A stretch of DNA of 49,970 bases from Clostridiales bacterium UBA4362 (GTDB lineage Bacteria; Bacillota; Clostridia; TANB77; CAG-508): contig DGSM01000009.1 in assembly GCA_002393975.1 (NCBI GenBank), positions 1-49,970 on the forward strand, read 5' to 3'. The position numbers were made by a program, and so were the translations under genes. Positions within the stretch are counted from its first letter, which is position 1. Each line of letters begins with the position of its first letter. Below, piece by piece: positions 1-49,970 of this stretch. The notes under the pieces were generated by a model that saw only the letters and a list, made by a program, of their open reading frames with translations, searched no databases and was not told where the DNA came from.

Positions 1-852
1 CAGAAGGAATTTAAAAAAATTGGTGCAAAAGATATAAAAATTAATCTTTTGAATAATTCTAATAAAACGCTAATGTTTATAACAAATAGTTTTGCATATT
101 TATTGAATTATGATACTGGAACTACAATAACAGAATATCCTATTCAAGGAACAGCTTGTGATTGCTATACTACTGACAATCATTATTTATTATTTTCTGA
201 TAAAGGCTACTTACATTTTCTTCCAACAAAATCTGCAGAGGGAACAATTCATGAAGGTTTGTTTAATTGCAATCTAGATAATTATATGCGTTTTGTAAAA
301 ACTAAAGTGGGATTTATAGCATATGTTGCAGGAGATAACAGGATAATTGTGTATGGAAATCTAAAAAATGATGAATTAAAAGATTCTGATTATGAGGAAA
401 AAGAACACCAAACACTAACTTATAATGAAAGTGAACAACTTATTAATGAATATAATCCTAAAAAGAAAAGTTTATTAAATAAAGCATTTTATTCAGATGA
501 TAAGTCACTTGTATTTTTTCCTTACTATGATAATAAATTAGAAATATATAATACTCAAACTAAACAATTAATTAAAGAAATAGAAATTCCAAAGAATTGT
601 CGTTGGCTTGATACATATCTTGGAAAGACTCCAAATGGAGAACATCTCATAAGCACTGGTCTTTCTGGATATATTTTAAATAAAGATTTTGATTTAATTG
701 CTTCAGTTCCTAATTTATGTGACTATGAAAATGAAAAATTAATTTTAAAAAATGAATTTTCTAATGAACATAAATACTCTGAAATTAAGATTTATTCTGA
801 AAAAGAAATCATAAATAAGGGAAAAGAATACTTAGAACAATATAACAATTAG
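1..852 (+). CDS. C-terminal part of a hypothetical beta-rich (possibly propeller-like) protein; the frame is open from nt 1, so the 5' end probably lies upstream of the window
   Basis: Frame 1 has no stop from nt 1 to 852. There is no convincing RBS before the internal TTG (49) or ATG (73). The translation is beta-strand-rich with repeated aromatic/Gly/Asp turns and shows no recognisable catalytic motif. Confidence 0.5.
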   Translation, partial: QKEFKKIGAKDIKINLLNNSNKTLMFITNSFAYLLNYDTGTTITEYPIQGTACDCYTTDNHYLLFSDKGYLHFLPTKSAEGTIHEGLFNCNLDNYMRFVKTKVGFIAYVAGDNRIIVYGNLKNDELKDSDYEEKEHQTLTYNESEQLINEYNPKKKSLLNKAFYSDDKSLVFFPYYDNKLEIYNTQTKQLIKEIEIPKNCRWLDTYLGKTPNGEHLISTGLSGYILNKDFDLIASVPNLCDYENEKLILKNEFSNEHKYSEIKIYSEKEIINKGKEYLEQYNN

Positions 853-881
853 GGAAGGACAAAATTAATATATTAATAAAA

Positions 882-1364
882 ATGAACAATAAAACTTTGA
901 CAAAACTCAAAAATGATAAAGATTTTAATAATACTATAAAAGATTTAGTTGAAAATTCTACTACTCAGCAAATGAAATCTTATATGCAACATTATAATAC
1001 AACTTGCTTTGATCATTGCTATTTAGCATCATATTATTGCTATAAAATATCAAAAAGATTTAATTGGGATTATAAATCAGCTGCACGAGGTGCAATGCTT
1101 CATGATTTATTTTTATATGATTGGAGAAAGAGACAAAATGGGAGAAAGGGTTTACATGCATATACTCATGGACAAACTGCTTATGATAATGCCACTAAAC
1201 TATTTGATTTAAATAAAAAAGAAAAAGATATGATTAAAAATCATATGTTTCCAGTTACTATAATTCCACCAAAAAGCAAAGAAGGATTACTGCTAACTTT
1301 AGTTGATAAGTATTGTTGTATTCAAGATGCTATTGATTATTATTCAAATAAAATTAAAAAATAG
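882..1364 (+). CDS. HD-domain metal-dependent phosphohydrolase
   Basis: Contains H..(FDHCYLASYY) followed by GAMLHDLFLYDW (HD dyad) and later KNHMFP, as in small HD/HDIG-like hydrolases. The RBS is weak. Confidence 0.7.
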   Translation: MNNKTLTKLKNDKDFNNTIKDLVENSTTQQMKSYMQHYNTTCFDHCYLASYYCYKISKRFNWDYKSAARGAMLHDLFLYDWRKRQNGRKGLHAYTHGQTAYDNATKLFDLNKKEKDMIKNHMFPVTIIPPKSKEGLLLTLVDKYCCIQDAIDYYSNKIKK

Positions 1365-1416
1365 TATTTAACATAAATTTTACAAAAATCAAGAAAATAA
1401 AGAGTAGGAGAGAGAA

Positions 1417-1458
1417 GAGGAGGGAGAGCTCTAAAATAGAGTTATTCCCCTCTTTTTT
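1417..1458 (+). terminator. Putative intrinsic terminator after the HD-domain gene
   Basis: Imperfect hairpin GAGG(A)GG...CTCT-aaaat-AGAG...CCCCTC followed by TTTTTT (1453-1458). Confidence 0.45.
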
Positions 1459-2449
1459 ATTTTTATAATTTTTAGGGTATAGATTTATATGATAAATGAA
1501 TTTGAATATAAAAAATAAAATTAAATGAAAATATAAATATAAATAAAAAATTTTATTATAAATGTTTACATAAATATATAATTATAAAATTTATATTAAT
1601 TTGATTTTTACTAAAAAATTTATATTTTGCATTGTAAAAGTGTTTGCTTTCAAAAACGAACATTTGTTATATTATTGATTATAAGCGTTAATAAAATATA
1701 TTTATAATATATTCATTATTAATCTAGCATAATTTTTAAATCATAATTATAATTTAGCTATAATCAGATTTTATTATTTAGATAATATAGTTTCACTGTT
1801 AATTATTTATTAGTCTATATTATCATTTAATTATTTATCAAAATCGATTATAAGCAATTTTAAAATATAACCAAACAAGTTAATCATTCTTATTAATTAT
1901 TATTAAAAAGTTACATTATGATCAAATACTCTATAAGTATTGTACTAGTAATGGTTATAAGATATTAATCAAAAAATGGTCAAAATAACGACACACGAGA
2001 ATCGATTTTAAGACGTTTTTATAAAAAAGTAATATAACTTGTTGTCGGCAAAACAGCCTAAAAATAGACTTTAGAGCATTTTTCATAATTTCATAATAGA
2101 ATTGTAAAAAGATATCCATATACAATAAATATATTTTAGTATTAAGATTCAATAATATTTAAAATTAGAAAAGTGATAAACATGAATAGTAAATAAGATA
2201 AAAATGTTAAGATAAGATATCAATATTAAAACAAATCATAAAAAGGTCTATAAAATGATTGTAGAGTGTTATATAAATAGTATTAATAAAAGAACTCAAA
2301 TAAGCTAGGAATAGGACTATTAGAGAGGAATCAATAATAGGTTGTTTTTAATATGCTTCCTTTTGCATGAAACTTTGATTTCACGCAACTATGTGTAGCA
2401 AAAAACAACATATGAAATTAGACTATCTACCTCTTTCCTATAAGCAATT

Positions 2450-2488
2450 ATAAAGAAAAGACCAGATACAAAATATCTGATCTTTTTT
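2450..2488 (-). terminator. Intrinsic terminator of the 793-aa/AIM24 operon (can also act bidirectionally)
   Basis: 9-bp stem 2460-2468/2474-2482. It is perfect only on the minus strand (a G-U pair replaces the plus-strand C-A mismatch) and is followed there by UUUUCUUUAU. A T-run also follows on the plus strand. Confidence 0.6.
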
Positions 2489-2538
2489 GTTTTTATTATT
2501 TATTTTTATTATAAAGTATTATAGTTTGTTAAAATGAT

Positions 2539-3222
2539 TTACGATCCTGTTGCTACATATGGTCTAATTCTACCAGCAAAATCAGGGAAGTTTTGAGTTT
2601 GTAGAATAACTTTTCCAGGACCAGTTAATTTAGTTAAGAATAAACCTTCGCCGCCAAGGAATATGTTCTTAAGACCTTTAATTGTTTCAACCTCATATCT
2701 TACTGTAGGTTCGAATGCTACTAGGTTTCCAGTACTTATCTTTAATACCTCTCCTTGTTGTAACGTCTTTACAACTTGATCTCCATCTATTTCCATAAAT
2801 AGCATTCCATTTCCTTCTGCTCTTTGTAAAATGAAACCTTCACCACCAAATAATCCAGCTGAGAATTTTTTAGTAAACTCTACTTTTAGATTAATTGAAT
2901 TTTGAGCACATAGAAATGCTCCTTTTTGCATTATAATTCCTCCAGGAGCAGCTCCTAAATTAATTGGAAGAACACATCCAGGAACTGTTGATGAAAATGC
3001 TATAGTAGCATTATCTACTTGTGCTGTGTAAGTAGACATAAATATTGATTCACCTGTAAACATTCTTCCAAGACTTGCTCCTATTCCTCCTCTTGCATTA
3101 GTATTCATTTCAATTCCCTCTGATTGATAAAACATTCCACCAGATTGTGTAAAGAATTGCTCTCCTTTGTTTAAGACTAATTCAACTGCAGGTACTGTTT
3201 GTCCAACGATTTGATATCTCAT
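2539..3222 (-). CDS. AIM24 / TIGR00266 (DUF124) family protein
   Basis: The N-terminus MRYQIVGQTVPAVELVLNKGE..FFTQSGGM and the repeated G-rich beta pattern (GESIFMSTY, GGEGFILQR, GGEGLFLTKLTGPGKV) are typical of this family. AGGAG lies 7 nt upstream of the ATG, and the gene starts 18 nt after the upstream stop. Confidence 0.75.
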   Translation of the reverse strand: MRYQIVGQTVPAVELVLNKGEQFFTQSGGMFYQSEGIEMNTNARGGIGASLGRMFTGESIFMSTYTAQVDNATIAFSSTVPGCVLPINLGAAPGGIIMQKGAFLCAQNSINLKVEFTKKFSAGLFGGEGFILQRAEGNGMLFMEIDGDQVVKTLQQGEVLKISTGNLVAFEPTVRYEVETIKGLKNIFLGGEGLFLTKLTGPGKVILQTQNFPDFAGRIRPYVATGS

Positions 3223-3239
3223 TCGAAATCTCCTTTCTT

Positions 3240-5621
3240 TTAATAATCTATATCACTATTTTCTTTACTTCTATTAAAATATTGAGGATCTATTTCATCA
3301 GAAGAATAAACTCTTCTTTCACTTGTCTCCTCCACTTCTCCCTTATCGTTTGTTTTATAACTTTTGTGATTTATAGTAAATGCTCCTTTTCCTTTTTTAA
3401 ATTGTTCTAATGTTTCACCATTAATCGGATATAGTGCAGTTTTATAAAAACGCTTATCTTTAAAAATAGGATTTGAAAAATCAGCTATAATAGCTTTTCC
3501 ATTTCTTATGATTATATTATAAGCATGTCCAACGTTTTTATCTCCATTTTCATTTGATATATAACCATAAACCATCATTGGATTATATCCAAGAAAAGCT
3601 AGTAAGTTTTGGGCAAGAGCTGCTCTTTCAACACACATTGCTGTATTATTCCTTTTAAATTCTTTAACAGAAAAACTATTATCATCTTGATCAATATCTG
3701 CTTTAGATTCATAAAGCATGTTTCTATCATTGTCATTACCATGCATGCCGAAATAATCAATCAAAACTGCTTGTACTAATCTCATAACATTGTCATTACA
3801 TAACTTTCCATTATTTATTATATAATTTGGATCAATTTTTTTTGTTAAAAAAACTATTAATGATTTATAAGCATCTTTATCATCTAATCTAAATGAAGAC
3901 ATATCAACTGCAGTTTTCTTAATATTAGTTTTTGATGGTATATATCCAATTACTTCTGAGCTTTCCCCTCTTCCATTAATTCTAGAGCATCCTATTGAAA
4001 AGAAGGAAATCTCATTTCTACGCTCAGTTGCATTTTCCTCCAAAAATCTCAATCTATTATCTATAAACTCATCAATTTCATCATCTTTAAGAAGTAGCAT
4101 TTTTTGTATTAGATTAAATTCATTATCTAAATCTAGATTTAAACTCTTAGCAACTTTATTTGCCATTTCACTATAGAAATCATTATTTTTTTCATGGCAA
4201 AGCAATACTTGTTCATCATAGATAAAACCATTTGGTCTTCTTGATTTAGCCATTTCTCTAGCATAATCTTTGCTAGATAACATCTTTCTAAAACCTTCTT
4301 CAGCATCTTTAGGATTTATTCTTAAACTTTCTCCCATTGTCTTAAAGTTTATTGTATTAGAGAAAGATTTAATAAACTCATTCATAACACTATCAATTTG
4401 ATGTTGAGGTAAATTTCTTAAACGCATTTCATCTTGTAATACCTTTATACATGAACTAAAATGCATAAATTGACTATAAAAATGGTTCATGGTATCTTGT
4501 TTAAGTGCTTCAAATTTACCAACTGACATTGAATCATCTTGATTGTTTTTTATCTCTGCATTAAACTTATCTAATTCTGCTCTAACATCAAAATATGCAT
4601 CATCACACATCTCTCCTAAAATTGAGAAATCTTGTCTATGTGACATATTTTCAGTCATCCAGCCTGCATTCATAAGCTTTGCAACATTTTCACCCATTTG
4701 CTTTGCAAATGTTAATTCAAATGGCTTATTAACTGTTGAATGTTGTTCAGTAAATAAAGAAATTCTTTCTAAAGATTTAGAATCACCTTTTTTTACATAA
4801 TATTCAATATCTGAAATTCTAAAAGGACTTTCTACAATTCTTGTTGTTTGCCCATATCTTTGTCCAAGAGAATAAGAATTATCTACAAAGTCTGTAAATT
4901 CTTTAACAGTAAAATTATTTTCTTCAGCAAAATTTATAAATGTTGGATTATCGGTTATTCCCAATCTATCGAAATATTCGCTTATATATTCAGGTCTATA
5001 TCCTTCTAAAATTTCTTCATCATATGCTTTGCCATAGGTCTTATGTAAACGTTCTTTTATTTCTTTGTTCTCTTCTTCATAATCTGATTTTATTTTTCTA
5101 GAAGAAGATTTTATCTTAATAGGTAATCCTAATTTTCTTGCAACATCTAAAGGATATTCTTTAATTTGCTTAATAAATGGAACTTTAATACCAAAAGATT
5201 TTAGTTTTTGATTAACATCACCCTCAATTTCTAAGTCTTCAAGAGGGCTAGTTCCTCTTATTCTTATATCTGCTTTCTTTCCTGGAAATATAACTAAATT
5301 AACTGGATGTGTAGCATCAACATAATTAATGCTTCCATCTGTTATTACATATTGGGTTTTAGAGTTTGCTAATACATTGGATGCGTTTTCAGAATTAGAT
5401 AAATGCGAATCAACACCCTTAATATTAACAATTCTAGAATTATCAGTAATTCTAAATATTCCTCTGCCCATTGATGGCGTAGCAAAAGCAAGCTCTTCAA
5501 GCTTTAACTTTAGTGCATCTTCAAGACTTATTCTTTCAAATACTGCAAATCCATCAAGGTCTTTAATTTTACCTACTATTAGATTTCCATTTTTAATTAA
5601 TTCAACCAAATTTTCTTCCAT
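3240..5621 (-). CDS. Large (793 aa) uncharacterised cytoplasmic protein with a C-terminal transglutaminase-like (papain-fold) Cys-His-Asp core
   Basis: Long ORF with host-like codon usage, its own promoter, and GAGGT upstream of the ATG. No signal peptide or TM segment is visible. The C-terminal motif is AMC(663)VERAALAQNLLAFLGYNPMMVYGY...VGH(699)AYNIII...IIAD(714)FSNP. The first ~620 aa match no family I recognise. Confidence 0.8.
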   Translation of the reverse strand: MEENLVELIKNGNLIVGKIKDLDGFAVFERISLEDALKLKLEELAFATPSMGRGIFRITDNSRIVNIKGVDSHLSNSENASNVLANSKTQYVITDGSINYVDATHPVNLVIFPGKKADIRIRGTSPLEDLEIEGDVNQKLKSFGIKVPFIKQIKEYPLDVARKLGLPIKIKSSSRKIKSDYEEENKEIKERLHKTYGKAYDEEILEGYRPEYISEYFDRLGITDNPTFINFAEENNFTVKEFTDFVDNSYSLGQRYGQTTRIVESPFRISDIEYYVKKGDSKSLERISLFTEQHSTVNKPFELTFAKQMGENVAKLMNAGWMTENMSHRQDFSILGEMCDDAYFDVRAELDKFNAEIKNNQDDSMSVGKFEALKQDTMNHFYSQFMHFSSCIKVLQDEMRLRNLPQHQIDSVMNEFIKSFSNTINFKTMGESLRINPKDAEEGFRKMLSSKDYAREMAKSRRPNGFIYDEQVLLCHEKNNDFYSEMANKVAKSLNLDLDNEFNLIQKMLLLKDDEIDEFIDNRLRFLEENATERRNEISFFSIGCSRINGRGESSEVIGYIPSKTNIKKTAVDMSSFRLDDKDAYKSLIVFLTKKIDPNYIINNGKLCNDNVMRLVQAVLIDYFGMHGNDNDRNMLYESKADIDQDDNSFSVKEFKRNNTAMCVERAALAQNLLAFLGYNPMMVYGYISNENGDKNVGHAYNIIIRNGKAIIADFSNPIFKDKRFYKTALYPINGETLEQFKKGKGAFTINHKSYKTNDKGEVEETSERRVYSSDEIDPQYFNRSKENSDIDY

Positions 5622-5636
5622 AGTTACCTCAAAAGT

Positions 5637-5665
5637 ATTATACCAACTCGAAATTTAAAATACAA
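5637..5665 (-). promoter_or_regulatory. Sigma-A-type promoter of the 793-aa/AIM24 operon
   Basis: Minus strand reads TTGTAT-17 nt-TATAAT with an extended TGg immediately upstream of the -10. It lies between the islet terminator and the ATG at 5621. Confidence 0.5.
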
Positions 5666-5670
5666 TAAAA

Positions 5671-5702
5671 AAAGAAGAGAAGACTCAAATACGAGTCTCC
5701 CC
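5671..5702 (-). terminator. Intrinsic terminator of the PIN-domain gene (and probably of rho read-through)
   Basis: Minus strand GGAGACUC-GUAUUU-GAGUCUUC (8 bp including one G-U) followed by UCUUCUUUUUUUAU. Confidence 0.65.
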
Positions 5703-5721
5703 TTCCATTTTTCGTACATTA

Positions 5722-6624
5722 TTAACCTTTGATAATCAGCATTTTCTCTTCCTCGTCGATCTTGTACGGGAAGTTCTTGATATGTCCTTCAATAAAGTTC
5801 AACACAAATGTTCGATACTGAGGATTGCTAAGCTTAGTCTGCGGTTCATACACATCATGATACTGGTGTGTGTAGTTGACCTCGACATTCTGTTCATCAG
5901 AGATTTTGATGACTGTATATGCAGCAAAAGCCACATAAGCTTTACGATACTGATGGTTTTCCTTTCGGATTGCAACCAGAATCTGATCATTAAGCTTCAA
6001 TTCAAACCCATTTCCAGGATTCTTGAAACAATCATCACCTCTCATAATCCAGATTTCTCTGTCCTGCCGGTTGTTAGAGATTACAAGTTTTCCATCCCGC
6101 ATCGTAGCCTGGAAGAATTTTGCGACTCTCTTGGTTTTAGGCTGCGCAGTAGCCATACCATCCGGCCCCAGATAGACAACTTCACAATTGGAACCATTTA
6201 CTTCAGCGGCCAGTCTTTTGTCTGCAGTCCAGAGGATAACGTTATCCTTATGGTTCATGCAAAACTGAGCAATGCGATTGTCGGGATCTTTAAACAGGAA
6301 TCTTTCGCGAACATTATAAAAATGCTCTCGATCACCCTGGCTGATACCGAGCAACTTGCTTGCGTTCCACTTAGAGATATCCTCTCCAGTGAACTTCTGA
6401 AGTTTGTCAAGCTCCTCGCGAGTTGTTTCCAGAAGAATAATCTTATAACCTTCCTCGGTCATCCGATTAATTCTGCTGACAATATCAATAATTGCCATAG
6501 CAGAGGCATCAATTACGATGTCCTTCTTCTTTGTGGATCTGATACTGAGTCTGCCGAATATCCTAGCAAAATCTATCTTAGCTTTCCGCGTGTCTTCATA
6601 ATAAGTAGATCTGACCATTTCCAT
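5722..6624 (-). CDS. PIN-domain (YlaK/PhoH-type PIN) nuclease fused to an unassigned beta-rich C-terminal domain; atypical G+C and codon usage
   Basis: PIN acidic motifs occur in the canonical order: IVIDASAM, ILLETTREELDKLQK, KDPDNRIAQF, VILWTADKRLAAE. GGAGG lies 5 nt before ATG 6624; the upstream ATG at 6636 overlaps this SD. The gene has its own promoter and terminator. Confidence 0.8.
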   Translation of the reverse strand: MEMVRSTYYEDTRKAKIDFARIFGRLSIRSTKKKDIVIDASAMAIIDIVSRINRMTEEGYKIILLETTREELDKLQKFTGEDISKWNASKLLGISQGDREHFYNVRERFLFKDPDNRIAQFCMNHKDNVILWTADKRLAAEVNGSNCEVVYLGPDGMATAQPKTKRVAKFFQATMRDGKLVISNNRQDREIWIMRGDDCFKNPGNGFELKLNDQILVAIRKENHQYRKAYVAFAAYTVIKISDEQNVEVNYTHQYHDVYEPQTKLSNPQYRTFVLNFIEGHIKNFPYKIDEEEKMLIIKG

Positions 6625-6720
6625 ATGTACCTCCATAATTGTATCAATATATATTAATCAATGTACGACGTTCCGTTTTTTCAACGGAATAAATTTGCGT
6701 ATACATAACAATGCTATTCT

Positions 6721-6749
6721 ATTATACCACATTTTTGTAGATTTGTAAA
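6721..6749 (-). promoter_or_regulatory. Sigma-A-type promoter of the PIN-domain gene
   Basis: Minus strand TTTACA-17 nt-TATAAT preceded by TGg (extended -10). The -35 begins about 14 nt after the rho stop codon. Confidence 0.55.
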
Positions 6750-6761
6750 ATTTTTCTAGTT

Positions 6762-8123
6762 TTAGCTTAAAATTTGCTTTAATTTATTAATTAATTCTTT
6801 ATTATTAGATGTAGATAACATAGTGTTTATAAGGTCTTCATTAACTTTTTCTTGAGTTAAAGTAGAAAGAGCTTTCCTTAATTTATATATTATTTCTTGT
6901 TCATCAGATGAATATAAAAGGTCTTCTCTTCTAGTTCCAGACTTATTAATGTCTATAGCTGGGAATATACGTTTTTCTGATAGAGCTCTATTTAATACAA
7001 CTTCCATATTTCCAGTACCTTTAAACTCTTCAAATATAACATCGTCCATTCTACTTCCGGTTTCAATTAAGGCAGTTGCAAGTATTGTTAAACTTCCACC
7101 ATTCTCTATGTTTCTTGCTGCTCCAAAAAACTTTTTAGGATAATGAATTGCTGCAGGATCCAAACCTCCTGATAAAGTTCTTCCAGATGTAGGAATAGTT
7201 AAGTTATAAGCTCTAGCAAGTCTTGTAATACTATCAAGCAATATTACAACATCTTTTTTATTTTCTACTAATCTTTTTGCTCTTTCAAGAACCATTTCAG
7301 CAACTTTTACATGGTGCTCTGGAAGTTCATCAAAAGTTGAATATATAACTTCTCCATTAATACTTCTGACCATATCAGTTACTTCCTCTGGTCTTTCATC
7401 AATTAGTAAAACTATTAGATTAGTTTCAGGATTATTTATTGAAATTGAGTTTGCTATTTTCTTTAATAATGTTGTTTTTCCTACTTTTGGAGGGGCAACA
7501 ATCATACCTCTTTGTCCTTTACCTATTGGACATATTAGGTCTATCATTCTCATAGCTAAATCATTACTATCTTTTGTTTCCATACTTAACTTTTCTTCAG
7601 GATATATTGGAACCAATTCATCAAATTTAGTCCTTCTATAAGAAATTTCAGGTGGAATACCATTTACTTCTCCAACGTAAATAAGTGCAGGAAATCTCTC
7701 CCCTTCTTTTGGTTTTCTAGTTATTCCTCTTATTTTATCTCCATTATCTAATCTAAAACGTTTAATTTGAGTTGGAGAAACATATATATCTTCAGGTGTT
7801 GATAAATAGTTTTTACCACGTAAAAAGCCATAGCCATCAGGAAGTATTTCTAATACACCTTCTGCCATTTTATCATTTTCACCTAATTTAAGACCTTCCT
7901 CGATTCTAATATTATTATCTGAATCATTAGAAATATCTTCATTCAATTTTTCTTCTTTTAGGTTTTCATCATCCAGATTATTTGCATTGCTTTCATTTGA
8001 AGCTTTTTCACTTGATTCTAAAAACTCAATAAGCTCTTCTTTATTAAGTTTAGACACATTTGTAGCCCCTTTTTCTTTTGCCATTACTCTTAATTCAACA
8101 AGAGTATAATCGTCAAAATTCAT
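6762..8123 (-). CDS. rho: Transcription termination factor Rho
   Basis: Rho_N helix bundle ([23 protein letters not shown]), CSD-like RNA-binding domain ([14 protein letters not shown]), Walker [28 protein letters not shown]. Confidence 0.95.
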
Positions 8124-8291
8124 AAAGAATCTCCTTTCGAAATAAAATATAACATTAAATATTCAATTTTAAGTTTTTTAATATTGGGAATTTAAAAAAG
8201 ATTAAAAAATATTAAATAAAAAAATAATTAAAATAATATTTAAAACTATATTAATATTTTAACATTTTCTGGGAAAAAGTCAATTATTGTC

Positions 8292-8323
8292 GAAAAAAAG
8301 ACATGGATTATTTATCCATGTCT
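8292..8323 (-). terminator. Intrinsic terminator whose 5' arm is the last codons of the divIC-like gene
   Basis: Minus strand AGACAUGGAU-AAAUA-AUCCAUGUCU followed by UUUUUUU. The stop codon (8308-8310) sits at the stem/loop junction. Confidence 0.6.
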
Positions 8324-8574
8324 ACATATATTCTTTCATTTGGTAAATACATATCAAGTTTTTCTCTAGCCATTTCTTCAATATAATTGGTTGAATTAAT
8401 ATTATCTAATGTTTCAGATAGTTCATTATTTTTGATTTTAGCTTGTTCTATTTGATTATGATATTGATCTCCTTCTTTATTATACGCATTTAACATCTTT
8501 TGTTGGTTTATAAAAACAAAGATTGCATATATTATAAAGGCAAATAATATTAATTTAGGTACAATCCTTTTCAT
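8308..8574 (-). CDS. Septum formation initiator family protein (FtsB/DivIC-like)
   Basis: 88 aa with an N-terminal TM helix, a coiled coil, and the conserved tail IEEMAREKLDMYLPNERIY. GAGAGGA RBS. Confidence 0.75.
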   Translation of the reverse strand: MKRIVPKLILFAFIIYAIFVFINQQKMLNAYNKEGDQYHNQIEQAKIKNNELSETLDNINSTNYIEEMAREKLDMYLPNERIYVDMDK

Positions 8575-8586
8575 ATTGAATCCTCT

Positions 8587-9300
8587 CTATTTCTTAAGTA
8601 AAGCGAAAGCTCCTATTACAATTCCTACAATGATTACAGCTAAAACTGCAAAGAAAATAATAATAATTTTGTTTTCTTCAGCTTTAACATCAGAAGCTTG
8701 TCTTCTAAGTTCTGCTTTTTCTTTTTTCTCTTCTTGTTCGTTATACTTTTTGTCAAATTCATGGCCAATTTCAAAATTATTAAAGAATTTTAATAATTCA
8801 TTATGGTTTAAAGAATAAGTTGGTAATGTAGTTCTTATAAATCTTTCAGAATTTTCTTTTTGATAAATAATATTTAAAGTATAAAAGCGTGTAAACCATG
8901 CTCTACTACTCTTTGCTAAATAAATATTAAACAATTGATCATAAGAAATTCTTTCTGTTTCAAATCTATATTTAATGATCAAATCTGACTCAGTAAATCT
9001 TAATGAATAAGTTGAGCTGTAAATGCTATAACCTATAACCACTAAAATAAATAATAGAACATATAAAAGATTTAAAGGTGAATACCAAAAAGACCCTATT
9101 AGTAGTCCTAAAATAATGATTGTTTCAACTATAACTTGAATCTTGTGTTCATCAAGAAAGTTTTTAAAATTAGATTTTAATAGAAACTTATCTTTAATAT
9201 GAGTTATATTTGAAAACTCTCGATGGTTTACTTCAGCATACACTTTTTTTAATGATATTCTTTTATTTTTAGATTCTTTCTTTACTTTTGTATTAGCCAT
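8587..9300 (-). CDS. Hypothetical membrane protein (two central TM helices plus a C-terminal TM anchor)
   Basis: ORF with hydrophobic segments IVETIIILGLLIGSFWY, LLYVLLFILVVIGYSIY and IIIIFFAVLAVIIVGIVIGAFALL. No family recognised. Confidence 0.7.
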   Translation of the reverse strand: MANTKVKKESKNKRISLKKVYAEVNHREFSNITHIKDKFLLKSNFKNFLDEHKIQVIVETIIILGLLIGSFWYSPLNLLYVLLFILVVIGYSIYSSTYSLRFTESDLIIKYRFETERISYDQLFNIYLAKSSRAWFTRFYTLNIIYQKENSERFIRTTLPTYSLNHNELLKFFNNFEIGHEFDKKYNEQEEKKEKAELRRQASDVKAEENKIIIIFFAVLAVIIVGIVIGAFALLKK

Positions 9301-9397
9301 AAATCAAACATTCTCCAATTAAAATATAACAAAACATAAGATTTTATTCAAATAAATAGAAAGTATTTAAATAAAATGTATAAATAAAGTAATATAA

Positions 9398-10591
9398 TTA
9401 CTTATTTAACAGTCTCAATGTATCTTTAGCTATCATAAGTTCCTCATTAGTAGGAACAACCCAAACTGGTATTGTTGAATCTTTAGAAGAAATACAAATT
9501 TCTTCTCCTCTAGTATTATTTTTCTCATCATCAATTTTAATACCCATATAATTTAAGTATTTGATAATACCAGCTCTAATTCTAGATTGATTTTCTCCAA
9601 TTCCTGCTGTAAATGTTATAACATCAATACCTTGCATTGAAACTGCATATGCTGCAATAAATTGAGCAACTTTGTATTCATAAAGATCCATAGCAGTTTT
9701 AGCATCTTCGTTTCCTTTATCTATAGCTTCTTCTATGTCTCTACAATCTGCAGATAAGCCTTTAGTTAAACCAAATAGACCAGATTCTTTATTTAGAATT
9801 TCTTCCAACTCACTTGGTTTTAACTTTTCATTTTCCATTAAATATGTAATAACAGATGGATCTAAATCGCCTGATCTGCTACACATAGGAATACCACCTA
9901 AAGGAGTAAGTCCCATAGATGTTTCTACAGATTCACCATTCATAATAGCACAAATGCTTGCTCCTTGTCCTAAGTGACAATTAACAATTTTTAAATCTTT
10001 AACTGATTTATTTAATAATTCTGCAATTCTATTTGCTACATATTTATGTGATGTTCCATGACAACCATATTTTCTTATATTATATTTTTCATAATATTTA
10101 TATGGAATTGGAAGCATATATCTTTCTTTAGGTATTGAATAATGAAAAGCAGTATCAAATACAGCAACCATTGGAATATTAGGCATTAGCTTTTGACAAG
10201 CTTTAATTCCCATGATTGCAGCAGGATTATGTAATGGTGCAAATGTTTTATATTCATCAATTTTACTTATAACATAATCATCTATTACAGCTGCATCAGA
10301 GAATGAATCAGCTCCATGAACTATTCTATGTCCTATTGCATCAATTTCATCCAAACTTTTTATTGCAGGATGTTCTTTATCAAGAATTTGTTTCAATGAG
10401 AAATCTAGTGCTTCTTTATGATTTTTTACAGGGTGTTCAAGGACTATTTTTTCGCCATTAATTTTATGCGTTAAGAAGGATTTTTCTCCTATTCTTTCAT
10501 AAGTACCTTTACAAATTAAACTTTCATTTTCCATATTAAGAAGTTGATACTTAAGTGAAGAACTTCCGCAATTAATAACTAAAACTTTCAT
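9398..10591 (-). CDS. ackA: Acetate/propionate-family kinase, distal tandem paralogue
   Basis: INCGSSSLKYQ, GHRIVHG, APLHNP, GCHGTSHKY, SRSGDLDPS, VPTNEELMIA. Confidence 0.88.
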   Translation of the reverse strand: MKVLVINCGSSSLKYQLLNMENESLICKGTYERIGEKSFLTHKINGEKIVLEHPVKNHKEALDFSLKQILDKEHPAIKSLDEIDAIGHRIVHGADSFSDAAVIDDYVISKIDEYKTFAPLHNPAAIMGIKACQKLMPNIPMVAVFDTAFHYSIPKERYMLPIPYKYYEKYNIRKYGCHGTSHKYVANRIAELLNKSVKDLKIVNCHLGQGASICAIMNGESVETSMGLTPLGGIPMCSRSGDLDPSVITYLMENEKLKPSELEEILNKESGLFGLTKGLSADCRDIEEAIDKGNEDAKTAMDLYEYKVAQFIAAYAVSMQGIDVITFTAGIGENQSRIRAGIIKYLNYMGIKIDDEKNNTRGEEICISSKDSTIPVWVVPTNEELMIAKDTLRLLNK

Positions 10592-10642
10592 TATTTCTCC
10601 TTTATATTAAATTATAAAAATACTAACCCCATTAAAAATAGA

Positions 10643-11842
10643 TTATTTACCTTGTACTAGATCTCTAGTATCTCTAGCAATCATTAGTTCCTCATTAGTA
10701 GGAACAACATAAACTTCTACTTTTGAATCAGGTGCAGATATCTTAGCTTCTACAGCGAAAGCATCTTTGTTTGCTTTCTCATCAAGTTTTACTCCTAAGA
10801 ATTCTAGTTGTTTACAAATTTCAGCTCTTGACTCAGCTCCTCTTTCTCCAACTCCTGCAGTAAATGTAATAACATCTACACCATTCATAGCAACAACACA
10901 TCTTGCAACATATGCTGCTATTACATAATGATAGTGGTCTAATGCAAGTTTTGCTCTATGATTGCCTTCAGCTAGAGCCATCTCTATATCTCTGTTATCA
11001 GCTGAAATTCCAGAAATTCCTAGAAGACCAGATTTTTTATTTATTAAAATATCTGCTTCATCTGGAGTCATGTTTTCTTTCTTCATAATAAATGTAATAA
11101 CAGATGGGTCAATATCTCCTGTTCTAGAACCCATAGGAATACCAGCTACTGGAGATAATCCCATTGAAGTTTCAACACATTTGCCATCTTGTATAGCACA
11201 AATACTTGCACCTTGTCCAATGTGACAATTAACAATTTTTAAATCTTCAATTGGCTTATCTAATATTTCAGCAATTCTTTGTGAAACATATTTATGTGAG
11301 GTTCCGTGAGCACCATATTTTCTTATACCATATTTTTCATAATACTCATATGGTATAGGATAAATATATCTATGCTCTGGTAATGTTTGATGAAAAGCAG
11401 TATCAAATACAACTGCCATTGGTGTATCAGGCATAATCTTCTTGCAAGCATCAATTCCTAATAATGCAGGTGGATTATGAAGTGGTGCAAGAGATGCTAA
11501 TTCTTCAATATCTTTAATTACTTTATCATCAACTAATACTGAGTGGCTAAATTTGTCTCCACCTTGTACTATTCTATGGCCAATACCATCAATTTCTTTT
11601 AAATCTTTAATAACGCCATATTCTGAATTTGTAATTTGGTCTAAAACTAGCTTTAGAGCTTCAGCATGATTTTTAACATGCTCCTCTAATTTAATCTTTT
11701 GTCCATTAACTTTATGAGTTAAGAAAGATTTTTCACTTCCTATTCTCTCAAAGTTTCCTGAGCACATTGTTTCTTCTGTTGTCATATCGATTACTTGATA
11801 TTTTAAAGAAGAACTACCGCAGTTTAATACTAAAATTTTCAT
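10643..11842 (-). CDS. ackA: Acetate kinase, proximal tandem paralogue
   Basis: LNCGSSSLKYQ, GHRIVQGG, APLHNP, GAHGTSHKY, SRTGDIDPS, VPTNEELMIA. Roughly 60% identical by eye to the downstream copy. Confidence 0.92.
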   Translation of the reverse strand: MKILVLNCGSSSLKYQVIDMTTEETMCSGNFERIGSEKSFLTHKVNGQKIKLEEHVKNHAEALKLVLDQITNSEYGVIKDLKEIDGIGHRIVQGGDKFSHSVLVDDKVIKDIEELASLAPLHNPPALLGIDACKKIMPDTPMAVVFDTAFHQTLPEHRYIYPIPYEYYEKYGIRKYGAHGTSHKYVSQRIAEILDKPIEDLKIVNCHIGQGASICAIQDGKCVETSMGLSPVAGIPMGSRTGDIDPSVITFIMKKENMTPDEADILINKKSGLLGISGISADNRDIEMALAEGNHRAKLALDHYHYVIAAYVARCVVAMNGVDVITFTAGVGERGAESRAEICKQLEFLGVKLDEKANKDAFAVEAKISAPDSKVEVYVVPTNEELMIARDTRDLVQGK

Positions 11843-11855
11843 CTTTCTCTCCTTT

Positions 11856-12866
11856 TTATTTTTGATTTATTGCTTGGACAGCTGTTATAGCAACTACTCC
11901 AACTATATCCTCTGCTGAGCATCCTCTAGATAGATCATTTACTGGTCTTGCCATTCCTTGACAAAGAGGACCATAAGCTTCTGCATGTCCTAATCTTTGA
12001 GTCATTTTATAACATATATTTCCAACATCAAGATTAGGGAATATTAATATATTTGCTTTTCCTTCTACAGGTGATCCAGGTGCTTTAAATTTAGCAACTT
12101 CAGGAATTATTGCTGCATCTAATTGTAATTCACCATCAACTATTAGATCAGGAGCTTTAGCTCTTACTTTATTTGTTGCATCTATAACTTTATCAGTTAA
12201 TTCGCTATGAGCACTACCTTTTGTTGAATAAGATAACATAGCAACTCTTGGAGTTCCTTCTGGATTTACTAATTCCTTATAAGAGTTTGCTGATGAAATA
12301 GCAATATCAGACAATGCTTCACTATCTGGATTTTCATTCATTCCACTATCAGCATAAATGAATACTCCATTATCACCAAATGTTGTTTCTTGTAATACCA
12401 TTACAAAAAATGCTGATACAGTTGGTATTCCAGGTGCTCCTTTTATGATTTGTAATGCTGGTTTAAGAGTATCTGCTGTTGAGTGACAAGCTCCTGAAAC
12501 AAAGCCATCAGCATCTCCCATCTTAACCATCATTGTTGCAAAGTATCTAGAATTTGTTTTTAACAATTCCATTGCTTCATCATATGTCATGCCTTTATTC
12601 TTACGTAATTCAGCAAGACTATTTGCATAATAATCCAACTTATCAGAATTTAAATTATTGATTATAGGTGTATCTCCTAAATCAATGTGATTATCTCTTG
12701 CATCTAATGCTATTTTCTCTGGATTGCCTATTAAAATAACTTTAGCAAAACCTTGTTCATTAATCATTTGTACTGCTTTTAAAGTTCTTAAATCTTCGCT
12801 TTCTGGAAGTACAATGGTTTTAATTGAGGTTCTAGCTTTATTTTTCATATCATCAATAAAACTCAT
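11856..12866 (-). CDS. pta: Phosphate acetyltransferase
   Basis: Short-form Pta: IVLPESED..LKA, GFVSGACHSTADTLKPALQIIK, GPLCQGMARPVNDLSRGCS. It sits directly upstream of the kinases. Confidence 0.92.
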   Translation of the reverse strand: MSFIDDMKNKARTSIKTIVLPESEDLRTLKAVQMINEQGFAKVILIGNPEKIALDARDNHIDLGDTPIINNLNSDKLDYYANSLAELRKNKGMTYDEAMELLKTNSRYFATMMVKMGDADGFVSGACHSTADTLKPALQIIKGAPGIPTVSAFFVMVLQETTFGDNGVFIYADSGMNENPDSEALSDIAISSANSYKELVNPEGTPRVAMLSYSTKGSAHSELTDKVIDATNKVRAKAPDLIVDGELQLDAAIIPEVAKFKAPGSPVEGKANILIFPNLDVGNICYKMTQRLGHAEAYGPLCQGMARPVNDLSRGCSAEDIVGVVAITAVQAINQK

Positions 12867-12912
12867 ATAAAAATCCCTTTCTTGAACTTTATTTATTTTT
12901 TAACTGACTAAC

Positions 12913-12956
12913 ATTATAACTAATAACTTGTAAAAGTACAAGAATTTTTATATAAT
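12913..12956. promoter_or_regulatory. Overlapping divergent promoters (pta leftward, pseudouridine synthase rightward) sharing a palindromic -35 region
   Basis: Plus strand TTGTAA(12928-12933)-17-TATAAT(12951-12956). Minus strand TTGTAC(12941-12936)-17-TATAAT(12918-12913). Both -35 boxes are the arms of the palindrome CTTGTA-aaag-TACAAG (12927-12942). Confidence 0.45.
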
Positions 12957-12994
12957 AAAAATATATTTTTTATTAATTTATAAGGCTTTTGACA

Positions 12995-13912
12995 ATGAAT
13001 AATAAGATGAAAATAGATTATAAAATTTCAAATGAAAAAACAGTCTTGGAAATATGTAAAGATAAATTAAACATATCTTCAAGACTTTTTAGTAAGCTTA
13101 AAAATGAGCATATCTATTTAAATAATAATTTGTTAACTACTTATACCCCATTAAAAGAAGGTGACATTCTTACAATTAATATGGGATATGCAGAAACTCA
13201 AGACAATGTAGTACCAAATAACGATATACACTTTGACATACTATATGAAGATGAATGGCTTCTTATTGTAAATAAACCTGCAAATATGCCTGTCCACCCC
13301 ACTATGATGCATTATGAAGATACACTTTCAAATGGAATTAAAGCATATTTTGAATCAAATAATCTAAATAAAAAAATTAGATTAGTAAATAGATTAGATA
13401 AAGACACTTCAGGAATAGTAATTATTGCAAAATGTGAGTATATTCAAGAACAATTAGTAAAACAAATGAAGCAAAGTATTTTTGAAAAAGAATATCTAGC
13501 ATTAGTAACAGGTACATTGCCTATTGAAAATAGAATTATAACAATTGATCTTCCAATTAAAAGAAAAGCTGATAGCATTATAGAAAGAATGGTAGCTAAA
13601 GATGGAGAAAAAGCTATTACTCAATATGAAGTAATTAAGAATTTTAAAAACAATGAAAATAACGAAATAAATGATGACAATAATTACTCGGAATTAAACA
13701 TAAAACTTTTAACAGGAAGGACTCATCAAATACGTGTTCACTTTTCATATTTAGGTCATCCTATATTAGGAGATACTTTATATGGCAAAGGATCAACTTT
13801 AATAAATAGACAAGCTTTACATGCACGACAAATTAAGTTTATACATCCAATAACCAAAAAGGAACTAACTATACAAGCAGCTATTCCTCAAGATATATTA
13901 AATCTTATATAG
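12995..13912 (+). CDS. RluA-family (RluD-like) rRNA pseudouridine synthase with an N-terminal S4-like domain
   Basis: NRLDKDTSGIVIIAK (catalytic Asp) and GRTHQIRVHFSYLGHPILGD. I chose ATG 12995 (AAGG upstream) over the TTG at 12989 in the ORF track. Confidence 0.88.
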   Translation: MNNKMKIDYKISNEKTVLEICKDKLNISSRLFSKLKNEHIYLNNNLLTTYTPLKEGDILTINMGYAETQDNVVPNNDIHFDILYEDEWLLIVNKPANMPVHPTMMHYEDTLSNGIKAYFESNNLNKKIRLVNRLDKDTSGIVIIAKCEYIQEQLVKQMKQSIFEKEYLALVTGTLPIENRIITIDLPIKRKADSIIERMVAKDGEKAITQYEVIKNFKNNENNEINDDNNYSELNIKLLTGRTHQIRVHFSYLGHPILGDTLYGKGSTLINRQALHARQIKFIHPITKKELTIQAAIPQDILNLI

Positions 13913-13979
13913 TTATATAATCTTTATTATATTTTTTTAAATATAGTAATCTTTTAAACTTAAATTAATTATTAAACCA

Positions 13980-14010
13980 TAAAAAATCAGCCCCCATTAA
14001 GGAGGCTGAT
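13980..14010 (-). terminator. Intrinsic terminator of rnpB (hairpin also closes the convergent pseudouridine synthase gene)
   Basis: Minus strand AUCAGCCUCC-UUAAU-GGGGGCUGAU followed by UUUUUU. Confidence 0.6.
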
Positions 14011-14033
14011 TTAAATATATAAAAATATTTAAA

Positions 14034-14384
14034 GTAGTAAATCTGTAAGCCGGGTTCTGTCGAGATTAGTCATTTATCTTGAACACGTATTGCTACATGT
14101 CTCCTGCCACCAGAACGGGAGATAGCGAGCAGCTTTAAAGCCTCCCTATATACCGGCGTTGCTCCAGATGGGGTTTACAGTGCCTTCGGTGTCACCACCA
14201 AAGCGGTAGGCTCTTACCCTGCCTTTTCACCCTTACCTAAGTAAACTTAGGCGGTAATTTTCTGTTGCACTTTCCTTAAGGTTACCCTCACTTGACGTTA
14301 TCAAGCATCTTTGCTCTATGGGGCCCGGACTTTCCTCATAAGTCACCTTTCGGTGTTGACTTACGCGACTAATCAATTTACTAC
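14034..14384 (-). ncRNA. rnpB: RNase P RNA, bacterial class A
   Basis: The reverse complement contains GAGGAAAGUCCGGGC, GUGCAACAGAAA, GGUAAGGGUGAAA, GGUAAGAGC, GUAAACCCCAUCUGGAGCAA, AGAUAAAUGACUAAUCUCGACAGAACCCGGCUUACAG, collinear with E. coli M1 RNA. P1 pairs 5' GUAGUAAAU with 3' AUUUACUAC. Confidence 0.9.
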
Positions 14385-14391
14385 ATACATA

Positions 14392-14420
14392 ATTATATCA
14401 AATTTTAGTGATTCTAGCAA
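14392..14420 (-). promoter_or_regulatory. rnpB promoter
   Basis: Minus strand TTGCTA-17-TATAAT. The predicted start, 7-8 nt downstream, coincides with the 5' end of P1 (about 14384). Confidence 0.55.
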
Positions 14421-14427
14421 ATAATTT

Positions 14428-16581
14428 TTAGATATTTTTCATTGATAATTTAACCTTTTGTCTTTCTTCATCAATACCAATAACTTTTACTTTAACTATA
14501 TCACCTATAGAAACAATATCGCTAGGATTCTTAACATACTTATCACTCATTTCAGATATATGAACTAAACCATCATGTTTAACTCCTACATCTACAAAGC
14601 ATCCAAAATCAGTGATGTTTCTAACAGTACCAGTAAGAATTTGCCCATCTCTTAAATCTTCAAATTTAAGAACATCTTTTCTTAGAATTGGTTTTGGCAT
14701 GTTTTCTCTTGGATCTCTTCCAGGTTTTGAAAGTTCATCTATTATGTCTTTTAAAGTTAATTCCCCTACCTCTAGTTCTTTTGAAGTTTTAGCTATATCA
14801 ATACTGGCTAACTTTGTTCTAATTGAAGATAGTTTTTCTTTATCTAGCAAATCTTTAGAAGTATATCCAATATTTTTTAATAATTTGTTTGTAGCTTCAT
14901 AGCTCTCTGGATGGACAGCTGTAATCTCTAATGGATTATCTCCATCTGGAATTCTAATAAATCCAGCACATTGTTCAAATGCAGATTTACCAAGTCTAGG
15001 AACATTTAATAATTCTTCTCTGTTAGAGAATTTTCCATTTTCTTCTCTGTATTTAACTATATTTTTAGCAATTGTAGAATTAATACCTGCAACATATGAT
15101 AGTAAAGATGGTGTTGCAGTATTTAGGTCAACTCCTACTTCGTTAACTGCATCTTCGACTACATTATTTAAACTTTCAGCTAATTCTTTTTGATTAACAT
15201 CATGTTGATATTGACCTATTCCAATGGCTTTAGGATCGATTTTAACGAATTCTGCTAGAGGATCTTGCAATCTTCTTGCAATAGATATTGCACCTCTTAA
15301 TGAGACATTTAGATCAGGATATTCTTCAGTCGCTAACTTTGATGCACTATAAACTGATGCTCCCGCTTCAGAAACTATTGTATAATACACATCTACATTA
15401 TATTTTTCCTTAATGATTTTTAAAGTATCTGATACAAATTCTTCAGATTCTCTAGATGCTGTACCATTACCTATAGCTACCATATTAATATTATATTTAG
15501 ATATTAAATTGATAAGAGTTTTTTGTGATCCTTCAATATCATTTTGAGGTTCAGTTGGATATACTACTCCTGTATCTAATACTTTTCCAGTTTCATCAAT
15601 AACAGCTAGTTTACATCCAGTTCTATATGCAGGATCAAATCCTAGAACAGTTAAACCTTTTAAAGGTGCTCCTAGCAATAATTCTTTAGCATTTTTGCCA
15701 AAAACTTTAATAGCCCCTGTATCTGCTTTTTCAGTAAGATCTGCTCTAATTTCTCTATCAATACTAGGTTCAATTAATCTTTCATAGCTATCTTTAATAG
15801 TATCTATTAATTCCGCTTCTCTAGTAGAGTTTTTAATTAGAACATTTTTTTGGATTATCTCTAATATCTTATCTTCAGGTTTAACTAATTTAACTTTAAG
15901 AAATTCTTCCTTCTCTCCTCTATTAATAGCTAATATTCTATGAGATGGAATAGTAGAAATCTTTTCAGAAAAACTATAATACATTTCATAGGCTGACTTT
16001 TCTTCTTTATTAGCAGAAGTTTCTAAAACGCCAAATTTATAATAAATCTTTTTGATAGCTTTTCTGTATTCAGGATCATCAGATATTTCTTCTGCAATAA
16101 TATCTTTAGCTCCTTGAATAGCATCCTCAACTGTTAATACTTCATCATTTAAAAAGCTTTCCGCTACCTTTGAAAGAGGAGTCTTATCTATTTGTTCTTT
16201 AATATTAATTGCTAATGGTTCAAGACCTTTTCTTTTAGCTTCAGATGCTCTAGTTTTTTTCTTTTGTTTAAATGGTCTATATATATCTTCAACTTCAGCA
16301 AGAGTTAATGCTTTTTCTAAAGCCTCTTTAATCTCTTCTGTCATTTTACCTTGAGATTCTATTGAAGAAATAACTTCATTTTTTCTTTCTTCTAAATTTC
16401 TAAGATAAGTTAATCTTTCATCTAAATTTCTTAATTGTTCATCTGAAAGATTTCCTGTAACTTCTTTTCTATATCTTGCAATAAAAGGAATAGTATTTCC
16501 ATCATCAATTAAATTAATAGTTTTTGTTACTTGTGTTTCAGATATATTTAATTCAGTAGCAATTATTTTTGTTATATCCAT
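14428..16581 (-). CDS. tex: Tex-like transcription accessory protein (YqgF/RuvX-like domain, HhH, C-terminal S1 domain)
   Basis: IPFIARYRKE near the N-terminus, central YqgF-like block (VLGFDPAYRTGCKLAVID), C-terminal S1 GTVRNITDFGCFVDVGVKHDGLVHISE. Confidence 0.92.
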   Translation of the reverse strand: MDITKIIATELNISETQVTKTINLIDDGNTIPFIARYRKEVTGNLSDEQLRNLDERLTYLRNLEERKNEVISSIESQGKMTEEIKEALEKALTLAEVEDIYRPFKQKKKTRASEAKRKGLEPLAINIKEQIDKTPLSKVAESFLNDEVLTVEDAIQGAKDIIAEEISDDPEYRKAIKKIYYKFGVLETSANKEEKSAYEMYYSFSEKISTIPSHRILAINRGEKEEFLKVKLVKPEDKILEIIQKNVLIKNSTREAELIDTIKDSYERLIEPSIDREIRADLTEKADTGAIKVFGKNAKELLLGAPLKGLTVLGFDPAYRTGCKLAVIDETGKVLDTGVVYPTEPQNDIEGSQKTLINLISKYNINMVAIGNGTASRESEEFVSDTLKIIKEKYNVDVYYTIVSEAGASVYSASKLATEEYPDLNVSLRGAISIARRLQDPLAEFVKIDPKAIGIGQYQHDVNQKELAESLNNVVEDAVNEVGVDLNTATPSLLSYVAGINSTIAKNIVKYREENGKFSNREELLNVPRLGKSAFEQCAGFIRIPDGDNPLEITAVHPESYEATNKLLKNIGYTSKDLLDKEKLSSIRTKLASIDIAKTSKELEVGELTLKDIIDELSKPGRDPRENMPKPILRKDVLKFEDLRDGQILTGTVRNITDFGCFVDVGVKHDGLVHISEMSDKYVKNPSDIVSIGDIVKVKVIGIDEERQKVKLSMKNI

Positions 16582-16595
16582 GTTTAGTTTTTCTC

Positions 16596-17603
16596 CTATT
16601 TATTATCAAAGTCATTTTCAAATTTTAAACTTCTTGTCATTAATCTATTTGCTGCATCAGCTGCACTCAAGCCATTAAATAATGTATCGTATGCAGCATT
16701 TACAATTGGCATATCAACATTATATTTTTCAGCAAGCTTTTTAGCAATTTCAATATTGTCTATACTTTCAATTGTTTGACCAATTTCTTTTTTAGCTTCT
16801 TCAATACTATAGCCTTTACCAATTAATCTTCCAGCTCTTCTATTTCTACTTTCATCACTAGAGCATGTAAGAATTAGATCTCCAAGTCCTGATAGTCCAT
16901 AAAAAGTATCTCTATCAGCACCCATTTTTACTCCAAGTCTTGCAAGTTCTGCTAAGCCTCTAGTAATAAGTGCAGAAGAAGCATTTGTGCCATAATTTAA
17001 TTCTGCACACACACCAGCACAAAAAGCAACAATATTTTTTAATCCACCAGCAAATTCAACACCGGTAATATCTTTAGACTTATATAATCTAAGATTTTTA
17101 TTTACTATTAATTGTGGTACTTCTTCTAATATTTTTTCATCTTCAGATGCGAAAATAATAGCTGTTGGAATATGATTTGCTACCTCAACTGCAAAACTTG
17201 GGCCAGACATTGCCGCAAGTCTAATATCAGGTTTCTCCTCTATAAATACTTTATCTAAAGTAGATAGAGTTTTCATTTCAAAACCTTTTGAACAAATTAT
17301 AACTGGTGTATCACCAACATAGTCTTTATATTGTTTAAATACATCTCTAGTAAACTTAGAAGGTGTAACATGAAATACAAGTTTACTTCCTTCTACTACT
17401 TCTTTTATATCATTAGAAGCTTTTATATTATTACTAAGATGGATATTTGGCAAAAAGCGTGTAATATGCTCATTATTTATTTCATTTTTTTCTTCTTCAG
17501 AAAAAGACCAAACATTAACATCATGGCCATTATCAGCAAGTACAGTGGAAATTGCCATTCCCCAACTGCCACTACCAATAACTGCAACTTTTATATTTTC
17601 CAT
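16596..17603 (-). CDS. gpsA: NAD(P)H-dependent glycerol-3-phosphate dehydrogenase
   Basis: VAVIGSGSWG dinucleotide fold, SKGFE, GLKNIVAF, LTCSSDESRNRRAG. Confidence 0.93.
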   Translation of the reverse strand: MENIKVAVIGSGSWGMAISTVLADNGHDVNVWSFSEEEKNEINNEHITRFLPNIHLSNNIKASNDIKEVVEGSKLVFHVTPSKFTRDVFKQYKDYVGDTPVIICSKGFEMKTLSTLDKVFIEEKPDIRLAAMSGPSFAVEVANHIPTAIIFASEDEKILEEVPQLIVNKNLRLYKSKDITGVEFAGGLKNIVAFCAGVCAELNYGTNASSALITRGLAELARLGVKMGADRDTFYGLSGLGDLILTCSSDESRNRRAGRLIGKGYSIEEAKKEIGQTIESIDNIEIAKKLAEKYNVDMPIVNAAYDTLFNGLSAADAANRLMTRSLKFENDFDNK

Positions 17604-17633
17604 AATAACTCCTTTAAGTTTTTTTCTATTTTA

Positions 17634-17670
17634 CCACAAAAAAAGCTTATGGCAAACCATAAACTTTTTT
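17634..17670 (-). terminator. Hairpin with U-tract between plsY and gpsA (terminator or attenuator; T-runs on both strands)
   Basis: Minus strand AAGUUUAUGG-UUUG-CCAUAAGCUU followed by UUUUUUGUGG. Confidence 0.5.
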
Positions 17671-17733
17671 ATTTCTAATTTATTAATATATTATTAAAAA
17701 ATTCCTTATATAATCAATCTTTACATTTAATGA

Positions 17734-18384
17734 TTATTTTTTATCTTTCTTATTGAAGTTTAATTTATTTTCTGTACCATTTCTTAATCTTACAATATTT
17801 GTTCTATGATTAAATATTACAAGTAAAGCAAGTATAATTGAGAAAATAATATAACTTAAATGACTATCACTTGATACTATAAAGCTCCAAGGAACAAATA
17901 AGCATAATACTGGGAATAAAACAGCAGCAAGTATTGATCCTAAAGAAACTATTCTAGTAAGTATCATTATAATTAAAGCAAATACTAAGCAAATTAATCC
18001 TAGTCTCCAATTGATAGTAAGTAATACTCCAAGTGAAGTTGCAACTCCCTTTCCCCCTTTAAATTTGAAGAATACTGGAAAAGTATGTCCTATTACAACT
18101 AAAAGTCCTGCTATTTCACATAGTATTGCTGCTATGTTGTTATCTGCTTTAATAATCTTGCCAACTAAAAATGCGATTAGAATTGCTACTACTCCTTTAA
18201 GTACATCACATATTAAAGTACAAAGTGCAGCTTTCTTACCAGCAACTCTTAAAACATTAGTTGAACCGGCATTTCCGCTTCCTTTTGTTCTTACATCAAC
18301 TCCAGCAAACTTTTTTGAAAAAATAACTGAGAATGATATGCTACCTAATAGATATGCAATTAAACCAACAATAATATAACTCAT
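17734..18384 (-). CDS. plsY: Glycerol-3-phosphate acyltransferase PlsY
   Basis: GSGNAGSTNVLR and FKGGKGVAT motifs, multi-TM. Confidence 0.92.
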   Translation of the reverse strand: MSYIIVGLIAYLLGSISFSVIFSKKFAGVDVRTKGSGNAGSTNVLRVAGKKAALCTLICDVLKGVVAILIAFLVGKIIKADNNIAAILCEIAGLLVVIGHTFPVFFKFKGGKGVATSLGVLLTINWRLGLICLVFALIIMILTRIVSLGSILAAVLFPVLCLFVPWSFIVSSDSHLSYIIFSIILALLVIFNHRTNIVRLRNGTENKLNFNKKDKK

Positions 18385-18386
18385 TT

Positions 18387-19718
18387 TTAATTCTCCTCGT
18401 TTTTATCACTTTTTTCTCTAGTTAACATTCTTATCGGTGTCCCAACAAATCCAAATGTATCTCTTAATTTATTAACAATATATCTTTCATAAGAGAAATG
18501 GAATAACTTTTTACTATTTACAAATATAGCAAAGGTTGGTGGTTTAACAGCCACTTGTGTCATATAATAAATCTTTAATCTTTTTCCTTTATCTGTTGGT
18601 GGTTGAACCATAGCTATTGCTTCTGCTAAAAGTTCATTTAAAACAGATGTCTTGATTCTTAAACTATTGTTCTCTGCCACTTTATTAATTAAAGAGTAAA
18701 GATTGTTGACCCTCTTACCTGTCTTCGCTGATATAAATATGATTGGGGCATATGATAAATAACTAAGTCTATTATAAACATCTTTAGTATAATTATCAAG
18801 AGTGCCATTTTCTTTATCATATTCATCCCATTTATTAATAACAATAATAACTGCTTTTCCAGATTCATGAGCAAGACCTGCAATTTTAGCGTCTTGGTCA
18901 GTTACACCTTCTAAACAATCTATTAAAAGTAAACATACATCACTTCTTTCAATTGCAAGTTCTGTTCTTAATACTGAGTATTTTTCAATATCTTCATCCA
19001 CTTTACTATGTCTTCGAAGACCCGCTGTATCTATAAATGTATATTTTCCAAATTCATTTTCAAAATATGAATCAATACTGTCTCTAGTAGTACCAGCAAC
19101 ATCTGAAACTATTAATCTATTTTCACCTAAAATTTTATTAATCAATGAAGATTTTCCTACATTAGGCTTTCCAATTAAACAAACTTTAATTGTATCGTCT
19201 TCTTCATCAATATTTACTTCAGGAATTAAATCATATACTTTATCTAGTACATCTCCAATACCTTTTGAATGAGATGATGATATAGGAAGCGGCTCGCCAA
19301 ATCCTAAATTGTAAAATTCATAAACATCATTTTCATATCTTTTAAAATCATCTACTTTATTTACTACTAATAAAACTGGCTTTTTAGATTTTTTAAGTAT
19401 TAAACTTATATCTTGGTCTTGGCTGGTAACTCCGCTTGTAACATCTGTCATAAATACAATGCAATCAGCAAGATCAATAGCAATCTCAGCCTGTAATTTT
19501 ATTTGTTCAGTTATTGCATCTTTAGAGCCAACTTCAATTCCTCCTGTATCAATAACAGTAAATGCTTTATCTTTCCACGTTGTCTCTCCATATACTCTAT
19601 CACGTGTAACACCTGGAGTGTCTTCTACTATTGATTTTCTTTCGCCAATTAGATAGTTAAAAAATGTAGATTTTCCAACATTAGGTTTTCCTATGATAGC
19701 TACTACTGGTTTTGCCAT
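18387..19718 (-). CDS. der: Ribosome biogenesis GTPase Der (EngA)
   Basis: Two tandem G domains (GKPNVGKSTFFN...DTGG...NKVD and GKPNVGKSSLIN...DTAG...NKWD) plus a KH-like C-terminus. Confidence 0.95.
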   Translation of the reverse strand: MAKPVVAIIGKPNVGKSTFFNYLIGERKSIVEDTPGVTRDRVYGETTWKDKAFTVIDTGGIEVGSKDAITEQIKLQAEIAIDLADCIVFMTDVTSGVTSQDQDISLILKKSKKPVLLVVNKVDDFKRYENDVYEFYNLGFGEPLPISSSHSKGIGDVLDKVYDLIPEVNIDEEDDTIKVCLIGKPNVGKSSLINKILGENRLIVSDVAGTTRDSIDSYFENEFGKYTFIDTAGLRRHSKVDEDIEKYSVLRTELAIERSDVCLLLIDCLEGVTDQDAKIAGLAHESGKAVIIVINKWDEYDKENGTLDNYTKDVYNRLSYLSYAPIIFISAKTGKRVNNLYSLINKVAENNSLRIKTSVLNELLAEAIAMVQPPTDKGKRLKIYYMTQVAVKPPTFAIFVNSKKLFHFSYERYIVNKLRDTFGFVGTPIRMLTREKSDKNEEN

Positions 19719-19775
19719 ATTTTAACACTCCTTTCTAAATTGTTTTTTATAAGATAAGTACTATTATACCACATT

Positions 19776-21644
19776 TTACTTAGATTTCAAAGCTTTTTCT
19801 TCATGAATCATATTATCATAATCTAAATTCTTTTTTCTTTCAAAATGTATATATATGATTAATGCTATTAAGCCAATAAATGAAATAATATATCCAACTT
19901 TTTCAACTCTAGTTCCAACATATTTAACTTCTAATTTGCCACCTTTATCTATGGTTGTACTTAAAAAGCCATTATTAGATTCAAATGTTTCTAAAGCTTC
20001 TCCATCTAGTGTAACTTTATATCCAGGATAATATAAATAAGGAAGCTCTAATTTTGTTCTTTCATTTATTTCAGATATATCTACACTATAATATAGTCCA
20101 TCTTTGTATTCATTTTCTATATTAAAGTCAAATTCTACTTCTTCTAAATTCTCTTCTCCATTAAATTGGTTATAGTTTGTATTTACATTAGTATTTAAAT
20201 CATAATCTAGTAAAACAACACCTTCTGGCCTATAAAGCATATATCTCATATTATTACTTGCTTTAAGCGGTAAATATTCTTTATTAACATTATTAAAATT
20301 AAGTATTGATCCTTTTGTATTTGCTTCGTACATTTTATCTCTAGTTAAATCATAATTTTGAAAGTATTTAAATGTTCTAGCAGTGCCTAATACCATAACT
20401 ATTCCAATTATTAATACACTTATAAAATATGTTAAATGTCTAATGTCTTTGACAACTAAATAACTATTAACTCCACAAATAAAGCTATCAAATATTAAGA
20501 AAAATCCAAGCATTCTCCAACTAAATTGAATTACTCCAAATACTCCAGGAAGTATTTTCCATGGAAAAGCTGGTGTACACATAAATAAACTAAATAATGA
20601 AAATATAAGAAAACTTATATAAATCTTTTTATATTTACTATCAACTTCTTTGAATACAAATAATGATAGAACTGTTAAAAGAACTGGAGCTATTCCAAGC
20701 GATAATACAATTATAGGTTCATGGTTCTCATCAAATGATTTAAATTCATTTTTAAATAGTTCATCTATCCCAATTGTTGTGGATTTTACGCTACTTATTG
20801 AAGTTCCCATTTTAGTTTCATCATAAATTGCATAATCAGTAAATCCTTTATATTCTAGTAGTGGAACTAAGTAGAAGGCACTTAAAAGTAATATTATTAC
20901 TAAATCTATTACAAGCTTTAATATATTCTTTTTATTAAATGTTCTTTTTGGATGAATAAGTAAAAATACTACAGCAAATATTGCAGCATAAAATGAGGTT
21001 ATAGTATGTGATAATATAAGTCCTACAGCACCAAGTATTATTAAGTAATTTTTGTTTTTTTCACCATATAGTAATTCGTAAATTCCATTAAACAATATTG
21101 GCGTAAATATAAAAGCTGTATACTCTCCTACTGCATTTCTAGAAAAAATGTCTGTTAGTTTATATGGAGCTAAAGTATATACAATAGCTGCTATAGTAGA
21201 AGCATAACGATTTTTAGTAATCTTTAAAGTAAAGAAATACATTGACATACTACTTAGTAGTGATGCAACAATTGTAAATAGTTTAAGTCCTAAAATATCA
21301 TTTCCACCAGTTAATATAGAAAACATTATTGGGAAAAATGTCGTTAGTGGCCCATAGAATACATTTAAAGCATAACCAAATCCAGACATATTGTCAGGGC
21401 TAATTAATACAGGAAACATTCCTTTAAATAGAATCTTATGTATTGATATAACTCTTACTATATGAATTCTAAATTCATTAAAAGATGAAATATTTTCGCT
21501 TAGAAGCGGAACAGCAATTATTAATGTCGCAAGTATTATAAAAAATATAGGAAATCCTCTTCTAAATCTATCATTAATATCAATTATAGGATCTTCTTTT
21601 ATTTCATCTTCTGTCTCTGTAATTATTTCATTATTAGTTTTCAT
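19776..21644 (-). CDS. Polytopic membrane protein with a large C-terminal extracytoplasmic domain (GT-C/YfhO-like glycosyltransferase fold suspected)
   Basis: More than 10 predicted TM helices over ~430 aa, then a soluble ~170-aa domain and a terminal TM anchor. The family assignment is a guess from architecture only. Confidence 0.75.
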   Translation of the reverse strand: MKTNNEIITETEDEIKEDPIIDINDRFRRGFPIFFIILATLIIAVPLLSENISSFNEFRIHIVRVISIHKILFKGMFPVLISPDNMSGFGYALNVFYGPLTTFFPIMFSILTGGNDILGLKLFTIVASLLSSMSMYFFTLKITKNRYASTIAAIVYTLAPYKLTDIFSRNAVGEYTAFIFTPILFNGIYELLYGEKNKNYLIILGAVGLILSHTITSFYAAIFAVVFLLIHPKRTFNKKNILKLVIDLVIILLLSAFYLVPLLEYKGFTDYAIYDETKMGTSISSVKSTTIGIDELFKNEFKSFDENHEPIIVLSLGIAPVLLTVLSLFVFKEVDSKYKKIYISFLIFSLFSLFMCTPAFPWKILPGVFGVIQFSWRMLGFFLIFDSFICGVNSYLVVKDIRHLTYFISVLIIGIVMVLGTARTFKYFQNYDLTRDKMYEANTKGSILNFNNVNKEYLPLKASNNMRYMLYRPEGVVLLDYDLNTNVNTNYNQFNGEENLEEVEFDFNIENEYKDGLYYSVDISEINERTKLELPYLYYPGYKVTLDGEALETFESNNGFLSTTIDKGGKLEVKYVGTRVEKVGYIISFIGLIALIIYIHFERKKNLDYDNMIHEEKALKSK

Positions 21645-21805
21645 AAATACAATTCCTAACTATAAAAATTATACTTTTCATTCTTATTTTATTTTATATT
21701 AAATATATTTGCAACCATATTAATTTATGTTTCATAATCGTTATAATTATTGTCTTTTCTAGGCTTTTAGGGTATAATTTACTTATATTAAAGAGGAAAT
21801 AAAAA

Positions 21806-24040
21806 ATGTATAAAAAATATTTAGAAAAACTAGAATACAATATTATAAAAGAACAATTAATTAATCTTTGCAAAACTTTTAATGGTAAAGAAAAAGCATC
21901 GCAACTAGAACCTTATACAGAACCAGAAATTGTGCAAAATAAATTAGATGAAACAAATACTATTTTAGATTTAGTAAATTCATTTGGTAATTTGCCTATT
22001 TCTAATTTCGAAGATATATCTCCGATATTTAAGAGATTAGAGAGTAATATGTCCTTAAGTATTAGCTCATTACTTCAAATGAAAGATTTGTTAACTACTA
22101 GTAGAGAATTATTAGAATTCTTTAATAATGCGTTTGAAGAAAGAAGTGATGCATTTGAAAATGTTCAATGCTACTTTTCAGAATTATATATAAATGAGAA
22201 TATTGAAAAGAAGATTAATGATGCCATAATTAGTGAAAATGAAATAAGTGATAGTGCCTCTCCCACTCTTAATAAAATTAGAAAAGAGAAGAAAAATTTA
22301 GAGATTGATATTCGCAATCGTTTAAATGACATTATTCACTCAAATACTTATAGTAAATATATTCAAGATAAAGTAGTAACTATTCGTAACAATCGTTTTG
22401 TTATTCCTGTTATGAATGAATATAGAAGCATGATAAAAGGATTTATCCATAATATATCAAGTTCTGGTCAGACAGTTTATATAGAGCCTATATCAGTTTT
22501 TGAAACAAATAACAAAATAAATGAATTAGAGATTAATGAAACTAAAGAAATTGAAAGGATTTTAGATGAGTTATCTAACTTGCTTTATCCTATTAGTGAT
22601 AATTTAAAGAATAATATAGAATTAATCTCACAAATAGATTTTTTAAATAGTAAAGCAATTCTCTCTAAAGAATTAAATGCAACTAAACCTATTTTAGGTG
22701 ATTATATTTATCTAAAAAAAGCAAGACATCCTATGTTGGATAAATCATTAGTAGTACCAATTAATCTTTATATAGGTAAAGTTGATGAAGAAAAATCAAA
22801 TTTCACAACTTTAGTAATCACAGGTCCAAATACTGGTGGTAAGACTGTTACTTTAAAAACAGTTGGCTTACTCGCTTTAATGGCCCAAAGTGGATTAAAT
22901 ATAACAGCTGATGAAGGAAGCACTATTAAAGTATTTGATAATGTTTTTGCTGATATTGGAGATGACCAAAGTATAGTTGAATCTCTTTCTACTTTCTCTA
23001 GTCATATTACCAATATTGCTCATATTATTAATAACTTTACACAAGATAGTCTTATATTAGTAGACGAGCTTGGAAGCGGAACAGACCCTTTGGAGGGAGC
23101 TAATTTAGCTATTAGTTTACTTCAAAAATTTCATGATGAAGGAGCTTTTACTATTGCTACTACCCACTATCATGAAATGAAAGATTTTTGTTATGTAACA
23201 GATGGCTATTCTAATTGTTGTTTAGAATTTGATTTAAAGACAATGAAGCCAACATATAAATTATTAATGGGAATTCCCGGAAAAAGCAATGCATTTGAAA
23301 TTTCTGAAAAATTAGGTATACCGGAAGATGTAATTAATAAAGCAAAATCTTTAATGGATAAGCCTGCTGTTGATACTGAAACTTTATTTAAAGAGATATA
23401 TGAAGATAGACTAACTATTGAAAAAGAAAAAGTTCAAATTAATAAAAATCTTAATCAAGTTACTCTTCTTAGAAAACAATTAGAAAATGAAAATAATTCT
23501 CGTTTAAAAAATGAAGAAGAAAAAATTGAAAAGGCTAAACAAGAGGCTAAGCAGATAATTATTGATGCAAAGGATGAAGCGGATAGTATTATAAGAGAAT
23601 TAAAAAAATTAGACTCTAGAGCAAATCAAAAAGATATAGAAAATCTTAGATCAAAATTTAATAAAAGAATTAATTCTTTAGACACAAATAAATTAGATTT
23701 TAGCAACTTATCTAAACTGAACGACAAATATATCAGTCAATATAATAAAAAGGCAAATAGAGGCAATATTTCATTAAATAACAATAAAGCAATGACCACT
23801 TCTACTGAAATAAATATTATTGGTGAAACAGTTGCAGATGGAATTGAAGCATTAGATAAATATTTAGATAATTGTAAAATGGCTAACCTTAAAACTGTAC
23901 GTGTAGTACATGGAAAAGGAACAGGAAAATTAAGACAAGGCGTACATGATTATTTAAAAACTTCAAAATACGTTAAAAGCTTCCGTATAGCAAGTATTGG
24001 CGAAGGCGATTATGGTGTAACTATCGTAGAGTTAAAATAA
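21806..24040 (+). CDS. mutS2: Endonuclease MutS2 (MutS domain V ATPase plus C-terminal Smr)
   Basis: ITGPNTGGKTV Walker A, LVDELGSGTDP, C-terminal Smr VRVVHGKGTGKLRQGV. TTGTCT-17-TATAAT promoter upstream. Confidence 0.93.
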   Translation: MYKKYLEKLEYNIIKEQLINLCKTFNGKEKASQLEPYTEPEIVQNKLDETNTILDLVNSFGNLPISNFEDISPIFKRLESNMSLSISSLLQMKDLLTTSRELLEFFNNAFEERSDAFENVQCYFSELYINENIEKKINDAIISENEISDSASPTLNKIRKEKKNLEIDIRNRLNDIIHSNTYSKYIQDKVVTIRNNRFVIPVMNEYRSMIKGFIHNISSSGQTVYIEPISVFETNNKINELEINETKEIERILDELSNLLYPISDNLKNNIELISQIDFLNSKAILSKELNATKPILGDYIYLKKARHPMLDKSLVVPINLYIGKVDEEKSNFTTLVITGPNTGGKTVTLKTVGLLALMAQSGLNITADEGSTIKVFDNVFADIGDDQSIVESLSTFSSHITNIAHIINNFTQDSLILVDELGSGTDPLEGANLAISLLQKFHDEGAFTIATTHYHEMKDFCYVTDGYSNCCLEFDLKTMKPTYKLLMGIPGKSNAFEISEKLGIPEDVINKAKSLMDKPAVDTETLFKEIYEDRLTIEKEKVQINKNLNQVTLLRKQLENENNSRLKNEEEKIEKAKQEAKQIIIDAKDEADSIIRELKKLDSRANQKDIENLRSKFNKRINSLDTNKLDFSNLSKLNDKYISQYNKKANRGNISLNNNKAMTTSTEINIIGETVADGIEALDKYLDNCKMANLKTVRVVHGKGTGKLRQGVHDYLKTSKYVKSFRIASIGEGDYGVTIVELK

Positions 24041-24050
24041 ATAAAAAATA

Positions 24051-24081
24051 AGGAGAGCATTTAAAGCTCTCCTCTATTTTT
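24051..24081 (+). terminator. Bidirectional intrinsic terminator between convergent mutS2 and the YhgE/Pip-like gene
   Basis: AGGAGAGC-atttaaa-GCTCTCCT followed by a T-rich run, and preceded by an A-run for the opposite strand. Confidence 0.6.
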
Positions 24082-24089
24082 ATTTATTA

Positions 24090-26159
24090 TTATTTTGTAG
24101 TAGTTATTTGATTGTTCAAAAGAGTATTTTCTTCATTAATTGTTGAAACACTATCTTCATTATTAATTACAGTAGATTTCTTTTCATTTTCTTCGTTTTT
24201 GGTTAAGCTATCTACTATAATTATAAACTTTACAGATCCTTTGTTTCCATCTTGAAGACCACTAAATGTTTTATATTCTTCTGCTAAATCTTCTAGTGCC
24301 TCAATTCGTGCATCTAAATCTTTTAAATCTCCATTTATATAATTATATAGTTTATTTATTCCTTTTTCATCAAAAGTTTTGATTCCATTACTTAGGGTAT
24401 TTGAACCTTCTGCAAGAGAATTTGATCCTTCATCTAATTGGACTAAACCTGATTCAAGTTCATCTAGCCCTGATGATAGAGAATTCATATTATCAGCAAC
24501 TTCCTTTAGTACTCCAGCTTTCACTTTTCTAGAAATTGAAATAGCAACTGTTTGAGCTGTTGAATCTGCAGTATTAGAAGCAATTAATTTAGCATTATTT
24601 ACAGCTTGCTCTTTTATTATCTCATATTGTGCATCAATTCCTGAATCAGCTGCAAATTTAAGTTTTTTAATATCATTTTCTGTAAGAGATGCCTTTTCTT
24701 CGGCTTTAGATTTAATCGCATTAACATAAGATTCATTTTTGAATTTATTTTCAATAGACTGTTTGCATGAATTAACAACAGCTTCTTCATCTTGTTTTTG
24801 TTTAGCATAAAGATTTACTGTATTAGCTTCAATAATATCATTTAAGCTTGGAATTAATCCTAAAACTTGTTCGTTTGATAAGTCTTTTAGTTCTGCATTT
24901 TGAGCTTTGGCTTGCTCTATAACTGAATTTGTAACTTGCTCTTTTATAGAATTATATATTTCTTTATTAACATTAGAAATAATACTTCTAGCAGTTTCTT
25001 CAGAAGCAGTTAAAGCTGCTTCTTTTGCGGTTGCTACAGCTGTTTTTCCTGCAGTTTGTTTAGCAACTTCTTTTGCAGTAGAAATTGCAGTTTGTTCTGC
25101 TACAAGCTTCATATTAGAAATCATTTTATCTGTTATAGTATCACTTTGATTCTCTATTTCTGCTACAGCTTGTTTAGCTGCACTTTGACCAATTAAATAT
25201 ATTTGTTCAGAAGTTAATGTATCACTGTCATCATTTAATAATTTATTTGTTGATTTTTTGACAGAATTATTAATTAGTTTTACCCCTTCTAATGCTGAGT
25301 CAGTTCCTTGTTTCAATTGAGTAGCACCTTCAGCTAACGCACTACTTCCTTCTTTTAATTTGTTGCTAGCATCTTTTAATTGATTAGCAGCAGAATATAT
25401 TTCATCTAAGCTATCAAAGATATCTAAATCTTCTTTTTCTAAAATTTTAGGAGTAGCATAGCTTATGATACTATTCATTTCAAAATCATTGGAATCCATC
25501 ATAAGCTCAATTTTGCTAGGAATAGATATATCACTTGAACTAATACCTAAACTTTCTTGTAATCCCGGCATTGCAATTCCTATTACAATTGAAGAATTTC
25601 CGTTATCTATTACTTTACCATTCGATATTTCTATATTTGTATTATTTTCATTGTTTATAATACTTCCTGCAACTACAACAAATGGAGTATACATCTTAAC
25701 GTATTTGCCATTTACTAATTTAGTATGAGCATCAAGATTTTCATAATCTAAAATTACCTTTACTTTTCCATTTCTTCCAACTATCTCTTGTGGCTCTACT
25801 TCTTGCCCATCTAATTCGTATTTTATATTTAATTTAATTGGTAAATCTTGATTACTTGAACCTTTGTATGTGATGTTATTTCCGTTTGTCTTCCAAGTAA
25901 TTGTGTTACCATTTCTTGAATATTCTTCATCTCCACTTAGATTTTCAATATTTAGTAAATTAGAAATATCATCAATTAAATCATCTCTGCTATTATTACT
26001 TATCTTAGAAGTAACTAATGTAGAATATAATTCGTTATTGGTATTTATTTTTGAATATACCGTTTCATCCTTAGTATATGCCATGACAGGTATAGAATAC
26101 ATTAATATACTAAGTAAAATTATAGTACTAATTGTTTTTATAATAGCTTTTCTTCTCAT
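24090..26159 (-). CDS. Secreted or N-terminally anchored coiled-coil protein with YhgE/Pip-like repeats
   Basis: N-terminal signal/anchor (IIKTISTIILLSILMYSIPVMA). Repeated segments of the type LKDASNKLKEGSSALAEGATQLKQGTDSALEGV and LSSGLDELESGLVQLDEGSNSLAEGSNTLSNGI. The start is 2 nt after the MMPL stop. Confidence 0.7.
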   Translation of the reverse strand: MRRKAIIKTISTIILLSILMYSIPVMAYTKDETVYSKINTNNELYSTLVTSKISNNSRDDLIDDISNLLNIENLSGDEEYSRNGNTITWKTNGNNITYKGSSNQDLPIKLNIKYELDGQEVEPQEIVGRNGKVKVILDYENLDAHTKLVNGKYVKMYTPFVVVAGSIINNENNTNIEISNGKVIDNGNSSIVIGIAMPGLQESLGISSSDISIPSKIELMMDSNDFEMNSIISYATPKILEKEDLDIFDSLDEIYSAANQLKDASNKLKEGSSALAEGATQLKQGTDSALEGVKLINNSVKKSTNKLLNDDSDTLTSEQIYLIGQSAAKQAVAEIENQSDTITDKMISNMKLVAEQTAISTAKEVAKQTAGKTAVATAKEAALTASEETARSIISNVNKEIYNSIKEQVTNSVIEQAKAQNAELKDLSNEQVLGLIPSLNDIIEANTVNLYAKQKQDEEAVVNSCKQSIENKFKNESYVNAIKSKAEEKASLTENDIKKLKFAADSGIDAQYEIIKEQAVNNAKLIASNTADSTAQTVAISISRKVKAGVLKEVADNMNSLSSGLDELESGLVQLDEGSNSLAEGSNTLSNGIKTFDEKGINKLYNYINGDLKDLDARIEALEDLAEEYKTFSGLQDGNKGSVKFIIIVDSLTKNEENEKKSTVINNEDSVSTINEENTLLNNQITTTK

Positions 26160-26161
26160 AT

Positions 26162-28264
26162 TTAAACCTCTCTTCCCTTGCTTAATTCTTTTGTTGTTTT
26201 ACATATCAACTTATCAAATGTTATTAGTAATGCTGGTAATAATGTAATTACTACTATCATACTTATGATTGCTCCTCTTGACATTAAAGTGCATAATGAT
26301 CCAATTAATTCAAGTTTTGAATAAACTCCTACACCAAATGTTGCTCCAAAGAAGCATAAAGCACTAACAAATACTGAGTTAATTGATGTACTTAAACTCT
26401 TATTAATAGAGTCATATTTAGAAAGTCCTTCTTTTCTATTTGCAATATACTTAGTAGTAATTAAAATAGCATAATCTATAGTTGCTCCTAATTGGATTGT
26501 TCCAATAACTATAGATGCAATAAAAGGTAAAGTTGTATTAGTATAACTTGGAATTCCCATATTAATAAAAATTGCAAATTCAATAGTCAACATTAAAATA
26601 AATGGTAAACTTGCTGACTTAAGTACGATAATCATTATTAAGAATATAATTCCAAGTGAAAAATAATTAACTGCTTTAAAATCATGATCACTTACTTTAA
26701 CTAAATCATTCATTAAAGGTCCTTCACCTGCTAATATTCCATTTTCATCATATTTTTTAATAATTGAATTTATTTCGTTAATTTGATTATTTAATTCATT
26801 TGTTGCAATTTCATATTTAGAATTTATTATTAATAATTGATATTTTTCTGTCTTAAATATTTCTCTTACATTATTAGGCAACATCTCTTCAGGTAATTTA
26901 TCTGAGATTTCTACATATGATATTATTCCATCAATTCCTTCTACAGACTTAATCTCATTAGTCATCTCTTTTAACTTGCTTGATTCCATATTTGAATCAA
27001 CTAATACTAACTCTGTTGAGATAATTCCAAAATTGTCCTGTAATTCATGTGTTGCTTCAATACTAGATAGTGAATCTGGTAATGAGCTATCTAATTTATA
27101 ATATACTTTAGTGTTTTTATATCCATAAATTGCAAAAGGTAAAATAATTATTGCAATGACAATTATGGCTTTATAATGTTTTAAATTAAAATCTTTTAAT
27201 CTTTTAAATTGAGGAATAATTGGTTTATGTTTTGTTTTTTCAATTAATTTATCTGTTAAAAGAATAAATGATGGTAATATTGTAATTGCACAAGCAAGTC
27301 CAAATAAAACTCCTTTTGCCATAACAATTCCAATATCTTTTCCTAATGTCAAATTCATGCTACAAAGAGCTAGAAAACCTGCAATAGTTGTAATAGCACT
27401 TCCTATAACAGATGTCATAGTTTTCTTTATAGCAATGCTCATTGCTTTATCATTAATATCTTTATCAGTTTCTTTATTTTTTCTATTAGATATCAATATA
27501 TTTTTTTCTTCTATATAACTATGATATAAGAATATAGCAAAATCCATTGTAACACCTAATTGTAATACAGCACTTATTGCTTTGGTGATATAAGATATCT
27601 CGCCTAAAAAATAGTTAGAACCCATATTATATATTACAGCAAATCCTATGTTTAATAATAAAAGAAATGGTGTAAAATATGAATCTAATGCCAATTGTAA
27701 GATAATTAAACATAATACAACAGCAATTAGCACATAAATAGCAACCTCTGAATCTGAAAGTTCTTTAGTATCTATAAGAGCTGAAGTCATTCCTCCTACT
27801 TTAGCATAACCATCACATATATTTCTAATCTCATTGACTGCTACCATAGTTTTATCTTCAGAAATTTTTCCTGAAAATGTAACCATTATGACTGTATCAT
27901 TTCCTGAATAAACTTTGCTTTTCACCTCATCAGGCAAAGCATCCACTGGAATATCAGTACCAATCACATCTGCTATACTAATAACTTTTTGAACTGAGTC
28001 AACTTCTTTAATTTTATTTTCCAATTTTAATATATCTTTTGGCTTTAAATTATCAGTAACAATCATTGCAAAAGATCCCATATTAAAGTCATTAGCTAAA
28101 ATGTTTTGCCCTTGTATTGTTTCAATATCATCAGGAAGATATATTAGAATATCATAGTTCGTTCTAGTGTTTACATATCCTATTATTGATGGAATAAGTA
28201 AAATTAGAGCGATTATTGAAATTATCTTTTTATGTTTAACAATAAAGTTTGCATATTTTTGCAT
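26162..28264 (-). CDS. MMPL/RND-superfamily transporter
   Basis: Duplicated architecture: TM1, large loop, 5 TM, twice over. AAGGAGG RBS. Confidence 0.88.
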   Translation of the reverse strand: MQKYANFIVKHKKIISIIALILLIPSIIGYVNTRTNYDILIYLPDDIETIQGQNILANDFNMGSFAMIVTDNLKPKDILKLENKIKEVDSVQKVISIADVIGTDIPVDALPDEVKSKVYSGNDTVIMVTFSGKISEDKTMVAVNEIRNICDGYAKVGGMTSALIDTKELSDSEVAIYVLIAVVLCLIILQLALDSYFTPFLLLLNIGFAVIYNMGSNYFLGEISYITKAISAVLQLGVTMDFAIFLYHSYIEEKNILISNRKNKETDKDINDKAMSIAIKKTMTSVIGSAITTIAGFLALCSMNLTLGKDIGIVMAKGVLFGLACAITILPSFILLTDKLIEKTKHKPIIPQFKRLKDFNLKHYKAIIVIAIIILPFAIYGYKNTKVYYKLDSSLPDSLSSIEATHELQDNFGIISTELVLVDSNMESSKLKEMTNEIKSVEGIDGIISYVEISDKLPEEMLPNNVREIFKTEKYQLLIINSKYEIATNELNNQINEINSIIKKYDENGILAGEGPLMNDLVKVSDHDFKAVNYFSLGIIFLIMIIVLKSASLPFILMLTIEFAIFINMGIPSYTNTTLPFIASIVIGTIQLGATIDYAILITTKYIANRKEGLSKYDSINKSLSTSINSVFVSALCFFGATFGVGVYSKLELIGSLCTLMSRGAIISMIVVITLLPALLITFDKLICKTTKELSKGREV

Positions 28265-28284
28265 TATTTCTCCTCCTTTGTTCC

Positions 28285-28297
28285 TGACCGTTGGTCA
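28285..28297. promoter_or_regulatory. Putative TetR operator 1 (in the MMPL 5' leader)
   Basis: Palindrome TGACCgttGGTCA between the predicted MMPL transcription start and its RBS. Confidence 0.5.
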
Positions 28298-28314
28298 TTC
28301 TTGATGCACTTAGT

Positions 28315-28342
28315 ATTATAACACCAAATTTTAATATGTCAA
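28315..28342 (-). promoter_or_regulatory. MMPL operon promoter
   Basis: Minus strand TTGACA-16-TATAAT with an extended TGt -10. Confidence 0.55.
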
Positions 28343-28349
28343 TAAGAAT

Positions 28350-28378
28350 TTGACTTTTGGTCATTTTTTATTTATAAT
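28350..28378 (+). promoter_or_regulatory. tetR-family gene promoter
   Basis: TTGACT-17-TATAAT. The -10 ends 7 nt before ATG 28386. Confidence 0.5.
28351..28363. promoter_or_regulatory. Putative TetR operator 2 (overlaps the -35 of the tetR promoter)
   Basis: TGACTtttGGTCA, matching operator 1 at 11 of 13 positions. Confidence 0.5.
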
Positions 28379-28385
28379 TAGAGGT

Positions 28386-29024
28386 ATGAATAATAAAATT
28401 AGAAATAAAATAAATGAAACTAAGAAAAAAATTGAAGTAAATAAAGCTGAAAAAGAAAATAGACTTATTAATGAAGGTTTTAATCTTTTTATTACAAAAG
28501 GAATTAATAATACTTCGGTTCAAGATATTGTTGATAAAGCTAATGTTGCAAAAGGAACTTTCTATCTATACTTCAAAGATAAGTATGAATTAAGGGATAG
28601 AATAATTAAATATAAGTCTCAAAAACTTTTTAATGAAGCTTTAAAAAATCTAGAGAAAAATTATATAGAAGATTTCTTTGATCAATTTATTTATGTAATA
28701 AATTATGTCATTGATGAATTAGCTAAAAATCCTTTATTATTAAAACTTATAGAAAAGAATCTTAATTATGGAATTTCAAACAAATTAATAATGGATATTC
28801 ATGCAAATTATGAATTAGAAGAAAAAAGTATTTATGATTTGTTTATTAATGGAGTTTCTAAAAATAATATTAAATTAGATAATCCTGAAGTTACATTTTT
28901 TATGATTGTTGAACTTGTAAGTAGTACAATTTTCTCATCTATATTATTTAAAGAACCTCTTCCTATTGATGAATATAAACCTATATTATATAAACAAATA
29001 AGAAATATGTTAAAACAAAGTTAA
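28386..29024 (+). CDS. TetR/AcrR-family transcriptional regulator
   Basis: N-terminal HTH: NTSVQDIVDKANVAKGTFYLYFKDKYEL. I chose ATG 28386 over the TTG at 28350, which lies inside the promoter/operator. Confidence 0.88.
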   Translation: MNNKIRNKINETKKKIEVNKAEKENRLINEGFNLFITKGINNTSVQDIVDKANVAKGTFYLYFKDKYELRDRIIKYKSQKLFNEALKNLEKNYIEDFFDQFIYVINYVIDELAKNPLLLKLIEKNLNYGISNKLIMDIHANYELEEKSIYDLFINGVSKNNIKLDNPEVTFFMIVELVSSTIFSSILFKEPLPIDEYKPILYKQIRNMLKQS

Positions 29025-29038
29025 TATAAAATAAAAAT

Positions 29039-29070
29039 AAGAAATAATTACAAAAAAGTAATTATTTCTT
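29039..29070. terminator. Bidirectional terminator hairpin between tetR and truA
   Basis: Perfect 13-bp stem AAGAAATAATTAC-aaaaaa-GTAATTATTTCTT flanked by A/T runs. Confidence 0.6.
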
Positions 29071-29101
29071 ATTTTAACTCTTTATTATATACTTTTATTT
29101 T

Positions 29102-29851
29102 TTATTCATTATAGTCTACATTTACTAAAAATAGTCCATTTGGAGGCAATGTTTTACCTGCCCTGCTTCTATCTTTAGATTCTATAATTTCTTTAACTTC
29201 TTCAGGCTTTATTCTACCAAGTCCAACATCTAAAAGTGTACCTGCAATAATTCTAACCATATTATAAAGAAAACCATTGCCAGTAAGCTCAATATATATT
29301 CTCTCACCCTCTCTTCTAACACTTGCATTATATATTGTCCTTACACTACTTTTAGTACTTCCTCCACTTGCTTTAAACGCTTTAAAGTCATGTTCTCCTA
29401 TAAAGTATTCAATAGCTTCTTGCATCAATTTTTCATCTAAATGCAATGGAAAATTATATTCTAAATTTCTATAAATGCTAGAACCTTGAGATGAGTTATT
29501 TATAACATATCTATAAGTTTTCTTTTTAGCATGATATCTGCTATGGAATTCGTTATCAACTAATTCTGCTGTTTTAATTCTAACAGATTTTTTAAGTTGT
29601 GAATTTAAAGCATAAGGTAATTTTTCTATATTTATATCTTTGTCAATTTTAAAGTTAGCAATTTGATTTAAAGCATGAACTCCAGCATCTGTTCTTCCAG
29701 AAGCAATTAGCTCTACCTTCTCACCAGTGATAATCTCAATAGCTCTTTCAATTTCGCCTTGAATATTTAACTTATCATTTTGTTTTTGCCAACCATTAAA
29801 ATCTTTGCCATCATACTCTATTACAAGTCTAATATTATAAATAGCTAACAC
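29102..29851 (-). CDS. truA: tRNA pseudouridine(38-40) synthase TruA
   Basis: IEYDGKDFNGWQKQ and GRTDAGVHA (catalytic Asp). Apparent GTG start 10 nt after the cdaA stop. Confidence 0.92.
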   Translation of the reverse strand: MLAIYNIRLVIEYDGKDFNGWQKQNDKLNIQGEIERAIEIITGEKVELIASGRTDAGVHALNQIANFKIDKDINIEKLPYALNSQLKKSVRIKTAELVDNEFHSRYHAKKKTYRYVINNSSQGSSIYRNLEYNFPLHLDEKLMQEAIEYFIGEHDFKAFKASGGSTKSSVRTIYNASVRREGERIYIELTGNGFLYNMVRIIAGTLLDVGLGRIKPEEVKEIIESKDRSRAGKTLPPNGLFLVNVDYNE

Positions 29852-29861
29852 CTCTCTTTTA

Positions 29862-30851
29862 CTAATCTTTTTTGCTTTCTTTTTCTTCCTTCTCTTCTTT
29901 AACAGCTTCTGTAGTTTTCAATATCTTATCAGACTTTTTCTTACTAGTATGTTTTAATTTTCTCTCATTAAATTTATTTCTAACATTGTCTTTAAATTCT
30001 TGAGATTTCTCATCACCAAATCTATCATATATAAGACTCTTAAGTAATATTCTTTTTAATGCATCTTCACTAACATTTGAAATAAGTGTTCCATTTTTTG
30101 CTATAGATATTTTTCCTGATTCTTCTGAAACAACTACTGCAATAGCATCACTATCTTTTGATATACCAATTGCAGCTCTATGTCTTGTACCTAGTTCTCT
30201 TGCTAAGTCTTTATCATCAGCAAGTGGTAGTAAACAAGCTGCTGCTTGTATTTGATTATTTGAAACTATTACTGCACCATCATGAAGTGGAGTATTTGGA
30301 ACAAATATATTTACTAATACTTGTGGCGAAACATCACAATGCATCTTTATTCCAGTATCAATAATATCTTGAATTTTAACTTCTCTTTCAAATACTATAA
30401 GTCCACCAACTTTATTCTTTGACATTTCTTCTGCTGCTATAACAGTCATATAAATATCATCTTTTGTTTTATCTTGAATGCTTTTATCTATTCCAAATAA
30501 TTTAGAAAAGCCTCTAGTATTAGATCCTATAGTTTCTAGACCTCTTCTTAATTCTGGCTGGAATATAATTAATAGTGCAATAACACCATATGTCATTATA
30601 GTAGTTAATATAAAGTTTAAGACTCTTAGTTTAAACCATCCACTTACTAAAGTTACTAAAACAAGAATGGTAATTCCTTTTAATAATGACCAAACTTTAG
30701 TTTTTCTTGCAAATCTGATTAACATATATATTAAAAATATAACAATTATTATATCTAGAATTGCAGTAGCAATCTGCCATGGATGCATTTGCAATTCTTC
30801 AAAGTATCCTGTAAAAGTTATAGATAATTGTCTTTTTATACCATCTAACAT
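29862..30851 (-). CDS. cdaA: Diadenylate cyclase CdaA (3 TM plus DAC domain) with a Lys/Glu-rich C-terminal tail
   Basis: Three N-terminal TM helices and DAC motifs HDGAVIV and LGTRHRAAIGIS. Confidence 0.92.
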   Translation of the reverse strand: MLDGIKRQLSITFTGYFEELQMHPWQIATAILDIIIVIFLIYMLIRFARKTKVWSLLKGITILVLVTLVSGWFKLRVLNFILTTIMTYGVIALLIIFQPELRRGLETIGSNTRGFSKLFGIDKSIQDKTKDDIYMTVIAAEEMSKNKVGGLIVFEREVKIQDIIDTGIKMHCDVSPQVLVNIFVPNTPLHDGAVIVSNNQIQAAACLLPLADDKDLARELGTRHRAAIGISKDSDAIAVVVSEESGKISIAKNGTLISNVSEDALKRILLKSLIYDRFGDEKSQEFKDNVRNKFNERKLKHTSKKKSDKILKTTEAVKEEKEEKESKKD

Positions 30852-30868
30852 AAATTACTCCTTATTAT

Positions 30869-31339
30869 TTATTCCATATTCATTAAATAGAAAATTAATG
30901 TACCACAACTTGCAAGTAACATAGAAGCTATAGCTATTATAGCTACTAGTTTTTTTATAAACTTTCTTTCCATAGTTTTTCTTTCAGATTTATGTTGTGC
31001 CTTATATTCATCAGTCTTTTTTAATTCTTTAAGCTCTCCCTTTTCTTTTTTTCTAAGTTCAGCTTTTTTCTTTTTTAATTTCTTTTTGTCTTCTTTAGTA
31101 AGTACATCTTCATCAAGGTTTTCAAGGATCTCATCATCATCAAAAGAATCTTCATCAGATTCATTTTCTACATCTTCATCTTCATCAATTAAATTATCCT
31201 CTACTTTCTCTATCTCCTCATCCTCAATTATTTCTTCTTCAATTATATCTTCATCAATAATTGGTTTCTCTTTCATGATAGGAGTTTGCTTTTTCTTTGG
31301 AACTTTTCTTTTTACGGTTTTCTTGTACTTATTTTTCAT
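30869..31339 (-). CDS. Hypothetical highly charged (acidic core, basic flanks) tail-anchored membrane protein
   Basis: 156 aa with a D/E-rich centre, K-rich flanks, and a single C-terminal TM (LVAIIAIASMLLASCGTLIFYL). It ends 17 nt upstream of cdaA. Confidence 0.65.
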   Translation of the reverse strand: MKNKYKKTVKRKVPKKKQTPIMKEKPIIDEDIIEEEIIEDEEIEKVEDNLIDEDEDVENESDEDSFDDDEILENLDEDVLTKEDKKKLKKKKAELRKKEKGELKELKKTDEYKAQHKSERKTMERKFIKKLVAIIAIASMLLASCGTLIFYLMNME

Positions 31340-31351
31340 TGTTTATCCTTT

Positions 31352-32509
31352 CTATAAAAAAGCTTCCCAAACTTGGTTTGCTAAATCTAGTCCTTTCTTT
31401 GTTAATTTAAGATATCTATCATCATCTATTACAACTAAGTTTTGTTTTATTAAATTCATTATAGAATTCCAATATACATCACTTAAATTCTCTTGAAATT
31501 TCTTTTCAAAAGAATCAAGACTTACTCCTTTAGTCATTCTAAGTCCTAGAATTATAAATTCGTTCATCTTATCTCTTTTAGTTTGTTTTTCTTCTATTAT
31601 CGTATTTGCTTGCCACTTATTATTTTCTACATTTGAGATATATTGTCTTAGGTTAGAAACATTTTTATATCTCATATTATTCATGTAAGATGCAGCATTA
31701 AGTCCAATTCCTAGATACTCTTTTTGATTCCAGCAATCAATATTATGTTGGCATCTAAATGAAGGTTTTGCAAAATTAGATATCTCATAATGGATATATC
31801 CATTGTCTTCTAATTTTCTTTTTGCAAACCAATACATATATCTTTCGATTTCTTCATCAGGTAAAGATAACTTATTTAAGTTTACTAATCTTGTAAGTTC
31901 TGTTCCCTCTTCTAATATTAAAGAATAAACAGAAATATGGCTTATATCCAATTCAAGCAATTTATTTAAAGTGTCTTCTACATCATAAATTGTTTGATTA
32001 GGAATTCCAATCATAATATCAGTATTTATATTATCAAAGCCTACTTTTTTTGCTAGTTCAACAGTTTGAACATATTTTTTATAATCATGAATTCTGCCTA
32101 ATTGCTTTAACAATTCATCATTAGAAGTTTGTAAACCTATAGAAAGTCTATTTATTCCTGCTGCTTTATATGTTTTTAGTTTTTCTTCATCTACTGTACC
32201 AGGATTTACTTCTATTGATATTTCGCAATTATTCATTATTTCAAAGTTATCATAAATAATGTCTAATATTTTATATATATACTTTTCATCAATTATTGAA
32301 GGTGTACCACCACCAATATATATAGTTTTAATTAAATACCTATCATTTTGTAATTTAAGGTCATTTGCTTTATATTTTATTTCGGAAATCAAAGCATCAA
32401 TGTATTCACTCATTAAATCAGCTTCACATTTTTCAAATGATATAAAATCACAATACTTACATTTTTGTTTGCAAAAAGGAATATGTATATATAATCCAAT
32501 TAAATTCAT
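31352..32509 (-). CDS. hemW: Radical SAM heme chaperone HemW (HemN-like)
   Basis: LYIHIPFCKQKCKYCDF (CxxxCxxC) and GGGTPS. Confidence 0.9.
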   Translation of the reverse strand: MNLIGLYIHIPFCKQKCKYCDFISFEKCEADLMSEYIDALISEIKYKANDLKLQNDRYLIKTIYIGGGTPSIIDEKYIYKILDIIYDNFEIMNNCEISIEVNPGTVDEEKLKTYKAAGINRLSIGLQTSNDELLKQLGRIHDYKKYVQTVELAKKVGFDNINTDIMIGIPNQTIYDVEDTLNKLLELDISHISVYSLILEEGTELTRLVNLNKLSLPDEEIERYMYWFAKRKLEDNGYIHYEISNFAKPSFRCQHNIDCWNQKEYLGIGLNAASYMNNMRYKNVSNLRQYISNVENNKWQANTIIEEKQTKRDKMNEFIILGLRMTKGVSLDSFEKKFQENLSDVYWNSIMNLIKQNLVVIDDDRYLKLTKKGLDLANQVWEAFL

Positions 32510-32510
32510 T

Positions 32511-33377
32511 TTACTTGCCTTCTTCTCTCAGTTCTTCAGCTAATTTAGAAATATTGGCAAATCTATGATTAACACCAGACTTACTAATAGGCGGATTTAC
32601 CATTTCTCCTAATTCAGCTAAAGTTTTTTCAGGATTATTTAATCTTAAATCAGATAAAATCTTTTCTTTTTCCGATAGTTTATTAAAACAATTCATTTGT
32701 TTGATATATTTTATATCATTTATTTGTTTAACAGATGACATAGCCGTCTTATTCATATTTGCAGCTTCAAGATTTACTTGTCTGTTAACATTATTTCTAA
32801 TTTCTTTTACCATTCTTACATCTTCAAAGTTCAATACACTACTATTGCAACCTATAAATGCTAGAAATTCTGAAATACTATCACCGCTCTTAAGATATAG
32901 CATTAGTCCACTATTTCTTTTTGAGCTACCAAAATCGAAATTATATTTCTTTGCTAAATCAATGAAGAAATTTCCTCTTTTTACATCTTCAAATATAATT
33001 TCTAAATGATATACATTGTTAGGATTATTTACAGATCCACTTCTTAAGAATGTTCCTCTAAAAACGGCTTTTGCTTCTTCTTCAGATATATTATTCTCAT
33101 TTAAAATATTATATTTATTATTAAGAGTTCTTATATCTTTAATAATTAAACAAAAGTTATCACCTTTCATCTCAACATCAAAGTTTTCGATTCCAAGATT
33201 CATTAATAGTTTTGCAAATCTATTAATATTGTACTCATTTTCTGTAAGAACTTGAGAAGACGAATTAGGAAGCAAATATCCTTCTAATTCAAATTTCACC
33301 AAATTCTTGTTTTTTAAATTATTCAATTGACTTAATTCTTTTTTTACTAAATAAGAAAATGGTTTATTTGAATCCAT
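32511..33377 (-). CDS. whiA: DNA-binding protein WhiA
   Basis: N-terminal FSYLVKKEL, degenerate LAGLIDADG-like middle (RGTFLRSGSVNNPNNVYHLEI), C-terminal HTH (TLAELGEMVNPPISKSGVNHRF). Confidence 0.88.
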   Translation of the reverse strand: MDSNKPFSYLVKKELSQLNNLKNKNLVKFELEGYLLPNSSSQVLTENEYNINRFAKLLMNLGIENFDVEMKGDNFCLIIKDIRTLNNKYNILNENNISEEEAKAVFRGTFLRSGSVNNPNNVYHLEIIFEDVKRGNFFIDLAKKYNFDFGSSKRNSGLMLYLKSGDSISEFLAFIGCNSSVLNFEDVRMVKEIRNNVNRQVNLEAANMNKTAMSSVKQINDIKYIKQMNCFNKLSEKEKILSDLRLNNPEKTLAELGEMVNPPISKSGVNHRFANISKLAEELREEGK

Positions 33378-33408
33378 ATATCTCCTTTATGACTTCTCTC
33401 TTTTTATA

Positions 33409-34242
33409 TTATTTATCTATAATTTTTTGATAAATAACACATCTATCATTCATGTTTAAATCTTTATAAAATGTACTATTATCAAGTAAGTCACTAACTT
33501 TTTTACCTTGATCATAGTCTATTTCTAATACTAAATATCCACCATCAACTAAATACTCATCAATATGTTCACTAATTTGTCTATAAAATTTAAGTCCATC
33601 CATGCCACCATCTAAAGCAATATGTGGTTCATTTTGAACATCTAAATTTAATTTTTCTATATCATCACTTCTAACATATGGAGGATTAGATATTATCATA
33701 TCAAATTGTCCTTCAACTTTGTCAAAAAGGTCAGATAATATAAAGTTAACTTTAGTATCAGGAATAATCTTTGAAGCATTCTTTATAGCAACATTTAAAG
33801 CTCCATTTGAAATATCTGTAGCTGACATTTCAAAATCTATATTTCTTTCATTTAGTTTTTTACTAACAACAATTGCTATTGCTCCACTTCCTGTACATAA
33901 ATCAAGTATTCTAATTGGTCTATCTAAATCCATGTTATATAGAATTGTTAAAGCTTTATAAACTATAAAAGATGTATCTTGTTGAGGAATTAATACATTT
34001 TCATCAACATAGAATTCACAATCATAAAATTCTTGTTTATTTGTAATGTATTGTACAGGTTCTCCTGCTTTAACTGCTTTAACAAGATTTTTAAAATAAT
34101 TTTCTTGTTCTATAGTCATTTCTTTGTCGTTATTAATTACTAAATAATTATCTTTACAATTAAATACTTTTTCCAATAATAATTTAGTATTAAAATATTC
34201 TATTTCGTGAGTTCCATATGAAATAGCCTCGCTGATTTTCAT
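33409..34242 (-). CDS. prmC: Release factor N5-glutamine methyltransferase PrmC (HemK)
   Basis: SAM motif ILDLCTGSGAIA and catalytic ISNPPY. Confidence 0.9.
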   Translation of the reverse strand: MKISEAISYGTHEIEYFNTKLLLEKVFNCKDNYLVINNDKEMTIEQENYFKNLVKAVKAGEPVQYITNKQEFYDCEFYVDENVLIPQQDTSFIVYKALTILYNMDLDRPIRILDLCTGSGAIAIVVSKKLNERNIDFEMSATDISNGALNVAIKNASKIIPDTKVNFILSDLFDKVEGQFDMIISNPPYVRSDDIEKLNLDVQNEPHIALDGGMDGLKFYRQISEHIDEYLVDGGYLVLEIDYDQGKKVSDLLDNSTFYKDLNMNDRCVIYQKIIDK

Positions 34243-34315
34243 ATTAAATTCTCCTTATCATAAGTATTTTGTATTTATATTTGTATGTTTATTTATATTC
34301 TATATTTTATTTATA

Positions 34316-35179
34316 TTATTCAACTCTAAAAAATTTAATAAGGTTAGTATTTTCTAAAGTCTTTTCAATTTTACCATTATAGATACTCTCTCCAGAATAT
34401 TGATCTTCTAATGGAATATCGATATAGACATTTGCTATGTATTTATGATTATACATATTAGTTAATGTAATCTTAAAAGAAAGAGTACATTTCATACTAG
34501 TAAGAGGTACTTCAGTCATTCTAAGAATATTTCCATCGTATCTTAAATATGACGAGCCATCTTCTATTATATAGTTCTCCTTTATATTGCTATTTACATA
34601 TGAAAGTGTAATAGGATTTTGGCAATTACTATAAAGAGAAGTTGTACTAGTATCTAAATCTTGACTTACTATATTAAAGTCTAGTTTCTCACCTATTTTG
34701 TTTTCTTCATTAATTGTATAATTCGCAAAATTCTGTATATCTTTATAATAAAGACTTGGTGTTCCAGCCTTTCCTTTGGTAAAATTGACATCTGAAATAG
34801 TAAGTGTCTTTATTGAATTATTATAATTAATCCCTTCAGAATATCTATTATTAATATATAAAGCAATATCTGTATATTGATTAACATTTAAATTCCAAAT
34901 TGGTCTTGAATCTACATTATTTGTAGCATAAGCACTACTATATAAATAAATCTTATCAATGCTAAAAGTTGTATTTGTATTAAGCATTGCTAAACGTGAT
35001 GCCGATTCAGAAAACTCATCATTTACATAGTAAATATGGATATAAAGATAAGTCATAAGAATAAGTACAACTAAAAGCAAAGCTATAAGTTGCATTTTCT
35101 TTCGTACTTTATATCTATCATTACCATTTACAATTACTACGGTGGCTCTTCTTTTCACAAAAAGCTCCTCTCTTATCAT
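34316..35179 (-). CDS. Hypothetical N-terminally anchored, beta-rich extracytoplasmic protein
   Basis: A basic N-terminus, then a TM (LIALLLVVLILMTYLYIHIYY), then an Asn/Tyr/Ser-rich beta region. The start is uncertain: the GTG at 35158 has a GAGGAG SD 6 nt upstream and may be the true start. Confidence 0.7.
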   Translation of the reverse strand: MIREELFVKRRATVVIVNGNDRYKVRKKMQLIALLLVVLILMTYLYIHIYYVNDEFSESASRLAMLNTNTTFSIDKIYLYSSAYATNNVDSRPIWNLNVNQYTDIALYINNRYSEGINYNNSIKTLTISDVNFTKGKAGTPSLYYKDIQNFANYTINEENKIGEKLDFNIVSQDLDTSTTSLYSNCQNPITLSYVNSNIKENYIIEDGSSYLRYDGNILRMTEVPLTSMKCTLSFKITLTNMYNHKYIANVYIDIPLEDQYSGESIYNGKIEKTLENTNLIKFFRVE

Positions 35180-35331
35180 TAGAATAAACCATTAATATTA
35201 TAACAGTAAAAACGACTTTTTTAAACAGTTTGAATAAATTTATTTAAAAATAAATGTTCTTTACATTTTTGTAATACACTTTTTACGAAAAAGCCCTTGC
35301 TTAAAACACTATTTTATGATATTTTAAAGAT

Positions 35332-35525
35332 AAGATAATTCCTGCGTGGTACGTGAATATTAAATTTTTAGAACCAACAAATAGATTAAAGGGAGTCCGG
35401 CTTTGAATGCGGCGTGTAGGCTTAAAATATTATTTTAAGAAACCCAGTAACATTTAACACGACACCCACCTGTGCAAGCAGGCTCTTAAAACATTTAATA
35501 GCTACGGCCAACGCGGGATTTTTTA
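35332..35525 (+). ncRNA. ssrS: Candidate 6S RNA
   Basis: Stand-alone ~190-nt plus-strand unit between minus-strand genes. Promoter TTGCTT-17-TGaTATTTT. 5' AAUUCCUGCGUGG pairs with 3' CCAACGCGGGAUU in a long closing stem. There is an apical hairpin CUUAAAAUA-UU-AUUUUAAG. The 3' side has CACCCACCUGUGCAAGCAGGC, resembling (from memory) B. subtilis 6S-1 CUACCCACCUGUGUUUGAGUAGGC. It ends in UUUUUU. Confidence 0.5.
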
Positions 35526-35557
35526 TGTCTTTTAACCTTTAATATATTGTTTATAAT

Positions 35558-36382
35558 TTAATCCAACATTATCTTTCTTTTTAAAATATTATTTCTGATA
35601 TGACCTATCCCTTTAAATTCATTATCAACATATATCTTAACTAGCATATCTTCTGCTTCCCATTTTACTCTTACACCATTTAAAACTTTATTTAAAGTGT
35701 CTAGATTTACATCTATTCTTTTAACATCTAGTATATTTTCTATATCGATAAATTTATTTTCATCTTCTAGTTTATAATTTCCTACTCTAGTTCTAATCAA
35801 TGACTTCATAAAACCACAAGTTCCCAATTTTTCAGCTATATCCTCTGCAAGAACTCTTATATAGGTTCCTCTAGAACAATTAACAATAAATTTTATAATA
35901 TATTGATTTTTATCATATGATAATAGGCTAATACTATCTATATGAATAGGTCTTGCTTTTCTCTCTACTGTCTTTCCTTCTCTTGCAAGTTCATATAGTT
36001 TTTTACCATTAAGTTTTAAAGCAGAGTACATAGGAGGAATTTGCATAGAATCCCCTAAAAATGAATTTAGTACATCTGTAATTTCATTTTCAGAATAGTT
36101 TCCTACCTCTTTTTCTTCTATCACCTCTCCTTCACTGTCTCCAGTTTCAGTCTTTTTTCCTAGTTGAATCTCAGCAATATATTCTTTATCATGTTCAACA
36201 AGAAATTCAGAAAACTTTGTTGCTTTGCCAACCAAAACTGGTAATACTCCAGAAGCTAAGGGATCTAATGTTCCAATATGGCCAACTTTCTTTTCTCCTA
36301 ATTCTCTTTTTACTTTAGAACACATTTGAAAAGAACTCATGCCTACTGGTTTATTTGTAATTAAAATTCCGTTTTTGCTCAT
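35558..36382 (-). CDS. truB: tRNA pseudouridine(55) synthase TruB
   Basis: GHIGTLDPLASGVLPVLVG (catalytic Asp). ATG 36382 has GGAG 6 nt upstream; the TTG at 36394 in the ORF track overlaps this SD. Confidence 0.93.
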   Translation of the reverse strand: MSKNGILITNKPVGMSSFQMCSKVKRELGEKKVGHIGTLDPLASGVLPVLVGKATKFSEFLVEHDKEYIAEIQLGKKTETGDSEGEVIEEKEVGNYSENEITDVLNSFLGDSMQIPPMYSALKLNGKKLYELAREGKTVERKARPIHIDSISLLSYDKNQYIIKFIVNCSRGTYIRVLAEDIAEKLGTCGFMKSLIRTRVGNYKLEDENKFIDIENILDVKRIDVNLDTLNKVLNGVRVKWEAEDMLVKIYVDNEFKGIGHIRNNILKRKIMLD

Positions 36383-36445
36383 AATAATCTCCAATTAAAC
36401 TAAAAGCCAATATGAAATAAAATCATATTGGCTTTACATTATTTT

Positions 36446-37402
36446 TTATAATTGATGTTTAATTTCTTGAACTAATTTTTCTTTGATTTCTTCTGGTGTT
36501 AAATTAGTAGCTGTACATCCTGCAGCTTTACTATGTCCTCCACCACCAAATATTAATGCAACTTCTGAAACATTAACATATTTGTTAGATCTTAAAGAAA
36601 TTCTGTAACCATCCTCAATTTCATGCATAAATATATTTACTTCAACACCTTCAATGCTTCTACCTTCATTTACTAAGCCTTCATAATCACCTGTTTCAGC
36701 ATTAGCATCTTCTAAGTCTTTTTTAGTAATATATGAGAATGCTATTTTACCATCTTCTAATAATTCTAGCCTACTTAAAGCAATTTTTTGCAATTCAAAA
36801 TTTGCTCTAGATCTTTTAATTAATGTATCATTATAAATCTTGTTTAAGTGAACTCCTAATCCCATTAAACTAGATGCAATTTCAAAGGTTTCTTTAGAAA
36901 CTTTATCATATTGGAAGCCTCCTGTGTCAGTAACAATACCACACATTAAATTATCTCCAATATCTTGAGTTAGTTTCCATCTATAATGTCTAAACATTAA
37001 ATATAATACTTGTGCACATGCAGGGCTAGAATACTCTACATAGTTTAAATCTCCAAACATTGAATTGCTACTATGATGGTCAATAACAACAGTATAATCA
37101 GCATTTTCAAAATATCTAGACCAACCATTTAATAATTTAATAGTTGCAACATCTAGAGTAATTGCTAAATCATAATTTTCTCTAGTTCCCTCTTTTAAAG
37201 CATATTCAATACCTGGTAGTTCACTAAAACATTTTGCATATTCAGGAATAATCAAGTCAACATTTTCTTTTCCAATTCCTTTTAATGCTAAGTACATTGC
37301 CACACTAGAACCAATGGCATCACCATCTGGATTTTCATGAGTTAAAAGTACTATACTTTTAGCTTTTTTTATTTTTTTATAAATTTCATCTATTGTAGAC
37401 AT
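36446..37402 (-). CDS. nrnA: DHH/DHHA1 phosphoesterase NrnA-like (oligoribonuclease/pAp phosphatase)
   Basis: HENPDGDAIGS, VVIDHHSSN, DTGGFQY, GGGGHSKAAG. ATG 37402 is preceded by AGAGGA; the longer ORF would overlap rbfA by 38 nt. Confidence 0.88.
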   Translation of the reverse strand: MSTIDEIYKKIKKAKSIVLLTHENPDGDAIGSSVAMYLALKGIGKENVDLIIPEYAKCFSELPGIEYALKEGTRENYDLAITLDVATIKLLNGWSRYFENADYTVVIDHHSSNSMFGDLNYVEYSSPACAQVLYLMFRHYRWKLTQDIGDNLMCGIVTDTGGFQYDKVSKETFEIASSLMGLGVHLNKIYNDTLIKRSRANFELQKIALSRLELLEDGKIAFSYITKKDLEDANAETGDYEGLVNEGRSIEGVEVNIFMHEIEDGYRISLRSNKYVNVSEVALIFGGGGHSKAAGCTATNLTPEEIKEKLVQEIKHQL

Positions 37403-37418
37403 ATATTTCCTCTTATCC

Positions 37419-37808
37419 TTAATCATTGTTTTTATTCTTGTTTTTAATAGCATCATCTTGCTCTTTAATTTCTTTAAGTATGTTATCTATTCTGCTTCCT
37501 ACTAAACTAGAATCATCTAATTCAAATACAATTTCTGGAGTAATTCTAAGATTTACTGTATTTGCTACTCTAGATCTTATAAATCCTGAAGCTTTCTTTA
37601 AGCCTTGTAAGCTTTTTTGAACATTTTTAGAGTTCAAAAAGCTTACATAAACTTTAGCATATCTTAAATCTGGAGTACAATTAACTCTAGTTACACTAAT
37701 TATACCAGAAATATCTGAATTTTTTAATTCATAATCAATAACTTGAGAAATTTCTTTTTTTAGTTCTTCATTAACACGTCCCATACGATTTGTATTTTTA
37801 CGTATCAT
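37419..37808 (-). CDS. rbfA: Ribosome-binding factor A
   Basis: RMGRVNEELKKEISQVI, typical size, and position after infB. The start overlaps the infB stop (TAATG). Confidence 0.9.
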   Translation of the reverse strand: MIRKNTNRMGRVNEELKKEISQVIDYELKNSDISGIISVTRVNCTPDLRYAKVYVSFLNSKNVQKSLQGLKKASGFIRSRVANTVNLRITPEIVFELDDSSLVGSRIDNILKEIKEQDDAIKNKNKNND

Positions 37809-40630
37809 TATTTCTTAACCTCTTCCTTCTCAAAGCACTCAATATGATCGCCTTCTTTAATGTCATTATAATCTTCAATTTGAAGACCGCACTCGAAACC
37901 TTTAGAAACTTCTTTAGCATCATCTTTGAATCTCTTTAATGATACTAGTTTTCCTTCATGAATTACAATATCTTCTCTAATAACTCTAACACCAGCGTTT
38001 CTTGCAACTTTTCCATCAAGTACGAAACATCCAGCAATAGTTCCAACATTTGAAACTTTGAATACTTGTCTTACTTCTGCAGTACCAATATTTCTTTCAA
38101 TATATGTAGGTTCAAGCATTCCTTCCATTGCTTTTTGTACATCTTCAATTGCTTCATAGATTACAGAATATTGTTTGATTTCAATATTTTCTCTATCTGC
38201 TAAGTTCTTAGCTGAAGCTGTAGGTCTAACATCAAATGCAATTATAATAGCTTTTGCAGCTAGTGCTAATTGAACATCTGACTCTGTTACTGCACCTGCA
38301 CTTGAGTGAATTACAGATACTCTAATTTCATCATTTGATAATTTTTCAAGAGATGACTTAAATGCTTCTGCTGTTCCTTGAACATCAGTCTTAACAATAA
38401 TATTAAGTTGTTTCAAATCATCAGCTTTCATCTTATCAAATAGGTTATCAAGTGTAACCACATTTTTATTAGCAATAGCTTCTTCACGAGCTTCTAATTT
38501 TCTTGTTTCAATTAAGTGTTTTGCAACTTTTTCATTCTTAACTTCATAGAAGACATCTCCTGCTTCAGGAACGTCTTTTAATCCAGTAATAACAACAGGA
38601 GTAGAAGGTCCAGCTTTCTTAAGGTTTTTGCCTTTATCATCTTTCATAGATCTGATTTTACCAATAGAAGAACCAACAATAACTGTATCTCCTACATTTA
38701 AAGTTCCTCTTTGTACTAAAACAGATGCAACTGGTCCTTTACCTTTATCAAGTCTAGCTTCAATAACAGTACCTTTAGATTGTCTATTTGGATCTGCTCT
38801 TAAGTTTTGCATATCAGCAACTAATAGAACCATTTCTAATAAGTTATCAATATTGATATTTTTCTTAGCAGAAATAGGACAGAATATTGTATCTCCACCC
38901 CATTCTTCAGGAATTAATTCATATTTCATTAATTCTTGTTTTACTCTATCAACATTGGCTCCTGGTAAGTCTATTTTGTTAACAGCTACTATAATTGGAG
39001 TATTAGCTGCTTTAGCATGGTTAATAGCTTCAATTGTTTGAGGCATAACACCATCATCAGCTGCAACAACTAATATAGCAACATCTGTAATTTGAGCACC
39101 TCTAGCACGCATTGCTGTGAAAGCTTCGTGTCCTGGTGTATCTAAGAATGTTATTTCTCTATCATTTACTTTAACTTTATAAGCACCAATATGTTGTGTA
39201 ATACCACCTGCTTCACCTTCAATTACATTTGTTTGTCTAATAGCATCAAGTAATGATGTTTTACCATGGTCAACGTGACCCATAACAACAACTACTGGTG
39301 GTCTTGGTTGTAAATCTTCTTCTTTATCTTCAGAATCATCAAATAGAATATCTTCATCTTTAACAACTTCTTTTTGTATTGCTTTTATTCCAAATGAATC
39401 TGCAACTAAATAAGCTGTATCAAAGTCTAAATCTTGATTAATGTTAGCCATAATTCCAAGATCAAACAATTTCTTAATTACATCACTAGCTGTTTTCTTT
39501 AAATCTTGTGCTAAATCTTTAACAGAAATTGAAGATCCTATTGTTATTTCTTTTAATTCAAAGATTTGTTGTTTTTGATGTGTAGTCTCTTTCTTTTTCT
39601 TTCTTCTATTATTACGAGCTTCACTTAAATCGTAATAATCAAGCATTCCACCTTCTTGGTCTTCAAACATATTAGATAGTTTATCAACTTGTTTTAAGTC
39701 TCTTAACTTATCTTCATCAAATTCTTCAGAACCTCTTCTATTTCTAGCTGGTTTCTTTTTAGTGTCATCAAAGTTTCTGTTAGCTTTTCTCTTATCTATT
39801 AATTTAGAAGAAAAGTCTCTTCTATTTTCCTTCTCTATATCCTCAATCGAAGTCATATCTTGACTTGATGTCTTAGGTAAAGAAGGTCCATTATTAAATC
39901 TGTTATTTCTGTTGAAATTACCATCTTTAGGTTGTCTAAAGTTGTTATTATTTGGTCTTTGACCTTGACGATTTTTATTATCAAAATTACCTTGTGGTTT
40001 TCTATCTGTAGGAACTCTTGGAGTTCTTATTTGTTGCTCACTTTTAACTTGTCTTTGAACAGTAGGTGTTTTTGGTTTTTCTTCAGCAACCTTTGCAGTT
40101 TCCACTGGTTTTGTTTCTTTAACTTCAACCTTAGGCTCTGGTTTTACTTCTTCTTTCTTAGGTTCCTTTTTAGGCTCCTCTTTTGGCTTTAATCCAAAAA
40201 GTTCATTAATAGACATTGGTCTATTAGATTTATTTCTATAGACAATGTTATAATCTCTATTTCTTTCTTGATTGAAACCAATACCAGCTCTATTATTAGG
40301 CTTTGGTTTAGAAGCTTTTTGTTCATCTTTAACAATTACTTCTCTTCTAATAATAACATTTCCTGTGGTTTTAATATTGTTTTTAGTATTTTTATTATCG
40401 TCTTTATTTTCTTTATTCATACTATCGTTACGTTTTTCCTTTTTAGCATCTCCGCTATTTTTAATAGGAGGTTTGCTCTTAAAATTAGCTTTTATTTTAG
40501 CTTCATCTTCATCTGATATGGTATTTAAGTGTGAAGTAACTTCTATACCAATTTTATTAGCTAAGTCTATTATAGTTTTATTATCTACATTTAGATCTTT
40601 AGCTATTTCAAAAATCTTTTTCTTTCCCAA
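37808..40630 (-). CDS. infB: Translation initiation factor IF-2
   Basis: [25 protein letters not shown]-domain motifs. Low-complexity K/E/P/N-rich N-terminal region. Confidence 0.96.
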
Positions 40631-40641
40631 ATAAATACCTC

Positions 40642-41823
40642 CTATTCATTATTTTCTTGTATCTTTTCTTCATCGTTTGATGGTTCTTCTGTCATTTCAC
40701 CTTCAGGCATTTCGCTTTCAGCCATTTGAGCTTCTTCAATAATTTTTCTAAATTGTGATTCACTCTTAATATCTATTTTCCATCCAGTAAGTCTAGCTGC
40801 AAGTTTTACATTTTGTCCTGCTTTTCCTATTGCTAAACTTAATTGATCATCTGCAACTATAACTTCAGCAAATTTTTCATCTTCCTTTGTATCAATTGCA
40901 AGTACTTCTGCTGGTAATAATGCTGCTGCTATAAATTTAGCTGGATCTTCATTCCATTCAATAACATCTATTTTTTCGCCTCTTAATTCATTAATTATGT
41001 TTTGAATACGAATTCCTTTTTGTCCTACACAAGATCCAACTGGGTCTATATTTGGATTTGCAGAGTAAACGGCAACTTTACTTCTTGAACCAGCTTCTCT
41101 AGAAATTGATTTAATTTCAATTAATCCTTCATAGATTTCTGGAATTTCTATTTTAAATAAGTTTTTAACAAATAATACATTTGCTCTAGATACAACTATT
41201 TGAGTTGATCCTTTAAATCCTTTTTCAACACTAACTATACAAGTTTTAAGCTTGTCATTTACACTGTAGCTTTCAGTTGGTACTTGTTCTTTTAAAGGCA
41301 TAATAGCTTCAACTTTTCCTAAATCTAAAACAACTGAATTTTTATCTGCCTTTTGAATTAGTCCTGTAACAATTTCACCTTTCTTTTGCTCAAATTCATT
41401 AAAGATTACATCTCTAGACATTTCTCTAATTTTTTGAGTAATTACTTGTTTAGCTGTTTGAGCTGCTATTCTACCAAAGCTTTTAGGCATTATTTCTATT
41501 TGAACTATGTCTCCAATTTCGTAATCGCTTTTTATTTTTCTTGCATCAGTAAGCTTAATTTCTTTTTGTTCATCTTCTACTTTTTTTACTACTTCTCTTT
41601 TTTGGTAAATATGCATTTGACCATCAGTCTTATCTAGGACAATATCTACATTTCCTTCTTCAGTACCATAGTTCTTGTTGTAGGCTAATACTAAAGCTTG
41701 CTCAATTGACTTCATTAGTTCTTCTTTATTAATTCCATTTTCTTTTTCTAATTCATCAAGAGCTGTAAACATCTCAACTGTATCAATCGCGTTATTATCT
41801 ATTTTTACATTCTTTTTCTTCAT
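40642..41823 (-). CDS. nusA: Transcription termination/antitermination factor NusA
   Basis: N-terminal domain, S1 ([21 protein letters not shown]), two KH domains ([24 protein letters not shown]), acidic tail. Confidence 0.95.
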
Positions 41824-41825
41824 TT

Positions 41826-42335
41826 TTATTTATCTCCTCCTAAACTAAGACTAAAATCATAATATGTAGTAATCTTAGAAATATCCTTTCTTTCTATAAC
41901 AAATTCTTTATCTTCTTTGCTTTCATTATTTTTATTGTTTTCTAATAATATTTTAATTTTATCATCATCAAAAGAAATTAATCTTCCAATCAATTCTTTT
42001 TCTTTATCTATAGGTTTATAAAGATTAATTCTAACTAATGAATTTAAGTTTTTTTCAAAATGTTTATCAAGTCTAATTCTTCTCTCTAAGCCTGGAGAAG
42101 AAACCTCAAGATAATATTGATCTTTTATAAAGTCTTTTTCATCTAAAATGTCATTTATTTCATCATTAACTTTTTCGCAATCTTCAATTTGAATGCCATC
42201 ATCCTTATCGATAAATACACTCAAATGATTATCTTCTTTTCCTTTTTTCTCATAAATAACATCATATAGTTCATAGCCAATATTATTGATAATTGGTTCT
42301 AAACAAGTGAAAATATCTTTTTCTAATTTAGTCAT
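41826..42335 (-). CDS. rimP: Ribosome maturation factor RimP
   Basis: LEVSSPGLERRI motif and position upstream of nusA. ATG 42335 has AGGAG upstream; the TTG at 42353 is rejected. Confidence 0.9.
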   Translation of the reverse strand: MTKLEKDIFTCLEPIINNIGYELYDVIYEKKGKEDNHLSVFIDKDDGIQIEDCEKVNDEINDILDEKDFIKDQYYLEVSSPGLERRIRLDKHFEKNLNSLVRINLYKPIDKEKELIGRLISFDDDKIKILLENNKNNESKEDKEFVIERKDISKITTYYDFSLSLGGDK

Positions 42336-42353
42336 ATAATCTCCTATAAACAA

Positions 42354-42383
42354 AATTTAAAGAGTGGAATTGGCTTCCACTCT
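42354..42383 (-). terminator. Intrinsic terminator after aqpZ
   Basis: Minus strand AGAGUGGAA-GCCAA-UUCCACUCU followed by UUAAAUUUUG. Confidence 0.55.
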
Positions 42384-42453
42384 TTGCTCTCAAATTATGT
42401 ACAATACATATTATAACTTAAAATCCCATTTAAGTCAAGTATTTACGCTAATA

Positions 42454-43134
42454 TTAATCTTCTTCTTTCTTTAATGCAAACTTATAGAAATAAGCTGCTA
42501 ATGCTGCTCCTACAAATGGAGCAACTATAAATACCCATACTTGTTTTAAAGCTTCTCCGCCTACAAATACAGCTGGTGCTAAAGATCTTGCTGGGTTAAC
42601 TGATGTTCCAGTTAAAGGAATTCCTAAAATATGAACAAATGTTAATGTTAAACCAATAACAAGTCCAGCTATAGCTTCGTGTTTTTTATCTGCTGTAACT
42701 CCTAAAATTGTTAGTACAAATACAAATGTTAAGATAATTTCAGTTGTAAGAGCTCCACCAAGTCCTAGGTTAACTCCTGAAAGTTCTCCATAACCATTTG
42801 CTCCTAAAATTGAAGTATCAAGACCTGCATTATGTTTTAAAACTAGTAATAATCCAATACCAGCAAATGCTCCAAGTATTTGAGCTATTACATAGAAACA
42901 GAAATCTTTAACACTTATTTTTTTGTTAATAAGCATTGCAAGTGAAACAGCTGGATTTACATGGCATCCAGAAATTCCGCCTATAGCATAAGCCATAGCT
43001 ACTATTGCTAGACCGAAAGCTAAAGCAACTCCAACGTTACTAATTAATTCTTCTGCTCCTCCAATAGCTGCAGTACCACAACCAAATAGTACTAAAACTA
43101 AAGTTCCTACAAATTCGCATAAATATTTTTTCAT
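42454..43134 (-). CDS. aqpZ: Aquaporin Z-type MIP channel
   Basis: Two NPA boxes (HVNPAVS, SVNPARS), six TM helices, N-terminus KYLCEFVGTLVLVLFGCG. Confidence 0.9.
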   Translation of the reverse strand: MKKYLCEFVGTLVLVLFGCGTAAIGGAEELISNVGVALAFGLAIVAMAYAIGGISGCHVNPAVSLAMLINKKISVKDFCFYVIAQILGAFAGIGLLLVLKHNAGLDTSILGANGYGELSGVNLGLGGALTTEIILTFVFVLTILGVTADKKHEAIAGLVIGLTLTFVHILGIPLTGTSVNPARSLAPAVFVGGEALKQVWVFIVAPFVGAALAAYFYKFALKKEED

Positions 43135-43203
43135 AGAAAATTAATCTCCTTTCAAATTCTGATTGAATTATATTTCAAAATGTCCATTTAATCAATATAA
43201 ATA

Positions 43204-43234
43204 TAAAAAAAACCCTAGAATCATCTTCTAGGGT
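43204..43234 (-). terminator. Intrinsic terminator of the small membrane-protein gene
   Basis: Minus strand ACCCUAGAA-GAUGA-UUCUAGGGU followed by UUUUUUUU. Confidence 0.65.
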
Positions 43235-43274
43235 CAGTACAGTTGAAAAGGTTACATATTTGTTTTGACGAGTA

Positions 43275-43661
43275 TTACTTGAATGCAAAATGCCAGAAGA
43301 GGAATTGTGAACCACCTCCCATAAGGATAGTGATAAACACAAAATAAAAAATCATCTTCAGGTCTTCCTTAGTTACTTTTGCCTTTGTCTCGTGATATTC
43401 TTCAATTGTTGATTTGCTTAAACCAACGAGCATGAACAGGCAAACAATAGTTACATAATAGGAAAAGAACCATCCAACACAAGCTGCAACAATCCGTCCA
43501 GTAGAAAAGCCGTGTTTGTACAAATACATCCCAATGGCGATTTCGGAAATAAACCAAATCACCAAGGAAATGATAATTGATGCGACTCTTAAATGGTACC
43601 AGAAATTCTGCCTCTTAATCATCTTCCGATATTCTTCATCTGTCATCTCATTGCGGGACAT
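43275..43661 (-). CDS. Small (128 aa) 3-TM membrane protein of unknown function with atypical codon usage
   Basis: GGAGG lies 7 nt before ATG 43661. Three hydrophobic helices. It uses codons (CGC, CGG, AAG, CTG, CTC, TTC, ATC, GCC) that the neighbours avoid. Confidence 0.7.
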   Translation of the reverse strand: MSRNEMTDEEYRKMIKRQNFWYHLRVASIIISLVIWFISEIAIGMYLYKHGFSTGRIVAACVGWFFSYYVTIVCLFMLVGLSKSTIEEYHETKAKVTKEDLKMIFYFVFITILMGGGSQFLFWHFAFK

Positions 43662-43702
43662 AAGCACGCCTCCTTTTCTCATGAATCTTTTCAATATACT
43701 AC

Positions 43703-43722
43703 ATATGCAAATAATTGCATAT
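43703..43722. promoter_or_regulatory. Perfect palindromic operator-like site at the predicted transcription start of the small membrane-protein gene
   Basis: ATATGCAA-ataa-TTGCATAT. It lies immediately downstream of the minus-strand promoter TTGCTA-17-TATAAT (-10 at 43727-43732). Confidence 0.45.
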
Positions 43723-43754
43723 TTTAATTATACAATAGATTTACATAATTAGCA

Positions 43755-43786
43755 AGAAAAAATGGGTTACTATTTTGTAACCCATT
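43755..43786 (-). terminator. Intrinsic terminator of glgP whose 5' arm is the last glgP codons
   Basis: Minus strand AAUGGGUUAC-AAAAUA-GUAACCCAUU followed by UUUUUCUU. The stop codon (43770-43772) lies inside the hairpin. Confidence 0.6.
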
Positions 43787-46346
43787 TTATTAAGTCTAAA
43801 TCCATTATATTTAAAACCATGTCTGTTTTTGGTATAACTCTGAATGTATATCCTATATCTCCACCCTCTTTAAGAAGAAGTTCTGCTCGATATGAATACA
43901 TTCCATCTTTCTCATCTTCAAGATACATATTAGAGAATCTCACTTCATCTACTACACCTTTGTCTGAGAATTTACCATAATAAGCTTGAACTGTAATAGA
44001 ATTACTATCTATTATTCCTTCTGGAAGTTTAACCCCACATTTAACAGTTATCTGATTTCCTGCATCAATTGTTATATCATTTAAATTGCTATCGCCTTGT
44101 ATAATTTCAATTTTATCAAAGTTCTCTCTTAATTTTTTCTTCCATTCATTAAACTCTGTTACAGTTTCGATATCTTGATAATATTTATGATGTAATTCTG
44201 ATAAAGGAATATATATATCATTTACATAGTCTTGAAGCATTCTAGCAGTACTATATTTTCCTGCATTTGATGTAATGCTGTTTTTCATTATTTGAACCCA
44301 TGTATCTGAAAAGCCTTTTTCATTTAAATCATAATATGTTGGAACAATTTTATTTTCAAGTGTATCATAAATACTCTTTGAATCAGCTGAGTCTTGTTCA
44401 TCATAATTTTGATACTTTTCATTAGTTCCAATAGCCCAACCATTTCTTTGATCATAGCCTTCAGCCCACCAGCCATCTAAAACTGAGAAATTTATAACAC
44501 CATTGATAGCTGCCTTTTGTCCTGAAGTTCCAGATGCCTCTAATGGACGTCTTGGGTTGTTTAACCATACATCAACACCAGATACTAAATATCTAGACAT
44601 TCCAATATTATAGTTTTCTAGAATAAATACTTTACCTTTGAATTGAGGTTTAATAGATAATTCATGAATAAATCTAATAAACTCTTTTCCATCTTTATCA
44701 TGTGGATGTGCTTTTCCTGCAAATATAATTTGAATTTTCTTTCCTTGTTCATTAAAGATTTTAGTAATTCTTTCTAAATCTTTAAATATTAAAGTAGCTC
44801 TTTTATATGTTGCAAATCTTCTAGCAAATCCAATTGTTAAAGCATTAACATCTAAGTTTCCAACTAATTTGTCTATTTCATCATAGCTATAATTATATCT
44901 TCTAAGTCTATTAATTGTAGATGTTTTAACTATTTCTAATAATTTAGCTTTTCTTTCTAAATGAACATTCCATAATTCTTCATTTGGAATTCTATTAACA
45001 TCTTTCCAAGTGTCATCTGATTCTATTGAATCTTGCCAATAAGGTTTTAAATATTCATTAAATAAATCTTTAATTCTTGGAGAAAGCCAAGAGCAAGTAT
45101 GAACACCATTTGTTACATAGCCAATTGGAGATTCATTAGCAGGAACGTTTTTCCAAACATCATCAAATAGTTCTCTAGATACTGCTCCATGAAGCTTAGA
45201 GACACCATTCTTTTTACCAGCAATCTTAAGAGCTAAGATTCCCATGTTAAATCCACTATTTCCATCACTATCTTGCTTCATTCCAAGTTTCAAAAACTCT
45301 TCCTTGGTTATTCCAAGCTTATTCCAATAGCCATCAAAATATTTTACTATTAAATCTATTCCAAATATATCATTTCCAGCAGGAACTGGTGTATGAGTTG
45401 TAAAAGCAGTCATAGAAGACACAATGTCTCTTGCTATATCAAAAGATACTTTTTTCTCTTTCATTATGTCTTTAATCAATTCTATAAGTAAGAAAGAACT
45501 ATGTCCTTCATTCATATGATATACAGTTGGATTAAATCCTAAAGTTCTTAAAAGTAAAACACCAGCCATTCCAAGACATATTTCTTGTCTAATTCTCATG
45601 TCTTGGTCACCGCCATATAGTGTTGTAGTAGTGCTCTTAATTACTTCATCTTCATTTTCATCTATATCAGAATCTAATAGATATATAGAATTTCTTCCAA
45701 CTTTAATATGCCAAGCCTTTAAGTGGATTAATCTCTTATCTGGTAATTTAATACTTACTACAATATCATTACCATTTTCATCTTTAACAGGTGTAATTGG
45801 CATTAAGTCTATGTCTACATCTCTGTAAACTTCTTCTTGTATTCCTTCACCATTTATTAATTGATGAAAATAGCCATGTTTGTATAATAATCCCACACCA
45901 ACAAGAGGTATTCCTAAATCACTTGAAGATTTCATGTGATCTCCAGAAAGAATACCTAATCCGCCAGAATATATTGCAACTGTTTCATCTAATCCATATT
46001 CCATAGAAAAATATGCAATTAAGTCATTGGCATGTGAAGGATATGTTCTAGAAAACCATGTTGATTTACTATTCATATAATCTTCAAAATCTCTGACTAT
46101 TTTGTCATATCTTCTAAGAAATTCACCATCTATAGCAGCTTTTTCTAATTTATCTTGAGATATTAGTTTAAGAAACTTAACAGGATTTTTATCGCATCTT
46201 TCCCATAAGTCTCCATCCATATCTTTAAATAGCTTAAGAAATTCTGTGTTCCAAGACCACCAAACATTGTAAGAAATTGTGTAGAGTTTATTAATTCTTT
46301 CAGGTAATTTTGGCCTTACAGTAATTTTGTTAAACAAGTAAGCCAT
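43770..46346 (-). CDS. glgP: Alpha-glucan (glycogen/maltodextrin) phosphorylase, GT35 alpha-glucan family
   Basis: EASGTSGQKAAINGV (PLP-lysine motif), GGLGILSGDH, ~860 aa. Confidence 0.9.
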   Translation of the reverse strand: MAYLFNKITVRPKLPERINKLYTISYNVWWSWNTEFLKLFKDMDGDLWERCDKNPVKFLKLISQDKLEKAAIDGEFLRRYDKIVRDFEDYMNSKSTWFSRTYPSHANDLIAYFSMEYGLDETVAIYSGGLGILSGDHMKSSSDLGIPLVGVGLLYKHGYFHQLINGEGIQEEVYRDVDIDLMPITPVKDENGNDIVVSIKLPDKRLIHLKAWHIKVGRNSIYLLDSDIDENEDEVIKSTTTTLYGGDQDMRIRQEICLGMAGVLLLRTLGFNPTVYHMNEGHSSFLLIELIKDIMKEKKVSFDIARDIVSSMTAFTTHTPVPAGNDIFGIDLIVKYFDGYWNKLGITKEEFLKLGMKQDSDGNSGFNMGILALKIAGKKNGVSKLHGAVSRELFDDVWKNVPANESPIGYVTNGVHTCSWLSPRIKDLFNEYLKPYWQDSIESDDTWKDVNRIPNEELWNVHLERKAKLLEIVKTSTINRLRRYNYSYDEIDKLVGNLDVNALTIGFARRFATYKRATLIFKDLERITKIFNEQGKKIQIIFAGKAHPHDKDGKEFIRFIHELSIKPQFKGKVFILENYNIGMSRYLVSGVDVWLNNPRRPLEASGTSGQKAAINGVINFSVLDGWWAEGYDQRNGWAIGTNEKYQNYDEQDSADSKSIYDTLENKIVPTYYDLNEKGFSDTWVQIMKNSITSNAGKYSTARMLQDYVNDIYIPLSELHHKYYQDIETVTEFNEWKKKLRENFDKIEIIQGDSNLNDITIDAGNQITVKCGVKLPEGIIDSNSITVQAYYGKFSDKGVVDEVRFSNMYLEDEKDGMYSYRAELLLKEGGDIGYTFRVIPKTDMVLNIMDLDLIKWVTK

Positions 46347-46432
46347 TTATTTCCTCCTTCGTATGTTTCAAAAATCTTTAGTAAATTTCCATTATATTAT
46401 CTATTACCAAATTTCAAAAGTCAATTAAAAAT

Positions 46433-47272
46433 CTAATTAATTTTTTCTACTAAATCGACTTTATATTCTTCATTAATTTTCTTAAATACAAGATATCTAG
46501 TATTATCTCCTTCTTGGTAATTAGAGTTTCCTTTTTTTCTAACAACAATGTTTATTTCATAATAAACTTCATTATTGTTATTGAATTTTACATCTTTAGA
46601 ATCTTTAATCGTTATTTCTCTAATTTTCAGTCCTTCAAGCAAAGCTCTTTGTTCACTAGATAATCCATTTGCTAAAAGGTTAGATACATCTTCCCAATCT
46701 AAGTCTTCATAAGCATCTATAAAATCATTTCTTACATTTTTTATTTTAGTTAATTCTTCATCAGATATTTCTGTTTTAGCTGAATTATCACTCTTTTGAA
46801 TATTTTCTAGAATGAATAAATCTTTAGCATGTGCTTCATCACTTAATTCACTTGCTTGATCAATTAAATTATCCATTTTGTCTTGATATTCTCTAAAATA
46901 AACAACTTCTTCAGAAATGCTTTTTAATTGATTGTTTTTATTGTCTAATTCTTCTTGTAATTTATTCTTCTTGATTGAAGTCAAATAGATAATAAGTGCT
47001 AAAACTAGTATAGTAATTAAACTAATAATAATTACTATATGAGAAAATTGTATTCCTTCACTCTCAGGCTCGTGTTTTATTTTTTGTTTTACTTCTGCCT
47101 TCTCTTTATTTTGGCTTTGTGCTTGTGCTTGTTTTTGTGTTAGAGTTTGAGTTGTTTTAGGCTTACTTTTAGCCCTTGGCTTTTTTGTATTAATTGCTGG
47201 TTTTCTGCCAGGTTTAAAATTTGTTTTAGTCTTTTTACTATTTGATTTCTTTTCTTCTTCTATTTCTGCCAT
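46433..47272 (-). CDS. Hypothetical bitopic membrane protein (basic low-complexity N-terminus, one TM, coiled coil plus C-terminal globular domain)
   Basis: ORF with a K/P/T/Q-rich N-terminus and TM IVIIISLITILVLALIIYL. No family recognised. Confidence 0.7.
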   Translation of the reverse strand: MAEIEEEKKSNSKKTKTNFKPGRKPAINTKKPRAKSKPKTTQTLTQKQAQAQSQNKEKAEVKQKIKHEPESEGIQFSHIVIIISLITILVLALIIYLTSIKKNKLQEELDNKNNQLKSISEEVVYFREYQDKMDNLIDQASELSDEAHAKDLFILENIQKSDNSAKTEISDEELTKIKNVRNDFIDAYEDLDWEDVSNLLANGLSSEQRALLEGLKIREITIKDSKDVKFNNNNEVYYEINIVVRKKGNSNYQEGDNTRYLVFKKINEEYKVDLVEKIN

Positions 47273-47440
47273 AGTCCATACTCCTTGACTTTATACATCT
47301 ATTTTATTTTAACATAAAGTTTCTTAAAGAGTAAACTTTAAATATATTAAGTTTCTATTACAGTTATGTATATTTTGGTAAATGTTGTAATTAGCATATG
47401 ATAAAATATAATTGATATATTATATAAAAAGGAGAGATTT

Positions 47441-49969
47441 ATGGCAGAGCTACTTGCCCCTGTTGGAGATTTTGATACACTTAAAGCTGCAGTTCAATAT
47501 GGTGCTGATAGAGTTTATCTAGGTGGAGATTCTTTTAATGCTAGACAATCAGCACAGAATTTTAGTAACGAAGGTCTTAAGGCTGCTATTGATTATGCAA
47601 AACTTCGTAATGTGAAAGTTGACTTTACTTTAAACACTTTGATCAAAGATTCAGAATTTCAAGAAGCAATCGATTTAGCTGAATATGTTTATAATCTTGG
47701 TGCTGATAGTATTATTGTTCAAGATTTAGGACTTGCTAGATATATTATTAAAAATATGCCTGATATAGCAGTTCATGCAAGTACACAAATGTCTATTCAC
47801 AATCTTTTAGGAGTTCAAAAGCTTGAAGAAATGGGCTTTAAACAAGTTGTTTTATCCAGAGAGCTTCCTCTTCATGAAATTGAACATATATGTCAAAATT
47901 CAAATATAGATATTGAAGTATTTATACATGGTGCTATTTGTATTTCATATTCTGGCCAATGTTTATTTTCTAGTATTGTAGGTGCTAGATCTGCAAATCG
48001 TGGTCGTTGTGCTCAACCATGTCGTTTGCCATATCAATTATTTAAACAAGAAAATTTTAAAGATAAAGATATTACAAATCATGAAAAAAATGTTTCTAGA
48101 GATAAAGGTTATCTTTTAAGTAGCAAAGATTTATGTGGCTTAGATTACATTCCAAGTCTAATTAAAGCTGGAGTAAAAACTTTTAAAATTGAAGGAAGAT
48201 TAAAACCTCCTGAATATGTTGGAACAGTTACAAGAATCTATAAAAAATATATGAATCTTGCTGAATCTGGTGAAGAATATATTGTGGATGAAAAAGATAG
48301 AAAAGATTTACTTCTTGCTTTTAATAGAGGTGGTTTTTCTACAGGTAATTTCTCTAATGAACCTAATACCGAATATGTATTTAAAGAAAAACCAAATAAT
48401 ATGGGAATCTATATTGGAAACATTTCTAATATATTTGCCAAAAAAGGTCTTATCACTTTAACAACTAAAGAACCTTTAAAGATTGGTGATAGTTTTTCCG
48501 TTGCTAGAGAAGACCATAAATATACTATCTCTGAAATGTTAGATAAAAATGGTAATAACTTAAAAATGGTTAAACCTAATACTTCTGTAACAATAGGAAG
48601 AGTTAAAGGAAATCTAAAACTTGGAGATAAGATATATAAATTAAGTAGTAATACTACAAGAAATGAAATAATGGAATTTGCTGAAAAAGAACATCGTAAA
48701 GTAAAACTATTAGGCGAAATAGAGATCCATAAAGGAAAACCTATAGAATTCACTATTACAAGTAGTCCTAATGAAACTTATACTTATTATTCGATGTCAA
48801 CTAAAGTTGTTTCAGATGATATTCCAGAAAAGGCTACAAATACTCCTCTTCAAGAAGATAGAGTTTTAAAACAATTAAATAAAACTACTAATACCCCATT
48901 TGAGTTTGAGTCAATTGTAGTAAATATGGATGATGATATATTCTTACCAAAAATATCAACTTTAAATGAACTAAGACGTAAAGCATTAGATCAATTTACA
49001 ACTTCTGCTGTTCGTAGATTTGAAAGATATGAGTATTCAAATCCCGTTCCTTCTGATGTAACAAGTCAATTAAATACAGATTTAGTTCATACAGCAGAAC
49101 AATTATTGCCTAAACATGTATTAAAGCCAAAGATATTTAAAAGTAAAAAATCTAATAATAATCCTAAAATTAGTTTATTATTAAATAATCTAAGAAATGA
49201 TTTCACATATACAGATTTAAAAAATATAGATTGTTTATATATTCCAGTAAAATATTTTGCCAATAAAGAATATGAAGCTTTACTTCTAAAGTTATCTAAA
49301 AAGTTTAATCTTTATATAGAGCTTCCTACTATAATTAGAGATAATTATAAGAATATTATTCTAAACAATATAGATAGATATGTTAATACCTATAATGTTA
49401 AAGGAATCATTATTACTAATGTAGCAGGCTTTTCATTTGCTGAAAAATATAAGGGACAATTAGAAATTGTAGCAAGATATACATTAAATACCTATAACAC
49501 ATCTACTATTAATGAATTAAAAGATGCAGGTATTACAAGAGTTGCTCTATCTCCAGAATTAGATGAGCAAAGTTTAGCTGAACTAGATAACCTTTCTATC
49601 CTTCCTACCGAATTTTTATTCTATGGAAGGTTGCCTCTTATGAACATAGGATATTGTTTGCTAGGTCAATCAAATAAATGTTATCCAGAATGCAGTGCTC
49701 AATGTAGAAATACTCAAAATAGGTATTTTTTAAGAGATCGTTTAAATTACGATTTTCCATTATATCCTGACCATCTACAATGTGTAACAACTATATATAA
49801 TAGTAAAATTACTTCTATAGCATCAGAAGACTTTAAACCAGATTACAAATTAATAAGTGTGTTAGATGAACCTATTGAACAAATCAATTACATAATTGAC
49901 CGTGTTATTGATAATAGTCCTATAGAAGGAAATGAATTTACTACAGGTAACTTTAATAAGTATGTATAA
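47441..49969 (+). CDS. Long-form U32-family peptidase (PrtC collagenase-like)
   Basis: U32 signature EVFIHGAICISYSGQCLFS..GRSANRGRCAQPCR. AAGGAGAG RBS. Stop at 49967-49969. Confidence 0.9.
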   Translation: MAELLAPVGDFDTLKAAVQYGADRVYLGGDSFNARQSAQNFSNEGLKAAIDYAKLRNVKVDFTLNTLIKDSEFQEAIDLAEYVYNLGADSIIVQDLGLARYIIKNMPDIAVHASTQMSIHNLLGVQKLEEMGFKQVVLSRELPLHEIEHICQNSNIDIEVFIHGAICISYSGQCLFSSIVGARSANRGRCAQPCRLPYQLFKQENFKDKDITNHEKNVSRDKGYLLSSKDLCGLDYIPSLIKAGVKTFKIEGRLKPPEYVGTVTRIYKKYMNLAESGEEYIVDEKDRKDLLLAFNRGGFSTGNFSNEPNTEYVFKEKPNNMGIYIGNISNIFAKKGLITLTTKEPLKIGDSFSVAREDHKYTISEMLDKNGNNLKMVKPNTSVTIGRVKGNLKLGDKIYKLSSNTTRNEIMEFAEKEHRKVKLLGEIEIHKGKPIEFTITSSPNETYTYYSMSTKVVSDDIPEKATNTPLQEDRVLKQLNKTTNTPFEFESIVVNMDDDIFLPKISTLNELRRKALDQFTTSAVRRFERYEYSNPVPSDVTSQLNTDLVHTAEQLLPKHVLKPKIFKSKKSNNNPKISLLLNNLRNDFTYTDLKNIDCLYIPVKYFANKEYEALLLKLSKKFNLYIELPTIIRDNYKNIILNNIDRYVNTYNVKGIIITNVAGFSFAEKYKGQLEIVARYTLNTYNTSTINELKDAGITRVALSPELDEQSLAELDNLSILPTEFLFYGRLPLMNIGYCLLGQSNKCYPECSAQCRNTQNRYFLRDRLNYDFPLYPDHLQCVTTIYNSKITSIASEDFKPDYKLISVLDEPIEQINYIIDRVIDNSPIEGNEFTTGNFNKYV

Positions 49970-49970
49970 A

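Follow-up and report, generated by a model that had tools for sequence, protein, structure and literature searches.

A solitary PIN_4-type nuclease gene with persistently host-atypical codons downstream of rho in an uncultured gut Clostridia genome

We analyzed a window of 49,970 nucleotides (the whole stretch of DNA considered here) from the AT-rich genome of an uncultured gut Clostridia bacterium and found that the solitary ORF 3' of rho (5722..6624, minus strand) represents a rare and unnamed family whose members stand alone at unrelated loci. The N-terminal half of its product is a PIN_4 (SMG6/PhoH2-type) domain, a predicted metal-dependent endonuclease, and the C-terminal domain is, in the structural model, well folded and devoid of detectable relatives in Pfam, PDB and BFVD. 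Judged by comparison with related genomes, the PIN gene is long resident in the slot between rho and its downstream neighbor p792, under purifying selection, with alleles exchanged between lineages. Its G+C-rich, A-ending-poor coding shows no decay toward that of the host. Our tentative reading, to which we assign a probability of roughly 0.4, is that this long-resident solitary cassette may encode a cis-regulated ribonuclease of the conflict type, i.e., a toxin or abortive-infection-like enzyme.

The positions of the gene, of its control elements and of its neighbors are listed in Table 1. The probable start is the ATG at 6624-6622, preceded at a distance of 5 nt by GGAGG; both the ATG and the extended motif GGAGGT are invariant across orthologous loci in the leader comparison, and homologues, 298-305 aa long, start at the equivalent ATG. 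The original prediction described a self-contained single-gene unit with a TTTACA-17-TGgTATAAT promoter, a leader hairpin (6671-6689), GGAGG 5 nt before ATG 6624, and a terminator (5671-5702), and all of these elements were recovered at or very near their predicted positions. The promoter starts 12 nt past the rho stop codon, and a sequence scan detected no terminator-like site between the two, as had been predicted; thus, transcription reading through from rho into the PIN gene is possible. No partner ORF lies beside the gene, in agreement with the predicted lack of an antitoxin-sized neighbor: intergenic DNA amounts to 137 and 100 nt on the two sides, too little to hold one.

Table 1. Features of the PIN gene and of its surroundings in the window
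Feature	Position	Strand	Basis or remarks
Mechanical ORF	5722..6636	(-)	program-called ORF
Coding sequence, 300 aa plus stop at 5724-5722	5722..6624	(-)	G+C 0.416, GC3 0.458
N-terminal residues 1-33, most variable between alleles	6526..6624	(-)	alleles, model
Predicted PIN_4-type PIN domain, residues 34-152 (D39, E71, D115, D135 plus S41, T133)	6169..6525	(-)	profiles, model
C-terminal domain (modeled), residues 171-300	5725..6114	(-)	pLDDT 92-98
Sigma-70-type promoter: TTTACA (6749-6744), 17-nt spacer, extended -10 TGgTATAAT (6729-6721)	6721..6749	(-)	11/12 match plus TG
5' leader, ~85 nt	6625..6714	(-)	boxes, stem-loop, Shine-Dalgarno
Leader 5' box GCATTGTTATGTATAC, conserved	6714-6699	(-)	cross-locus comparison
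Leader stem-loop TTCCGTT/GAAAA/AACGGAA	6689-6671	(-)	-8 kcal/mol, z = -2.6
Leader box TCGTACATTGAT, conserved	6668-6657	(-)	cross-locus comparison
Shine-Dalgarno GGAGG	6634-6630	(-)	conserved as GGAGGT across loci
Intrinsic terminator: 15-pair stem (5706..5673), 6 G-C pairs, then T-run	5663..5706	(-)	sequence scan
rho, upstream neighbor at all syntenic loci	6762..8123	(-)	stop codon 6764-6762
p792 and AIM24-family gene, downstream neighbors, co-inherited, host-like GC3	2539..5621	(-)	synteny, composition
p792, no family assignment	3240-5621	(-)	profile searches
AIM24-family gene	2539-3222	(-)	family match

Both promoter hexamers are invariant in eight orthologous loci, the proteins of which are only 37-97% identical. 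The leader hairpin has a constant position in seven lineages, with stem sequences that differ between them; RNAalifold, run on a MAFFT alignment of the leaders, was uninformative due to misaligned stems. The leader has no match in Rfam, and a profile covering both promoter and leader, searched with nhmmer, retrieved only the syntenic loci in 1.44 Mb. We rejected two further candidates. One is a 20-codon upstream ORF within the leader (MYTQIYSVEKTERRTLINIY, ATG at 6706), which is not conserved, since by inspection L003 keeps neither its frame nor its length; the other is promoter/leader homology with distant family members, in which the layout looks alike by eye but the best nhmmer E-value is 3.4.

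The surrounding genes are rho, divIC, ackA and pta, with no recognizable defense island. For p792, no relatives were found in Pfam, PADLOC, PHROG or PDB. A functional link between the PIN gene and p792/AIM24 was rejected, given that distant homologues of each occur without the other: no PIN neighbor stands beside distant p792 homologues, and no p792 was found near the distant PIN relatives (five loci).

The sliding-window G+C content was 0.42-0.45 within the ORF versus about 0.26-0.31 in the flanks, confirming an islet that had originally been estimated at ~40% versus under 30%. The GC3 of the ORF (0.458) is far outside the distribution for 36 other ORFs (mean 0.132, sd 0.023, maximum 0.197; z = 14.4). 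Both adjoining intergenic regions stay low (0.26 and 0.30), and thus the anomaly ends with the ORF on both sides. The codons used depart radically from those of the host. Among leucine codons, TTA drops from 57% in the host to 0 in the PIN gene, and CTG plus CTC rise from 0 to 50%; among glutamine codons, CAA drops from 97% to 0; ATC (Ile) rises from 6 to 48%, AAG (Lys) from 20 to 59%, TTC (Phe) from 16 to 47%, and CGG plus CGC (Arg) from about 1 to 33%. The deviation that had been noted by eye, including the use of codons that the neighbors avoid, did not vanish upon calculation; it turned out to be stronger than claimed, and the gene is compositionally foreign. A-ending codons (TTA, CAA, CCA, ATA) are purged from the ORF and T-ending codons are retained. 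No tRNA genes, which might add decoding capacity for G/C-ending codons, are located within the window. A second G+C-rich single-gene islet is present in the same window.

Relatives were recovered as 19 metagenomic contigs, with about nine distinct alleles between them; each has the gene in the rho-PIN-p792(-AIM24) slot, and no empty rho-p792 junction was found. The syntenic set consists of L001-L012, L098-L102 and L104, with metagenomic contigs representing lineages. In four lineages, amino acid identities to the window for Rho and for the PIN protein, respectively, were 94 and 85%, 91 and 76%, 98 and 58%, and 89 and 37%; the PIN gene is the fastest-diverging gene of its neighborhood. Its dS is comparable to or above that of the flanking genes, with dN/dS of 0.07-0.13. 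Comparison of the window to L003 yielded nucleotide identities of 88.0% for rho, 84.3% for the PIN gene and 83.5% for p792, and a dS of 0.67 for the PIN gene versus 0.34-0.84 for the flanks. The comparison to L104, which carries a third allele type, yielded 98.4% for rho, 96.3% for the leader, 86.6% for the PIN gene, 95.0% for the downstream intergenic region and 95.4% for p792. In this alignment, one allele swap is visible, the flanks being 95-98% identical and the ORF 87%. The divergence of the PIN gene is decoupled from that of the flanks in L098 as well as in L104.

These results bear on the possibility that the gene was acquired recently by this genome and that its G+C-rich composition is an un-ameliorated trace of the donor, as suggested in the original prediction. 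The strong compositional and codon deviation confined to the ORF, together with the second islet of this kind, would fit such an event, and so would the nearest GTDB relatives, which keep divIC-rho and have none of the PIN gene, p792 and AIM24 within 10 kb downstream of rho. GTDB species representatives scanned with the PIN alignment contained no relative, the scan being limited to two close-clade peptide patterns. However, none of the related contigs recovered has the slot unfilled, even where protein identity is as low as 37%, the proposed presence/absence comparison at the rho junction revealed no empty site, and divergence of the ORF tracks that of the flanks in most pairs, as in the comparison to L003. 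Furthermore, synonymous sites are near saturation in the comparison to L001 (pS 0.70), with GC3 still at 0.40-0.46. Among polarized synonymous changes, GC-to-AT and AT-to-GC substitutions occurred in the ratio 15:28, compared to an expected ratio of about 5:1 (84% S>W; P ~ 7e-13), and in the ratio 13:7 on the youngest branch, as polarized by parsimony using few sites and a distant outgroup. The excess of GC-to-AT changes is therefore absent, and ongoing amelioration of the ORF was ruled out. Recent arrival is unsupported because related genomes have long carried the gene in the same slot, and we consider this explanation largely refuted and very improbable. It should be noted that homologues with host-like codon usage at the same locus in all relatives had been named as a refutation of the original prediction; homologues are indeed found at the same locus in all related contigs recovered, but their codon usage is not host-like. 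Six close alleles have a GC3 of 0.40-0.50 and divergent alleles one of 0.24-0.32, above that of the flanks (0.11-0.20) in every allele.

The family is rare. Close homologues numbered 14 among 5.8 billion clusters, and the wider family comprised 182 clusters at 50% identity, of 1.84 billion representatives. The five distant members that were examined occupy five different loci, all of them as solitary genes, and four of the five have the highest GC3 of their own neighborhood. Family members with DNA examined reside in genomes of uncultured gut Clostridia of about 26-29% G+C. One relative is located inside a serine-recombinase/Bro-N islet, which interrupts a murA-like gene, and other relatives adjoin tRNA genes. 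No family members were found in phage, plasmid or viral collections (50,697 phage genomes, 72,556 plasmids and IMG/VR), and neither these collections nor the GTDB scan yielded a donor. The window protein has no match in PADLOC-DB v2 at E <= 0.001; across the family, PADLOC produced no consistent model, only single-member matches to PIN-containing CARF models.

Alternatively, the high GC3 could be a neutral consequence of frequent recombination at a hypervariable slot, through GC-biased gene conversion or through alleles imported repeatedly from a pool maintained in higher-G+C hosts, with no selection acting on the coding sequence. The swap seen in L104 is bounded by the conserved leader and the conserved downstream intergenic region, and the decoupled divergence in L098 and L104 and the high GC3 of four of the five distant members are also in line with recombination. 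Conversely, the rise from 0.13 to 0.46 stops exactly at the ORF edges, whereas the equally recombining leader stays at 0.26, and the shift is codon-specific: with A-ending codons purged and T-ending codons kept, it is not a simple AT-to-GC drive. No higher-G+C host was found, given the low G+C content of all genomes in which members with DNA were examined. Thus, we regard this explanation as improbable.

Another source of constraint on synonymous sites could be an overlapping gene, i.e., codon choice that keeps open the 291-aa antisense ORF 5782..6657 on the plus strand, codon-aligned with the PIN frame. In the window, this frame runs uninterrupted over 291 codons because TTA, CTA and TCA, which read as antisense stops, are absent from the sense frame, and it is fully open in L003 as well. 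The frame is broken in other orthologues, with three stops in L001, one in L005, four TTA/TCA codons in L104 and 13 to 18 in divergent alleles, each such codon being an antisense stop. In addition, A-ending codons that form no antisense stops (CAA, CCA, ATA) are purged too, and the plus strand offers no promoter or Shine-Dalgarno evidence beyond 9/12 consensus matches occurring at the chance rate. An antisense gene was accordingly rejected as scarcely credible.

Assignment of the N-terminal half to PIN_4 draws on family-level and structural evidence, the window protein itself scoring just below the cutoff: by itself, it matches Pfam PIN_4 with E = 7e-4 and 20.3 bits, 1.6 under the cutoff of 21.9 bits. 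Pfam PIN_4 matches 28 of 37 relatives (best E = 4e-8), a PhoH-like PHROG matches 25 of the 37, and many homologues carry a precomputed PF13638 annotation. The family profile aligns to PDB 1o4w (E = 9e-6), with the four acidic positions aligned to the D/E/D/D of that structure. Foldseek matched the PIN half to SMG6, EST1A, AF0591, MJ1533 and PINA with probability 1.0 and, in BFVD, to PhoH-family or PIN proteins; the AlphaFold2 pLDDT for residues 34-152 is about 90-96. An alignment of 90 sequences shows no variation at D39, E71 and D115 and a conservation of at least 90% at D135, and the acidic tetrad is complete in all nine syntenic alleles. The four acidic motifs originally read from the sequence, and the YlaK-type assignment made from them, are thereby supported, the latter at the level of family and structure.

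The full-length AlphaFold model has a pLDDT of 86 and a pTM of 0.49, the latter leaving the inter-domain arrangement uncertain; an initial model built from 11 sequences (pLDDT 50) was too poor and was discarded. Residues 1-30 are modeled with pLDDT below 50, and in alleles that share 32-91% identity over the PIN domain, residues 1-33 are only 12-45% identical. The P0005/L104 allele has a 25-aa insertion in this region, and many distant relatives carry an N-terminal HTH-like extension. In the model, the C-terminal domain consists of seven beta-strands (173-255) and, after them, three helices (259-299); it is conserved throughout the wider family, with L209, D213, F233, Y236, N246, Y270 and F273 among the conserved positions. 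No credible match to this domain was found in Pfam (including searches with 24 C-terminal domains), by PDB sequence profile, by Foldseek or in BFVD, so that the beta-rich half could not be assigned, just as in the original prediction. A levivirus/PP7 coat-like fold was rejected (Foldseek probability at most 0.3; 0.2% in hhalign against the MS2 coat sequence), as were sub-threshold or repeat-summed, scattered matches to CAP-Gly, 'Ika8' and Phage_VG64.

Under the cis-regulated conflict reading, the PIN protein would be a conflict-type ribonuclease and not a housekeeping enzyme. Because there is no separate antitoxin, the nuclease would be restrained in cis; the C-terminal domain could be an autoinhibitory, target-recognition or trigger-sensing module, and the conserved leader hairpin a putative autoregulatory site. 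Upon activation, the PIN domain may cleave single-stranded RNA (mRNA, tRNA or rRNA), in the manner of characterized PIN_4 and VapC enzymes; the PIN_4 enzymes SMG6, Swt1 and PhoH2 act as RNases (PMC5499597). The atypical codons might have come first from a moderate-G+C donor, gained in the ancestor of the clade, and selection on the ORF would have maintained them thereafter. Fast divergence, the allele swap, the patchy distribution and the copy in a serine-recombinase islet fit a conflict gene circumstantially.

Presence in all sampled lineages and a dN/dS of about 0.1 are also compatible with an RNase that serves a housekeeping or regulatory role in this lineage; it would be co-expressed with rho and would control its own synthesis via the structured leader, with the C-terminal domain as an RNA-binding module. 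RNase E and RNase III are known to regulate their own mRNAs, and the leader here is conserved, with hairpin pairing kept despite sequence change. The near-consensus promoter and the perfect Shine-Dalgarno sequence, with no terminator separating the gene from rho, likewise favor a housekeeping role; they suggest substantial constitutive expression, which would be unexpected for an unguarded toxin. Fusions of PIN with RNA-binding domains are already known (PIN.COG4956 PIN-TRAM, PMC5499597; PIN plus KH, MJ1533/3i8o). However, the divergence is far above that of every housekeeping neighbor (37% identity where Rho has 89%) and alleles have been swapped; the gene is absent within 10 kb downstream of rho in the nearest GTDB relatives, and the pattern-limited GTDB scan was also empty. 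The family is tiny, patchy and found at unrelated loci, the codon usage is foreign and unlike that of a core gene, and the C-terminal domain has no match to a known RNA-binding fold. On balance, we consider a housekeeping RNase rather unlikely, although it is the strongest of the alternatives.

PhoH2/YlaK (PIN_4.COG1875) and archaeal PINA (PDB 5f4h/5yww), the latter among the top Foldseek matches, have PIN domains of the same subfamily, and in PhoH2/YlaK, as in the protein described here, a single polypeptide carries the nuclease at its N-terminus and a second domain behind it. PhoH2/YlaK, however, is a protein of about 430-450 aa in which PIN is joined to the PhoH RNA-helicase ATPase, whereas the protein studied here has 300 aa, and its C-terminal 130 residues form a beta-sheet plus helices. 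There is no PhoH or P-loop match in Pfam, NCBIfam or PDB and no nucleotide-binding fold match for the C-terminal domain; therefore, the protein is not a member of YlaK/PhoH2 and shares only a PIN domain of that type. The PIN half finds its best structural counterparts in the eukaryotic PIN_4 endoribonucleases SMG6/EST1A and Swt1 (E about 1e-5, TM to target about 0.6). The acidic site of SMG6 (D1251, E1282, D1353, D1392; PMC5499597) is a four-residue site in common with D39, E71, D115 and D135 here. These enzymes differ in that their PIN domains form part of large proteins of NMD or mRNP quality control, and at 16-19% identity there is no relationship to them beyond the PIN core.

VapC toxins are Mg/Mn-dependent RNases of the PIN fold, often cleaving tRNA, rRNA or mRNA (PMC5499597), and resemble the protein described here in fold, fast evolution and patchy distribution. 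In contrast to VapBC, the PIN gene has no adjacent antitoxin gene at six kinds of locus, and its product is twice the size of VapC, has an extra domain and belongs to the PIN_4 subgroup instead of PF01850. CapRel-SJ46 is a fused effector with a pyrophosphokinase catalytic fold that senses its trigger. EzeT is a toxin-antitoxin system fused in a single polypeptide (reviewed in PMC4826407). With both, the PIN gene shares a solitary organization, a toxin-type catalytic domain with a second domain that possibly restrains it in cis, and the lack of a partner; the catalytic folds are different (kinase in EzeT, pyrophosphokinase in CapRel, PIN here), and autoinhibition in the PIN protein is inferred. 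YacL-type PIN-TRAM (PIN.COG4956) and archaeal PIN-KH proteins (MJ1533, PDB 3i8o; TTHA0540, PDB 3ix7) are solitary and combine PIN with a small, beta-rich C-terminal domain, and PIN domains of these proteins were retrieved by the Foldseek and PDB-profile searches. No TRAM or KH match was detected in the PIN protein (Pfam for the protein and for 24 C-terminal domains; no TRAM/OB match in Foldseek). YacL-type proteins are defined by transmembrane segments, and YacL is broadly conserved in Firmicutes; the PIN family described here is rare, fast-evolving and compositionally foreign.

A more speculative extension of the cis-regulated conflict reading, which we judge to be improbable, is 'self-immune coding', whereby selection would keep the ORF devoid of the host-dominant A-ending codons and comparatively rich in G+C, which would insulate its own mRNA from its own nuclease, making up a single-gene defense or toxin module. 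The targets would be U34-anticodon tRNAs that read the purged codons, or AU-rich single-stranded RNA. Once the enzyme is unleashed, translation of the host and of AT-rich phages would collapse, and synthesis of the enzyme would go on. The leader hairpin could then be an autoregulatory or trigger-responsive switch, and the C-terminal domain the sensor.

PIN nucleases are mainly known as antitoxin-paired VapC toxins or as modules of large RNA-surveillance proteins. The family described here is unusual in joining PIN_4 to a folded domain without relatives and in being always solitary, and the PIN gene itself in being the fastest-evolving gene of a housekeeping neighborhood that has kept host-atypical codons beyond saturation of its synonymous sites, despite a strong AT mutational bias. 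Persistence of these codons contradicts the usual assumption that foreign genes ameliorate, and offers a tangible and testable example of selection acting on the synonymous sites of one gene. Should the protein be an RNA-processing enzyme specific to its clade, its codon usage would still call for an explanation. If it is a cis-regulated toxin or defense RNase, it would represent a new single-gene architecture with a new sensor or inhibitor domain, in which nucleotide composition may act as self-protection.

The G+C-rich single-gene islet of the original prediction was confirmed: G+C inside the PIN ORF reached 0.42-0.45, compared to 0.26-0.31 around it (400-nt windows), and GC3 was 0.458, versus a mean of 0.132 (sd 0.023, maximum 0.197) for the 36 other ORFs of the window (z = 14.4). 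The flanking intergenic regions have G+C of 0.26 and 0.30, so it is the coding sequence alone that deviates. Particular codons account for the shift: those ending in A are purged, and those ending in T are little changed. As shares of each amino acid's codons, TTA and CTA (Leu) account for 57% and 13% in the host, CAA (Gln) for 97%, CCA (Pro) for 50% and TCA (Ser) for 30%, and all five for 0 in the PIN gene of the window; ATA (Ile) falls from 40% to 7%. TTA and CTA are also at 0% when this gene is pooled with the alleles of the related contigs L003, L001 and L099. GC3 is 0.40-0.50 in six alleles 70-97% identical to that of the window and 0.24-0.32 in divergent alleles, always higher than the 0.11-0.20 of the flanking genes. 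A second single-gene G+C-rich islet in the window (GC3 0.44, host mean 0.13) contains TTA, TCA and CAA, unlike the PIN gene; its product resembles a membrane protein by eye, with sub-threshold Pfam matches only.

Since TTA, CTA and TCA are missing from the sense frame, a 291-codon antisense ORF, exactly codon-aligned with the PIN gene, remains open as a by-product. That it is itself an overlapping gene is essentially excluded: the frame is interrupted in orthologues, by three stops in L001 and one in L005, and the TTA and TCA codons of the L104 allele would make four further stops.

Features of the PIN locus, of its surroundings and of related contigs (window positions unless a contig is named)
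Feature	Position	Strand	Basis or remark
PIN gene, mechanical ORF	6636..5722	-	ORF call
PIN gene, most likely start	ATG 6624-6622	-	GGAGG 6634-6630 upstream; product 300 aa
Promoter TTTACA-17-TATAAT with upstream TG	6749..6721	-	consensus scan, 11/12
Terminator, 15-pair stem then T-run	5706..5673	-	same consensus scan
rho stop codon	6764-6762	-	upstream of PIN promoter
Leader hairpin	6671-6689		-8 kcal/mol
Leader upstream ORF	6646-6706	-	ATG 6706-6704; 20 codons; stop TGA 6646-6644
Antisense ORF	5782-6657	+	291 aa
p792 gene	3240-5621	-	large protein
AIM24-family gene	2539-3222	-	begins 17 nt downstream of p792
Very low G+C region	1200-2200		G+C 0.165-0.195; few long ORFs
Acetate kinase paralogues	9398-10591, 10643-11842	-	~59% identical; adjoin pta
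Acetate kinase pair	L001:4820-7254		arrangement kept
Second-islet ORF	43275-43682	-	mechanical, 135 aa; likelier start ATG 43661, ~128 aa
Second islet, promoter-like	~43725-43755		by eye
Second islet, terminator-like	~43205-43235		by eye
Upstream layout, distant members	L094, L095, L096:9740-10000; L109, L111:5660-6000		promoter, hairpin, purine box
Islet splitting murA-like gene	L095:5619-11459		~5 kb
tRNA gene	L096:8253-8326		1.7 kb upstream of family member
tRNA-like sequence	L111:5710-5790		by eye; probably tRNA-Lys

The consensus scan bore out an own promoter and terminator for the gene, with no terminator-like sequence between the rho stop and that promoter, and the hairpin proposed in the leader does fold. 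GGAGGT and the ATG are invariant at all orthologous loci, and most homologues have 298-305 aa. Conservation extends, even at 37% protein identity, to the hexamers of the promoter, to a box in the 5' leader (GCAnTGTTATG...AC), to a CATTG box and to GGAGGT. The hairpin is constant in position, its stem changing in sequence between lineages (TTCCGTT/AACGGAA, TTCGCC/GGCGAA, TCTCGC/GCGAGA, TTTCCGGCC/GGCTGGAAA, TTCTG/CAGAA, CCCC/GGGG). The leader of the window has no Rfam match, and a promoter-leader profile matched only syntenic loci in 1.44 Mb scanned. A short upstream ORF, MYTQIYSVEKTERRTLINIY, starts inside the conserved box and spans the hairpin; it lacks a Shine-Dalgarno site, L003 keeps neither its frame nor its length, and it is probably not translated. 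In the main rival to the reading preferred below, the leader would be autoregulated and the protein would be a housekeeping or regulatory RNase particular to this clade; we regard this as the less probable of the two.

The gene had been thought recently acquired, and this was not supported. Close homologues number 14 among the 5.8 billion clusters of the annotated database, named solely by JGI's automatic "FCF1" label, and all those on long enough contigs share the slot ackA-237aa-divIC-rho-PIN-p792-AIM24. A scan of metagenomes with p792 as the anchor brought in two further rho-PIN-p792 loci and no case of rho joined to p792 without the PIN gene. The PIN gene dS against L003 is 0.67 (six neighbours, 0.34-0.84), its pS against L001 is 0.70, near saturation, and dN/dS is 0.07-0.13. 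The gene is therefore old within its clade, and recent acquisition is essentially excluded. The nearest species representatives by Rho (70-73% identity), which are MAGs of uncultured Clostridia from the gut, Clostridium sp. CAG:508 among them, keep divIC-rho and have no PIN, p792 or AIM24 homologues within 10 kb downstream of rho, so the PIN-p792-AIM24 block is specific to the clade of the window, which a pattern-limited scan did not find among species representatives.

The p792 and AIM24-family genes, clade-specific like the PIN gene, have host-like GC3. The p792 protein diverges fast (55-92% identity) and has no relatives in Pfam, PADLOC, PHROG or PDB apart from one weak match to the N-acetyltransferase family PF00797 (residues 640-715, E = 0.03), where a Cys...His...Asp-like motif is seen by eye. 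The very low G+C region follows AIM24 at the outer limit of the block, and the acetate kinase paralogues stand in tandem.

The PIN protein diverges faster than its neighbourhood: amino-acid identities to the window, given first for Rho and then for PIN, are 100% and 97% (L005), 94% and 85% (L003), 91% and 76% (L001), 98% (C-terminal 236 residues of Rho) and 58% (L098), 89% and 37% (L101), and 85% and 39% (L102). At the nucleotide level, the PIN ORFs of the window and L104 are 86.6% identical and their surroundings are more alike: 98.4% for rho, 96.3% for promoter plus leader, 95.0% for the spacer that follows the ORF and 95.4% for p792. The L104 allele is about as far from the window type as from the L003 type; one allele has replaced another here, with conserved regulatory regions marking the limits of the exchange. 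Recombination could also drive the composition without selection, a reading that we consider rather improbable. Were the gene drifting to the host equilibrium (GC3 0.14), GC-to-AT changes would be expected to make up ~84% of the strong/weak synonymous changes that are polarised. Polarised by parsimony with a distant outgroup, at few sites and on metagenomic sampling, the window and L003 branches gave 15 GC-to-AT versus 28 AT-to-GC changes (P = 7e-13), and L005 and L003, with L005 replacing the window, 21 versus 32. The youngest comparison gave 13 versus 7, which fits AT-ward mutation filtered out over time. The coding composition of the PIN gene is held away from that of the host.

The window protein alone falls 1.6 bits under the curated cutoff of Pfam PIN_4 (E = 7e-4), with no match in NCBIfam, PADLOC or PHROGs. 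Of 37 homologues, 28 hit PIN_4, the best at E = 4e-8, and 25 hit a PHROG annotated PhoH-like. A profile of the family hits 1o4w, a PIN domain of solved structure (E = 9e-6), with the D-A-S, E-L-D, P-D-D and T-x-D motifs on its four acidic positions. Over 90 sequences D39, E71 and D115 never vary, D135 being at least 90% conserved, and none of the nine alleles at this locus has lost any of the four. With 11 sequences AlphaFold2 gave a poor model (pLDDT 50); the model from 90 had a mean pLDDT of 86, both domains above 90, and pTM 0.49. Foldseek matched its N-terminal half, at probability 1.0, to SMG6/EST1A, AF0591, MJ1533, TTHA0540, Nmd4 and the archaeal PIN-ATPase PINA, and in BFVD to PhoH-family and PIN proteins. 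This half belongs to the PIN_4.COG1875 group (SMG6, Swt1, PhoH2), which has a four-Asp/Glu site (Matelska et al., PMC5499597). "YlaK-type" therefore holds for the domain and not for the protein, which lacks the PhoH ATPase of YlaK/PhoH2. The disordered N-terminal 33 residues vary most among alleles. Seven strands and then three helices make up residues 171-300 (pLDDT 92-98), a domain kept throughout the wider family and without credible match in Pfam, PDB (profile) or Foldseek; a recurring levivirus/PP7 coat likeness was weak (Foldseek probability at most 0.3) and had no hhalign support.

An exhaustive profile search found 182 representatives of the family among 1.84 billion, most aligned across both domains; ~100 members are in the annotated database. 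Many carry a helix-turn-helix-looking N-terminal extension of ~60-90 residues, which matches HTH_24 in one member. P0243 (330 aa, HAD-hydrolase Pfam domains), 60% identical to the PIN protein over 28% of the latter, is perhaps a fusion or chimeric gene call. P0014 (aligned at its N-terminal part only, then diverging as if frameshifted) and the truncated P0013 could be pseudogenes or assembly errors.

All five distant members with long contigs are solitary, at five different loci in genomes of ~26-29% G+C: between ftsY and glmM; between pyrBI and a PBP gene; in L095, inside an islet with a large serine recombinase, a Bro-N protein and a 54-aa ORF, which divides a murA-like (EPSP_synthase-fold) gene into parts of 215 aa and 118 aa and is the only examined context with recognisable mobility genes; in L096, between DUF3006 and fur; and in L111, with vanW and a cation ATPase as neighbours and a tRNA gene directly upstream. 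The adjoining metallo-beta-lactamase-fold gene of L096 is also G+C-rich (GC3 0.36), suggesting a small foreign islet beside the tRNA. In four of the five, the family member has the highest GC3 of its neighbourhood (0.19-0.41), and four have a near-consensus TTTACA-17-TGnTATAAT promoter. Their common upstream layout, ~60-75 nt before the annotated start, is a promoter, a short G+C-rich hairpin and a purine box AAAAGAAAGGAG, conserved as (T/C)AAAAGAAAGG(A/C)G and usually followed by TTTTAA; L094-L096 gave no Rfam match at gathering thresholds, and a profile of the window's region demonstrated no homology to its leader. Phage genomes, plasmids and IMG/VR contigs yielded no members, and PADLOC gave nothing consistent across the family.

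The cassette is solitary, long-resident, rapidly diverging and recombining, and encodes a PIN_4 nuclease, apparently active, joined to a novel domain. We infer, with a probability of roughly 0.4, a conflict-type RNase restrained in cis. In the boldest reading, which we consider rather improbable, its codon usage would insulate expression of the enzyme from its own putative activity on U34 tRNAs or AU-rich RNA; codon-dependent effects of tRNA-cleaving toxins have precedent (PMC7033543). The generality of this idea is weakened by the divergent alleles and most distant relatives, which use TTA. The PIN_4 nuclease has a two-domain solitary architecture so far undescribed, and its interest lies less in the islet than in codon usage that does not ameliorate, together with hypervariability in a conserved slot and a confidently folded domain without assignment.
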